Shown piece by piece: positions 1 through 64,000 of a stretch of DNA of 64,000 nucleotides. The position numbers were made by a program, and so were the translations under genes. The stretch's first letter is position 1, and each line of letters begins with the position of its first letter. The stretch is from the NCBI GenBank assembly GCA_946965045.2, contig OX337234.1:682001-746000 (forward strand), written 5' to 3'. This DNA is from Epithemia pelagica. Taxonomy: Eukaryota > Protista > Bacillariophyta. The notes below the pieces were generated by a model. That model was given only the letters and a program-made list of their open reading frames with translations. It was not told the DNA's origin and made no database searches.

Positions 1-2173
1 AGGAGTAGGAGTACTTCATAACGGTTCCAAGGACTCCTTTCCAAAACAAGATCTCTGAACTCTGATGGTATTGACTCTTCTAGGTAGGTATTTCTCTTAA
101 CTTGAAACTCTACACTCGTTGTTCCTTTTCTGTTCGTCTTGTGTCGCCATCGTATATTCGACTGAGTTCAGAATGAACGTGTCGGGTAAGCCGGCAGGCT
201 AAGGGTGGAAAAACATAAAACATCAAAGACCGGAAAAAAAATTCTTAGCCCAGAAGTCAAATTTCAGTACCAAACACCAAAACCCCCAACAAGAAACACA
301 AAATCGCCGGGCCAACCCCAATTCAAAAACATTCGAGTATGTCTTCGTACTTCATAGTGTGCCTCTAGCTTGTAGTTGCGAGAGTATGCCATACAACTAG
401 AAGTTGCCCTTTCCGTTGCGGAAACCATGCCAAAAATACAACTCTGCACTATGAAAGTAAGTGTACTTCATGACTGAAATACAACTTTTCTCACATTTTT
501 CATTTCACGTACACCTTCGGCCCTTGTGGTGGCAATCCAAAATCCTACAACAGCAACAGCAACAACCATCCACAAGAGTCGTCGTCGTGATTGTATTCGT
601 TGGTCTCCGACAAGGCACTGCTCCTGCATTCCCGCATCTACCAAGTCTTTATGGCGCGACAACAAGACCAAACACCAGACCAGGTGGCAGCCGAAAGAGC
701 AACAAGGGCTCCTCCTCCTGCCCGAAAACCTGCGACTGTCGAGCGTCGGGAATACTGTTGGTCGGCGTAATGGGCCACCTTGAGCCTTGTCGCAAGAAGC
801 ACCCATCGCCATGATGACGATGTCGACATCACAGCACCATCATCAACAAGACAACAACGACAAGTCGTTGTGCGCACGCAATTGCTCAAGGCCACAAACC
901 AAACGAGCTTCCCGTTCAACCATGTTCTCTACACGGGACGGTTGAGATAATAACAAGCCAGGCCGCCGTACACATCACACAAAAGTGGTGGTGGTGGACT
1001 CTCCATTCAGTCATCCTTATTGGAAAGAAAGCAACAAACGAAGGAACTAGAGTATTGTTGTTGGTTGTCGTCTCAAGGTAGAATTTAATCTCACGAGCAT
1101 GTCCATAAAAAAGAATCACCAAAACACCTCCATGTTCGTCCTTAGGGGACACTTTGAATCATTCTGCACTCGGACACTGCCCGTACTACCTAGTAGGTAG
1201 GAGTAATAGGTTGGTAGAATAGACCCAAGAGATCCAAAAGAGTCATACCATCCGCCTCTTTGGTCCTTAGAGAACGGTTTTTTTGTCCAATTTCACGGTC
1301 GCACTGAAACGGAGGGTATCTAGATACCTTTCTCCCAGACGATACATTCTGTGGATGGTCGAGGGGCGAGAATTGTGGTCTTCTCTTCTACTCCTATGAA
1401 TGAACGATGGACAACACCCAGTGCAGTGAATTTGAGTGAGTGTATGTGCTACTACTACAGGAGTCTCTTAGTGGACGGATATCGGGTGGAGGAAGGGCTA
1501 TTTTGGCAAATGTTTGCTGCCATGTTGGGAGATTCAAACAACGGCTTCTCCTGTCCACGAACGTGACGGCTGGATCCTGGTGGTACGATAGATTGGTAGA
1601 GAGAAGGCGACTATGGCACCATGTTTGGGCACCTGGAGAGGCTCATACAGAATCGCCAAGGAGATTTTATTCCGCTCTACCTACAGAGGTGTTGGAGTAA
1701 ATTGGAAAAGAAGATAGATAAGGTAGCAAAGGTATCGTCTTGTGGATGCCCACCCACTATGGCGTATAAAGTATCGTAGGAATGTACCAGAAGCTACGTA
1801 GTTTCACTCACCGTTGTATTTTGTTCGGATACTACGGGAGTATCCATCGCAAATTGGATCTGAGTCTTGGCTTCAGTCATGAATGACATAGTCGTCTGCC
1901 CATCATCCGAAGCAAATGAATCGACTTTGGGCTTTGGGGGCCGGCAATTTTCAATCACGGGTATTCTACAGGCCATTTGACTGAATTCAGTCTATCTTCG
2001 ACACCCTCTCCTTTCGTGACCAAATCAAGTATAGCGATAAAAAGTATATCACAATGTAGATCTTGAACCGAGCTTTCTAAGGAGTATAACATTGCTACAG
2101 CAATTCCTGTTTTTTCTACAAGAAGTAAGGGGTCGTTGTGGGTGCATTTTCGGGTGGTCTTTTCCGGCGGAAT

Positions 2174-4360
2174 TTAGCATGGCGATGAAAGATTGTTTTC
2201 GACTGCAATAAGATGAAGTGCATAACATTCATTGCAGCGATAGACCCCTAGAGAGCACTTGCAATAGCCACGAGTTTGTCGTGTGCAAGAAACACATTTG
2301 TGCTGAGGATAGTCACTCTTTGCTTCGACCATTCGCTCGCCATGAAATTTTTTTCCCTTGGGTAGCGTGCAGTAGGCATGAGCAGAGATTCGTTGTTTCT
2401 TGGCTTTTTTATCCGGTGTAACATCAGTTTCCTCATTGAAATACTCATTGTAGATTAGTGCTTCGGCGAGGGACTTCCTGAACTCGATTTGGCTGGTTGG
2501 ATCGCTTCCACAGAACTCGACCATCCCCAAACTGACATTCACCTCTGTCACTGCGAGCAAAAAAGCAAAGACCCTGTTCGGCCACCACTTCGTAGCCCAA
2601 ATCTCCTCAATACTAATAGGAGAATGTCGTTTATTGTTGTGATCATCGACAGAGTGTCGATACAAGAAGTGATTTCCAATCACTTCTGGATACGAAAATT
2701 TTTTCCTGCTCCCATCATCGAGTTCGCGCTGTGTTTCTCTGCCCGTCCGTTGATTTGTTCCGTACGTTGACATGAGCGACATGACATACTCTGGCTCTTT
2801 CATGGCATAAACATGAAAGTCAACCTCATCCATTTGTCCTTTCCATGCGTCACAATCACCCACTTCCTTGTCATCAAAGTGGTCTTTGATGTCATCACCC
2901 TTGATGTACTTAGGCCAATAACGCCGCTTTTTGATCAGGGCAGAAGCATACACTCCCCTCTTCTTCAACTCAATGATGCCTTTCAAAACACAGAAGCCAC
3001 TATCCAAGACAACAACAGAGCCTCTTCCAAAAATTGGCTCAAGCACTCGCAACAACAATCCAACAGTGTTTCCAAGGTTGTTGAATTTTGGCTTGGGATG
3101 AGCCGTGGCACGTGGAGCATCTTTCCCTTCCACAAGCTCAATACCCCACATAATACCTGACATCGAACAACAAACAGAATGGTACTCATTGCCAAAAGGA
3201 TGTGGCTTTCTCGGCACAAACATCCATCCAGGGCATGTATATTTGTTTGTCCATGGGCTCATACTCTCGTCCAGACATGAGACCCACGAAGGAGTAAATT
3301 GTTGTGTCATGTTTTTGTTCCACGCATCCACTAACTGCCTGACCTCCCAGAATTTGTCCGTGTATTGTGGCTTGTTGCAATCTGTGTAGAAGATCGACCG
3401 TAGGATCGCATCAAAACGCTTTCGCGACATGAGGTCATTGAGTCGCCACAGGGCACCTCTGAACCTGTCCACGTCCACCAACGACCAAAATGCTCCACGA
3501 TCCGGTCCGTTGATTGTTGACATCAATAACCAAATGCCGAGCCACCGCAAGAACTCCCCATAGGACAGCTCACGATGGAATCCATTCTCTGTGAGTCGCT
3601 TGTTTGTTTGGGGGATGATGACATCCTTCACAAAGGTCGTGAAGAAGAATAGCTCAAACAGGTTGAAAAGGGATGGCTTGATGTGAGGAGGATACGAGAT
3701 TCTTGCCTTTAAGCGGCGTCCTCCAGCCAGAGCTCTGTAGCAACTGCCTGAGTGCTCCCATTCACCAAAAACCCCATCTGTAGTTTCGTTTGGATTAGGA
3801 ATGTTCTCTGGAGCTGGCTCGTTGTCGTCATCAATCATTGTGTCGTCCACAAGATTTTGAGCCATTGCCAAATCATCCGCTTGAATACCCACACCGCCAG
3901 TTGTTGTTGTTGCGGTGACAAGTCTCTGCAGCTCTTGTGGAACATTTTCTTCTCCACCACCATCATTATTGTTGGCGTTGTCGTTGTTCGCTTCATTCGC
4001 GTCTTGCGTGTTTTGTTGTTGGTTCTGTGCCGCCACTCCAAGAGGCACCTCTGGAGCAAAAAAGCCCTCTTTATCTCCTTCGGTGGTCACACAGACAAAC
4101 CTTTCAATTGCCCAGCATTCAAAGTCCTCTTGTACATCTCCATGACTGGGGTGGTTGAAGATGACCACACCCTTTGGGTCTCGTCGGATTGGACGTGTTC
4201 CTTTCGCAGAAACAACAATCTGCACGGTCCTCTCGCCCTTGGTGAAGTTTGGATAGGCCTTTGTGACCTTATCCTTAGGATGGAGCCGCGAAACAAGGAC
4301 AGTGGCCTTTGCACCAATGCCAAGACGCAACTTTTTGGAGGCGGAGGGTGCCATGGTCAT
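2174..4360 (-). CDS. PiggyBac-like DDD transposase (DDE_Tnp_1_7 type), intact 728-aa ORF
   Basis: Catalytic-type motifs CLDESM, LDSGF and SVDDHN; YGEFLRWLGIWLLM and MSRKRFDAI N-terminal motifs; C-terminal Cys-rich domain CVSC...CKC...CNEC..H. No TTAA-flanked TIR pair was found. Confidence 0.9.
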   Translation of the reverse strand: MTMAPSASKKLRLGIGAKATVLVSRLHPKDKVTKAYPNFTKGERTVQIVVSAKGTRPIRRDPKGVVIFNHPSHGDVQEDFECWAIERFVCVTTEGDKEGFFAPEVPLGVAAQNQQQNTQDANEANNDNANNNDGGGEENVPQELQRLVTATTTTGGVGIQADDLAMAQNLVDDTMIDDDNEPAPENIPNPNETTDGVFGEWEHSGSCYRALAGGRRLKARISYPPHIKPSLFNLFELFFFTTFVKDVIIPQTNKRLTENGFHRELSYGEFLRWLGIWLLMSTINGPDRGAFWSLVDVDRFRGALWRLNDLMSRKRFDAILRSIFYTDCNKPQYTDKFWEVRQLVDAWNKNMTQQFTPSWVSCLDESMSPWTNKYTCPGWMFVPRKPHPFGNEYHSVCCSMSGIMWGIELVEGKDAPRATAHPKPKFNNLGNTVGLLLRVLEPIFGRGSVVVLDSGFCVLKGIIELKKRGVYASALIKKRRYWPKYIKGDDIKDHFDDKEVGDCDAWKGQMDEVDFHVYAMKEPEYVMSLMSTYGTNQRTGRETQRELDDGSRKKFSYPEVIGNHFLYRHSVDDHNNKRHSPISIEEIWATKWWPNRVFAFLLAVTEVNVSLGMVEFCGSDPTSQIEFRKSLAEALIYNEYFNEETDVTPDKKAKKQRISAHAYCTLPKGKKFHGERMVEAKSDYPQHKCVSCTRQTRGYCKCSLGVYRCNECYALHLIAVENNLSSPC

Positions 4361-4785
4361 CGTGTGAAATCACACAACACACAACAGAGAAAAAAAAACG
4401 AGCGATGAATGAGGCTACGAAAATGTAACTTCTAATCGTAGGACAACTTTATACTTTTACGACTAGATAGCGATGATATTGAAGATGACAATGTCCAAAG
4501 GACGGGCCATGGTCGATGCTTGGTCAAGAGGAGGAAACTTTTTGATCTAGGCGGAATTCAGCCCCATCGGCTGAATTCAGCATGGGGTGCAAAATATCCG
4601 ATCATTATAATTTAAATTTTATAGTAACGTTCATGTTCAACATCGGGGGTGTAAAGAAGGGTTGGATGAACTAATCCAGAAACGAAGCGCAGCCTTAACG
4701 CCATACGTAAGGAACGGGTTTTAAGGGTAACGGATTAGAAAATAAACTACTCCCATAAAAAATATGGGATCAGTGCTTTGACTCT

Positions 4786-5635
4786 GACCCTTAAGCCTCT
4801 ACGAAACGAAAGTTGAAAGGTGACAGGTGACACGTCATCATTTTCATAAAAATTACCTCTTATACCCGGGTAATCTTGCTTTTCAACTTTCGGGGTTACG
4901 AAAGTTGGCGCCAACTTTCGTAGGCCAACGAAAGTAGAAGGCGTTTCAGATGTGCAAAGCGTTTAGACAATGTATGAATATGTAGTATATCTACATCCGC
5001 TCCGCGGAGTGGGGAGGCACCGCTCCGCGGAGTGGGGAGGCACTTGTCGGGGCTATTGACTCCGAGAAGGGCAATAGCTCCGAGAAATGGACCGCCTTCT
5101 AAATCTGCGTCAGCGGATTTGGTGGTCCACGACGAGGAGCTATTGCCCGCCGAGGAGTCAATAGCCCCGACAAGTGCCCCCACGACCAGGAGGGGATGTC
5201 GCTTGCTTCTATAACCTCCGAGTCCCCCCCCCCTAATTAACTGTCACACTTTATTCCCAGGACTGGTTTTTTTGCTCCGCACTACCTTTTTTTGCTCCGC
5301 ACTTGCTCATGAGAGCGCGGCCGTCGTGGGCAATATAAGGCTATATTAGACGAAAATCCTACTTCCATTCCGAGGAGCTATAGTAGTTGTTCACAACGCT
5401 CAAGAGTGTTGATCGCAGGCGTTGGTCGGTGCGTCCTGTGTACGTCACAATTCTTTGAGAATTATTTTAGAAGTCAATTTATTGAAGTGGAAATGGGGGG
5501 AAAATGGGGGATGAATGGGGACAAGGCGCGGTTCTAGTTTTCGTTTCGCAGACACGTAAGGAAGCAAAATCCCGCCAAAACGAAACTAATGTCGATGTCA
5601 GCTTTCAACTTTCGTTTCGTAGAGGCATAAGGGTC
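4786..5635. mobile_element. MITE-like non-coding element (850 bp) with terminal inverted repeats of about 34 bp
   Basis: 4786-4819 gacccttaagcctctacgaaacgaaagttgaaag is the reverse complement of the sequence ending at 5635, with 1 mismatch. Internally there is a 26-bp palindrome (4897-4922) and a 23-bp tandem duplication near 4997-5042. No clear TSD. Confidence 0.65.
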
Positions 5636-6519
5636 GGCCTTATAGTACCCATCACCATCATGTGGTATCTCTTTGATTCACTCCCGTCTTATGTGATCCA
5701 TTGCGATAGAAAGGCTTGAGCGTGAGGAATGTGGGGGTAACCCTATAGTTGGTCAAGAGCCTACAGATAAAAATTGAGGGGGCGATGTATGCTGAAGTTA
5801 AATGGGGGGTCCAGGGCTATAGGGGGTCAGGAATTTGCAAATTACGGTTGGCAGTTGGCAGCCCATAAATGAAGTCAACTCAGCTTTTAACTTTGAAGTC
5901 AGTTCTTGGTAGAGGTCGGTTCCGCGGTAAGCAGTCACGCATCTCGCTGGAGATCCAGCGCTAGAGAATCCCCAGCAGAGATTTTCTGTTGCGTGTATAT
6001 GTTAGTCACCGTACTCTTTTCTCTGCACTGGTCACTATTTATCCTTTCTCATTTGTTTGTTTCATATTGTGTCATTCATTTGCTCCACACAGCCTTCCAA
6101 AGTGTCTGATTGCAATGACAATGATGACTCTTCAACTGTGGAAGAGTGCAATATGGAGAGCAGTCCGAAGCACACCCCCAAAATGAAGGTTCTGTAAGAG
6201 GACACCTATCAGTGTATTCTTGAAAGAAGATAATATTGACATGGCAACAAAACAAAAAGATTCTGCTGGAGACCAAGCAACTATTCCACCACTGGAAAGG
6301 AAAGCTCTCACCAAGATAAGTGCTCTAGTTACTACTCCCCTAGCTAGGCATTTTCATCATGGTAGCACAGGTAGTCTTATCTCCAGCGGATGCGCATACC
6401 ACAGACCTCTCCATCGCACTCCAGCAGAGATGAGCTGTTGCGGGACCGACCTCTACCTAGAGATCTTGGAACACACAAACTCAACAAATTCTTGAAAAAG
6501 GAACAATTCAACTGCCACA

Positions 6520-6851
6520 AAAGTTCTGCAACTTGACTTTTTCAGAAAGAAAAGTCGACTTAAAGTCAGAAACTAAGATATTGACTTTTCCACGATACGA
6601 GATACGAGTAATGGTAGAAGTCGCAGCACACGGTGACGGTGGAAGGTCAGAGTTCAGAACTTGACTTCATGAAAAACATTAAGTCAAAGTAGAAAATGTG
6701 GTGCTCTCCAACTTGATTTCACTGAGAAAAGAGAAAAGTCATGGGATCTCGGCTGGAAATTGACTTGACTTTCATGAAAAAAGTTAAAAGTTGGTAATTT
6801 AAGCTTAAAAGTGCAAAACAGTCAACTAGAACTTCAACACTCAACACCCTG
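6520..6851. repeat. Cluster of short ACTTGACTT/AAGTC subterminal-like repeats ending in CACCCTG, a possible DNA-transposon end
   Basis: Many aacttgacttt/aaagtc motifs in both orientations, ending abruptly at ...caacactcaacaccctg. The partner end was not found in the window. Confidence 0.35.
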
Positions 6852-7134
6852 GTTGCGTTTTGCGTGATCACTGTGAGATGTGACCGTTCACACTTCCGCG
6901 CGAAGCCATCGTCCGACGCGCGCGCATGGTCGTTTCACGGATGAAGGAGGTGTGTGTCTTATTTTGCCTGCAACTTCCGGTAATGGACTCAAAACGTACG
7001 AAATCTTTCTACTTCTCAGAGTATCGTCGCGATAAAACACCCGTTTTCATATTGCGTTATCACACACCAATAGCTCTGATATGATCATATCGGATACAGA
7101 TTCTTTCGATATGAGGCAAGCATCCCGAGTCACG

Positions 7135-7440
7135 GATGTCGGGGGACATTGTAGATGTCGTTTATGTCTTTTGATGTCGTTTGATGTCGTTTGATGTCGT
7201 TTGATGTTTTTATCGCCAAAAGAATCTCTACTCTCCAGCAGTTCGTATTATTCAACAGAAAAAACACGACTGACTGACGTTAGGCCCATGGCGAAAGACA
7301 TTTCAAAAGGCCCATATGAGCACCGCTTGATTTTGACTCAAACCATGTTTCCGCGCGAGCCCGAAACGACATCAAACGACATCAAACGACATCCCTCACG
7401 ACATCCCTCACGACATCAAACGACATCCCTCACGACATTC
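7135..7440. repeat. Two oppositely oriented arrays of a 10-bp unit (GATGTCGTTT / AAACGACATC)
   Basis: gatgtcgttt repeated at 7154-7206; aaacgacatc and cctcacgacatc repeated at 7364-7440; spacer of about 160 bp. Confidence 0.85.
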
Positions 7441-7595
7441 CCGTTTGTTCCATACTAGAGATTGGAAAACCATCCTCTATGGTTTCATAATACGTATTTT
7501 GTATTAATATCGATCCGTTGTCGAAGAAGTTCTTGGTCTTATCCACTGGGTATTGCTAGCGGATACGGGACTCAAGGGTACTTACCGGAAGTTGC

Positions 7596-7753
7596 TGTGG
7601 GAGCAAAATCCCACTATCGTAACAACATTCTTACCGATAACAAGAATTATACTACGTTCAAAGCAGAGACAAGAAAAGTAACCATGTAAGCGGTAACATC
7701 AGCTTCTGTGGGTCTTGGATGTTCGTGATCGAGCTATCAGCCGGAATAAGACA
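7596..7753 (-). repeat. 3' LTR of the Gypsy-like element (outer end probably truncated)
   Basis: Matches 13245-13402 except for a c/t difference (ctacgttcaaag vs ctacgtttaaag). Confidence 0.9.
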
Positions 7754-7799
7754 GTCCCCGCAAGTCGATTGCCGACTTGGAATGAAGGCTGTGGCATGA

Positions 7800-10700
7800 A
7801 AACGAGAGCTCCACAACCATTCAAGCCAAAGTTCCAACCGGGCCATGTGGAGAATCATTGTAGACTGACATGAAATCATGTCACACTCATCCATTCTTGT
7901 CACTATTTGATCTCAGTTTTGCATTCGGGGCGGTCCTCCTTTTGTCTTTCTCTCCCCATGGTACGGCAGCTTTCTATAGAGCCTCGTTGTAAGATGCGTC
8001 CAAGACCAATGGCAAGGTGTATGTATGCATGTGAAGAATCCCGCGTCCACAAAAATGCCAGACCGACTCAGGCCTCCCTGTTACCCACCACAAGTAAGGA
8101 AAACCAATCCCCCTGCGGCCACTCGAGGACATGGAACTACCATGCGATCAGGTTACACAACAACACTAGCAATGCACGACATGGCCAAGAACCACGACAA
8201 CAGGAGTTGGAATGGCAACAAGATGTACTGGAATGGATTCTGGAGATCTGTTATATCGTCTTGATCCAGAATCTCTGTCTCTTCGCCTTGTTCCAGATAC
8301 CTCTTTCTTTGAACCCTGCTCCTTTTGATACCCGACAAGGCACCCCATGCCCAAATGAGCGGAACATGTGGTCCTGTCTCTGTCTAGTACATTTGCCCCA
8401 GCACATAGATGCGTACGTGATCCTGCACGATTCGCTTGTCACTTCAACTTCGTTAGCTGGATTCGAGTTAATGTTCATATAACATGCGGTTCCGTGCATC
8501 CAGAAGGTATCCTCCCCACATCGTCTGCCCAAGTGATAAATGCTATCTAATTCATTCTTTCCGACATGCCAAGGTGGGTGTCAACCAGATGCACCATTTG
8601 TTGTCATCGCACTCCCTAACTTTTCTGCAGCTGTGCTGTACGGGTAATTCCTTGTTCTCTCTACCACGTATCAAATCTTTCCGAATTTCCCCTCCACATC
8701 AGCAAGGAAGGAAGTATCTCGCAACCTCTGCTAGCTGCACACCTGTTCATCTTCCATTATCGCGAGCAACCATGTTTTGATAACTTGCCCCGTGCACCAA
8801 AGATCATACCAATTCAAGAGTCAGATATGTGTCTCCAATGTCCCCGCTTTCTTGGTCGATATAAGGAATGCACCGTCCCCGTCTTCTTGCTTTCCAAACT
8901 ATGAGGTCCCCGTCTTCTTGCTGCAATTCCCATTCCCATCCCAGGCCCAGGCTGTCATCATCTATCATTTTTCGAAAACTCTTCCCGCGTCATAAGTCAC
9001 AAGGTTTCTCCAATACCCCAATCATTCCCAATTCTGTGATTCAATTCTCCCAGCGTGGTGTCACATTTTCCACAGATCCGATTCTTCTGCCTCACATTTA
9101 TAGTATCTGTTGCCACCAAATCCATATCTGACCAACCTCTACTGTCTCCATTCACTCCTGAGCCGAGCATGCCCTTAACTGGCCATGCAGATCATTTCCA
9201 CTTCATTTCAGGCCTTCTCGGATGGTTCCTGACAACAACCCCTTTCATCGCAAACAAGGAGAATCCTCCTCGGCAGTCACGAACAAAAACTCTGTCTGCA
9301 TGCACAGAGAGCAGCCCATACATAGTCTGCAACCCGAGGTGTATCTCTCTCCAGTTTATGTTTGTCTGGGCAACCTCATCAGGAATCATGTTGTTTCCTC
9401 CAACACAATGCTCCTGTTTGTCCCTAATGATCCAGAGACTTTCCCTCCGATTTTTTTAGTGCATTTGTGCTTCCTCTGGTTTGCCGGCACCTGGCCAATA
9501 GTGTCATTTCTCTTGCACTTGCATCTCTTCCGACGACAATGGTATTTCGCGTTCTCCCGTGCACTTGCACATCCTCTCCTTACCACAAATGTCACCACCT
9601 CCAGGATGCCTGCGGCCTCCTTGACCCCTCCTTTCTTGCACTACAGCCAGCATACATCACTCGGCATTTCCTGCACAACAGCACTTCTCTCAAATAACAC
9701 ACCTGGTACGAGGACCAAATACCCAAGGAAATCCCAGAATGGTCTGACTGATGTCATTCCCTCAAGAAAGCCAACCACATAATTGTCCCGACAAACAAGG
9801 GACATCACCTCCTGCAAGGCCCTGCATCCCTCCTCGTGGAACGACCCACTTAAAAGTGTCTACTATACCAGTACCTTTCAGCTGCCCGTCAAGTTTTCTC
9901 ATGGCGGAGGAGCCTACAGCGTCCGATCACGGTTTCCCTGGAAGTCCTTTGCCATGGATGTCAACCAGTATCGGTATCCCATGATTCCACCCTACCCCCA
10001 AAGTTCCAAAGACTTGAGCTTTTTGTGGGCCGAAGGACCGCTCTGGTCCAAGCAGAGATTCAAGTGCCAACCACACGATAGTGTCGACTTTAATCTGACC
10101 TATTCCATTACTCTCAAGAAGGGTGTGCCATCCGCCATTGGGCCACCCTGGTATTGTCCCCGTCCTCTGACAATGGAAAGCCAGAGCAAGCATGGGAGGA
10201 GGAATGTAAGCAACCAGGCCTCCCCCCTTTTTTTAGGAGATCGTGGGTATGCCTTTCACGTATTTTTGGTTCCCTTCCCGATGTATCTGGCCCTGCCCAT
10301 CTTTCCCTTCCAGGGTCCCCGCCTTGCGATCACCTTCACAAAAAAAAAACATGTCACAGCAAGTGACATCGCCTCATAGTCTTCCGCTTCCTTCTGTATT
10401 TCATCCAAATGACTTTGAATTTTCATCTTGGTAGCGGGACGCGAATCCGATCCCCACTTCTCGCGGAACCCACTTTTCGTCCCATTGTTCAGTCAGATGT
10501 TCCGTGCCCATAGCCAACAACTTCAAATGTTCCAAGCCCATAGCCAACAATCCATCACTTCTGCAATACGTATTGTCCCTTTTCAGACCATTGCGTCTCT
10601 TGATGCATGCTCCAATTTTCTCCACGCGTACCACAGTGACTCCATATCTTCCGTGGTGATGAGGGGGGCTTCGAACTCCAATTCAGTCATTGATGAACTG

Positions 10701-13032
10701 TCATTGGATGTACAAGATGGGAGAGTATCCCATGACCATCCTGCTCCATCCATTGTCAACCCACCAGGAATGTACAACTTCTCTTGCGGAAGATTCCTCT
10801 CCACGATTACAGGCCCGCGGGGCAAAGACACAGTTCCCTGTTTAAAACAAATCAACCCTATGCCAGATAGGAGCAATTTGCCATCAAAATCCAAGAGCAC
10901 CCTGACCCGAAAAGATCCTCCGATGGTATGGTCATTTGCCTTATCCTAGACAATAGTTATTAGATATGTCTTGTCTCAGTCGTCAGGATCCCACGCCAGC
11001 AATTCTGATTTGTGTGATCTTAACCTGTGGCCGCAAAACTAAATTGTGATGCAGAATCGCCATTCCAATTCTCAGTACTGCAGACACGAGTGGCCTCATA
11101 AGCACATGCTTTGTCTGGATCCGCCGTCCTCATACTCATCAACTTAAGGCGTCTCTTTCGTGACCACCTCTCCATATTCCTCATTTGATGCTACGATTCA
11201 TGTCTGTCCCCGCTGTTCCTCTTCTGCTTCTACATCCTTCCATTATCCTAGTCTACTTCCATTACCTTCCACAAAATTCTTGTCTTCAGCGGAGTTAGAT
11301 ATATCCGGTTTGGTTTTTCTCTTTCTGGTAGTTGGCCAAAAGATCCGTCGTATCCACTTCTTTTGACACTCTTTAGCGTCTTCACCTGAACCTCCGTTTA
11401 TAGCACAACTCTGCACGAGACTCCGCAGAAACAGTGTGATGCCCACAAGAAGAAACTGCCGCAAAGAAGAAACTGCCTCATCCGTAGCAATCACTTTAGA
11501 TGTCGGTGATTATCGGACTCCTCCAGTAGGCCCACTCCTCCCGTGGACCCAGAGCTGTTTGTCCCCGTCCTCCAACCATCGCTCTTGCGGAGCTATGGGA
11601 GGAGGATTCTTCTACTCCACAGGATCATCATCGACAACCCAACAGTTAGTTCTTCGTCACTATCTTGTATACTGAATGCGGAGCAGTCTCCAGCCAATTA
11701 AGTGATGTCACACTAACCTTAGTGTCTGTCGATTCATTAGAATATACTTTGTCATGGCATGGAACAGCAATATTTCTGAATATAGTCGAATGACGTGACC
11801 AGTCGATGAACAGACGACGTACAGTCTCCACGCGACTGTAAGGTTGCGGGACACAAAGAATACTTCCCCCTGTTTTGGTTCTGGTTGTGAAAAGAGACAA
11901 CACCGTGGCTGTGCTTGGGCAGGTCATCTTCCTGTTGATGGTCTTCTCACTCCACGCCTGGTCCTTCCACAAGCTGCTCAGTCGCATGACGGACCTCTCC
12001 GACAAGGCCAACCGTTGCCAGTCTCATTGGTAGGGATACAGACGAAATTGTCACTGCCAAATCGGACAATGACGACGACAGAATGGAATCGAGTCTTTCC
12101 ACCGACACCTCAGGGGCCTTGCATGGTGCCCAATAATTCTGCGATTCCACGAGGCTGATACACGCTTGGCAGCCCCAATGCTTCATCCATGTTTAACGCA
12201 ACGTTCGGATTCCAATTCGGCTACCAGTCCCAGTCGATACGAACATGACTCAGACTCCCTTTATCCAGTCGATACGAACATGACTCAGACTCCCTTTATG
12301 AAATTTCCTCGTCAGTTAACTTTCCAAGAAGGCCCATTGATGTATTGCTCCAATGCGGGAGCATGCTCCGTTGTGCCGACCATACATCATTTTCATTATT
12401 TCCGACACTGCACTCTGGTGTTAGAGGCAAAATTTACACATCCGACTTCCTACGAATAGATCCGTTTCACGAGAACTTCAATTCCTAACAAATGGGGTTA
12501 TTCCTTTTGTCGATACATTGCTTCCTCAATGCCTGATCCGGTGACACTCGTACCTTGAGTGCCACCATCCCTCCCGGATATATCCGTATTCGGTAACACC
12601 TGTACCTCGGGTGCCACCATCATTCCTAGATGCACCACGCGGTGCACCCATCCCAACAGCCATTCCCTCCACAACTATAACCTGTTGCAGACCCCGTTCC
12701 AGTATCAGATGAACCTTCCGGGTGATTTTCCCCCGGTGAAACACCGGTCTCACCTCGTTGGTGATATCCAAGGCTGTGGGATCTCCGCTTCGACTCCCTC
12801 CGCTACCTGTGGGTACTAAAATTGGCAGCAGCTTCTGCTTCCCGTTTGTGTTTCCACTCCTACTCCCTTTTTGGACTTCTGATCGCTCCCTGTTTTGATT
12901 TCCACTTTCACTGGGTTCCTTTCCTACTTCTGCATCCTTCATGGGTACTTGTGTCTCTCCCTCGGCTTCCACAGCTTCCGCTCTCACAGCTTCTGTAACA
13001 CCATCCATTTCCACAACTCCCGTGATTCCCAT
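7800..13032 (-). pseudogene. Decayed gag-pol of the Gypsy-like element
   Basis: Only short fragmented ORFs (e.g. 12526-13032, 11646-12011, 10583-10900, 9927-10193), with recognisable but corrupted retroelement motifs and many stops and frameshifts. Confidence 0.7.
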
Positions 13033-13230
13033 TACTTCCAGTTTATATCGTCAGTCATTGGTGTCGATGACAAATAACCGTTTCTGTTTTGTCGTTTTCA
13101 ACCACATCGATTGCTTTCCTTGTGCTTCGTCTCCATCAGCTAGCTCTCTCTGAAACGCTTCCCCATCGTTTATTTCTTGTCTCTTTCTGCCTCGAAGGCC
13201 GAAATGTAGCTTCTTCTGGGTCTGAGAAAC

Positions 13231-13402
13231 TGTCTTATTTTGCCTGTGGGAGCAAAATCCCACTATCGTAACAACATTCTTACCGATAACAAGAATTATA
13301 CTACGTTTAAAGCAGAGACAAGAAAAGTAACCATGTAAGCGGTAACATCAGCTTCTGTGGGTCTTGGATGTTCGTGATCGAGCTATCAGCCGGAATAAGA
13401 CA
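13231..13402 (-). repeat. 5' LTR of the Gypsy-like element (shared 158 bp = 13245-13402; 172 bp if the 9-bp inverted termini are included)
   Basis: Direct repeat of 7596-7753. tgtcttatt at 13231 is the reverse complement of aataagaca at 13394-13402. Confidence 0.8.
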
Positions 13403-13583
13403 GGACTCGTTGGAACGCAGTTCTTCGCATTCTTCCATCTTCCATCCCCGAACCAAAAATGAGAGAGGATGGATCATGGATCAAGTCTCGACGACCTTTT
13501 CTTCTTTGAATGAAGCAGCAAGAACCAATTGACACTACTCCACCCTGGGATATGCAACAACAAAACGTCCTGATCCAACAGGC

Positions 13584-16500
13584 ATGTCATTGGTTTCGCA
13601 GAAACAACCACCTCACCAACAAGAACAACCACAGGCTGGTTCGTCCTCCATCATGTTTGTGGCTTCTCCAAATCCTCGTTTGTGCGTGTCGCCATCATCG
13701 ACCGTCTTGTATGGACGACACGAGGAATGTCGACAGATGAAGGACCTCACGCATCGGCTCTGTAAGAAGGATACGAAAGATGGTGCAGTCCAGGTCTGTC
13801 TGGTACATGGAGAGGCTGGTTGTGGCAAAACCTCTCTCTGTCAATCCCTCGCCAAACAACACCCACAACAACAAGAACCACGAATCATACCACGTCATGA
13901 ACGTTACATCAGCCGTCATGAGACTGAGAATGATAGTGATTGTGATTATTATTTTGTCGAGGGCAAGTTTGATCAATACAACCACGATTCCTCCCTTCCG
14001 TAGTCGGCCTTGATACAAACCATGAAGTCCTTGTGTCAGCAAGTTCTGGCGGTGGAGCACGACATTTCTAGTCAATCGAGCAGCAAGAACAACAAACATG
14101 CCAAACAAAGATTGGTGAAGGCCTTGCAAAACGAGGCAAAGATTTTGGCGAAACTGGTTCCCGGATTTGTTCACCTCTTGTCGTCAGAGCCAGGAGAACC
14201 CGACTGGAAACGCACGGATGCTGCAGGTGGTAATTCATCGTCTTTCGCGAGTACTAGTATACCATCCTTGGAAAAGGATGGGGTATTGGGATGGCATCGA
14301 GTGGCCGTCGGATTGCAAGTCTTTTTGCAATCCTTTTGTGGTGAAACAACACCATTGATTCTCTTTTTGGATGACCTGCAATGGGCAGATACCAACTCCC
14401 TGCGAGTCTTGACGGCCGTCCTGCAAGACGCTGCTACTAACAGGGATCCACAGAATTCATCATCGTCATCTTGCTGGATGCTCTTGGCCAGTTATCGAGA
14501 CGACCATGAGGATTCCAATGCTTTCAAAACGGTCGTTCAGCCCTTTGTCAACCGTCTAGAGGAATTTGTAGAAAAGAGCAACAACAAGGACGGTCAATCG
14601 CAGTTGTCTCTCTCTCAGATTCACCTGTCCAATTTGGAGTTACCAGCCGTGCAAGATGTGGTGGCCCATGTCTTGTCGGTGCCATTGTCAAGGCCTTGTC
14701 AGCAAAGTCCACATAATGACGACGACGATGCCAACCGAGTGGCCTTGAGGGAGCTATCCTTTGTGGTCCACCACAAGACCATGGGCAATCCCTTTTTTGT
14801 CTTGCAATTTTTACACATGTTACACCAGGAAACGGCCTTGGTCTACAATCCACTCTTGCTTGGATGGCAGCGGGACTTGTCGCATGTCAAGGGCACCACC
14901 AATGTAGCCGACAATGTCGCACAGATTGTGCAGCAACGATAGCAAACCTCCATTCCAGGGTCGGTTCGTCGGTTGTTACAGTTGGCCTCGTGTTTGGGGT
15001 TTACCATGGATCGAACCTTGCTGCAACACGTGTATCAACACCTCTCGAGCGTGTTGCCTGTATCATTGCCAATCCAAGACTCTTGTGGCAAGAGCCGCAA
15101 TGAGGAGAATCCTCAAGTTGCGGACTCCGACCATGGTTCAGCTGCAGATGCAGTGGACGAGACGGACTTTGACAAGGTGCTTGCACTGGCAGAAAAACAA
15201 CATTTGATGGAGACTGTGGATTCCTCCATTGTCAAGTTTTCTCATGACCGAATTCGACAATTGTCCTATGAGCTCATTGGTGACGACCACGTTCGAAGCC
15301 AAGTCCACTACGCCCTTGGAAAGTTTCTCTTTGAGCTCGATGGTCAGTCGTTGGATTCTCCTCATCTCTTGTTGATTACCGACCAACTCAATCGTGGATC
15401 GGCCGTCTTGGACCAGGGCAAGGAATGTCGCCATTTTGTCATGACCCTCAATCTCCAAGCCAGCAAGGTAGCTCGAAGGCGTTTCGCCGAATCGTTGGTC
15501 CATCGATTTCTCACCAAGGCGGTGCATCTGGTTGTGGAAAAGACAGATTGGGACACTTGTTATGAGTTGGTGGTGGAACTGTATATAGCCCTGGCCGCCG
15601 TGGAATCCTCCCGTCACGCGGTAGAACACAGCAACGCGTTGACGGAACAGGTACTGGAGCATGCACGTCGTCCCCGCGACGTGGCGTCCGCCTTGGCCAT
15701 TCAAGCCAAAACTCTGAGTTTTCAAATGCGTGATCGGGGGGCCATTGTCAAGGCACGACAAGCCATGGCTGCCTTGGGAGTCCATTTACCTCGTTCCCGG
15801 TGGTTCCAGTTGCGGGTCGAATCGCGTCGAATCCACCGCATGGTCCAAGACAAATCAGACCATCATCTCCTGAACCTACCCCACATGACAGATATGAATA
15901 TCCGAAAAGTCATGCAAATTCTAGTTTCCACGGCCATGTACAGTTTTGCGGCCGAAGATGTCATTTGCAGTGGTTTGGCCATTTGCAAAATGATGGAACT
16001 CACATGAGGTCATGGCTCGTGTCCGGAAACGTCAGTTGCCTTTGCCGCATATGGCCAATGGTTGAGTTTGACTGAAAAACGAGACGAGGCGTACCATTTT
16101 GCCCATCTGGCCTTGCAATGGGATGCCTCTCACAACCAACCAGGTCGTGGTAGACACGAAATGATCCCAGCCACCACATCCTTTGCCTATACACACTGTC
16201 TTCATATTAAGCGACCAATCACATCTGGTCTAGATCCTACGCTGAACGGGTACCGAATTGGAATCGAAACGGGCAACGTCATGTTTGGAGTTATTTGCAT
16301 TCTGGAATATGCTCACTTGTACATTAGTTGTGGACTATCGTTGACCGCCTTTGCATCAGATATCAAGAATTTTGTTGGACAAATCAAGGTGCTGAATCAA
16401 CAGGATATGATGGCATTTATGATACCTCCGTTACTTCTGTCAATCAACTTGACTGGACAGTCGGATACTCCACGAGTCCTGTCATGGGAAAAAGCTTGTG

Positions 16501-16919
16501 AGTTGGGATTCCTCGATCAACAAGAGTTGTTACCAGTATTTGAGGCGACGTTACCTGGCATGATGATGCGGTATTATCGCTTCCTACTTGCTCTTGTCCT
16601 AAATGACACGGAAAGGATGCAAACCGCCATGGATGATATCTTGCTACTTCCGAAACGAAATCGCAGGTTTATCGGAACGCATCATGGTAACTATCTGTTT
16701 AGCCTACTGGACGGTTTGGGCGGATTTATCTTGTACCAAAAGACACGACAACGAAAATACCGTTGTATTGGACGGAATGGACGGGATGATTTAAAGAAGA
16801 TGCCTCGTCTCAACAGCTTACCATTGTTACAGTTTGTCGAGGCTGAATTTCATAGAATCTGTCACCCCATGGCGAGTAGAGATACCATCAAGTCGTTGTA
16901 TGACAAGGCGATTGAGTAA
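13584..16919 (+). pseudogene. STAND-class AAA ATPase (AAA_16-like P-loop plus helical/TPR-like C-terminus), interrupted by three in-frame stops
   Basis: Walker A VHGEAGCGKTSL, EGKFDQY, Walker B LFLDDLQWAD, GNPFFV, KFSHDRIRQ. ORFs 13584-14003, 14010-14942, 14973-16007 and 16062-16919 share one frame and are separated only by TAG 14001, TAG 14940 and TGA 16005. Confidence 0.8.
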
Positions 16920-17157
16920 GAGTTTGCACACCAAAAGCACGACACACATGCGACCACTCACCCCTACTTGGGGGTAGCGTTTTTGTCACAAATCCATGTG
17001 TTTCAGCAATATTTCCTCTATGCAGTGTCCAAGTAGTGGGATCAATGTGCCTCCATGAACTGGTGACCGAAATTTGTAAGAGACGTGATGTATGTCGATC
17101 CGTTATAAATTTACGTGCCAATCTCTATAAACATATCTATAAGAAAGTCATGGTAGT

Positions 17158-18342
17158 TTATCCAAAACACCGAATCATTTCTTTGGAACCTTTCTTGGTA
17201 CTTTGTCCCCCTTTGAACAGATAATGCTGATGGTACTCTTCTGCTTTGAAAAAGGACGATATTTTTTGTACCTCAACCCCAAAGCGGTTCCCTCTTTGCT
17301 CCAAAAACTCCCACACTTGGCTTCGTTGTTCTTCGGTGTGAAAGTAAAAGCCATGTTTGTATTGTACATTGCCTTCCATATCCGGAATGCTGGCATCATC
17401 GTCTAGTCGCTGTTGTTGCTGTTCTTGAAAGAGCTTGTGCAACTCGAGCGAGGACGTGGTTTGATCCAGTCGTTCCACGGCGGCCTGCAAGAGTTCTAAA
17501 TAGGACACTTGGCGGGTATCGTAGACGACTCGTACCGCCTCACGGTGTTGTGTCTTGCCGGTGCAAACTTCTTCGTAGGTGGGAGAGTACTCGGTAATGC
17601 CTTGCGAATAGCCGACTTGGGTCCCTACCACTCCAGCAAGGCGCGAAAAGGCCAATTCGGCACCCCAAAAGCATCCCAAGGCAAACGTGGCGACTTGGTA
17701 GGGGGGGTCCAACGACGACTTGGAATCTTGTGTTCTTTTAGAAGGGGTGTCCTGATATTCGAGCAACTCCTGGGACAAGCTTGTTACCTCCAAGACCGTA
17801 AACGAGCAAGCGTAGCTCGTTCCGGCCAAGGGAGGGTTGGCATCCAGAACTACAATTCGTTCTTGTGGTGACTTGTGTTCCCCCAGTTCCGAAACTACCA
17901 CTTCAATGCCACCAGGTAGTTTTAGTGTGGTCCCTACTTGGATGAGGGAGGACGACGACGATGGACTTTGGCTGAGAATCGAATCCAACTTGCTTTGAGT
18001 CCCTCGAAACAACAAGTCTTTTCTCCGATCTCCCCATCCAGCATCAATGGAAACATTTTTCACCGAATCTCCCACACGGCAACCAGCAATCAACTCGTGA
18101 AGTCCAGGAAGGTAGTTCCCCCAACCCAACACCAAGGTGACAATGCCAGATGTATCAAACAAGGGTTCTGGTACATAGCCATTTTCAGGTGTCATGCGCA
18201 AATCAATCGTCACAATGTCTCCCTCTTGCGCAGGCATTGATGTGGCAGTCAGCGGCCCTTGCACCGAAGGTTCCTCCCAGTAGGAAGAAGAGGTGCTAGC
18301 CAGAATTTCGTGGAGGGAAGAAAAAAGAGCAGTCATGGTCAT
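17158..18342 (-). CDS. msrA: Fusion of a SlyD-like FKBP peptidyl-prolyl isomerase domain and peptide methionine sulfoxide reductase MsrA
   Basis: FKBP part: GDIVTIDL...LVLGWGNYLPGLHELIAGCRVGD...AGWG...VLDANPPLAG. MsrA part: FALGCFWGAE, VGYSQG, PTYEEVC, HREAVRVVYD, AEEYHQHYL.KGGQ...IRCFG. First ATG at 18342; the ORF-track start at 18396 is TTG. Confidence 0.92.
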   Translation of the reverse strand: MTMTALFSSLHEILASTSSSYWEEPSVQGPLTATSMPAQEGDIVTIDLRMTPENGYVPEPLFDTSGIVTLVLGWGNYLPGLHELIAGCRVGDSVKNVSIDAGWGDRRKDLLFRGTQSKLDSILSQSPSSSSSLIQVGTTLKLPGGIEVVVSELGEHKSPQERIVVLDANPPLAGTSYACSFTVLEVTSLSQELLEYQDTPSKRTQDSKSSLDPPYQVATFALGCFWGAELAFSRLAGVVGTQVGYSQGITEYSPTYEEVCTGKTQHREAVRVVYDTRQVSYLELLQAAVERLDQTTSSLELHKLFQEQQQQRLDDDASIPDMEGNVQYKHGFYFHTEEQRSQVWEFLEQRGNRFGVEVQKISSFFKAEEYHQHYLFKGGQSTKKGSKEMIRCFG

Positions 18343-20011
18343 TTCAGTATACAAATCAGTCACTTTACTTGTTTGCTTTGTCAAAGCTGCCACCAAGATT
18401 TTTGTAAGAGGTTAGAGAAGCTGCTGTCTACCTCTCGACATGCTCCATCACCTTTCCCACGTCAATGTGTGGTCTAGAGAGCGAACAAGAAAGATTTGCA
18501 AAATTGCTGACTCTGTTGTGTAATTTTGTTTGGTGCTTGTTGCCTGTGTTGCTGCTCGCGCAATCGGTTTCTGCGGTCCAGAGCAGCGCATCACTTTTGT
18601 AGGGCCAACTCCGCGCTTCGATTTGGCTCTTGCTGCGTGAGAATGTGCTTCTTTCGGGGTCTTTTTCATTCTTTTATCTAAATCCGGTACTCCATAAGAC
18701 ATTCTTGAGACATTATCACTGTAAATCAATTTTATGTAAATGTACAGATTGAGCATCTGGTCCGACATGATTTTGAAACTACTATAGGACAATGTGTACA
18801 AACGCAAATGCATAAAACAGCTTGGTGTGTACGTGGTCGCGCGTCAGGAACTCGTGCGCGCCAGCCGAGTGATTTAGGTATCCTTCCTTCGAATTCCATC
18901 TGGCAAACAAATGAGAGAAAAAAAGCCCGAGCCAAACGGCGGAGGGAAGTCGTCACTACGCACTAGGCACGCATTTGTCCAGAAGAGGCAGCAGATGGAT
19001 GCAAGATGCAACCCTACGCAATAGAAGAAGGGCGATAGACGAATGCCGTGAGAAGAAGAAGAAGAGGAGGGGGAGTATCACTTTTCCTCGAACACAAACG
19101 TTACGGGCAATCCGTGGAGATCTAACATGGCCAATACTACTACTTCATGATCACAGTGCATTGGTTCAACTCTTGGACCGTTTCAACTTTCAACACAAGG
19201 CGAGAAAACGTCATAAAGGAGTAGCCACTACTAGAATTTATTTTCAAAGGATACCCTTTTCCCGCACACCTTGTGCAAGCGTAGAGAGACGTGAAAAATA
19301 CGAGAAGCTATTTATGTTGGGGACCGCTCACCCAAGCCATTGCTTCACAATCTATGAAATTCTCACATATCCGTATCTCTCCATGTTGCCGTGTAGCGTC
19401 AATTCTCAGTGCGCTACGGTATGTTTTCTCAAGGAAATGAGCAAGGAACGAGGTTCTCACCGATCCAACGAGACCCTACCTCACCGGCCGTCCTCACTCA
19501 CCACTCTCCTCGACTACTAGAGATCCCGTGTGGACAACATGGTTTCCGTCGTGCAAGCATGTGTGTCATAAAGGACTTCTCTTGATGCCGACCTCCTCAG
19601 ATCCATAACATCCATCGCCGTATTATTTTTTTGTCTGTCTTGTGTTTGCCGGCTGCCGACACACGATCAAGAGGCTCGGATGGCTTGGAATTTGGGGGAT
19701 CGTGGAAGATTCGGGGGACTTATACGACGAGCCAGCTGTCATTGTTTTCTTGTAGAAATGACCAGCCATGCTCCTCTGCTTATGGCCAAAGACACGGCTG
19801 GCGCATCGTGTGATGGGCTGGCGCGACACGGTCTCATTATTTCGTTCCGAGGCTTTTGCGGTCACAAAAGGCACCCAAGTGTGTGTGGTTGTATTCCTTC
19901 CTGTTGTCTTCCAATCGACACTGTGCTTTCTCTTTTCTGTGGTTCTGACTTTAGTGCGTCCATTCGTATATTCGAAAACCCAAAACAACAACAACAAGAA
20001 GAAGAAGAACA

Positions 20012-21211
20012 ATGGAATCGGCCGCCGTAAGCGCGATTGTGGCCGCTAGTTTGTTGGTGGTTGGACTGGCACTCTTTGGGGTCTGTCATTGCTATCGTTC
20101 CCACAAACTGAAAAAGGACCAACCACGAACGGGCCAGGACACTCCACATCATGACAGTAAAGTGAACACCACGAAACAACCGCCACGCACAACGACCTCT
20201 TTTACCCGAACCACCACTGTCCGATCCATGCTTCCCCTCACCGTCCAGGCCATACCAACCATGGACAGTTCCCAGCCCAGTGGAAGTGGCGATCCTGAGG
20301 TGGACGATGAGGAAGCACCACCACTACCACCACACGACGAAGAAGAGGGCTACGAATTACTCACCCCCGCATCGGCAACACCCACCGAACTCACGGTCGT
20401 ATCGTCTCCCGATGAACCTGCACCGACTATGGAAGTGGCGCGAGTGCCAAACGACGAAGAACCAGACGAGCCGGTTACCTTCCTTGGTTCCAATAAGAAC
20501 TACCAGGAAACCGAACAAGAGGGAAACACAAACAGTCATCCTACCGGCAATGACCAAACAACACAAATTGCCCACGAAATAACGCAACATCCACCACGTG
20601 ATTCTCCACACGTGCAACAACAACAAAAAGTCCCGACAACAGCAAGCATGGAACCAGCAACCTTGTCGCGTTCGGAAATGGACACATTATTTCAGGAACT
20701 GGACAAGAATGGAGATGGGACGCTGAGTCTCAAGGAGGTGGAAAAGGCCATGTTTCAACGTGTGGCACCGCAATTTCAACTCAAGCCGGCCATTGTCTTT
20801 CGAGCCTTTGAAACGGCCGATCGCAATGGCAATGGGTGTATCGACAAGGAGGAATGGTGCATCTTTTTGCAACTCTGCCAGTATTTTCAAACGCTGCAAA
20901 CCGTCTTTGATTCTGTCGACCACAATAGCGATCGACAATTGACTTGTACGGAATTTGTCCAAGCCGCCAACGTGTTGGGCATTGCCAACGACAAGGCGCA
21001 TGCCATTTTTGAGGAAATCAATCAACAGCACTTGTTGGGCTACATTGTCTTTGATGACTTTTGTCTTTGGATGGCCCAACATCATTATCCTAATCAACAA
21101 CCACAACAACAACAGGAAGAACAAGAACATGCTCTAGACGAACCACATGCCCCGAATCATCCTACCACAAGGACACCACCAACCGAGTCCAACGCCACAC
21201 AAGAACAGTAA
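20012..21211 (+). CDS. EF-hand calcium-binding protein (calflagin/FCaBP-like domain) with N-terminal hydrophobic anchor
   Basis: Loops DKNGDGTLSLKE, DRNGNGCIDKEE and DHNSDRQLTCTE plus a degenerate fourth; N-terminal SAIVAASLLVVGLALFGVC; low-complexity linker. Confidence 0.85.
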   Translation: MESAAVSAIVAASLLVVGLALFGVCHCYRSHKLKKDQPRTGQDTPHHDSKVNTTKQPPRTTTSFTRTTTVRSMLPLTVQAIPTMDSSQPSGSGDPEVDDEEAPPLPPHDEEEGYELLTPASATPTELTVVSSPDEPAPTMEVARVPNDEEPDEPVTFLGSNKNYQETEQEGNTNSHPTGNDQTTQIAHEITQHPPRDSPHVQQQQKVPTTASMEPATLSRSEMDTLFQELDKNGDGTLSLKEVEKAMFQRVAPQFQLKPAIVFRAFETADRNGNGCIDKEEWCIFLQLCQYFQTLQTVFDSVDHNSDRQLTCTEFVQAANVLGIANDKAHAIFEEINQQHLLGYIVFDDFCLWMAQHHYPNQQPQQQQEEQEHALDEPHAPNHPTTRTPPTESNATQEQ

Positions 21212-21388
21212 TGGACGAAGACACACTTGTGTATGAGTGGCAATGCGCCTTGCTTTCGTCGGACGACTCTTTTGTCAAGAGAGACTTGTGTGTGTGGGTA
21301 TGGCGTCCAGTGCTCGCATAGAAGGGAGAAAGAAAGAGAAGGAGAGAAACTGCGGAAGCAATGAGAATTAGTATGGCTGCGGGGATCC

Positions 21389-21510
21389 AAGCAGTCCATA
21401 GCAGAGGAGTGGACTTTGCCTCGACCAACGGGTTGCGCGCGATTCGGGGATTTGATTTGGTTCGAAATGGCTCTTGTATACTAGGTAGTAGAGAGCGTTT
21501 CTCGTTGTCT
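21389..21510. repeat. Duplicated segment of about 125 bp (second copy 23451-23578)
   Basis: Shared core ggagtggac...cctcgac.aacgggttgcgcgcgattcgg.gatt...ttcgaaatgg at both loci, each downstream of an EF-hand gene. Confidence 0.8.
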
Positions 21511-22003
21511 TTTTGTTTCGTTCTTGCTTGTTTGGGACCGAACCCTTTGTCTCTAGGTAGGTAGCAAGGTCCATGCACAGTCGCTCTCCGAGTGTTCCAC
21601 TTATGCTATCCCTTCTTCGCAAATGGCTACTCCTAGGTACCTACTAGAGGTAGGTAGTTCCTACAATCGTGAAACCCCAGAGGTAACGCGGTGTTATATC
21701 CTATTACTCTGTAATCGTAGCACTGACTCCGACGCTCTGGGAGTGCCTTGCCCCCAAGACTCCACAGGTCGCGCTCTCATTTTTCTGGGGAGTTGCGACG
21801 ACAATGGCATCCTCACCATGACGAGAGAGCGAGAGAGGTTGGAACATGCCAAGACTGATTTTGGTTCGCAACATGTCAAGACTGGTCTTGGGTCTCTGTC
21901 TATCGCGCACTGGCTCTTTTACCATTCGCGCATCTGGTACAACAAACAACAACGAGAATGACAAGCTTATAAAACGCACAAAAGCTCGACAGTTCTTCCT
22001 TTC

Positions 22004-23185
22004 ATGGAGGTCAAAGGCCATCGTCGTCGTACGGTTGCTCTTTCCCGATTTCATCGCTGGCGATTGTGTTGCTCTTCTTGTTCCAGCACAATGGCTGTTC
22101 CAGAAGCTCATTCCCAAAGCCCACAAGAAAAGCACGGAAACTCTGGTATGGATCACCAGCCAACGAACAGAGTCCACGCACATGTCTTGGATACGCCAAA
22201 TCGCAATGCCGTAAAACAGGAGCATCCAGACCGTGTTCCGGCGACACTTCCGAGTACACCTTCTACCGTTGCCTCCACAACAACAACCGACAGGGTAACC
22301 GCAGGATCGCCCTTCTTTCATGACGACAGGATTCCACCACAGGGAGAAACCACCACTCCGCATTCGTGCGACTCGGAAACTCCTCGCAACTCGATTCAGG
22401 GCAATCGCAAAGAGCGATTTAACTATGACGACGAGGACGACTCGGGAAAGAACGACAATGGCAAACAAGGAGTGATGAGTCTGCCAAAATTGTGTCACGA
22501 ATCAGTCAAGTCTTTCGAGGAGAAGGAAAGTTTACCAAACAAGGATGATCATAGGAAGGATGTCAAGGTAGAAACTGGAATCAAAGAGCTACCAAGTGAA
22601 CAGGTGCCATCTTCTCCTACAAACAACAGTCCTTTGGACAAGGATGGGCAAGTAGCAGTATCACTCGAGAAAGAGGAACGAGTGGAATTGAAGAAACAGG
22701 TGCTAAAGGCCTTGGTAGAGGAACCGACTTTGGAAGAGATGCAAACCTTGTTTCAACTGGTGGACCAGAATGGAGATGGTACTCTGAGTCTCAAGGAGAT
22801 TGAAAAGGCCATGTTCCAACGCATTGCTCCACAATTTGATCTGAAACCCACCATTCTCTTTCGTGCTTTTGCCAAGGCGGATGTGGATGGCAATGGCTGC
22901 ATTGACAAGGACGAATTCTTTGACTTTTTGCGCATGATTCGATACTTTGACAATCTCCGCTATGTCTTTGCCTTGGTCGATACCGATGGGGACCATCGTT
23001 GGTCTCAACAAGAATTCTGGAAGGCCGCGGATATTCTCAGTATCCAACAAGATCCAGAGCAAGTCTTTCAAGATATGGACCAGCACATGCTCGGATACAT
23101 TGTCTTTGACGACTTTTGTTTCTGGATGGTGGAGAATCGCTCCTCGCTCAGTGACGTAGCACGGGGAGTCCAACAAGATCCGTAA
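22004..23185 (+). CDS. EF-hand calcium-binding protein, tandem paralog of 20012-21211 (start uncertain)
   Basis: DQNGDGTLSLKEIEKAMFQR, DVDGNGCIDKDE, DTDGDHRWSQQE and LGYIVFDDFCFW are closely similar to the upstream paralog; the N-terminus is unrelated and lacks the anchor. Confidence 0.85.
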   Translation: MEVKGHRRRTVALSRFHRWRLCCSSCSSTMAVPEAHSQSPQEKHGNSGMDHQPTNRVHAHVLDTPNRNAVKQEHPDRVPATLPSTPSTVASTTTTDRVTAGSPFFHDDRIPPQGETTTPHSCDSETPRNSIQGNRKERFNYDDEDDSGKNDNGKQGVMSLPKLCHESVKSFEEKESLPNKDDHRKDVKVETGIKELPSEQVPSSPTNNSPLDKDGQVAVSLEKEERVELKKQVLKALVEEPTLEEMQTLFQLVDQNGDGTLSLKEIEKAMFQRIAPQFDLKPTILFRAFAKADVDGNGCIDKDEFFDFLRMIRYFDNLRYVFALVDTDGDHRWSQQEFWKAADILSIQQDPEQVFQDMDQHMLGYIVFDDFCFWMVENRSSLSDVARGVQQDP

Positions 23186-23250
23186 TGATAAAGATTTATG
23201 TCGAACTAATACTACAAGTATGACTATTTATATTTGTGCACAATTGAATG

Positions 23251-23447
23251 TTCAAGGGATCTTTGGAACACTCATTTCAACACAATCATAGACTCCCTTG
23301 CATCCGTTGAACTTCTCGGAGAGAATCCGAAAGACCCTTCATCTGTTCATTAAGTTCTTTGATACGGGGTTCAATCGTGGGATCGGCCTGAAGCATTGAT
23401 GCTCAGTTCGCGTTGCTCCCACGTGCAAGCCAAGTGCTCAGTGTGCG
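23251..23447 (-). pseudogene. Duplicated 3' fragment of the dynamin-like gene
   Basis: Aligns with 24256-24454; the minus strand reads QADPTIEPRIKELNEQMKGLSDSLREVQRMQGSL*, versus ...QIKGLSDSLREVKQMEQSL* in the full gene. Confidence 0.85.
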
Positions 23448-23757
23448 CTGAAGCAGTCAATAGCAGGAGTGGACAATACCTCGACAAACGGGTTGCGCGC
23501 GATTCGGAGATTTTGTTTGTTTCGAAATGGCGCTTTTGTATACAAGGTACACGTAGTGTTGATCGTTTCTCTTTGTCGTTCAGACTCTCTATTCTCGTAG
23601 CTTGGAACTGTTAGGATTGTCTTTTATGTCCCTTTCTCCTGTTGTTGCCTCTATGATAGAGAGGTCCATTCTCGCGCATTTTACAACGATAGTTCTAGAG
23701 GAGTACTTTCTAATAGTGCTATCCTTAAATAGCTTCACAAGCATTGGGTAGCAAAAG

Positions 23758-24126
23758 ATGCCTCCACAGCGACCACAGCGACGTCTCCCAAAATTCACCA
23801 TGTCGGATAACGATGATGATGATGATGCCTCCGTCGTTTTTCTAGGAACCAGGTCTGTCTCTGTCCGACCTGCTCAGAATAAGTATTCCATCGATTGCGA
23901 CTCCAGTGTTGGAAGCAATGAAGTCGCCATTGTAGGAAGAAAGAGATCTCCCTTTTTACGAAGAGTCATGGATGATCCTAAAGATGTTGCACTCAAACGA
24001 GAGCAAAGGAATGAAAAGAAGCGTAAGAAACAAAAGGCTGACGAAGAAAATCAACGTGTAGAGGAAAAAGAAGCAAGGAAAACAGCTAATGAAGAACCCA
24101 CATGTGCTGCTCAGGAGTCCAAGTAG
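23758..24126 (+). CDS. Hypothetical charged low-complexity protein (122 aa)
   Basis: ATG-initiated ORF with an acidic patch and Lys/Glu-rich tail; no recognisable domain. Confidence 0.35.
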   Translation: MPPQRPQRRLPKFTMSDNDDDDDASVVFLGTRSVSVRPAQNKYSIDCDSSVGSNEVAIVGRKRSPFLRRVMDDPKDVALKREQRNEKKRKKQKADEENQRVEEKEARKTANEEPTCAAQESK

Positions 24127-24290
24127 GAGACTGCCTTTCTATTTTTGAACACGTTCCACTGTATCGCCAAGAACACCGTCCCAGGGGCAGGGGCAAGACC
24201 TGTTGACGTCGAACTATACTAAGTTTGAATATTTATGCGTGCGGAGAGATGGATTTTCAAAGGATCATTGGAACACTCATTTCAACACAT

Positions 24291-26795
24291 TCATAGGCTC
24301 TGTTCCATCTGTTTAACTTCTCGGAGAGAATCCGAAAGACCCTTGATCTGTTCATTAAGTTCTTTGATACGGGGTTCAATCGTGGGATCGGCCTGAACCA
24401 ATGATTCCCAGTCCGCGTTGTTCACACGTACAATCAGAGTGCTCCGAATATGCGTCTTGAAGCCATTGTATAAGTGGTGGTTGAGCTGGAATTTAGACAC
24501 ATACAAGTTAAACTTGAAGAGTGCCACAATGTACTCAAAGCTCCGTTTCAAAATAAGCTCCGTCTCCCCAGATGTGAGCATCGCCGAACGCTCATCCGAG
24601 AGGAATGCAGTTCGAGTAACGGCACGTTGCATCCACTCCTTCTTCAAGAATTCTTTCGCCGCGCTGCCAGTGGTAAACAGACGAGCTAGACTATTCTTCA
24701 CGTTGTCAATCATGGACGCATGGCGTTGATCAGACGCAACCTTGGATACTCGTTCGAATTGCCCTTCATCGTTACGAACAAAGAGTTCGTTTTCTGGTTC
24801 ATTCTCAAGCTCGCTCAGATGCAATGTTGGCAAAGTAGGGTCGATCGTTGAATACATGGGCTCAAGTGAAGAATGAGTATCTTTCGACACCTGTTGTAGT
24901 AGTGTCCATAACATGTCGTCGTATTCAGCGGCAACGAACTTCTCGATTCCGGTTGGCATGAGTTTAAATTCAGCCGAAAACTCGCTTCCTTCCTTAATAT
25001 CTTCCATTGCAATTGTGAAAAATCGGCGAAAGATACACCCGACATGTTTAATCAGGTAATTAATACCAGGATGCGATACGTCCCTCAAACTGACACGAGT
25101 TACTTCGACGATAGCCCGTTCCGAATTTTCTCGCTGTAGGCCACCACTGAGATAACCTGTTGTTGTTGCCACCAAATCTCTTAGCTTGAACGGGTCAGGA
25201 AGAGCATCGATCAAAACAACTATATAGAACTCAATGGCACGTTGATACTGCTTTCCGCCGAGGAACTTTGCCTCAGGATGAATATGCTCTGGGTACTCTT
25301 CCAGCTTAGCGATTCTCTCCCTCCACTCGTCCTCTTTCGCAGAGTGACAGTTGAGTGTCTTTCCTTGCCAATCTGATTCCTCCTCCTCATCAACCTCGTC
25401 TTCTAAGGTCTGGAGCTTGGCCGGAGATTTCTTCGCAAGTTCGAGGTCGCCGTCAAGATAATTGAGAATTCTTTCTTGTAGACGAAAAAGCATCTTGTTG
25501 ACGAGGACTTTGAGCTCGGGAACACTTGTAAACTTCTGTCGATCGAGCAACAACTTTTTCTCTTTTTCACGAAGGTCCAAATCCTCTCGAAGTTGGGATA
25601 TGACTTCGGGCAACCGCTCGACTGTATCTTTGAGCATGATTTCCCGCATAACGTCTTTTGCGGTAGAGAATCCAATGCGCGTTTTTTATTTGTGCATGTA
25701 AGGCCTCATCTTCCCCCGGAGCTGCACTTGAAAGCTCTCGCTCGTGGCCCTCCTGCCACAATTCAAAGCGCTCGGCTTCGTATTTATCAGCCGATTTCAG
25801 CAAATCCAAACGCGCTTCAAAGAGTTTCTCTGTTGAGAGATTTTCCCGCTTCAGTCTTGGAGTCATGACCAGGTGTGGAAAGCACTTGTTGTCGAAGAAT
25901 TCTTTGAAGAAACTGTTCGCTTTGCTGCCAGTTCGAGAATCTTCCAACTGCTTATCGAACTTGTTCATGATGAAAGTGGCATTAGATATCCACTTGTTGC
26001 GGCCACCCAAACTTTCATCGCAAAATGAAATGATGGGATTCGTCGAATACTCTTTCGGCACGAGAAGAACACAGAGCCGAGTGTTGGCTTTCCGCATTTC
26101 ACTTCGAAGGATGATTTTGATATCTTCTCTGTTATCGGCTCCTGTGCTCTTGTTTGAAATGATACCTGAAAAGACAGATGAGCATCTTTTTCCGAAATTT
26201 CCTCGTGTTACTATCTTCGGCACTTACCAGGCGTATCAACGAACCTCATATTCTGGACACCTTTGGACTTGTACACAAGGTGGATCGCTTTCACGCTGAA
26301 CTTATCCGCAGAAGCGAGCATCTTGTTATGAGCTACAATATGCTCAAAGACCTTGTCGACAGAAAGATTTGAGCCTTTACTTTCCTCGGGAAGTTCATCT
26401 CCATAGAGTTGGCAAACGGGCTCCGATAAACTTTCATCATGAACGCAAGTTGTGTCCAAAGGACAACGGGTACCGGTTCCCTCTTGGACAATGTTGAGTA
26501 CATCTCCAAGGAATCGTTCCATGAGAGTACTCTTTCCCGCTGATTGCATTCCGCATAGTACAAAAGTCATGAACGGTGCAGCCTTCCCAAGGAGATCTTG
26601 GTAAACTTTGTTCACTTTTGCGACGAATTGGAGAAGATCATCCTCTCGACGCGACAAGAGTGCAGCAAAACGATTATCGTTCTCTTCCAACGAAAGGCCT
26701 GAGTGGCTTAAAGATTCGTTCGTTCCGTCACCACGGGTCGTGGCACGCGACTTCTTCTTTCGTTTGCGGAGCTTTTTACGCTCTTCTGCCGTCAT
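24291..26795 (-). CDS. Dynamin-related GTPase (DRP5/ARC5-like); intron 26166-26227; one +1 frameshift near 25682-25687
   Basis: G1 GMQSAGKS, G2 GTGTRCP, G3 DTPG (spanning a GTAAGT...TTTCAG intron), G4 NKFD; middle-domain FLGGKQYQRAIEF resembles DRP5 LYGGAQYHRA; coiled-coil GED at the C-terminus. The frame changes in an A6 run (minus strand). Confidence 0.85.
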
Positions 26796-27046
26796 TGATT
26801 TGGTTGTCCAAAGGGAGAAGCGGGAGGGTACGCTTCTTCATATTCGACCATGGTATCCTCAATCGTCATTGTCGGTCGATGCTCAGTCCAATCTTTGATA
26901 CACATGAAATTATGATCCAACATGAAATTATGATCCAACAGCGATTTTCCGGTGACCGATAAGGAGTCGGAGGATCGCCGACTAAGGATCTTGGATCAAC
27001 GAACCCAGTCAGACCAATCACAATGCCTTCAGCAATCTGTGAGAAG

Positions 27047-27147
27047 GCAACCGTCTCTTGCAACCATTCACCAATTATTCTCCGAATTCCACAGTCCAAT
27101 GCAACCTTCTCTTGCAGCCATTCACCAATTATTCTCAGAATTTCACA
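27047..27147. repeat. Two-copy 54-bp tandem repeat; an 18-bp doublet also lies at 26903-26938
   Basis: gcaacc.tctcttgca.ccattcaccaattattctc.gaatt.caca at 27047 and 27101; catgaaattatgatccaa twice. Confidence 0.8.
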
Positions 27148-27412
27148 TGCTACCACTCACCCACCAAGCCACGAGTCAGACCAATTACCATGCTTGATAA
27201 AACGAGGAGGCAAACAAGCAGATGTCTCGAAACGTATGTCTTGACCGGTCCGCGTAATTTTCTCGCAACAACCAACTCTGGTCCATGTTCTAGGTCGTAC
27301 TACGGCTCTGCGTGTTTTCATGCCATCTGGATCCACCAAAAGAGTCCTGTGGTTCCTCTTCCTCCGTCCAACCCTTGGGGGGTCGTTCCCAACAAAGCAC
27401 CATACGTCGTTG

Positions 27413-29308
27413 TTACGGAATCAAACCGGATTCGGTACGAAGTTGATCTTTGCGCTTGAACGAGACAAAGAATCGTTGTTCCAACAAGTACAGGGCCACG
27501 GCTCCCACCAAGGAGAGGGGCGCCAGGAGGCTACAGACTCGGAGGGTTCGCACCATGGCATTGGTAGCAGTTGTTGTCGTCGAACTGGCCAGGAGCGTGA
27601 CGAGACGGATGACCCCCACCGTGGCTGTCGTGGCCGACACTCCGGCCAAGATCCATTTGAGTTGTTGAATGTTGCGCAAGGCCCGACGCATCATGGGCGA
27701 ATGAACGACATGGCGGTGATAGCGGGTTTCCACCACGGCTTGATTCGAGGCCCTATGGTGCGCCAGGGTCAATGCGGGTGGCAATGGGGTATCCACGGCG
27801 CCTGCACTCGCGTCCCGCGACGATCGCGCCAAGCCTTGAAACCAGGGCATGCCATGTCCGACCCGGTCCAACCATTTCCGATAAGCTCCGACAAAGGTAT
27901 CGGAGGATTGCAAGAGCAAAAAGTCTTGGACCGGTTCACGGCCACGACGACGATGAAAATGATCTTCTTGCGTGGCAATCAATCCGACATCTTGTTCCAA
28001 AATCTTACACGCATTCAATTGTCGCAGCCACATGGGTGTGAGTCGAAACTTGAGTCGGGCCATCCAGGGCAAGCCCTTGTTGTACACTCGAAACAAGAGA
28101 CGACTGCGTCGCCAGCCAAGCGGCATGCAGTGCAAGGCGGATGCAAAATAGAGACTTGGTTTTTGTTTCTTCTTCTTGTTGGCATCCATTTCGCCGCTGC
28201 TGCTGCTCTCCTCGTTCTCCTTTGGAGCGTTTTTGCTCCGCATGAGTTGGTCCTGAGTAATATTGGTAATGGGATGGGCCATATCAAAAGTGTTGCGAAT
28301 AATGCCGGGCGCTTCAAAGACCGTGCGGGAAAAAGGTCCGCCTTGTTCCTTGCGCGACAAGGTTCGCATGTATCCGGCAAAGCCACGTCCCGAAACACTC
28401 TTGGGATCCACAATCATGTCGTAGCCTTGGGCTCGTTCCCGCCGGCCTCCTCCCGACGTGCGATCGTGCGAAATGTCAATGTGGGCCGGGTCCACCAAAT
28501 TTTCCACCAAATAGGAATGATCGTAGGGCAAATCAATCAGGACATCGTAGACCAAAAATTCCTCTTCATTGTCGTGCAAGACGCCCGTGCTGGGTGGATC
28601 CCGCGTCGGTTCCTCCTCGCCCATCCAGACCCAGACAATGCCTTCGCAGACCCGACAGGGTCGCATCCGCAAACAGGCACGTTGGGGAATCCGGGCTGTC
28701 GCGTCCAGTTGCGGTATCCGTTGACAGGCCCCATTGTCCTGTCCGGAAAATTGCCAGCCATGATACAAACATTCCAATCGGCCCTGACGAATCCGCCCTT
28801 CGGTCAAGGCCGTGGCGCGATGGGGACAGACATCGTCGGCACAATAAATGGGACCATTGTCTTGTTCCCGCCACACGACCAAGGGCTGTCCAAAGACGGC
28901 CGCCGGGGTCGTTTCGGCCGACTGACTTGGCTGCGGCACGTAGGACGCATACGTCAAGGCGTACCATTGATCTTTCCAATGGTAGTCCAGGTCTGTTTCA
29001 TTTTCGGGTTGCGATTCGGGGACACCTTCCTTCTCGTCGTCGTTGTCCTGGTTGCCTATTTTAGTACCCTCCTCCAAGTCCAATGGTGGTGGTGATGGCG
29101 TCAAGGACTCGGCTCCTCGCAGCACCACCAAATCTTGTCGTCGTTCTTGTTGCTGTTGTGGTGGTGGTGTGAGACGGACCCCCACCGAGTTGCCAAACAA
29201 GGAGGATGGTGTGACAAAGGCATGGGTCGTTGGACCTGTCCACAGAAACAAGAGGACGAGGGTGCAAACGACCCAGCAGCAGTATGGTAAGACATTCGAA
29301 TGCTTCAT
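27413..29308 (-). CDS. Plastid-targeted Rieske non-heme iron oxygenase, pheophorbide a oxygenase / Tic55 / PTC52 family
   Basis: Rieske CPHR...CLYHGWQF; mononuclear Fe site ENLVDPAHIDISH and LEQD; signal peptide ending ...THA-FVTP from ATG 29308; two C-terminal TM segments. Confidence 0.9.
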   Translation of the reverse strand: MKHSNVLPYCCWVVCTLVLLFLWTGPTTHAFVTPSSLFGNSVGVRLTPPPQQQQERRQDLVVLRGAESLTPSPPPLDLEEGTKIGNQDNDDEKEGVPESQPENETDLDYHWKDQWYALTYASYVPQPSQSAETTPAAVFGQPLVVWREQDNGPIYCADDVCPHRATALTEGRIRQGRLECLYHGWQFSGQDNGACQRIPQLDATARIPQRACLRMRPCRVCEGIVWVWMGEEEPTRDPPSTGVLHDNEEEFLVYDVLIDLPYDHSYLVENLVDPAHIDISHDRTSGGGRRERAQGYDMIVDPKSVSGRGFAGYMRTLSRKEQGGPFSRTVFEAPGIIRNTFDMAHPITNITQDQLMRSKNAPKENEESSSSGEMDANKKKKQKPSLYFASALHCMPLGWRRSRLLFRVYNKGLPWMARLKFRLTPMWLRQLNACKILEQDVGLIATQEDHFHRRRGREPVQDFLLLQSSDTFVGAYRKWLDRVGHGMPWFQGLARSSRDASAGAVDTPLPPALTLAHHRASNQAVVETRYHRHVVHSPMMRRALRNIQQLKWILAGVSATTATVGVIRLVTLLASSTTTTATNAMVRTLRVCSLLAPLSLVGAVALYLLEQRFFVSFKRKDQLRTESGLIP

Positions 29309-29723
29309 GAGTTTTGGTTTGTTGTGGTTGTTGTTGATGTTGCTTGTTTCAACGCTCAGTACCAAGACGGCAGAAATGGATCTTTCTGTGGGCACGTTGT
29401 CGACGTTGGAGTGACACGTACGTACGCGTGACTGGTCGTACCTGGAGCGCTCGTGACTCAAAGATTAACGGAGAATCTATCTATTTTAACAAATCTAAAT
29501 GTGTAGGTACTGATGGGGTGTAATCTCCATGGATTTTTTCAACAATCCAAAATCGGTTGGAAAATTGAACTTTTTCGGGTGTCATTTTTTCCAACCAAAT
29601 GTCAATGGAAAAAGATTTTTCGTCAACTTGAGAAGAGAACAATTGCACAACAGAAGAAATTTAAGAGAAAGGAGCGACAGGGTATCCACACATCTCTGCC
29701 TTCTCTCCTCTGCCTTCTCCGCC

Positions 29724-31004
29724 ATGGCCGCCCCGAAATCGTTTGGCTCGGCTACTACTGCTGGTTGGCGTCGATTGGTGACGGCCGAAGATCCGTATCA
29801 TGTCCACAAAACGTTGGGACTCGCGTGTGTGGCAAGTTTTGCCTGGCGCTCTTGCATGATTGGACCCGACGACGATATGGGCTTTGCCCCATATCCCCAC
29901 CTCACGTTGCCGACACTGCTCTTGCACTTGCTTCTCAATCTCAGCAGTTTTGTGTTTGCCATTCCTTCCCAACGCATCAAGACGGGTGGATATCGCATTT
30001 GGCCCGAATATCGATGGCATTCCCTTATTTTTTTGTCGAGATCCCTCGTGTACCTGTTCATGGTCTGGCTCGTACAGCAATATCCACAGGTCCAGGATCC
30101 TCCAGCCGACGACGATGCATTCGCCTTTTTCTGGCGTCGGGCGCTCCATACCTTTGTGTGGGACCGTCATGGCTGGAATTGGCTCTTGGTCCTGGCCAGT
30201 AGTGGGGCCGCCACACTTGCCTCGCAGTCGCAAGGCCCGTATCGGTCCCAGACCATTCGAGACTTGGAGGTTCCCGCTGCGGTGCAATATTACTTTTCCG
30301 TTGCTCAAATTCTGGCCACGACGGCTTGTTTGTGGGGCTTGCCGCATCGGTATAGGACCCACTTTATCTTTTGTGGCATTATCCAAGGCAATGCCTTTCT
30401 CATGACCTTGCGACGCAAAAATGTCGGCTCGCATGGCGGTTTGGTCTTTGGATACTTTTTGATGATTGTCTTGGGCATGGTGGCCTGCAATACCGACAAT
30501 GTCCATCGGGCCAAGTACCAGTACGAATACTTGGGCATGGCCTTGGTCGGCCATACGGCCATTTTATTACGCACCAGTCCGCGATGGACCAACACGACGG
30601 CATTTCACAACCAAAAGCATGCCCAAACAACAAGGACGACTCTTGTGGAGGCAGTCCTGGCCCTGCCCTGGCACTGCTTGTCTCTGCTGCAAAACAACAA
30701 GTTTGTCTTGTGGACTGCCACGTACGTACTGGCCGAATATGTCGCCCGTCCCTTGGTCCGAGACATGGAGGAAGCATCGAGGAATGACACTGTGCCGTTG
30801 GAAACGGCCTGGTTCTTGCCGACCGACACGCAACCACGAGACATTCGCAGGGGCCTCTACGTGTTTTATGCCCTTAGCGTCATGGCCATGGTCGGGATTG
30901 GAGTGACGAAACAAGCGCGCGAATGGAACTGGATGACGACAACAACCACCGCTCCAACCAATCCAGAACGGTCCGTTTCAACGAGTCACAGAAAGGAGCA
31001 GTAA
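29724..31004 (+). CDS. Multipass membrane protein of unknown function (EDPYHVHKTLG N-terminal motif)
   Basis: Long ORF with many hydrophobic segments and motifs RIWPEYRWHSLIFLSR and QGNAFLMTLRRKN; likely start ATG 29724 (MAAPKSF). Confidence 0.75.
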   Translation: MAAPKSFGSATTAGWRRLVTAEDPYHVHKTLGLACVASFAWRSCMIGPDDDMGFAPYPHLTLPTLLLHLLLNLSSFVFAIPSQRIKTGGYRIWPEYRWHSLIFLSRSLVYLFMVWLVQQYPQVQDPPADDDAFAFFWRRALHTFVWDRHGWNWLLVLASSGAATLASQSQGPYRSQTIRDLEVPAAVQYYFSVAQILATTACLWGLPHRYRTHFIFCGIIQGNAFLMTLRRKNVGSHGGLVFGYFLMIVLGMVACNTDNVHRAKYQYEYLGMALVGHTAILLRTSPRWTNTTAFHNQKHAQTTRTTLVEAVLALPWHCLSLLQNNKFVLWTATYVLAEYVARPLVRDMEEASRNDTVPLETAWFLPTDTQPRDIRRGLYVFYALSVMAMVGIGVTKQAREWNWMTTTTTAPTNPERSVSTSHRKEQ

Positions 31005-31148
31005 ACGAGAGGGAACCACCGCGCGCATGTTTGTTTTGTCACTACCAACCATTTCGTGTCTGGAATGGACCGACCCGTCGTACGCACTTGGAGATGCTGT
31101 TTTGTACTATACTCCTACGTTTGTTTGTTTGTTTTGTCCTTATTGCGG

Positions 31149-32719
31149 GAACGACGACCCACCCGTTCCGGTTCCACGGTTGGAACGATCCACCCATTCG
31201 GATACCACCACCATTTTGGTCGGTTCGGTCCACTCGACACGCGCAAGACATGGGATACCCGCTTTCGGGGGTAAGATCTACCACAACTCCTACGACAAAA
31301 GTACCGATCGTAGACCAACCACTGAGAATCTCTTCTGGACACTCTACAAGCCCGAGGCAGACCGACACGAGACGTGGAAGGGGAGCCGCAATAGTCGTAA
31401 CCTTAGGGCGACAGTTCCAGAGCCTACCCAACTATTCCACACTTAAAGCGACCCATAAGCGTTTCCGTGACGGTCAGCATTTTGCGCGTCGCGCATGCTC
31501 GAGCATCGAGCATGCATCGCATATCGCGGAGCATGCCCATTGCCAAGCTTCTGCACCACAAACCACAACCGCAAGCCAAAAAACTTGCCTCCGAAGCCCG
31601 AAGCTCACAGTTGCGCAGCATTATCAATCATCAAACTATGACTGACCCTGATCGAGAAACTTGCGAAACCATCGACATGGAGGTATGTCCTTGTATGATG
31701 AACATTCACTGATGTAGTGATACTTCACGGTATTGCCTACGACATGCGTCAAGTACACATAAACCAGGATGGAAGCCAGAATGGTGGATTGCTACAAAAC
31801 GTGACAGGAAATTGGGAAGCAGGAACCAACGAAAAGAAGCCATACACGGAAACTGAAACTTCCCCATTGCTGTCCAATGTATTTTGACGACTTTCTCACC
31901 TATTGCTCTTTCATGCAAACACTCATTCAGGAACAATTGCGGCGATGTCTTCAAAACAATGAGAAACATCGGTGGGGATTCCTGGCAGGAATCCCAAATG
32001 CAGCGAACGTTATCAGTTGTGCGCATCTATGCGCCACTAAAGATGCCGGAAGGGCGCACAAAGAGGCGGCGGAAGCCGTTGCTAAGGGGATGAAGGAGGC
32101 CCATAAGGAAGCGGCGGAAGCCATTGCACAAGGGCATAAAGATGCATCTTTTTCATTGTCGATTGCCATCGGATTGGGCGCGGTTGCGTATGGTTGGGCC
32201 GCCTGGCTTGGGAGACCCCGCCAAGCACCTCCCTAAAAGGGCAGCCATTCCTATTGCAATGATCCCGTGCGACAGTAAAACAAACGTTCCTGCCGCTGGA
32301 TTACCTTGGAGGATCAGTGAATTTGTCGGTCGTATTGAATACGATCAACGTACACCTGTCCGCGCACCATGATTCATATCAATGTCAAGGCAAAGCCATC
32401 ATCCATAGAGCCTATACTTGGAATGTGTTCGACCGAATTGGACTCTGTCGATAAGCATCCCGTTTTGTGTCCTACAGATAAGAGTCATAAAATATATTAT
32501 AGAGCCTTGTACAAAACGAGCAGGGGAAGCTTTTGTGTCGGATCAAGTCAAGCCACAGTAACAATGATCAGTCCATAATGTCTTCAACAACACTGGGCTA
32601 ATACCAGAGGTTGCGATCTCGTGCGGGGCGGGAGCGGGTTTTCAGATTTTCCTGCAGTCCCCTGCCATCAATAATCCCCAGCGAGGCAAGTGGAAGAAGC
32701 TGTTCGTTTGGATATTGAA
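31149..32719. repeat. Tandem segmental duplication unit, copy 1 (about 1.57 kb); copy 2 is 32717-33165 plus 41138-42304
   Basis: Sequence from gaacgacgacccaccc at 31149 recurs at 32717; copy 2 resumes after the Ngaro element and ends at ...ggatattgaa 42304. GAA microhomology occurs at the junctions. Confidence 0.92.
31877..32236 (+). CDS. Small putative tail-anchored protein with HKEAA helical repeats (copy 1; 5' structure uncertain)
   Basis: AHKEAAEAVAKGMKEAHKEAAEAIAQGHKD followed by hydrophobic SLSIAIGLGAVAYGWAAWL; the frame is conserved in copy 2. Confidence 0.5.
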   Translation: MYFDDFLTYCSFMQTLIQEQLRRCLQNNEKHRWGFLAGIPNAANVISCAHLCATKDAGRAHKEAAEAVAKGMKEAHKEAAEAIAQGHKDASFSLSIAIGLGAVAYGWAAWLGRPRQAPP

Positions 32720-33165
32720 CGACGACCCACCCGTTCCGGTTCCACGGTTGGAACGATCCACCCATTCGGATACCACCACCATTTTGGTTGGTTCGGTCCA
32801 CTCGACACGAGCAAGACATGGGATACCCTCTTTCGGGGGTAAGATCTACCACAACTCCTACGACAAAAGTACCGATCGTAGGCCAAAGGCCAACCGCTGA
32901 GAATCTCTTCTGGACACTCTACAAGCCCGCAGACCGACACGAGACGTGGAAGGGGAGCCGCAATAGTCGTAACCTTAGGGCGACAGTTCCAGAGCCTACC
33001 CAACTATTCCACACTTAAAGCGACCCATAAGCGTTTCCGTGACGGTCAGCATTTTGCGCGTCGCGCATGCTCGAGCATCGAGCATGCATCGCATATCGCG
33101 GAGCATGCCCATTGCCAAGCTTCTGCACCACAAACCACAACCGCAAGCCAAAAAACTTGCCTCCG

Positions 33166-33370
33166 TGTCTGTCGTGCGTACGTCGGAGCAGGGCAGTGGA
33201 TCGCGAGCATGATGGGCAATGACGCGCCTGTCGACGCGCCTCTCGGCGCTTACGATCTTAGCTTCACTCCATCACTGCGCAAGAGTCCAGAGCTCACAAT
33301 CTTGAGACTGTGAGCCTTGCCACTGCCATCTCGAGAGAAGGTCTACATAGATAGATCTAAGACAATCAAA
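33166..33370 (+). repeat. Ngaro repeat A1 (205 bp; identical to A2 at 40778-40982)
   Basis: tgtctgtcgtgcgtacg...gatctaagacaatcaaa is present at both positions. Confidence 0.95.
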
Positions 33371-33405
33371 GTTGTTGTTGCTGTTGCTTTCCTTTTGTTC
33401 CTACG

Positions 33406-36213
33406 ATGACAGTTACTGAGCCTTACGAGGATGACCTCCTTTTTTCCGGTGGAGAAGAGGAGGGACCTGGGGATTCTGTTCCTGTTCATGACGGGACTGC
33501 TTCTTTGGCCGCAGTGATTAATCGTCCTTCCAATGCTATGTTGGATTCCCACCATGGTGTTGATTCCACTGAAGAGTCTTCCTCCCCTTATGCTTCCCGT
33601 CCTTCGGATGAAGATGAGGATGAAGACTCTTCCTTTTCAGAGAAAGTTGAAAACCTCTCTCTGAGTTCATCTTCTTCCCGTCGTGACTCTAAACCCACGA
33701 AGAAGAAGAAGATCCCGAAGTCTCCGAAACGTTCCACGAAGAAGAGTTCTGGTGCCCCTTCCTCCAGTTCTACTGGAGGAAGCTCTCGTGCCCCCCTTTC
33801 CAAGCGCAAGACCTTCAAGCCTATCGACGTTTCAAAAGGAGACTCCCTTCGTCGTCCCTCGGATATTTTCAAAACACCAGTCCCGATTTCCGATCCGCTT
33901 ATCCAGAGTCTGGCTTCTTGCCTCCCTTTGGATTGGTCAGATTGCTTCAACCTCCCGTTTAATCTTTCCCTTGATGCAGATCCGCAATCCTGGTCCAAGT
34001 TTTGTTCCAAATTTGACAAGGTGACAACGAGCTCTGAACTACAACGCTTCCTTTCTTGTGACTTAGACTCCTCACCCCAAGCCTTCCTTTGCGTCGATCC
34101 GAAGGGCAAGATCCGCTTTATCCATAACCTCTTGGTGAGCCCGGATTCTGGCAACTTCTTGAATCCCGTCCCTTCTTTCATTGGTCTTTGCCATTCTAAG
34201 TTCGGATCCCCCCCGATCTGCCTTGACACAGAGGACGTTGATTCAGGACTTTTGCTTAATATTGATCACTCTGGAGTCCCGTCCGCCGCTGAGATCCTAG
34301 CAAAATGCTCTTATGACGCTTTGGCTTCTCCGTCCACGAAGAAACGCCCAGATGATTGTGCCCCTAAGTTTCACCTCGATTTTGCCTCCTTTGGCAACTT
34401 GAAGAAACCTATGACCCCTGCTGACCCGGATGCTGCAGCGAATACTTTCACTTGCAAAGGCCTTTTTCCGGTTCACCCAGCCTTTTCTGGTGAATTGTTG
34501 CGTTTGCTCTCCAAGAACGGGCACGGTACCACTCGTTGTGGTGCTCCGTCGATTGCTACCTGTCTTTTCAGTTTCATCTTCAACCGTTGGGCATGCTCTA
34601 CCCCTGAAGATGACCAAAAGGCTTGTTCTTCGATTCCTTTAGGCAATGATATCGTGAAGATTGCTCTTCCTTTATTTCGTTTCCTTTGGTTAGCCCACCA
34701 CCACCCCTCCAAGATCGAGTCTATTTCCTTTGAGGTCCCTGCAAACTTCGACTCCGCCCTTTCGACCTATACTAATCACCTTTGTCGGTTGTTTCCGGAT
34801 TTTGTTGACTCTCTTGCTCCCCGAGATCTCCCTCTTCCCCCTCACGTGAAGTTGCCCCAAGCCCCTCAAGGTACTCCTCCTCCTTCCCTCACCGCTCCAG
34901 TTGCTGCGACAACTTCCCCTCCCACCCAACCCATTAGTTCCTCTGTCTCTGCTGATACGATCTATATGGTTGGAAAGTTGTCGGAACAGTTTTCGGAATC
35001 CTTCCTTAAACATTCGAAGAGCGTTTCCAAAGACAAGGAAGATGAGAAACGCGAGATTTTCAAACACACTTCCCACCTCCGTAATGGGATTGTGTTTGGC
35101 CAAGTTGGTCCAAATTCGTCTGAGTTCCCTCAATCTCCCTCTGATGTTGCAGTGGAGCTCTTTCGTCAAAAGAGTACTCACACCTTGTACTCAACGATTC
35201 ATGCCCGTGTGTTTCGTAAATCCGACAATGCTTGTCAGATCCTGTTTGGGCAATGTGGTGTTCTGCAGAAGTTTGGTCTTCGTTGGCGCGAGGATGACCA
35301 CCCCAGTGGTTTCTCCCCATTCTCTTTTGATCCCAATGGTGGTTCCGGTTCCGCTTCACAGCGTTCCTTGGATCATGACATCCAGCACGACATTTACAAA
35401 TGCTCTCTCCGTCACGATAACGGCCTTTCAACAAAAGATATGCGTGATATCTTCGTCAACGAGAAGCTTTTCTTTCCTTTAACTTGCGATGAATTTGCCA
35501 TGCAGTTGCGCTCTTTCTACCTCTTCGCTTGTGCTATTTGGGACGAAAATTCCTTCGCTTGCCTTCAGCTTCACGAGATGGTGGAACATTTCCTTTCGAA
35601 TCGGTTCATTTATCGGAACAGCCAAGATTTTGACCCAACATTTCTATGCCGTGTTCTGTTCTCAATCGACTTTGCGATTCAGCGTTTCATCGACAAGTAT
35701 CTTGAAGATGCTGCATGCCTTGAAGATATTCGAGGTGATAAACTCGACTATCACTTTAACAAGCTCTGCGACAAGATTGAATCTAAGGAAGATATCTGTA
35801 AGATGCTTCCAAAGTTCATCGATCAGGCTATCCGTGCGAAGGCGAAGGATCCTTCCGGTGGTTCTAGTGGTTCGAATTCCAACTCCTCTTCGAAGAAGCG
35901 AGGTCCCCCCACATCGGATAACGACTCTCGAGCCTTGAGCGCCAGATATGAATCTCCGGCTGATTGGTGCATCCCTTCCGACCTCAAGTACTCCAAGGTT
36001 TTTACACGTGATGTCCTTTCTCGTATGCCAACGATGTCAGTTGACGGTAAAGTTCGCCCCTTTTGCAACAAACTTTTTGCCATGAAATATTGTCGCAATG
36101 GAAATTCTTGCCATTTCTGTCATGCAGACCCGATGGAACATGGTAAAGCGAACGAAATGTCTGCCTTCTACAAGAAGGTGTATGCGGACGCCAAGAAGAA
36201 GTCTTCTTCCTGA
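33406..36213 (+). CDS. Ngaro ORF1, gag-like protein with C-terminal CCCH zinc finger
   Basis: 935-aa intact ORF immediately after A1; FCNKLFAMKYCRNGNSCHFCH (C-x8-C-x5-C-x3-H). Confidence 0.85.
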   Translation: MTVTEPYEDDLLFSGGEEEGPGDSVPVHDGTASLAAVINRPSNAMLDSHHGVDSTEESSSPYASRPSDEDEDEDSSFSEKVENLSLSSSSSRRDSKPTKKKKIPKSPKRSTKKSSGAPSSSSTGGSSRAPLSKRKTFKPIDVSKGDSLRRPSDIFKTPVPISDPLIQSLASCLPLDWSDCFNLPFNLSLDADPQSWSKFCSKFDKVTTSSELQRFLSCDLDSSPQAFLCVDPKGKIRFIHNLLVSPDSGNFLNPVPSFIGLCHSKFGSPPICLDTEDVDSGLLLNIDHSGVPSAAEILAKCSYDALASPSTKKRPDDCAPKFHLDFASFGNLKKPMTPADPDAAANTFTCKGLFPVHPAFSGELLRLLSKNGHGTTRCGAPSIATCLFSFIFNRWACSTPEDDQKACSSIPLGNDIVKIALPLFRFLWLAHHHPSKIESISFEVPANFDSALSTYTNHLCRLFPDFVDSLAPRDLPLPPHVKLPQAPQGTPPPSLTAPVAATTSPPTQPISSSVSADTIYMVGKLSEQFSESFLKHSKSVSKDKEDEKREIFKHTSHLRNGIVFGQVGPNSSEFPQSPSDVAVELFRQKSTHTLYSTIHARVFRKSDNACQILFGQCGVLQKFGLRWREDDHPSGFSPFSFDPNGGSGSASQRSLDHDIQHDIYKCSLRHDNGLSTKDMRDIFVNEKLFFPLTCDEFAMQLRSFYLFACAIWDENSFACLQLHEMVEHFLSNRFIYRNSQDFDPTFLCRVLFSIDFAIQRFIDKYLEDAACLEDIRGDKLDYHFNKLCDKIESKEDICKMLPKFIDQAIRAKAKDPSGGSSGSNSNSSSKKRGPPTSDNDSRALSARYESPADWCIPSDLKYSKVFTRDVLSRMPTMSVDGKVRPFCNKLFAMKYCRNGNSCHFCHADPMEHGKANEMSAFYKKVYADAKKKSSS

Positions 36214-36225
36214 CTGATTCCGGGG

Positions 36226-39200
36226 TTGATTGCTGGAGTGAATAGCGTTGCTTCCTCACTTTCTAACGATTCCGTTTGCTCTTCGTATTCACCTTCTCTC
36301 AACCCCCCGCCTCCGTCCATTAATATTCGTTCCCCTCCTTCACTAGCACCAGATGTTTCATCCTTGATGCGAGAAACCCCCAAGATTCCGACTCCGATAG
36401 TTCCGCGTCTATTCTCTGACGAGACGAGAGTTACCCAACATGATGTTTCTAACAAACTGATGATCACCCCAGCTGCGATTCCCAAGAGTGTGAATTTCTC
36501 TGACACGGTCCGTTGCAAATCCTTTTCGAAGAAGAAGCCCATTTCTAAGAAACCTCTCTCAACCTCCCTCAAGACACTGACTTCTATTCTACGACATCCG
36601 AGTGACCCTTCTTGCGCGACCGACAGACCCCAAGATCCGTCCCTACCATCTGTCCCTGCTCGCCCCTCTTCGAGTATTATTGTAGAAGGCCCTTCGGATT
36701 CTACCCCCCAACTTTCCGAACCCAACCGATCATTTCTGGATGCCGTCGCAGACGCTGCCAAACATCAAGCTAACGAGTCGGGTTTTGGTCCTTCTGATTC
36801 TTCGACTGTCTCACAAATTCCATTTGGTAAACCCCGACTCCAAGGATCGGCCACTCCTAACATTGCTTCGGACCTATCTGGACGTTCTCTCCAGCGAAAC
36901 CTATCCCGTCTACAGAATGAGATGATTTCTAGTGAGGAAATGCTAGGTGAGTCTGATCAATCGTTACCCCCACTACGTTCTGGCTTGATCCCTGTTGACT
37001 TTCAGGAACCATATCTTCCGAACAATCCAACTCGAATCTTCACCAAGAAGATACCGAGACCACCACGTTCTGCCACGAACGTCAGTCACTCTGTCGATCG
37101 GATAGTCACGATATGCAATTCAACAGTTGCAACACCACACGCTTCCCCTTTCGTCCATGAGCTCTCTCTGTCAGCCGCGCAGACCAACTCTAACCTCATC
37201 GAAGAATTTGGTTACGACCTCCAAGCACTATTTGACGCCCACCCAAATAGCACCATTAGCCCTGGCTCCGAGTTTCGCCCAATCTGTGTAATCGAATCGT
37301 TGCTCCAACACCACCCCTTTTGGCCAATCCTCTCTTCCATGCTCTTTCGAGGGGCCAGCTACAAGTTCAAGAACATACCTTCTGATGCTGACCGAGAGAT
37401 GGAAAACGATGCGATTCTGGAGTATGGCAATCACTCATCTGCCGTTAAACGCCCCGAGGCTCTACGAAAGGTGTCCGAGAAAGACACCAAGTTCGGGTTC
37501 TCCCTTCCGATAACGTTTGATTGTGCACGTAAGATCAAGGACGGTCGCGTTGGCCCCCTCGGCGTTGCACAACACGCCGGCATCAACGAGCACGGCGACA
37601 TTGTGATCAAGGATCGACTCGCACATGATCAATCTTTCTCCCTTGGTTATTCTCCCAGCCTCAATGATATTGTCGATGACTCGGAACTGCCAGACTTAGT
37701 GTTCGGATGGTGTATCAACCGCTTAATACACCAGATTGTTGCGTTGCGCTCTCAATTTCCAACACACCGAATTCTGATCTGCAAATTCAATTGGGGCTCC
37801 GCGTACAGGCGCATAAATGGTGACGGCACGTTGACAGCCAATACGATCACAACGGACGTGAGCGGCGATTTCGCCAACATTTTGACTCGCCTTTCGTTTG
37901 GCGGCCGCCCCCACCCAGCGATGTTCAGCGTCTTCTCTGAAGCCGCATGTGACCTTTGCAATGACCTAGTTGACTTAGATGAGTGGCACCCATCGGTTTG
38001 CCGCTCCCCACTCCAAGACATGATGGGCGACGTAAATCGACTCGACGACTCAATCCCCTATCATGCAGGACAACCTCTTGCAGTGGACGTGGAAACAAAA
38101 CCGAAAGGATTCCATGACGTCTACCTTGACGATATGGTGCAAGTTTTTACCGACACCCCCGAACATTTGGACCGCTCCCCAGGGATTGTCCCTCTGGTCC
38201 TTCACATGTTAGTCCGCCCGGTCGCTCCCGACGAACCCATACATAGAACCGAAATCTTAGCTGCCGACAAGATGAAGGCCGAAGGCGCACCCTCCGAGAC
38301 GATGAGGGTTCTGGGTTGGTTGTTGGATACGCGACGATTGTTGCTGATTCTCCCCCGTGAGAAGTTTCTCGGATGGACAAAACAGATTCAAGCTTTGCTC
38401 GATCCCAAGCGACAGAGTTGGACATTCGGCGAAATCGATTCAATGACAGGAAAAATGATCCATGCTTGCAAAGGAATTCCTCACGCTCTCTTCTACACGA
38501 AGCGTATGCAAGCTTTCAAGACTTCTCTCATTCGGCGATATACCAAATCCCAAGCCGAACAGTCAGACGACTCCTCGAACAACCCGAATCCCAAGCCCAT
38601 TCCGCGCCCGCGCCCATGGTTTCGATATAAAATCCCACACTCCATCCGACCAGACCTCGAGATTTGGATCAAACTTATCCAACGAGCACACGAAGGCATC
38701 AGTTTGAACCTTCTTACTTGTCGCGTTCCAACCAACGTCATCATCGCCGACTCATGCCCATACGGTATGGGCGGCTTTTCGATTCGGACCGGCCGGGCAT
38801 GGCACATTGCCCTAGACCCAGAGGTGTACGCTATGGCGCATGAAGCTGAAGATTTGGAGGAAGATCTCGACGCAGGGACAGGGACACCAGACCCAGCACT
38901 CAGCAACAACCTGTTCGAATTTATTTGTCAAGTGGTGACAATTTGGCAAGAATGTCTGGACGACGCCCTCCCCCAGGAAGCGTGTGTACTCGGACTGTCC
39001 GATAGCAGTTTGGCTACAGGTTGGATGCACCGGTCCTCTTTCGGTGTCAACAAGCCCAACCATCAACGAGTCTCTGCGAAGCTGACAGAGTTGGTCTTGG
39101 ACTATCGATTTGCTCTCCATTCCGAGCATATTCCAGGACGGCAGAACGTGGTGACGGATATGCTCTCACGCACGTTTGATTGTTGCGACAACGAATTAAC

Positions 39201-39627
39201 CTCACGTATTCACTCTCTGTATCCTAACCAGATTCCGAAGAATTTCAAGATCTTGGAGCTGCCCAACGAAATCAAATCTTGGATCTCCTCAGTCGCACCG
39301 CGGCTACAAGAATTTTCTTTGGACGAGTCGAATCGTCCAACCAGGCTGTCGACAGATCCTGGGGACGATGGCTCAAACACCTCCGACTGTTCAATCTCCA
39401 AGACGACCCCTTTTTGGAGAGCATCACGTCCATTCGAACGCGATCGCAGGTCGTCGGACTCTTCCTCCAACGACTGCGAGACGGAACTTGGTGCAGAACA
39501 ACTACAGGGCCTCTTCGAGCGTCAACTCTCGAAAAGGCCCTTGGCGACGTGGCACAGAGGTTCCGGCATAACGATAGGCCAAGCCCCTGCCACCTCCCGT
39601 ACAGCAACCGCCTTCATCCCATCATAG
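36226..39627 (+). CDS. Ngaro ORF2, reverse transcriptase plus RNase H (motif-A Asp appears mutated to Asn)
   Basis: RLAHDQSF, KFNWGSAYRR, RLSFGG, DVYLDD, VLGWLLDT; RNase H ADSCPYGMGG, NLFEF, SDS, HIPGRQNVVTDMLSR. First ATG at 36367. Confidence 0.93.
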   Translation: MIAGVNSVASSLSNDSVCSSYSPSLNPPPPSINIRSPPSLAPDVSSLMRETPKIPTPIVPRLFSDETRVTQHDVSNKLMITPAAIPKSVNFSDTVRCKSFSKKKPISKKPLSTSLKTLTSILRHPSDPSCATDRPQDPSLPSVPARPSSSIIVEGPSDSTPQLSEPNRSFLDAVADAAKHQANESGFGPSDSSTVSQIPFGKPRLQGSATPNIASDLSGRSLQRNLSRLQNEMISSEEMLGESDQSLPPLRSGLIPVDFQEPYLPNNPTRIFTKKIPRPPRSATNVSHSVDRIVTICNSTVATPHASPFVHELSLSAAQTNSNLIEEFGYDLQALFDAHPNSTISPGSEFRPICVIESLLQHHPFWPILSSMLFRGASYKFKNIPSDADREMENDAILEYGNHSSAVKRPEALRKVSEKDTKFGFSLPITFDCARKIKDGRVGPLGVAQHAGINEHGDIVIKDRLAHDQSFSLGYSPSLNDIVDDSELPDLVFGWCINRLIHQIVALRSQFPTHRILICKFNWGSAYRRINGDGTLTANTITTDVSGDFANILTRLSFGGRPHPAMFSVFSEAACDLCNDLVDLDEWHPSVCRSPLQDMMGDVNRLDDSIPYHAGQPLAVDVETKPKGFHDVYLDDMVQVFTDTPEHLDRSPGIVPLVLHMLVRPVAPDEPIHRTEILAADKMKAEGAPSETMRVLGWLLDTRRLLLILPREKFLGWTKQIQALLDPKRQSWTFGEIDSMTGKMIHACKGIPHALFYTKRMQAFKTSLIRRYTKSQAEQSDDSSNNPNPKPIPRPRPWFRYKIPHSIRPDLEIWIKLIQRAHEGISLNLLTCRVPTNVIIADSCPYGMGGFSIRTGRAWHIALDPEVYAMAHEAEDLEEDLDAGTGTPDPALSNNLFEFICQVVTIWQECLDDALPQEACVLGLSDSSLATGWMHRSSFGVNKPNHQRVSAKLTELVLDYRFALHSEHIPGRQNVVTDMLSRTFDCCDNELTSRIHSLYPNQIPKNFKILELPNEIKSWISSVAPRLQEFSLDESNRPTRLSTDPGDDGSNTSDCSISKTTPFWRASRPFERDRRSSDSSSNDCETELGAEQLQGLFERQLSKRPLATWHRGSGITIGQAPATSRTATAFIPS

Positions 39628-40592
39628 AAGTTCTCAAGAAAGCATGGAAACAGTTGGATCCAGAGGAGGACCGCCAAAAAGCCGCAACACCACGCCACCT
39701 TCGCCACATGTGGATTACCGCTTGCACAATCGCATCCGACTTGGTGGATACTGCTTCTTTCAACGCCTGCGTCGCCGATCTCGCTATACTCGCCTTCTTC
39801 TTCGCGATGCGAAGCTGCGAGTACAGCACCGTGAAACAGCGTGGTAAAACAAAACTCCTCCAAATAGGTAACATTCGTTTCAAGAGAAACGACCAACTCC
39901 GATCCGAAATTTGCCCGACTCACCCCAATTTCGACGAGGAAGCATTCTTTATTTCAATTACCTTTGTCGAGCAGAAAAATGCGAACAAGTTCCAGACGAG
40001 AACACAGTGCAGGACCAACGATAAGATTCTCTGCCCCGTTCGAGTCGGCGGTAGAATTGTTCGACGGATTCTTCACTACCTGCCGAACGCTCCGTCCAAG
40101 ACACCGGTGAATTGTTGGTTCGATCCGACCAACCTCTCCCCCGACCGCGACCCCAAACCTCGATTCATCCGTGCCGAAGACACGATGCGACTCTTGCGCT
40201 CCTCCTGCTTGACCGGCGGAGGACACTCCATGTTCGGCTACCGCCCCTCTGACATCGGAACCCACTCACTTCGCTCGGGCGCGGCAATGGCCTTGTTCCT
40301 CGCGAAGACGTCGGTCCTCAAGATCATGATCCTGGGCAGATGGTCGTCGGCGGCCTTCCTCCGCTATATACGCCCACAAGTAATGGAATGGACGGCTGGC
40401 ATGTCGACGGCCATGCTCACCAACCCAGATTTCCGACACGTTGACCCCGCCAACCGCACGACGATGACAGCCGAAGATATTGACTCGATTCAATCGAACA
40501 TTGAAGCAGCGATCGAATCGCCCGAAGAAATTCAGTTCACTGGCTCCGTTGCATTCGGAACATTCACAACCCAACTGAATCTCGAATACTGA
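39279..40592 (+). CDS. Ngaro ORF3, tyrosine recombinase (overlaps the 3' end of ORF2)
   Basis: FFFAMRSCEY (Arg I), HSLRSGAA (HxxR), LGRWSS..FLRYIR (Trp, catalytic Tyr). Confidence 0.95.
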   Translation: MDLLSRTAATRIFFGRVESSNQAVDRSWGRWLKHLRLFNLQDDPFLESITSIRTRSQVVGLFLQRLRDGTWCRTTTGPLRASTLEKALGDVAQRFRHNDRPSPCHLPYSNRLHPIIEVLKKAWKQLDPEEDRQKAATPRHLRHMWITACTIASDLVDTASFNACVADLAILAFFFAMRSCEYSTVKQRGKTKLLQIGNIRFKRNDQLRSEICPTHPNFDEEAFFISITFVEQKNANKFQTRTQCRTNDKILCPVRVGGRIVRRILHYLPNAPSKTPVNCWFDPTNLSPDRDPKPRFIRAEDTMRLLRSSCLTGGGHSMFGYRPSDIGTHSLRSGAAMALFLAKTSVLKIMILGRWSSAAFLRYIRPQVMEWTAGMSTAMLTNPDFRHVDPANRTTMTAEDIDSIQSNIEAAIESPEEIQFTGSVAFGTFTTQLNLEY

Positions 40593-40640
40593 CGACGGAT
40601 CCATTTGTTTCTGACATTCCGAACACGAGTTCATTGGTAT

Positions 40641-41137
40641 TGGGAGCCACTCCGGTTCCTTTGGGCCTTACGGCAAGTGCGACTACTCTCCCTCTAGCAC
40701 TCCTCTAGCTATGTGTCGGACCTTCGCGACGGACAGACTGCTCCGACTGCAGGATGTGTTCGCTGGTCCCCCCGCGGTGTCTGTCGTGCGTACGTCGGAG
40801 CAGGGCAGTGGATCGCGAGCATGATGGGCAATGACGCGCCTGTCGACGCGCCTCTCGGCGCTTACGATCTTAGCTTCACTCCATCACTGCGCAAGAGTCC
40901 AGAGCTCACAATCTTGAGACTGTGAGCCTTGCCACTGCCATCTCGAGAGAAGGTCTACATAGATAGATCTAAGACAATCAAAAACTCCCCTTTCCCGCCC
41001 TGGGAGCCACTCCGGTTCCTTTGGGCCTTATGGCAAGTGCGACTACTCTCCCTCTAGCACTCCTCTAGCTATGTGTCGGACCTTCGCGACGGACAGACTG
41101 CTCCGACTGCAGGATGTGTTCGCTGGTCCCCCCGCGG
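40641..41137 (+). repeat. Ngaro B1-A2-B2 terminal block
   Basis: B1 and B2 are 137 bp each with 1 mismatch (cttacgg vs cttatgg); A2 lies between them. Confidence 0.95.
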
Positions 41138-41420
41138 AAGCCCGAAGCTCACAGTTGCGCAGCATTATCAATCATCAAACTATGACTGACCCTGATCGAG
41201 AAACTTGCGAAACCATCGACATGGAGGTATGTCCTTGTATGATGAACATTCACTGATGTAGTGATACTTCACGGTATTGCCTACGACATGCGTCAAGTAC
41301 ACATAAACCAGGATGGAAGCCAGAATGGTGGATTGCTACGAAACGTGACAGGAAATTGGGAAGCAGGAACCAACGAAAAGAAGCCATACACGGAAACTGA
41401 AACTTCCCCATTGCTGTCCA

Positions 41421-41834
41421 ATGTATTTTGACGACTTTCTCACCTATTGCTCTTTCATGCAAACACTCATTCAGGAACAATTGCGGCGATGTCTTCAAAA
41501 CAATGAGAAACATCGGTGGGGATTCCTGGCAGGAATCCCAAATGCAGCGAACGTTATCAGTTGTGCGCATCTATGCGCCACTAAAGATGCCGGAAGGGCG
41601 CACAAAGAGGCGGCGGAAGCCGTTGCTAAGGGGATGAAAGAGGCCCATAAGGAAGCGGCGGAAGCCGTTGCAGTCTCTGCGCAAGCCATTGCAGTCTCCC
41701 ATAAAGAGGCTGCGCAAGCCATTGCACAAGGGCATAAAGATGCATCTATTTCATTGTCGATTGCCATCGGATTGGGCGCGGTTGCGTATGGTTGGGCCGC
41801 CTGGCTTGGGAGACCCCGCCAAGCACCTCCCTAA
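41421..41834 (+). CDS. Small putative tail-anchored HKEAA-repeat protein (copy 2; 18 aa longer)
   Basis: Paralog of 31877-32236 with an in-frame extra 54 nt of repeat. Confidence 0.5.
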   Translation: MYFDDFLTYCSFMQTLIQEQLRRCLQNNEKHRWGFLAGIPNAANVISCAHLCATKDAGRAHKEAAEAVAKGMKEAHKEAAEAVAVSAQAIAVSHKEAAQAIAQGHKDASISLSIAIGLGAVAYGWAAWLGRPRQAPP

Positions 41835-43367
41835 AAGGGCAGCCATTCCTATTGCATTGGTCCCGTGCGACAGTAAAACAAACGTTCCTGCCGCTGGATT
41901 TCCTTGGAGGATCAGTGAATTTGTCGGTCGTATTGAATACGATCAACGTACACCTGTCCGTGCACCATGATTCATACCAATGTCAAGGCAAAGCCATCAT
42001 CCATAGAGCCTATACTTGGAATGTGTTCGACCGAATTGGACTCTGTCGATAAGCATCCCGTTTTGTGTCCTACAGATAAGAGTCATAAAATATATTATAG
42101 AGCCTTGTACAAAACGAGCAGGGAAAGCTTTTGTGTCGGATCACGTCAAGTCACAGTAACAATGATCAGTCCATAATGTTTTCAACAACACTGGGCTAAT
42201 ACCAGAGGTTGCGCGGGAGCGGGTTTTCAGATTTTCCTGGAGTCCCCTGCCATCAATAATCCCCAGCGAGGCAAGTGGAAGAAGCTGTTCGTTTGGATAT
42301 TGAAAGTTGAGATCCATTCTGCGACAAAAACTCAGTGGGAGTATCGCCAGGTCCCGTTCTCACTTAACAGCTCTATTACCTATTACCACCATCATCGCAC
42401 CATGGCCGATCCAAACACTACCCAAAAAATTGACATTGAGGGATGTCGTTGTACGATGAACATTGCTAACGTACGGAAACTTCAAAGGTACTGGGTAGAC
42501 CACATGCGTGGTGCATTGCTGCGCTGATCGTTGTCCAATGTATTTTGACGACGTTCCCTCTCCCCACTCTCAGACATACAGGTGCATCTCTACCAATCTA
42601 GACGTACAATCTATGGGGAATCACAATGCCCAAAGTCGTGGGACAGTTCCCAACGTAGAGCGTCGTATTCGTATGACTGTTGTATGATAGAGGATCCTTT
42701 GTCTATATGCCTTCAAATGACAGAGTACCTAGCAGCTTTTTTATCATTTGCGCCCATGACGGGCGCTCGCCGCCCGCCGCCGGCGGTTGCACCGGACTGG
42801 GACTCTACATGCGAATGTACTATTCGAGGTACTGAATGATGGTATACACACGCCAGTCATGCTCGGCGAATGATTTGGTTGGGGGAAGCATGAAGCATGA
42901 CGGATGACCGTTAACTGAAGAGTATTGAAGAAGGACAACGTCACGTATCCCAACGCGCTTTCTGTGTTTGATCTTGGGTACGTTTTCGGGTTGGTCGTGT
43001 CGCCTGCGTGGTGGTGGTGGGAAGCAGCGTGACCACGAAAGAGAGCGCGTCCACGCGTTGGCGGCGTTGGGCGCTGCGCTCTCGTTCGTTTGTGTGTGCG
43101 CGTTGCACCTCTCTCTTTCTCTCTCTCGTGTGTTTATCGGAAACACTCTAGACTCTCCATCCAAGGCCATCGTTCGGTTGGTCAAGTGTTGATCCATTCA
43201 TCTTGCTTTTCTACTCTCTACCGCTCCTATCGAGTCTGCTCGTCTCTGGTTCCAGTGATTGGAGCAACCTCCATCGACGCAGGCCATTGCTGTTACACAT
43301 CTCGGCCGACCAGAATTCGCGCTTCTTCTTCACAAGTCTTGTGTGTGTGTGTGTGTGTGGGAACAGG

Positions 43368-46300
43368 ATGGACGCACCCTCGAGCGATACCATCATGGAC
43401 CCAAACCAGGAGGAGACGACCACGACCACGGCGACACATTCTCCCGAAGCAATGGGGCCTTCCGTTGAAGAGCAGCAGCCTCCACTGGAAACAGAAGAAC
43501 CAACCACCCACAACACCCTGGAACACGAGGGTCCGTCGACCGACGCACCTCCACCGACGAGCACACCTCTGGAGGGAATGGCTACAGCGACGACCACAGT
43601 CGAACCGACGACTGCGACGGACCATCCGGACGACGACGACAACGACGGACCTTCACCGATGAGCGACAAAACACCCGTCCACGAAAACGACGACGACAAA
43701 CACAACGACGACAACAACAACGACGAAACCACCCAGGAGGTTCCCCGGATCGAACCAGACGACACGACACCACCTGTGTCCGAGGAGGCTTCAAAGACCA
43801 ATGCAGTGTCGTCAGCACAACCATTGGTGGAGGAAGACCACAACGAAACTCATTCATCCTCTTTGGTCGTCCCAGCCACGACGACCGACCAACAAAACAC
43901 GGAGGAGCACGACGACCATCCTCCGAGTACCGAGTCTCCTACCGACTGGGCCGAGACTGTATCGGTGCCGTTGGTAATGTCCGAAACTGTCGACCAGTCT
44001 CCTCTGCCAACCGCCGACGCACCACCCGAAACGGACGACGACGACGACGACGAATTGATTGTCGGCGCCCCTGCTGCGGCTTCTTCTTCCACTCCATTGT
44101 TGGATGCGGCGGCGGACGACGACGCACTGCCAGCTTCCGCAACCATGGACTTGACCGACGCGAATGCTGGTCCGCCCCTTGAGGAACCACCCGTTGCTCC
44201 TACTAGTACAGGAGGAGTGGGGGAATCCCCTGTGCCACCCACCGAACCATCACCCCAACCCGTAGAGGACGACGCAGCTTCCACAACACTCGTGGAATCG
44301 ACGCTGCAAGAGACTGTGCCGTCCACCGAACCAGTGCCGCAAACCGTCCAAGACACTGCAATACCAGCAGCAGCTTCCACGACACTCGTGTCATTGACGC
44401 CACAAACCGAACAGAATGATGCACTTCCAGCTTTGACCACGACCATGGGAGAGTCGACCGAAGCGAATGCACCGCACACCGAACCGTCGTCGCAAACCGA
44501 CCAGGATGATGCCACGCCAGCTTTGACGACGACAATCGGAGAGTCGATCGAAGCGACTGTGCTGCAAACCAAAGAATTGCGACAACCCGTAGAGGACGAT
44601 GGACTGCCAGCTTCCACAACGACTGGGGAATCGACTGAAGCAAATCTGCCGCCGACCGAACCATTGTCACAAACCGTAGTGAATGACACAATGCCAGATT
44701 CCACAACGACTACTGGGGAATCGACGGAATCAAAGCCACCCACGACGCAGGACGACAGAATACCGGCCTCCACCACGGTCGAATCGACCCCGGTCCAGCC
44801 ACAAATCGAGAAATCTCCTTCCGCCACCGAGGAGGAGGAGGAGGACAACGACACTATGCCTGCGTTATCGACGACGACGACGACGGCACTGGAATCGACC
44901 GAGGCCAATCCACAAATCGAACAATCGCCACAACTATTAGAGGAGAACAACGTCATACCTGCTTCAACGGCTACACTCGAATCGACGGAAACGAATCCGC
45001 AACAAACGGCGGAGGACGACCCAAAGCCTGCTTTGACGACGAGACTGGAATCGACCGAGGCAATTCCGCATAGCGAACAGTCTCCACAAACGACAGAGGA
45101 CGACACAATAACAGCGTTATCGACAACAGGAGAATCGACCGATACGAATATGCAGCAGACCGAGGAACCTCCGTCCACGACGACAGCGGCACTGGAATCG
45201 ACCGAGGCGAATGCGCTAAGCGAACAATCTCCACTGGCACAGGAAAACGACACAATGCCAGCTTTATCGACAACAGGAGAAATGACCGAAGCGAATCCGC
45301 AGCACACCGAGGAACCTCCGTCCACGACAACAGCGGCACTGGAATCGACCGATGCGAATGCGCTAAGCGAACAGTCTCCACTGGCACAGGAGGACGACGC
45401 AATACCAGCTTTATCGTCAACAGAAGAATTGACCGAAGCGAATCCGCAGCACACCGAGGAACCTCCTCCAACCGAAGAGGAGGAGGACGCAGAACCAGCT
45501 TTATCAACGGCGGCGGCACTGGAATCGACCGAGGCGAATGCGCCACGCGAACAATCTCCACTAGCACAGGAAGACGATGCAATACCAGCTTCAATGACAA
45601 CATTGGAGTCGACCGACTTGGACTTGCATGACGAGAAATCTGTACCAACGACGCAAGAGGAGACAACACCTGCCTCGAGCACAATCGAGATGAATGACTC
45701 GGATGCGCACCATGATAAATCTGTGGAACCTGATGAACGGGAAGCATCTGTCGAAACAGGAGCTTTGACTCAAACCCCCAAAGAGGACGATACAACAACA
45801 CCTCCTTCATCGACGACAGTGGAATCTAGCGATTGGAACGGGCCAGTGGCAGAGTCTCCTCCGACGGAACCACTGGAGGCGAGGGTCGAAACAGAGCCTG
45901 TGACAGTCACAGACGAAACAAGGCCTCCGTCGACACCAATGGAATCTGCCGATTCTTCGAATGAGCAAACGAGGCATTCTCCACCACAGAATGACGAAAC
46001 AGCTACACCTCTCTCGACAACAATGGCGCCAACCAACTCGGATGGACAAAGTGGGGCACCGACATCGTTGCAGGAGGAAAATTCACCTTCTTCGACGACC
46101 ATGGAATCTCCCGACTTGGATGCGCCAATACAAGCATCCTTTCTAACGAAGGGTGAATCAACGCCTCCAGAATCCCTGGGTGTTACAGAGCAAGAATCAC
46201 AACGAGCGGAGGACGACGCAACACCTGCTACAATGACACTAGAATCGACCAATGTGAAAGCTCAAAACGAGGAATTACAAAGAACCGAGGACGATGCACC

Positions 46301-49300
46301 GCCTCCGTCGACGACAATAGAATTTTCTGACACAACAACAGAAAGCAAGGAATTGCACAGAATAGGGGACGACGATGCAACTCCTCTCCCGTCCACGACA
46401 ATGGAATCTTCTCACTTGGACACCGAGAACGCGCAACCTCCACCCATTGTGGACGATATAACACCACTAATGACAGCAATAGAATCTACCGACTTGGATG
46501 TGCAAAAGGAGGGATCAAAACGGATAGAGGATCATTCAACACCTCCACCGGGTGCAATGGAATCGTCCAACTTGGATACACAACAGGATGAATCGCAACC
46601 AACAGAGAATGAAACAACACTCCCATTGACAGCAATAGAATCTACCGACTTGGATGTGCAGCAGGAGGAATCCAAACGGATGGAGGATCATTCAACACCT
46701 CCACCGGCTGAAATAAAATCGTCCAACTTGGATACACAACAGGATGAATCGCAACCAACAGAGAACGAAACAACACTCCCATTGACAGCAATAGAATCTA
46801 CCGACTTGGATGTGCAGCAGGAGGAATCCAAACGGATAGAGGATCATTCAACACCTCCACCGGGTGCAACAGAATCGTCCAACTTGGATACACAACAGGA
46901 TGAATCGCAACCAACAGAGAATGAAACAACACTCCCATTGACAGCAATAGAATCTACCGACTTGGATGTGCAGCAGGAGGAATCCAAACGGATGGAGGAT
47001 CATTCAACACCTCCACCGGCTGAAATAAAATCGTCCAACTTGGATACACAACAGGATGAATCGCAACCAACAGAGAACGAAACAACACTCCCATTGACAG
47101 CAATAGAATCTACCGACTTGGATGTGCAGCAGGAGGAATCCAAACGGATGGAGGATCATTCAACACCTCCACCGGGTGCAACAGAATCGTCCAACTTGGA
47201 TACACAACAGGATGAATCGCAACCAACAGAGGACGAAACAACGCCCCCATCGACAGCAATAGAATCTACCGACTTGGATGTGCAGCAGGAGAAATCTAAA
47301 CGGATAGAGGATAATTCAACACCTCCACCGGGTGCAATGGAATCGTCCAACTTGGATACACAACAGGATGAATCGCAACCAACAGAGGACGAAACAACGC
47401 CCCCATCGACAGCAATAGAATCTACCGACTTGGATGTGCAGCAGGAGAAATCTAAACGGATAGAGGATCATTCAACACCTCCACCGGGTGCAATGGAATC
47501 GTCCAACTTGGATACACAACAGGATGAATCGCAACCAACAGAGGACGAAACAACACCCCCATCGACAGCAATAGAACCTCCTGGCTTGGATGTGCAAAAG
47601 GAGAAATCCCCGATTGACGAAAATGATGCGCCACCCATCGCAACCGCATTAAACGAACTAGGATCATCCTCACACCCAACATCAATGGACGAAGCCCAGT
47701 CAAAATCTACCAAAGTAGAAACATTTGACGACGTTTATGGGTTGCCAAAGGATTCTGCCATTGGAGCACCGCTTGTTGAACCACCAGAATCCATGATAGC
47801 TGATCCGACCGTCGACACCGATGGTTCCCCGTCACAAAAGTCCAGCAGCGACTCTGTAGAGCAACTGCCGATCACCGATGAGACATCAGCAGCAATACAA
47901 CCTTCACCGGAGCCACTCACCGATGGCCAATCAAATATGAATGGCTCAACCAATGGACAACATGATGAGGTCAAATCACAGTTGTTGTCTGACGACGGTG
48001 ATACGAAGCACATCCACGAGGCTGTGATGGCAACCTCATCAGTACATACATTAGCAGTTTGTGTGGTCGACACGGCCTTGGAGGATGGAGGGGCCGAAAC
48101 GATACAGACTCAAAACGTCGCAGATGAGAACCAAGTGGATGATTCAGACTTGCCAGTTCACGAGACGGGTCAACCTCTATCATCACAGCAACGGGATTTA
48201 GTAGGAACGAATGAATCGTCACTCAACGTTAACACCCAGAAGGAACCTGCCCTCCTGATGGAACTTTCTAACAATGCTTGCTCGAACGGCAATCCAGCGC
48301 TTAACGTTTCGGAAGACGATGAGACTGCAGCCTCTGCTCAAACAGAACTTGAGGAGAAAACGCAACAGACTCCTCCCCAGTGGGAAGAGACGAGAACGGT
48401 CAATGACGAGTGTTTGCCTGGAAAGAATTCGATAGGTGCCGCTCGTGATGACGAAGATAGACCGCCGGGACAGTCAGAAAAGAATGAGATCTCAAGAACA
48501 ACCGAAGTGAAGCACTCAATTGAGCATTCGCAGAAAGTGGATGCTACGATTTCTTGTAATGGCGATAGTGACCAACAAGCAAAACCACCGTTGGCACCTT
48601 TTAGCGAACCCATTGAAAAAGTTGGTCTTAATGAAACGGAGGAGAAAGAGACAGTGGATAATCACGAGAAGGAGCAACATCTGGGAGAAATCGAGGGCGA
48701 GAAACCTGTTGATGCGCTAGATACGGTAGTGGAACCGACTGAAGAGAGTGGACCAGGACATCACCTTATGGTCCCTTTACCTGAAGTAGATGAGCAGTCA
48801 ACATTACAGCAACAGACCTTGCCAGAAACCTCTCTACAATTAAACGGCAACCAAGAAACTGACATAGGAGGCCGACAAGATATGGATGCTGATGTGACGA
48901 ACCAAGAACTTGGTTTAAATGAGAGGTCGTCAAAGTTACCAAATAATGAAACCGGTTTCACCGAGAAGACTACCGAAGCGACCGAAGAAGTTTCTCCACA
49001 CTCTTCATCCTCCACATTGATCCCAATTTCGCCTCTACCTTCTTCCAATTCGTCTGCCCATCCTAGTGAGGCGCCACTTGAGCAATCGGAGGGGCAGAAA
49101 AGGTCAAAGTCAATCTCCGTGACTCCCATTACTTCTCCTAAGGAGTTTGTACGTAATGAACTGGAATCATCCAAGAAGGTTGATGGATTAACTACCATGT
49201 CCCCCCAATCTACCATCGGTATTTCTCCTCTCCCCTCGTTTGGCCTTTCGCCTCCTCCTACTCTATCTACCGACATCGATCAGGAAGATGAGGAACTGGA

Positions 49301-52300
49301 CGATGACGAGGTTTATGAAGGGTATTTTCAGTACCTTACCGAACGCATTTTGGTGGCCTCACAACCTCCATTGCCACCACCTTCTCCAACACTTCCGATG
49401 CAGCTCCCTTTGGTACAAACGACCACCCCTGTCGCATCCAACGTACGTAGTAAAGAAACCCGGGCCAAACGGAAGGGTGGCATACGATTCTCGTCTCGAC
49501 CCGACTCCTCAGAGAACGATGATGAAGAAGATGATGATGATGACGAGTTTGATTATGATGATGACGAAAATGACATTGATGGAAGTGATTCTGTTGGTAG
49601 TTCGTCGTCCCGAAACCCGGTATCTCTTAATGTCGAAGATACTACCATCCCCACCAACAACTTGAAGGGTTTGTCAAGTTTCATTCCTTCAGGCCGTACA
49701 GCAAATTCTGTTCTTGTCAATTTACCTACTACACCGTATTGGACTCGGGTTTCGAGATTCTTTGACGATCGACAGTTTCTGTGGTTGGCCCTTGATCCAT
49801 TCGTTGAAGAAGGCTCAAACGGGAATGTCATTGATGATGACGACGGAGAAGTGGAGGATATGTCGCACCTGCATTCGCATACGGTGCAGTCAATCTACGC
49901 CGCACTTCATGGCCAAGTTGTAGAACTTCCTTGGGAATCGGCAGGTTGTGGTGGTCTTGTTTCTACCACGCCATCGCTTGGAACGTTGCTCCGTATCTGC
50001 TACACCGTGCATGGTTGGCTGGAACGTACTGGGGAAAAGTCAGTCATTGTACTAGCTTGTCGTAACGGGCAAACTAAAACGGCGCTTGCGGCTGCGGCGT
50101 GCCTTCGATTCCTCGGCAAAGTTCCTTCAGTACAAGCTGGGTTTTCCCAGTTTGTTGCGTGTACTAGACAGAATTCTTTGCACCACGAGGACGAAGTTGC
50201 TCGTGATAAGGTTGCTCCACAAGCTCTCTGGGATGCTCTCCCGCCTTCGATCATTAATGTTCTGCAACACGTGGACGACGTTTTGGAACGGAAACGACGT
50301 GGTAGAGAAATATTTCCTCAGCCGTTGCCGTTGCGACTGAAGGCTATATCATTGCAAGGCGTACCGGTGGACGAAAAACCATGCATTGAAGTATGGAATA
50401 CATCGGGAAATCTGCTTTTTGCCAGTCATCCTCACTTGTATAGCGACACCCACTTCAATTTGCCTAGGTCCACTTCGGAATGGGCTGACGACGAAGGACT
50501 CTACCTGATTCGAGATGACATTAATGACGACGACCATCTCTCCAACCGACAGAGCAAGAGAATGGATGATAGCCATCATCGAGAAGACAACCAAGTGGAG
50601 AGAGATGTGTTATTGCAAGGAGATTTCTGTCTTTTAGGGCGTTTCGGAGGTGCCAATCATGAATACGACGTCCATGATTCGTCGAAGTGGCTTTTTCGGT
50701 ACGTGCAGTCCACTGCGTTCTTGTCTTCGAGCTCAGGTTCTATTGAATTGAACTGCGAGGACGTTGATTTAATGCGTCGCTATGAACAAATGTTTCTTGA
50801 ACGGGGTGACTTCGGATTGACTTTGGTCGTAGAGCCATACTGGAACAGTGGTGTTGTATCGCCCTCTGCTCGTTCTAAGCCCATTCATCGAAGACGCCCG
50901 TCGTCACCCCCTTGTACACCTAGCGCTCTTCCACAGTTGTATGATGGGCCAGACTCATTGGAAGAAGGGTGGCGTTGTATTGCTCAGTATCACATTTGTC
51001 AACCAACAACCACGGATGTTGAAATATGCCGTCAAAAGTACCGGTCTGAATTGCTTCAACTTCAGCGACCGTGTCCGCCTCATATAGTTCGACTTGCCTT
51101 ACAAATGGCGTATGGGAGACACAAACCACGTCAACAAGAAACAGAGCACTTCGCTCAATCTTTGTTGACCCGTGGGTGCTTAAGAAATTTTTGGAAGCCG
51201 CACAAGCAATACCATAAGGCAACCACGAGAAGGCCGAGTATCGTTACATCCTCTCGGCCAAACAATCATCAACCGTCATGGTTGTGGCCAAGTACTCCAC
51301 AAACGGAGAAACCAGAAGATGCCGCCGGTCACGAAGAAGCGGTCAATGAACATTTGCCAGCGAAAAATCTCTCAGCGTCGTTTGAACCTGGTGATGCTGA
51401 TGGTGTTGCTGAAAGGACAAAATCGTCAATGACCAAATCCAAGGAGTCTGATCAACAGAGTGGCTCCGAAAATTCTGTAGCCCGAACGCAAACATCCAAC
51501 GAGGCACCACCCAAGACCGCCACTGAGCGCAAAGGAGGAGAGGTCCAAGACGGAGCACTATCTGGCTCTTTCCTGGACGAAATCGGACATAATGCACCGA
51601 CTACCTCCGATTCGTCGACCCCTGGGAGTGGATTGCTGGCATCCATTGCCGCAAAACGAACATCTGAAGATGTCAATGAGGTATCAAACGACAAAACATC
51701 TGAAGTTGCTCGACAAGCCCCGGTGCACGTTGTCAACGAAACTGGAGACTATGGGCGAACTGGAGTTTTGGCTGCAATTACGGCAAGAGGAACGGCGGAG
51801 GAAGGGACAAACGACGGTGATGGTGGACGTGCGGGGCTTATGGCTGCAATTGCTGCGAAAGGATCGTTGAAACAAACTGATGGAGAACAATCTAGCCTTG
51901 AGGGCGCCACGACGGCCAAACCAAATACTGCCAAACGCGAGAATGATAATTCCAGCGGTGGACGTGCTGGGCTCTTAGCTGCAATTGCCGCTAAAAATGG
52001 CGACGTCAAAGAAGGGGGAGGGAGCGAGGGCGTTGGGCGTGCTGACCTCATGGCCGCAATCTCTGGAATAACCCCGTCGGAACAGAACGATGAAAGTGGG
52101 CGATCTGGTCTAATGGCGGCAATTTCGGCGAAGGGAAAACAGATTAAAGATGATAATGGTACCTCTGATGGTGGACGCGCGGGGCTCATGGCGGCCATTG
52201 CATCGAAAGGAAGCACAGTTGAAAAGAATGACGACGGCAAACAAAGGAGTGACGATGGTCGTGCAGGACTACTGGCGGCCATTTCTAAAAAGGACGACGT

Positions 52301-55300
52301 TGTGACATCGAAGACTGAAGGAAAAGAGTCACAAACTGAACGGCCATCGCCACAGGACTCTGATGCGAGAAAAGGTGACATGGGAGGGAATGCATCGGAG
52401 CTTCTTAACCAACTGAACGAGCTTGGTATCACTCTTGATGATCTGACTCGTCTTGAACAGGTTTCTCAGCTGATAGAGGAGAAGAAGGGCTCGAAGTCGA
52501 AGTCCAGTGACGATGCAAACTCTCCATCCCCTCCGATGAAAAATGACTCTCGATTTGGCAAATATTGGAAAATGAAGAATGTTGGCATTCCAGAAGGTGC
52601 AATCCGAAATGCGCTAAAGAAGGATGGGTGGGATGAGACAATCTGGGATAATCTTGATTGGAACAAGAACTATGATCAACAGCAAAAGCCAAGCACGCAG
52701 TCACCCGAGGAAGAAAAGAAGGAAGACCCTAACGATAGCGGAGGATGTGACAAACCAACCATGAAGAACGATAGTCGGTTTGGAAAGTATTACAAAATGA
52801 AGTCTGTTGGTCTTCCTGAAGGCGCCATTCGCAATGCCATGACTCGAGACGGTGTAGACCCATCTGTACTTGATCTTGATTGGGAGAAGAACTATGAAGA
52901 CCAGATATCCAAGCCTGCAGGTGATTCCAAGGATGGTCCTTCCATGAAAGATGACGAACGATTCTCAAAGTATTGGAAAATGAAATCTGTAGGTTTGCCG
53001 GATGGTGCCATAATGAACGCAATGACTAGGGACGGTGTTGACCCGAAGGCTCTGGAATTAGACTGGGACAAGAATTACGAGACACAAACACAAGCCACTA
53101 GTGGGGGTGGCTCTGAGAAAACTGGTCCGCCAATGAAAGAAGACGAACGATTTGCAAAATACTGGAAGATGAAATCTGTGGGCTTGCCCGACGGTGCCAT
53201 TATGAATGCGATGACTCGTGATGGAGTTGATCCCAAAGCACTTGATATATGGGATAAAAACTATGAAGACCAAACAAAACCCGCTGGTGGTGATAATGCT
53301 TCGCCCCCCTCAGGACCTCCGATGAAGGAGGATGAAAGATTTGCAAAATATTGGAAGATGAAATCAGTAGGATTACCGGATGGTGCAATCATGAACGCCA
53401 TGGCCCGTGATGGAGTTGACGCAAAAGCGTTAGACCTCGACTGGGATAAAAATTATGAGGACCAAACAAAACCTGCTGGCAATGATGGTACTTCAGCTCC
53501 CTCAGGACCGCCGATGAAAGAAGATGAGCGATTTGCAAAGTATTGGAAGATGAAATCGGTAGGATTGCCAGATGGTGCAATCATGAACGCAATGTCAAGA
53601 GATGGAGTTGACCCGAAAGCTCTTGATCTGGACTGGGACAAAAATTATGAAGCGCAAACACAGCCTTCCGGAACCAGTACAGTGGATACAGTGGACAGCG
53701 GACCACCGTTGAAAGATGATCCGGAGTACTCCAAATATTTCAAAATGCTCTCTGTTGGTCTGCCCCCTCCAGCAGTACAGAATGCAATGTCTCGCGACGG
53801 GAAAGACCCTAAAATCCTTGATCTTGATCCCAACAAGAGTGTGGCCTCACAGTTGAAAACAGATACTGCCAAGCGAGCCCCAGCCAAGAAAAAGAAGAAA
53901 GTAAGACGCAAGAAAATCTACTGGACACCTATTGATCCTGGTCAAATTAAAGAGGATTCCTTATGGTCTATTGTCAAGGGGAAGTTATCGATGACTCAAC
54001 TCAATTACGATGTGAAAGAGTTTGAAGATTTGTTCACAGAATCGACTGATCCTGCCGACAAAAAACAGAAGAAGCCCAAAAAATCGGGTGGTGAAAAGAA
54101 AGAGAAAAAATCGGTTCAAGTCATTGATGGAAAGCGTTCGATGAATGGAGGAATTATTCTCCTTAGGCTGCGGATGGCGTACAATACAATTGCTAGCATG
54201 ATTGACAAGATGTACGAACCAGGAATGTTCTTTGAGGATTTGGTTTATCAGATTTGTCTCACACGTTAGTTGTCCGCATGTTTTGATTGCAACAGGGAAA
54301 TCGGAAGCTTTGACTCTACACAGCTCAAGGCTCTCAAAGAATATTTACCAACTTCAGAAGAACGGAGAGGGTTGGAGATGTACATGAGCAAGGCCGGGGA
54401 CTCAGAGGAAAAGCGACAGTTCTTTTACGCAGACTTGAGTGACTGCGAAAAATACATGTACACTATTATGACCGTTGACAAAGCCGATAAGAAGTTTGAT
54501 TGTATGATATTCCGCTCTCAATTCCAGAGCCGATACGATGAGTTGCTTGAGGCCATCAAGTTAATTGAACAAGCATGCGATGAGGTCAGAACATCTGACA
54601 AGCTTCGAAAAATCATTGGTCTCATTTTGGTACTAGTGAATGAAATCAATACCGGCGGTGAATCGAAAGGGGCTGCAGAGGGGTTCAGTCTGGAGGCCCT
54701 TCTTAAATTGAATGAGGTGAGTCGGTTGGTGTTCATGTTGTGATATGGTAACTCTGGTTTTCTAATCACGGACGTCGATTCTAGGCAAAAGCGTTTGACA
54801 AAAAGACCAGTGTTCTCCAGTATTTGGTTAAATTGGTAATGAAGAACGATGAAGAGCTCCTCAAATTCGGAAAAGACCTAGCGCATGCGAAAAAAGCCGA
54901 CAACACAATTCTTGACAGTTTGGTATCCGATATGAAAAGTCTTAACCAGGATCTCGAGTCTGTAACTGGGATAGCTCGAGAGGATGCCGAAAGTGCAGAG
55001 CAAGAAGGTCGTCGAACGTTCTCCCTGGAAGACCTTAAAGGACAGAAAACGAGTGTGCATGTATCAACAGCGGGGGTACCACAATTCAACCAAATCACAC
55101 ACCATACTGGCCGAACACCAATGGAACGTTTTACGCTCAGTGCTGCAGCCTCGATCAAGAGCGCAATAGAATTGGCTGACAAGATACAGAAGAAGTTTAT
55201 TGACTTGCTTCGATATTTCGGGGAAGACGAGAAAATGGCAAGTGACGACTTCTTCCGGACAATGAATAGATTTGTTGCAGAGTTCGAAAACGCCAAAGTC

Positions 55301-58300
55301 CATGTTGAAAAGGCGGAAAAAGCCCGACTCAAAGCCGAGAAGAAGGAAGCCGAGAGGAAAAAGAAAGAAGAAAAGGCCAAAGCGAAGGCCGCCAAAGAGA
55401 AACCTGCTGAATCAGAGAGAACAAGTAAAACAGAATCAGAAAGCTTGATCAAAGCGCAAACCATATCGCAAAGTGAGAGCATAGAAACGGACGGTTCGGA
55501 AACCAAAAATGCCAAATCTGCACTCATGGCAGCGATTTCATCGACACCCAAGATGCAATCAGAGGCTACAAACAACGGAAGAGCTGGATTACTGGCAGCT
55601 ATAGCATCTCAAGGGCAACCAAAAGATGCAGAACCCTCTGATGGGGGAAAGACCAGATTGATGGCTGCGATTGCTGTGAAAGGGTCCCGAAACGACAATG
55701 ACTCTCCTGACAATGGCGGACGAGCTGGATTGATGGCCGCCATTGCTTCCAAAGCGCCAGAGGCTAAGGGTTCCTCCAGTGGGGCCAAAGGTAGAGCTGG
55801 ATTGATGGCCGCCATTGCTGCGAAAGGGTCCCAAAACGACAATGACTCTACTGGGAATGGCGGACGAGCTGGATTGATGGCCGCCATTGCTGCCAAAGCG
55901 CCAAAGGCTGAGGGTTCCTCCAGTGGGGACAATGGTCGAGCTGGATTGATGGCCGCTATTGCCGGCAAAACGCCGAAGAATGACAGTGTATCAGATGCTG
56001 ACAATGGTCGAGCAGGATTGATGGCTGCAATTGCCGCCAAAGCGCCAAAGGATGAGAGTGCGGACAACGGAAGGGCTGGGTTGATGGCCGCCATTGCCGC
56101 CAAGGCGCCGAAGAATGACGGTGTGTCAAATGCTGACAATGGTCGAGCAGGATTGATGGCTGCAATTGCCGCCAAAGCGCCAAAGGATGAGAGTGCGGAC
56201 AACGGAAGGGCTGGATTGATGGCCGCCATTGCCGCCCAGGCGCCGAAGAATGACATTGTATCAGATGCTGACAATGGTCGAGCAGGATTGATGGCTGCAA
56301 TTGCCGCCAAAGCGCCAAGGGATAAGAGTACGGACAACGGAAGGGCTGGGTTGATGGCCGCCATTGCCGCCAAGGCGCCGAAGAATGACGGTGTGTCAGA
56401 TGCTGACAATGGTCGAGCAGGATTGATGGCTGCAATTGCCGCCAAAGCGCCAAAGGATGAGAGTGCGGACAACGGAAGGGCTGGATTGATGGCCGCCATT
56501 GCCGCCAAGGCGCCGAAGAATGACAGTGTATCAGATGCTGACAATGGTCGAGCAGGATTAATGGCTGCAATTGCCGCCAAAGCACCAAGGGATGAGAGTG
56601 CGGACAACGGAAGGGCTGGGTTGATGGCCGCCATTGCCGGCAAAACGCCGAAGAATGACAGTGTATCAGATGCTGACAATGGTCGAGCAGGATTGATGGC
56701 TGCAATTGCCGCCAAAGCGCCAAAGGATGAGAGTGCGGACAACGGAAGGGCTGGGTTGATGGCCGCCATTGCCGCCCAGGCGCCGAAGAATGACACTGTA
56801 TCAGATGCTGACAATGGTCGAGCAGGATTGATGGCTGCAATTGCCGCTAAAGCGCCTAAGCATGAGAGTGCGGACAACGGAAGGGCTGAGTTGATGGCCG
56901 CCATTGCCGCCAAGGCGCCGAAGAATGACAATGTGTCAGATGCTGACAATGGTCGAGCAGGATTAATGGCTGCAATTGCCGCCAAAGCGCCAAGGGATGA
57001 GAGTGCGGACAACGGAAGGGCTGGGTTGATGGCCGCTATTGCCGGCAAAACGCCGAAGAATGACAGTGTTTCAGATGCTGACAATGGTCGAGCAGGATTG
57101 ATGGCTGCAATTGCCGCCAAAGCGCCAAAGGATGAGAGTGCGGACAACGGAAGGGCTGGGTTGATGGCCGCTATTGCCGGCAAAACGCCGAAGAATGACA
57201 GTGTATCAGATGCTGACAATGGTCGAGCAGGATTGATTGCTGCAATTGCCGCCAAAGCGCCAAGGGATGAGAGTGCGGACAACGGAAGGGCTGGGTTGAT
57301 GGCCGCCATTGCCGCCAAGGCGCCGAAGAATGACAATGTGTCAGATGCTGACAATGGTCGAGCAGGATTGATGGCTGCAATTGCCGCCAAAGCGCCAAAG
57401 GATGAGAGTGCGGACAACGGAAGGGCTGGATTGATGGCCGTCATTGCCACCCAGGCGCCGAAGAATGACAGTGTATCAGATGCTGACAATGGTCGAGCAG
57501 GATTGATGGCTGCAATTGCCGCTAAAGCGCCAAAGGATGAGAGTGCGGACAACGGAAGGGCTGGGTTGATGGCCGCCATTGCCGCCCAGGCGCCGAAGAA
57601 TGACACTGTATCAGATGCTGACAATGGTCGAGCAGGATTGATGGCTGCAATTGCCGCCAAAGCGCCAAAGCAGGAGAGTGCGGACAACGGAAGGGCTGAG
57701 TTGATGGCCGCCATTGCCGCCAAGGCGCCGAAGAATGACAATGTGTCAGATGCTGACAATGGTCGAGCAGGATTAATGGCTGCAATTGCCGCCAAAGCGC
57801 CAAGGGATGAGAGTGCGGACAACGGAAGGGCTGGGTTGATGGCCGCTATTGCCGGCAAAACGCCGAAGAATGACAGTGTTTCAGATGCTGACAATGGTCG
57901 AGCAGGATTGATGGCTGCAATTGCCGCCAAAGCGCCAAAGGATGAGAGTGCGGACAACGGAAGGGCTGGGTTGATGGCCGCTATTGCCGGCAAAACGCCG
58001 AAGAATGACAGTGTATCAGATGCTGACAATGGTCGAGCAGGATTGATTGCTGCAATTGCCGCCAAAGCGCCAAGGGATGAGAGTGCGGACAACGGAAGGG
58101 CTGGGTTGATGGCCGCCATTGCCGCCAAGGCGCCGAAGAATGACGGTGTGTCAGATGCTGACAATGGTCGAGCAGGATTGATGGCTGCAATTGCCGCCAA
58201 AGCGCCAAAGGATGAGAGTGCGGACAACGGAAGGGCTGGATTGATGGCCGTCATTGCCACCCAGGCGCCGAAGAATGACAGTGTATCAGATGCTGATAAT

Positions 58301-59203
58301 GGTCGAGCAGGATTGATGGCTGCAATTGCCGCTAAAGCGCCTAAGCATGAGAGTGCTGACAACGGAACGGCTGGGTTGATGGCCGCCATTGCCGCCAAGG
58401 CGCCGAAGAATGACAATGTGTCAGATGCTGACAATGGTCGAGCAGGATTAATGGCTGCAATTGCCGCCAAAGCGCCAAAGCAGGAGAGTGCGGACAATGG
58501 TCGAGCTGGATTAATGGCCGCCATTTCCGCCAAGGCGCCGAAGAATGACAGTGTATCAGATGCTGACAATGGTCGAGCAGGATTGATGGCTGCAATTGCC
58601 GCCAAAGCGCCAAAGGAGGAGAGTGCGGACAACGGAAGGGCTGGGTTGATGGCCGCCATTGCCGCCAAGGCGCCGAAGAATGACAGTGTGTCAGATTCTG
58701 ACAATGGTCGAGCAGGATTGATGGCTGCAATTGCCGCCAAAGAGGATGAGTCCAGTGTGGAAAATGGCAGAGCGGGGCTGATGGCTGCAATTGCTGCCAA
58801 AGGGCAAGCCGATGAAAATAGCGGATCTGGATTGATCGCTGACGTTGGACAACGAGTTTCTGGAACGGATAGCCTAGTGGATGCGAATACTTTCAGCACT
58901 GGAGATGTCACGACTGCAGATTGTGGTTCATCAGGAGATTTCGACGGCTTTCGATCCGAGGCGACATCGTCGGAATCTCAGGGGAAAACGGCAGTGAGTG
59001 TCGTGGATGATGAGGTGGACACCGGTGTTTGGGAACGTGATACTGGGGGACGTTTGCGTCGGGTACAAGAGGGCGAGGATGAATCAGCACAAGAGGACTC
59101 TGCTTCGATAACGGCACAGGGCGACGAAGGGCCAGTAGTAGGGGATCGTTCAGGATTACTGGCTGCTATCGAATCGCTACAATCCCGCTTCACACCAGAA
59201 TAG
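43368..59203 (+). CDS. Giant formin (about 5227 aa): acidic repeat N-terminus, PTEN-like/C2 module, WH2-helix-like motifs, 7 CCDC53-like repeats, FH2, about 50 C-terminal RAGLMAAIAAK repeats; exons 43368-54211, 54296-54716, 54785-59203
   Basis: FH2 motifs RRKKIYWTPID, VIDGKRSMNGGIIL, LKEYLPTSEE, GFSLEALLKLNE, KKTSVLQYLV. Two GT-AG introns (54212-54295, 54717-54784) join the three large ORFs in frame. Confidence 0.9.
46472..47600 (+). repeat. Coding tandem repeat, 156-nt (52-aa) unit, about 7 copies
   Basis: TAIESTDLDVQQEESKR.EDHSTPPP...SSNLDTQQDESQPTE.ETT recurs with a 156-nt period. Confidence 0.92.
52531..53830 (+). repeat. Seven coding repeats resembling the WASH subunit CCDC53 C-terminal domain
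   Basis: Consensus PPMK.D.RF.KYWKMKSVGLP.GAI.NAM.RDGVDP..LDLDW.KNY. Confidence 0.8.
55570..58810 (+). repeat. Coding tandem array of DNGRAGLMAAIAAK units (alternating 24/21 aa; 135-nt dimer; 810-nt higher-order unit)
   Basis: About 48 copies counted in the translation; tgacactgta landmarks at 56791 and 57601 are exactly 810 nt apart. Confidence 0.95.
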
Positions 59204-59569
59204 CCGCTTTATCCATGTGCTGTGATCTGAACATGCTTACAGCGACAGTTCCAAAAAGGCCCCTACGATCAAAGTCATCTCTTTTGCCATTTGTATATAA
59301 CGAGTGAGATATCGGGGAGAATCACATAAATTGAACGAAGTAGTGTAACATAAAGGATGTAGCAAAAATGTTCCAGTCTAACATAACCAATTACTCGGAG
59401 AAAATCTGTTGTAGCTCCTTTGTTTGTTCAAAGTTACAGCCGCTTGCTTTTCGCTGAAAGGCGCTCAAAAGGTTTCAGAGCAGAAGAAACCCGGGAAGTT
59501 TTTCTCCTATCAACGACGATAATGATTTTGACGATATCCAGAGTCGTCTGCATGAGACTACGTTTGCTC

Positions 59570-60535
59570 TCAAAACAGGTGTTCCGTGATAAAGATGATA
59601 TGAGTAGACACGGATCTGAGACTCCAAAAAGTACTCCTAATATGTTTACTTGGTTCATTTGGACTCGTCTCATTCAACCGCCAACGCAGGCACTCACTGA
59701 TTATGAAACTACTGCTACTTTTCGCTACAAGTAGTAGTAGTTTCAGAATCAGTGAGTGCCTGTGCGTTGACGTCAGGCTTTCCGTGCACAACGAGTCATC
59801 ACCAACAGGTGGATCTATATCAATGGGACGCCCAAGAAAAGTGCCGCTGTTGTCACCGTCCAAAGTTTTTCCCGCCGAGGGAGGAGGAGGAGCAGCTGCA
59901 GAAGCAGCGGTTGAAATTGTTGGAGGGTTGTTGTTTGTGTTCAAGCCAAGCCCGGCAAACTCGGATCGAACTTGCTCAACGACAGTTTGTCGAGTAGAGG
60001 AGGTTGTCTCACCATGATCGATCACGGGAACAGAAGCTGCGTATTCGTCAGCCCGGCGAGTATCCGAAGCCGAAACGGAAAAGTTCCCGGCTGTCTTGTC
60101 AAAAAGAGTTCCAGTGAGATGTTGACAAAATTCGCCCCATGTACTTATGCCAGCGGAATCAGTTTTCTCGGCATCAGAACGACAATACTTAAGGGCAAGG
60201 TCTGCGATTTCGTTGTAGCCGGCATTGGATGGAAATTGTGCACGGCGGTCTCTGAAAAAGTCCACCATCGAGGTGTCGCGTAGAAGTGTGGCGCAGAGAT
60301 CGGAGGGCTGTTGATCGACCATCACGCGCTCGATTTCTTGTGCAATGACATGACGACGTTCATCGTCATTCGCTACTGCCTTCCCAGCAAAAGTCCGTGA
60401 ACGATTGTTCATCTTCACCGTCGTTGCGTTGGAATTGATAGAGTAGACAGTGGCGGAGTCCTCGTCTTCTTTTTGTGCCTCGGCCCGTTTCGCAAGAGCT
60501 TTACTCTCAAAATGTGAAACAGTCGACACACTCAT
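59570..60535 (-). CDS. Hypothetical protein (321-aa ORF; the 3' part may be spliced)
   Basis: ATG-initiated ORF with protein-like composition; no recognisable domain. Confidence 0.5.
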   Translation of the reverse strand: MSVSTVSHFESKALAKRAEAQKEDEDSATVYSINSNATTVKMNNRSRTFAGKAVANDDERRHVIAQEIERVMVDQQPSDLCATLLRDTSMVDFFRDRRAQFPSNAGYNEIADLALKYCRSDAEKTDSAGISTWGEFCQHLTGTLFDKTAGNFSVSASDTRRADEYAASVPVIDHGETTSSTRQTVVEQVRSEFAGLGLNTNNNPPTISTAASAAAPPPPSAGKTLDGDNSGTFLGRPIDIDPPVGDDSLCTESLTSTHRHSLILKLLLLVAKSSSSFIISECLRWRLNETSPNEPSKHIRSTFWSLRSVSTHIIFITEHLF

Positions 60536-60998
60536 GGCTTTTCCTCTTCTTCGTTGCGGTTTTGCCGCTTCCCTTGCTGATGTTGGTTTTGTGCCTCTCT
60601 CTCTTCTGAGGCTTTGGTACAGCCGCTAAAACCTAACACTCACCCCATTCATGTCTGGACAAACACCCTTTGTCCTTTGCGGCCCAGATACGGGGTTTTG
60701 ATTTCATCATTACAATCACTTCCAGTGGTTTGGGCACATAGGCTAATTCGATTATCGAAAATGCTGGGAACATTATCTAGCTAAGGTTACCCGGATACGC
60801 CGAGCCAATTAGAGAACTGCAATCGGCATTGTTGCACTGCTGCTAAGTTAAAGTACGGCTAGCTATAGACCTAGAACTACCTTTCGAAGAACAACACCTA
60901 GACTCTATGAGAGTACACGTCTACCATGACATAGCTGTGCCATCTGTCCTGCAAGCTTGTGCGAACACGTGCGTGGACGGCTGACGAAGCTGTGCCCA

Positions 60999-61607
60999 TG
61001 TATGTGACATGTCCGAGCCTGCGGCACAATGTTCCCTCTCTGAATAACCCTGGTGTTTTGTGATACACATTTACATATGCCCACTACTATCTACGACAGG
61101 CAAAAGCCGGACGAGCTCCACTCGGAAGCAAAGTCCAGGCTATGTCTCACCTAAAACATACACGTCTCCAACTTACAACAAGATTCACCAAAGGATCATG
61201 GATACTTGGTTCAAGCCAATAGTTCCGCCTCTATCCCTCACAGTTTGAGTATATGGAACAGGTTCTATGCACTAAGAGAACAGGTTCCATTAGTCCCTAA
61301 ACGTAGAGCGTCTGTAGCGCCTTACCTAGAAGTCAAAGATGTTTCTTCACCGGGCCCAACGATTCGGGAAAAGTAAACTCTTTATGACTGAAAGGAAGTA
61401 ATGAAAGAGCAATCATGAGAAACAAACACTTTCGATAGAATAAGCTCACTTCTTATAAAAACCTGAAAGTTGTAAGCAACCTTTAGGAAGGAGTCAACCA
61501 TACTAACCTAGTGCAAGGTGAGGGCCCCATCGTGTACCGAGTGAACTGGTTGACTACAGAAGTTCAGAGCACTAACCATCACGTCTTACGTTAGTTTTCT
61601 ACATACA
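60999..61607 (+). repeat. Putative 5' LTR (609 bp) of a Copia element
   Basis: 7-bp inverted termini TGTATGT (60999)...ACATACA (61607), followed by a PBS-like site and gag. The second LTR lies outside the window, so the start is inferred. Confidence 0.65.
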
Positions 61608-61613
61608 TTAAGT

Positions 61614-61626
61614 GGTTATTGAGCCC
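61614..61626 (+). other. Primer-binding-site-like sequence (internal tRNA-iMet half type)
   Basis: ggttattgagccc, 6 nt after the LTR, resembles the Drosophila copia PBS GGTTATGGGCCCA, with one extra T relative to GGTTATGAGCCC. Confidence 0.55.
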
Positions 61627-62092
61627 AAAGAGGCTGACGAACCGTACGCCTCCTCTATCGTATTGCCGACAAGACCGACGGACCGAACCAACCTCTCTTC
61701 AGTGTGAATTATTGCATTCATCAGGAAGGGAACGACAAATCTCCATTGCTACGTGGTTATCGATCCACTAGCATCCAACCAAGCGCGCCGGAAGCCATCA
61801 AGGCTCCAACCAAGGTACCAACACGAGCGACGAGGACTCACCAACTTCCAGTGGTGCAGGAAGCTTCGACCTCGTGTCCATACCAGGTGACGAAGACACC
61901 GTATCCAGTACCGCTGATCTTCCAACACCTGTAGCCAATCCGACGAACGAAGACGCCCTTGTTGACGAACAAGGACAGAGTATTGCTGCTTCGGAATCGC
62001 AGATTGTTGAGTCTCCACCAGGTCCATCTAACAACGACACCCAACATCAGGGTTTGATTGTTGCATCTCAACGACAAAGAAGGAAGACCACC

Positions 62093-64000
62093 ATGAGTGA
62101 CGAGACTCCTACTCCTCCACCCGGTATCGATTACCGCCCCGATCCGCCGAAGATTGGCGGACTGGTCCGAAGCAAGAAGGACGAATGGGTGGCCTGGACT
62201 GGAGGAAAACCCACGTACAAGTGGGATGGGTTAGAGGTAAAGGCGACAGAACCACTGCGAACGATGCAGATACGTACCCTGACAGACAAGAAATACTACG
62301 ATCGTATCTCCGGGCCTGACGAAAAGTACAGCAAGAAGACCGGTGATTTTAGCCGTCTCCAGGATGAAATCAAGCAGCACTTGATTAAACACGGCATGGA
62401 TTCAATCGCATACCTCCCCAATCCTCATGATCCCAAAGACATGTTGTTCATTGTAATCGAGCACCCAAAATATACGATGAGCAAGGTGAAGGAATTGATG
62501 AAGACGCAGATTGTGAGTTATGACAAATACGACAGAAACAACGACGTCAGTGCCCAGGACTACTTACTGGACTGTTTGGAAAAGTCCTTTAGGCACGAAG
62601 TTGAGGACCAGAGTCGGGAAGTGACGTGCTTCCCCGAGCTCTTCATGGTCCTTGTCACCATCGTGACACATGATTCCCCGCAGCACTGGGAACAAGTGAA
62701 GCACGAGATGCGAGCTCTTGTGCCTCACAAGTACCCTGGCCACGATATTATGGCGTTGACTAAAGATTTTTCGGAAAAAGCGCGACCGTTGATCGCAGCT
62801 GGACAGTACGACCACACTCTGACTGGGAACCTCCTAGCTAACATCCTCAAGACTGAATGGCCTGACACGCCTAAGTTCGACCTACTTACTCTGAACAAGC
62901 GTGTCAATGACGGTATTATCCATATTCGGTTTCTAGATCGCTCTATCGGAGACAGTCATATGAAGAAAGAGCGTCTTTTGTACACAGATGTTATCGAAGA
63001 GGCGAACAAGAAGTACCTAATCTGTGTCAAGGAAGGTGAATGGTCACCTAAACGAAGTTCTCCTGATTCTAAATCCGTCCCCTCGTCGTTCACCGCTAAC
63101 AAGGCTACAGTTTCGAAGACTAAGAAGAAACGGCATTCTATTATGACTCAAGCTAGTCTTAATGCACTCATTCAGACACTTCGAAACCCGCCGGGTTCCA
63201 ATCCGACTCCAAGCAATGGACCAAACACCCAGCCTGGCTCCAATCACCGCGACAGGAAGGGAAAGCCGATTCACAAGCGTAACAACACTCGCGTTGATCG
63301 ATCGCAGGCTCACCCTTGGAAGAAGATCCCTCCTGCTCCTGGTGCACCTGAGCAGCAGACGATCCAGGGTCAGCGGTGGTTCTGGTGTGGTGTTTGTACC
63401 CGTTGGAACACCTCTCACACCACGGCAAACCATATTGTTGGGTATAAAAAGTCTCCTGGCGACAAGGACAAAGCAAAACCTCGGAATGCCACCCATGCGA
63501 AGAAACTTGAACTCGAAGTATCCGCTTGGCAGACCGAATTCGATCTCGACCAACTTGATCCTCCTGCCTTGCCCGTCGCTGCTTTACCCGACTGTATGTC
63601 CCTTGCCTCTGTGGATTGTTGCGAAGCTCTGATGAATGATGATGATGATTGTTGCGATTCGGTTGATTGTTGCAAGGACACCGTCGACCACTACGTCTTC
63701 TTCACCATTTGGGACATGTCACCATCCGATGACAGCTCGTCCATGGACTGCAGTTCCGATGATGACACTGACCGGACACCGCCTATTCCGTTTGACGAAT
63801 TGCGCCGCATCCTGTCACCCAACAACAATGAACCAACCGCCACCAATCACAACGATAGCGACCACAAGGATGACGACAATGAACCATGCACTTGCAACAC
63901 AGAAACAAAAGAAAAGAAAACAAGCACAAATAATGAAACAGTCTCGATCTGTCGACCTCACAAGGACGATGACAACTCCACTGAAAGTGAAGACAACGAA
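62093..64000 (+). CDS. Copia (diatom CoDi-like) gag ORF, running off the window end
   Basis: Open from ATG 62093 to the window end when translated by hand; PKIGG...AWTGGKP, HGMDSIAYLP, KYPGHD, zinc knuckle WFWCGVCTRWNTSHTTANH. Confidence 0.85.
   Translation, partial: MSDETPTPPPGIDYRPDPPKIGGLVRSKKDEWVAWTGGKPTYKWDGLEVKATEPLRTMQIRTLTDKKYYDRISGPDEKYSKKTGDFSRLQDEIKQHLIKHGMDSIAYLPNPHDPKDMLFIVIEHPKYTMSKVKELMKTQIVSYDKYDRNNDVSAQDYLLDCLEKSFRHEVEDQSREVTCFPELFMVLVTIVTHDSPQHWEQVKHEMRALVPHKYPGHDIMALTKDFSEKARPLIAAGQYDHTLTGNLLANILKTEWPDTPKFDLLTLNKRVNDGIIHIRFLDRSIGDSHMKKERLLYTDVIEEANKKYLICVKEGEWSPKRSSPDSKSVPSSFTANKATVSKTKKKRHSIMTQASLNALIQTLRNPPGSNPTPSNGPNTQPGSNHRDRKGKPIHKRNNTRVDRSQAHPWKKIPPAPGAPEQQTIQGQRWFWCGVCTRWNTSHTTANHIVGYKKSPGDKDKAKPRNATHAKKLELEVSAWQTEFDLDQLDPPALPVAALPDCMSLASVDCCEALMNDDDDCCDSVDCCKDTVDHYVFFTIWDMSPSDDSSSMDCSSDDDTDRTPPIPFDELRRILSPNNNEPTATNHNDSDHKDDDNEPCTCNTETKEKKTSTNNETVSICRPHKDDDNSTESEDNE

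Follow-up and report, generated by a model that had tools for sequence, protein, structure and literature searches.

Does this diatom gene encode a formin with a massive tail of WH2-type helices, and could such a tail handle actin? The question is raised by the window, i.e. the entire 64,000-nucleotide stretch of Epithemia pelagica DNA analysed here, in which the original prediction placed about 50 tandem WH2-helix-like repeats behind an FH2 domain and saw in them a candidate new actin system. The gene and the features upstream of the repeats are as follows.

43368 (first in-frame ATG) to stop TAG 59201-59203, + strand: formin gene, ~5,230 aa
43368..54211, + strand: exon 1 (ORF list, spliced model, first ATG)
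51624..52334, + strand: pre-FH2 cluster of 8 WH2-like motifs, GR[AST]GL[LM]AAI[AS]xKG.. (regex and HMM)
52524..53882, + strand: seven CCDC53 C-terminal-like repeats of ~60 aa each, directly upstream of FH2 (Pfam PF10152, E 3.5e-70, 7 stretches)
53910..55294, + strand: FH2 domain (Pfam PF02181), split by two introns
54212..54295, + strand: intron 1, 84 nt, GT..AG, absent from RNA-derived contig 17 (run X4) and kept in DNA runs X1 and X2
54717..54784, + strand: intron 2, 68 nt, GT..AG, absent from RNA-derived contig 17 (run X4)
54785-59203, + strand: exon 3, with the FH2 C-terminal part (Pfam profile 250-371) at its start, then the array
55295..55513, + strand: Lys/Glu-rich charged segment between FH2 and array, pI 9.5 (translation, charge calculation)

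The reading frame is open from 43203, and the spliced model of 5282 aa has one terminal stop only. Besides the pre-FH2 motifs, the CCDC53-like repeats and the first part of FH2, exon 1 encodes N-terminal repeats that are hyper-acidic and, around 50055, a segment weakly similar to PTEN/auxilin. The N-terminal half had looked PTEN-like by eye; it gave just a weak match to an auxilin phosphatase domain (E 0.025) with no Pfam support, and Pfam found no domain in aa 1-2842, including no Drf_GBD/FH3. An antisense ORF (55609-58911) was rejected as a gene because it is the mirror image of the repeat. As predicted, the array lies in the same exon as the FH2 C-terminus, and it is transcribed in frame with the FH2: when we checked RNA contigs for a transcript that stops or splices before the array, the contig lacking both predicted introns (run X4) was unbroken from FH2 into the array up to 55741, other RNA contigs extended to 56000, and another spanned 58721-59376 and so took in the end of the array, stop codon and 3'UTR.

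The protein is a formin based on its FH2 domain, for which the products of the exons match profile positions 4-108, 111-236 and 250-371 at 45.5, 99.6 and 32.4 bits, above the curated threshold. It is not a canonical FH1-FH2 formin: runs of Pro nowhere exceed PPP, none of the 30-aa windows up to 3,000 aa away from the FH2 is Pro-rich, and the seven CCDC53-like repeats occupy the place of FH1. In the AF2 model, the repeat forms four short helices (pLDDT 90), and comparison of this model with the PDB gave no convincing fold (Foldseek E > 3; VIA Z <= 3.4). Taking four to nine CCDC53-like repeats immediately before FH2 together with best reciprocal similarity to named diatom proteins as the definition, sequence comparison assigns the protein to a diatom CCDC53-repeat formin orthogroup.

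The tail is 1,302 residues long and, beyond the Lys/Glu-rich segment, is composed of the following features.

55514..58843, + strand: helix-unit array of ~48 tandem units, with core GRAGLMAAIAAK, linkers APKNDSVSDADN or APKDESADN, and net charge 0
55922..58742, + strand: regular part of the array, 135-nt (45-aa) double units x 20.9 (TRF score 4921, 93% matches)
58844..59203, + strand: acidic C-terminal segment, closing with an extra motif copy, DRSGLLAAIESLQ (59144-59200), then stop TAG (59201-59203)

The anticipated series of ~48 (A/T)PK units with alternating 24/21-aa spacing was recovered by TRF, by regex (47 post-FH2 units of the G[RT]A[GE]L[MI]A[AV]I type, aa 4075-5138 of the spliced protein) and by profile HMM (48). 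The alternation is strict: of the regular units, 24 are long and 20 short, and variants flank them. Of the degenerate copies, one starts off the array at 55514 (KSALMAAISS) and another closes the protein at its C-terminal end, where residues 181-191 of the C-terminal fragment weakly match the helix of Pfam WH2. The array is exactly neutral (137 K+R vs 137 D+E) and contains 28% Ala. AF2 predicted one 15-16-residue helix per unit with low confidence (pLDDT 57), and this helix has a modest hydrophobic moment and lacks a basic face that could bind membranes. Purifying selection on the 12-codon core is strong, and the core evolves as a protein motif: in the window's DNA, on which this test was made (Epithemia clementina was compared at the protein level), pS is 0.47, pN 0.036 and pN/pS 0.077, compared with ~0.6 for the linkers. 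Units of 24 aa and units of 21 aa use different codons for an identical core, and among the 12 core residues G, R, L, M and I are invariant.

Are these units WH2 domains? The suggestion that they are WH2-helix-like holds for the first half of the domain. The pattern R-x-x-L-[LM]-x-x-I of the WH2 N-terminal helix is (near-)invariant in the units, and hhalign placed GRAGLMAAIAA in register with GRNALLSDISK of WIP and also with a DdVASP peptide; the P values against WH2 peptides were 3.5e-4 for the pre-FH2 units and 1e-3 for the array, at low probabilities of 37% and 21%, respectively. The second half is the LKKV box, in which an invariant Leu and then two basic residues lie 5-6 residues past the helix (PMC12871907). 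It is missing from the array units, where the original prediction had it reduced to KAPK/KTPK, and A-P-K-[ND]-[DE] stands in its position (G-K-S-S-E in E. clementina). WH2 membership thus fails in its defining second half. Against Pfam WH2 (PF02205; gathering cut-off 23.1 bits), the array scored 8.7 bits (E 2) over a 90-aa stretch that aligned to profile positions 2-12 only, and none of 26 single array units matched. PDB profile searches with unit alignments A1 and A2 returned no WH2 chain (one chance match and none, respectively), and published WH2 peptides did not score above their shuffled versions against the pre-FH2 unit HMM. For the pre-FH2 cluster (unit GRAGLMAAIAAKGSLKQT), WH2 was the top Pfam match at 20.4 bits (E 4e-4), which is under the cut-off, 2 of 19 single units matched (best E 0.024), and at I+6/+7 several motifs retain a hydrophobic residue and then Lys (LKQT, IKDD, VKEG). 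We conclude that the array unit appears to match WH2 in the helix half only and that WH2 membership is not supported. Of the elements that define a DAD, namely an LLxxL helix, a basic region and a DID/GBD partner, the helix is present, while the array is neutral and the partner domains are those absent from aa 1-2842. The isolated H region of INF2 does not pull down actin, and neither does the mDia1 DAD without the Leu (PMC12871907); on the INF2 evidence, a helix that lacks the LKKV Leu would bind actin poorly.

The tail is not the one-off that the term new actin system implied, as FH2 followed by tandem helix units also occurs in E. clementina, in close relatives and in distant formins, with variants in Seminavis and Bacillariaceae. 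The E. clementina ortholog ACA910_016565 (P0002; 62% identity upstream) has an FH2 matched in one piece (213 bits, Pfam PF02181) and carries 14 pre-FH2 and 48 post-FH2 units; its core, GR[AS]GLMAAIA[AS]K, is the same as that of the window, while its linker, KGKSSEEKAGD, is unrelated and the period is 22 aa. A motif-only profile search of 1.84 billion representatives found 26 proteins, and in four of them (P0016, P0017, P0023, P0026) the array directly follows an FH2 whose identity to that of the window ranges from 71% down to ~25-35%. Post-FH2 units number 5-11 in close relatives and 6 in distant formins, the overall range in both being 2-18. FH2 identity to P0016, the window's closest metagenomic relative, is 71% for the window, 71% for Epithemia, 58% for Seminavis and ~45% for Thalassiosira. 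The top Pfam match of the P0026 tail is WH2, under threshold (E 0.008).

The proposed search for FH2 plus array in other diatoms yielded, besides the 48 units of E. clementina, two kinds of variant helix-plus-basic units in the corresponding part of the tail, namely at least 18 GGLAAMAAMSAKKK units in a Seminavis robusta 'Formin-like protein' (P0003) and 6-7 GGIAALAAQAALKK[ST] units in Bacillariaceae orthologs, where the LKK box is present (unit GGIAALAAQAALKKS), and Thalassiosira proteins with 1-3 DPRAALMSMLSKRAPP units after FH2; Nitzschia sp. Nitz4 has 0 units and N. inconspicua two only. Pfam WH2 did not match the Seminavis and Bacillariaceae tails, and when hhalign compared the Bacillariaceae LKK-type units with WH2 peptides, 'LKK' alone aligned (P 0.15), while P against the window units was 0.049; the LKK-type units are tied to the window motif by their position in orthologous tails rather than by statistics. 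Among the arrays found here, that of the window is the largest of its kind. The suggested relevance to gliding is weakly linked to these data, other raphid diatoms having few or no units. The literature that we searched contains neither the motif strings nor a description of the tails of diatom formins, orthologs included.

What might such a tail do? Our working hypothesis, to which we give slightly less than an even chance, is that the array is a greatly expanded WH2/DAD-type tail of an FH1-less formin and acts as a multivalent, low-affinity actin binder. Specifically, ~48 copies of a 12-16-residue Ala-rich amphipathic helix (G-R-A-G-L-M-A-A-I-A-A-K), joined by short acidic, probably disordered linkers, would present a WH2/DAD-type helix with the LLxxI 'H region' only, and the array would be an extreme expansion of the motif that this formin family carries to either side of its CCDC53-like/FH2 core. 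Each helix would bind weakly in the actin hydrophobic cleft, a contact that we infer, such that an FH2 dimer would offer roughly 100 low-affinity sites; these could raise the local actin monomer concentration and/or grip the side of the growing filament and, in this way, help a formin unable to use FH1-profilin delivery to nucleate, to obtain monomers and to stay tethered. Enhanced nucleation and processivity are established effects of formin tails (PMC10797183). The array, being exactly neutral, falls outside the electrostatic model of side binding by such tails. Points in favor of actin binding are the union of FH2 and array in one exon and one transcript, a core that evolves as a protein motif and is kept in Epithemia with another linker, the recurrence after FH2 in relatives (as variant units in Seminavis and Bacillariaceae), the in-register alignment of the helix with WH2 peptides, the top rank of WH2 in Pfam, under threshold, for the pre-FH2 cluster and the P0026 tail, the lack of a poly-proline FH1 near FH2, and the resemblance of the core to the VASP G-actin-binding peptide GLAAAIAGAKLRKVSK, which has a Kd of 10.3 uM (PMC3034019). 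Points against it are the missing LKKV, the Pfam WH2 scores below threshold, the absence of WH2 chains from the PDB profile searches, the WH2 peptides scoring no better than shuffles, the INF2 H-region data, the motif in FH2-less proteins and the 0-2 units in Nitzschia.

The main rival, which we regard as unlikely on balance, is that the helices are ligands of the CCDC53-like domains, forming a motif-domain pair analogous to DAD-DID that would act in cis as autoinhibition or fold-back, or in trans, with 48 motifs to 7 domains per chain, as a multivalent network or condensate clustering formins. The two elements co-occur: 6 of the 11 motif-only search matches of at least 800 aa have 5-7 CCDC53-like domains, three of these (P0018, P0020, P0029) lack FH2, and P0013-P0015 show this combination too; the motif also ends FH2-less proteins. 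Also, motifs lie on both sides of the domain block in the window, Epithemia and P0016, and the domain is modelled with confidence as a small helical fold with no solved homolog, making a peptide-binding role possible. However, diatom orthologs retain 4-8 of these domains with few or no motif copies of the window type (the two Nitzschia species being examples), four proteins (P0025, P0030, P0031, P0038) have long motif arrays and no CCDC53-like domain, and the numbers of motifs and domains are not in a stoichiometric relation; the contact itself is putative.

Alternatively, the tail could have no specific ligand in the actin system and be a flexible Ala-rich helix/linker polymer (spacer, entropic bristle or self-associating low-complexity region), or it could bind an unrelated partner (membrane, myosin or an EF-hand protein). 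The low complexity and neutral charge, the isolated low-confidence helices in AF2, the copy number of 0 to 48 across relatives, and the lack of a significant match in domain libraries or of a usable match in an ESM Atlas feature search with a 270-aa array piece are all in line with such a tail. We nevertheless consider it quite unlikely: selection on the 12 core residues is strong and position-specific while the linkers drift, the core is kept in Epithemia and metagenomic relatives despite quite different linkers, for which a spacer would have no need, and the helix is poorly suited to membranes.

Within the array, whose unit number is that of the assembly, one block is duplicated.

56858..57335, + strand: duplicated block of 478 bp with an exact copy 810 bp downstream (57668-58145), such that units 7-9 equal units 13-15 (sliding identity, unit matrix)

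This block could be a recent higher-order duplication or an assembly expansion. In the reads, the 31-mer depth of repeat pieces relative to the assembled copy number was 0.6-0.75 in two DNA runs and 0.67-0.87 in the RNA run; the contigs used were built from short reads and collapse inside the array, and the depth values are lower bounds because allelic SNPs split the k-mer depth. That the array is substantially inflated, the true gene having clearly fewer units (e.g. ~30) or two alleles of unequal length, is suggested by this depth, by the exact duplicate and by the fixed SNPs by which the runs, from another strain or haplotype, differ from the assembly, but it is unlikely given that the depth even so exceeds that of a single copy several-fold (up to 7.9x), that units differ by 1-17 of 135 nt and could be placed by long accurate reads, and that E. 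clementina independently has 48 units; moreover, ~30 units would not alter the overall conclusion.

Returning to the actin-binding tail, we also considered a broader version, doubtful but conceivable, in which this family has swapped FH1-profilin delivery for two modules that are new, one made of CCDC53-like repeats in place of FH1 and the other of flanking arrays of helix-only WH2 derivatives, with a tail that has grown to ~48 sites per chain in Rhopalodiaceae, creating a one-chain nucleator, feeder and tether. If so, a dimer would gather tens of actin monomers or lie along its own filament for 130-260 nm, a design unmatched in the formins studied so far, and 48 units kept independently in two species with different linkers would imply that copy number itself is selected. 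The gene and its relatives form a natural series of 0 to 48 tandem post-FH2 units, with and without an LKK box, in FH1-less formins, whereas the known formin tail or WH2-like elements that tune nucleation and processivity are always single and short. This series bears on profilin-free formin feeding, on whether helix-only WH2 derivatives could act through multivalency, on the role of the conserved C-terminal domain of the WASH subunit CCDC53, and on the building of actin structures in diatoms, a group whose actin regulators have received little study.

Among known systems, nebulin offers a functional analogy only: in it, too, a single chain strings together a very large number of short repeats that bind actin, as the diatom array might do if it lay along a filament, but its 35-aa repeats with SDxxYK have no sequence relation to the units described here and are not attached to a nucleator. 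The DAD and WH2/DAD tails of INF2, DAAM, FMNL3 and mDia1 likewise place a short amphipathic LLxxL/I helix after FH2 and modulate nucleation and processivity (PMC12871907, PMC10797183), but as one copy in a tail of at most ~200 residues compared with ~48 copies in 1,302 residues here; the diatom array also differs in lacking the basic/LKKV 'B region' and a detectable DID/GBD partner, and in having its motif upstream of FH2 as well. Tandem-WH2 nucleators (Spire with 4 domains, Cobl with 3) and multi-beta-thymosins share with it tandem short helices and short linkers, the helices occupying the actin cleft in those proteins and putatively here, and very large arrays of this motif class exist (Ciboulot has 3 units, Hydra thypedin 27; PMC3614969). 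Their modules, however, are complete with LKKT/V and not fused to FH2, Spire working with formins in trans, whereas the diatom units are helix-only and 21-24 aa long. The hGAB of Ena/VASP has a similar Ala-rich helix, G-L-x-A-A-I-A compared with G-L-M-A-A-I-A-A, and brings monomers to the barbed end without profilin, the elongation rate following the saturation of low-affinity sites (PMC3034019); unlike the array, it retains LRKV, and VASP is an FH2-less tetramer with one GAB per chain. The orthologous diatom formins of E. clementina, Seminavis robusta, Bacillariaceae and Thalassiosira share the order of CCDC53-like repeats, FH2, Lys/Glu-rich segment and tandem Ala-rich helix units, and differ in that the sequence and the number of the units are specific to each lineage.

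The array belongs to a single very large plus-strand gene, in an open frame from 43203 with the first ATG at 43368. With two introns removed, 5,282 codons run from the opening of the frame and the sole stop is terminal (59201-59203); by Pfam, FH2 is distributed across three exons.

Features of the gene
52524-53882, plus strand: seven repeats like the C-terminus of the WASH subunit CCDC53 (Pfam), at the FH1 place, with about 10 aa between the last of them and FH2
54212-54295, plus strand: intron 1, 84 nt, GT..AG, read from the sequence; skipped in the RNA-derived contig
54717-54784, plus strand: intron 2, 68 nt, GT..AG, read from the sequence; skipped in the RNA-derived contig
55922-58742, plus strand: 135-nt period, 20.9 copies (TRF, 93% matches, score 4921)

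Two public runs of the organism behave as DNA, with both introns present. In the RNA-derived run X4, a 2,719-nt contig lacks exactly the two introns and continues unbroken from FH2 into the array up to 55741, overlapping contigs extend to 56000, and another contig (58721-59376) takes in the end of the array, the stop codon and a 3'UTR of 173 nt or more. Because array-internal pieces in X4 have a depth ratio (0.67-0.87 of the assembled copy number) close to that in the DNA runs (0.6-0.75), there is no sign of the array being spliced out, and the transcript neither ends nor splices before it. At 54367, 54377, 55924 and 58889-58890 all three covering runs differ from the assembly base at full depth and, therefore, represent another strain or haplotype. 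A 1,100-aa antisense ORF on the minus strand (55609-58911) was rejected as a gene; it is an artefact mirroring the repeat, whose lack of stop codons in that frame is the sole reason for the open stretch.

The original prediction of FH2 followed by about 50 units holds for the assembled protein, in which 47 (regex) or 48 (HMM) units come after FH2, their spacing strictly alternating between 24 and 21 aa (regular units: 24 long and 20 short, with variants on the flanks), with eight further copies upstream of FH2 (51624-52334) and one at the extreme C-terminus. By consensus a unit reads G-R-A-G-L-M-A-A-I-A-A-K-A-P-K and then NDSVSDADN or DESADN, and basic and acidic residues balance exactly over the array (137 of each; pI 7.1). 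AF2 predicted one 15-16-residue helix per unit in three double units, with 4-5 or 9 non-helical residues between helices, at the low confidence (pLDDT 57) to be expected of lone helices along a disordered chain. There is no doubt that the array is large, 48 being the assembled figure: repeat 31-mers lie several-fold above single copy (up to 7.9x), yet at 60-75% of the assembled count, as checked with short-read contigs only, which collapse within the array. An exact 478-bp duplicate (56858-57335 = 57668-58145, offset 810 bp; double units 7-9 = 13-15) indicates either a higher-order 810-bp repeat or assembly expansion. We regard a clearly inflated assembled length as improbable, a judgement separate from those on function.

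Across the 12 core codons of the 44 regular units, pS is 0.47 and pN 0.036 (pN/pS 0.077), while pN/pS in the linkers is about 0.6. Long and short unit types have an identical core encoded by different codons at most positions; it is therefore the peptide that is kept, rather than a DNA repeat.

A WH2 domain is defined by an LLxxL/I helix and an LKKV box, whose Leu is invariant and precedes two basic residues (PMC12871907). Of the WH2-helix-like character originally proposed, the helix half stood: its pattern is invariant, matches peptides of WIP and DdVASP in register (an alignment of just 11 columns; P 1e-3 to 3.5e-4, low probability) and closely resembles the VASP GAB peptide given in PMC3034019. 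The LKKV half is absent from the array units and partly present in the pre-FH2 copies (LKQT, IKDD, VKEG). The best Pfam match of the pre-FH2 cluster is WH2 (E 4e-4 at 20.4 bits), as it is for the tail of protein P0026 (E 0.008), and neither reaches the cut-off of 23.1 bits; the array scores 8.7 bits against WH2, single units have no match, and PDB profile searches with units for WH2 and a shuffle test for WH2 likeness were negative. Because only the helix half is present and Pfam scores stay below the cut-off, we file the units as WH2/DAD-type helices, not WH2 domains.

With the pre-FH2/FH2 part as query, a word-based search recovered the protein of the same species and orthologs in Epithemia clementina, Seminavis, Nitzschia, Thalassiosira and others. 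Each has CCDC53-like repeats plus FH2, and in every diatom ortholog found 4-9 of these repeats precede FH2. The E. clementina ortholog (62% identity, 5,786 aa) has 14 units before FH2 and 48 after, with the core GR[AS]GLMAAIA[AS]K, a linker unrelated to the window's and a 22-aa period; the two arrays were therefore expanded or homogenised separately, yet to equal length. Thalassiosira has DPRAALMSMLSKRAPP units, 4-5 before FH2 and 1-3 after. A motif-only search (30-aa unit profile, 1.84 billion representatives, E of 1e-3 or better) returned just 26 proteins with 2-15 units each, and reading the tails of orthologs missed by this profile revealed variant arrays.

Proteins with the motif or variant arrays
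P0016: motif x10 - CCDC53 x6 - FH2 - motif x5 (Pfam); FH2 71% identical to the window's
P0017: FH2 end - motif x11 (Pfam); FH2 61% identical
P0023: CCDC53 x4 - FH2 - motif x6 (Pfam); FH2 25-35% identical
P0026: FH2 - motif x6 (Pfam); FH2 25-35% identical
P0013, P0014, P0015, P0018, P0020, P0029: about 1,900-2,200 aa, metagenome/MMETSP; no FH2, 5-8 CCDC53-like repeats mid-protein
P0003:1900-2390, Seminavis robusta 'Formin-like protein': at least 18 Ala-rich GGLAAMAAMSAKKK units at the equivalent tail position
P0010:1676-1875 and P0011:1929-2105, Bacillariaceae: 6-7 GGIAALAAQAALKK[S/T/A] units with an LKK box

The FH2-less proteins end in 3-8 tandem GGGRGGLL(D/A)AI(A/K)GRG units, the same helix (GGRGGLLDAI arrays) within RGG-type linkers; those among the longer motif-only hits have 5-6 CCDC53-like repeats by Pfam. 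Neither the unit profile nor Pfam WH2 detected the Seminavis and Bacillariaceae units; those of Bacillariaceae have an LKK box in WH2 style, spaced as in VASP GAB. The tail of Nitzschia inconspicua has two units. The search of other diatoms for FH2 plus array, proposed with the original prediction, thus succeeded in E. clementina and, as variants, in Seminavis and Bacillariaceae, and found none in the tail of Nitzschia sp. Nitz4. Judged by these relatives and the equivalent position of the variant arrays, the presence of tandem Ala-rich helix units after FH2 is a family trait, with the window and E. clementina as its extreme.

No FH1 is present (longest Pro run PPP, no Pro-rich window near FH2), and over residues 1-2,842 Pfam detected neither GBD nor DID nor any further domain. 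A segment at 49830-50110 with an eroded C-x5-R-like loop (VLACRNGQTKT), undetected by Pfam, weakly matches the auxilin PTEN-like phosphatase (3n0a, E 0.025), consistent with the PTEN-like domains reported in stramenopile formins (PMC2386819). Roughly the first 2,400 aa (43368-50400), without a Pfam domain, are hyper-acidic (net charge -370, pI 4.05), T/E/S/P-rich and include nearly identical units, each about 52 aa long, arranged in runs (..ESSNLDTQQDESQPTE..TAIESTDLDVQQE..).

We tentatively favor, at somewhat below even odds, the array as a multivalent low-affinity actin binder. Its helices would contact actin, as suggested by the FH2 placement (constant even in formins at 25% identity), the likeness of the helix to WH2/GAB, the lack of an FH1 and the known roles of formin tails. 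Against actin contact it weighs that the INF2 helix region alone, and likewise mDia1 DAD without the LKKV Leu, gave no actin pull-down (PMC12871907); the lack of net positive charge for electrostatic side binding and the occurrence of the motif without FH2 also weigh against it. Because the motif and CCDC53-like repeats co-occur, the main rival, which we consider unlikely, is that the unit helices are ligands of the CCDC53-like domains. The latter fold confidently by MSA-based AF2 (pLDDT 90, four short helices) with no convincing match in the PDB. However, Nitzschia orthologs have kept the domains but possess few motifs or none, and the domains are missing from four motif-array proteins. Another or no specific partner is slightly less likely still.

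We found no description of the motif strings or of diatom formin tails in the literature searched; what is newly seen is the amplification of a formin tail motif in a family without FH1. The tail here extends 1,302 aa beyond FH2, whereas those of published formins go 'from absent to >200 residues' (PMC10797183). The largest WH2-class array that we can cite, Hydra thypedin, has 27 beta-thymosin-like domains and no FH2 fusion (PMC3614969), in contrast to the about 48 assembled, FH2-fused units here.
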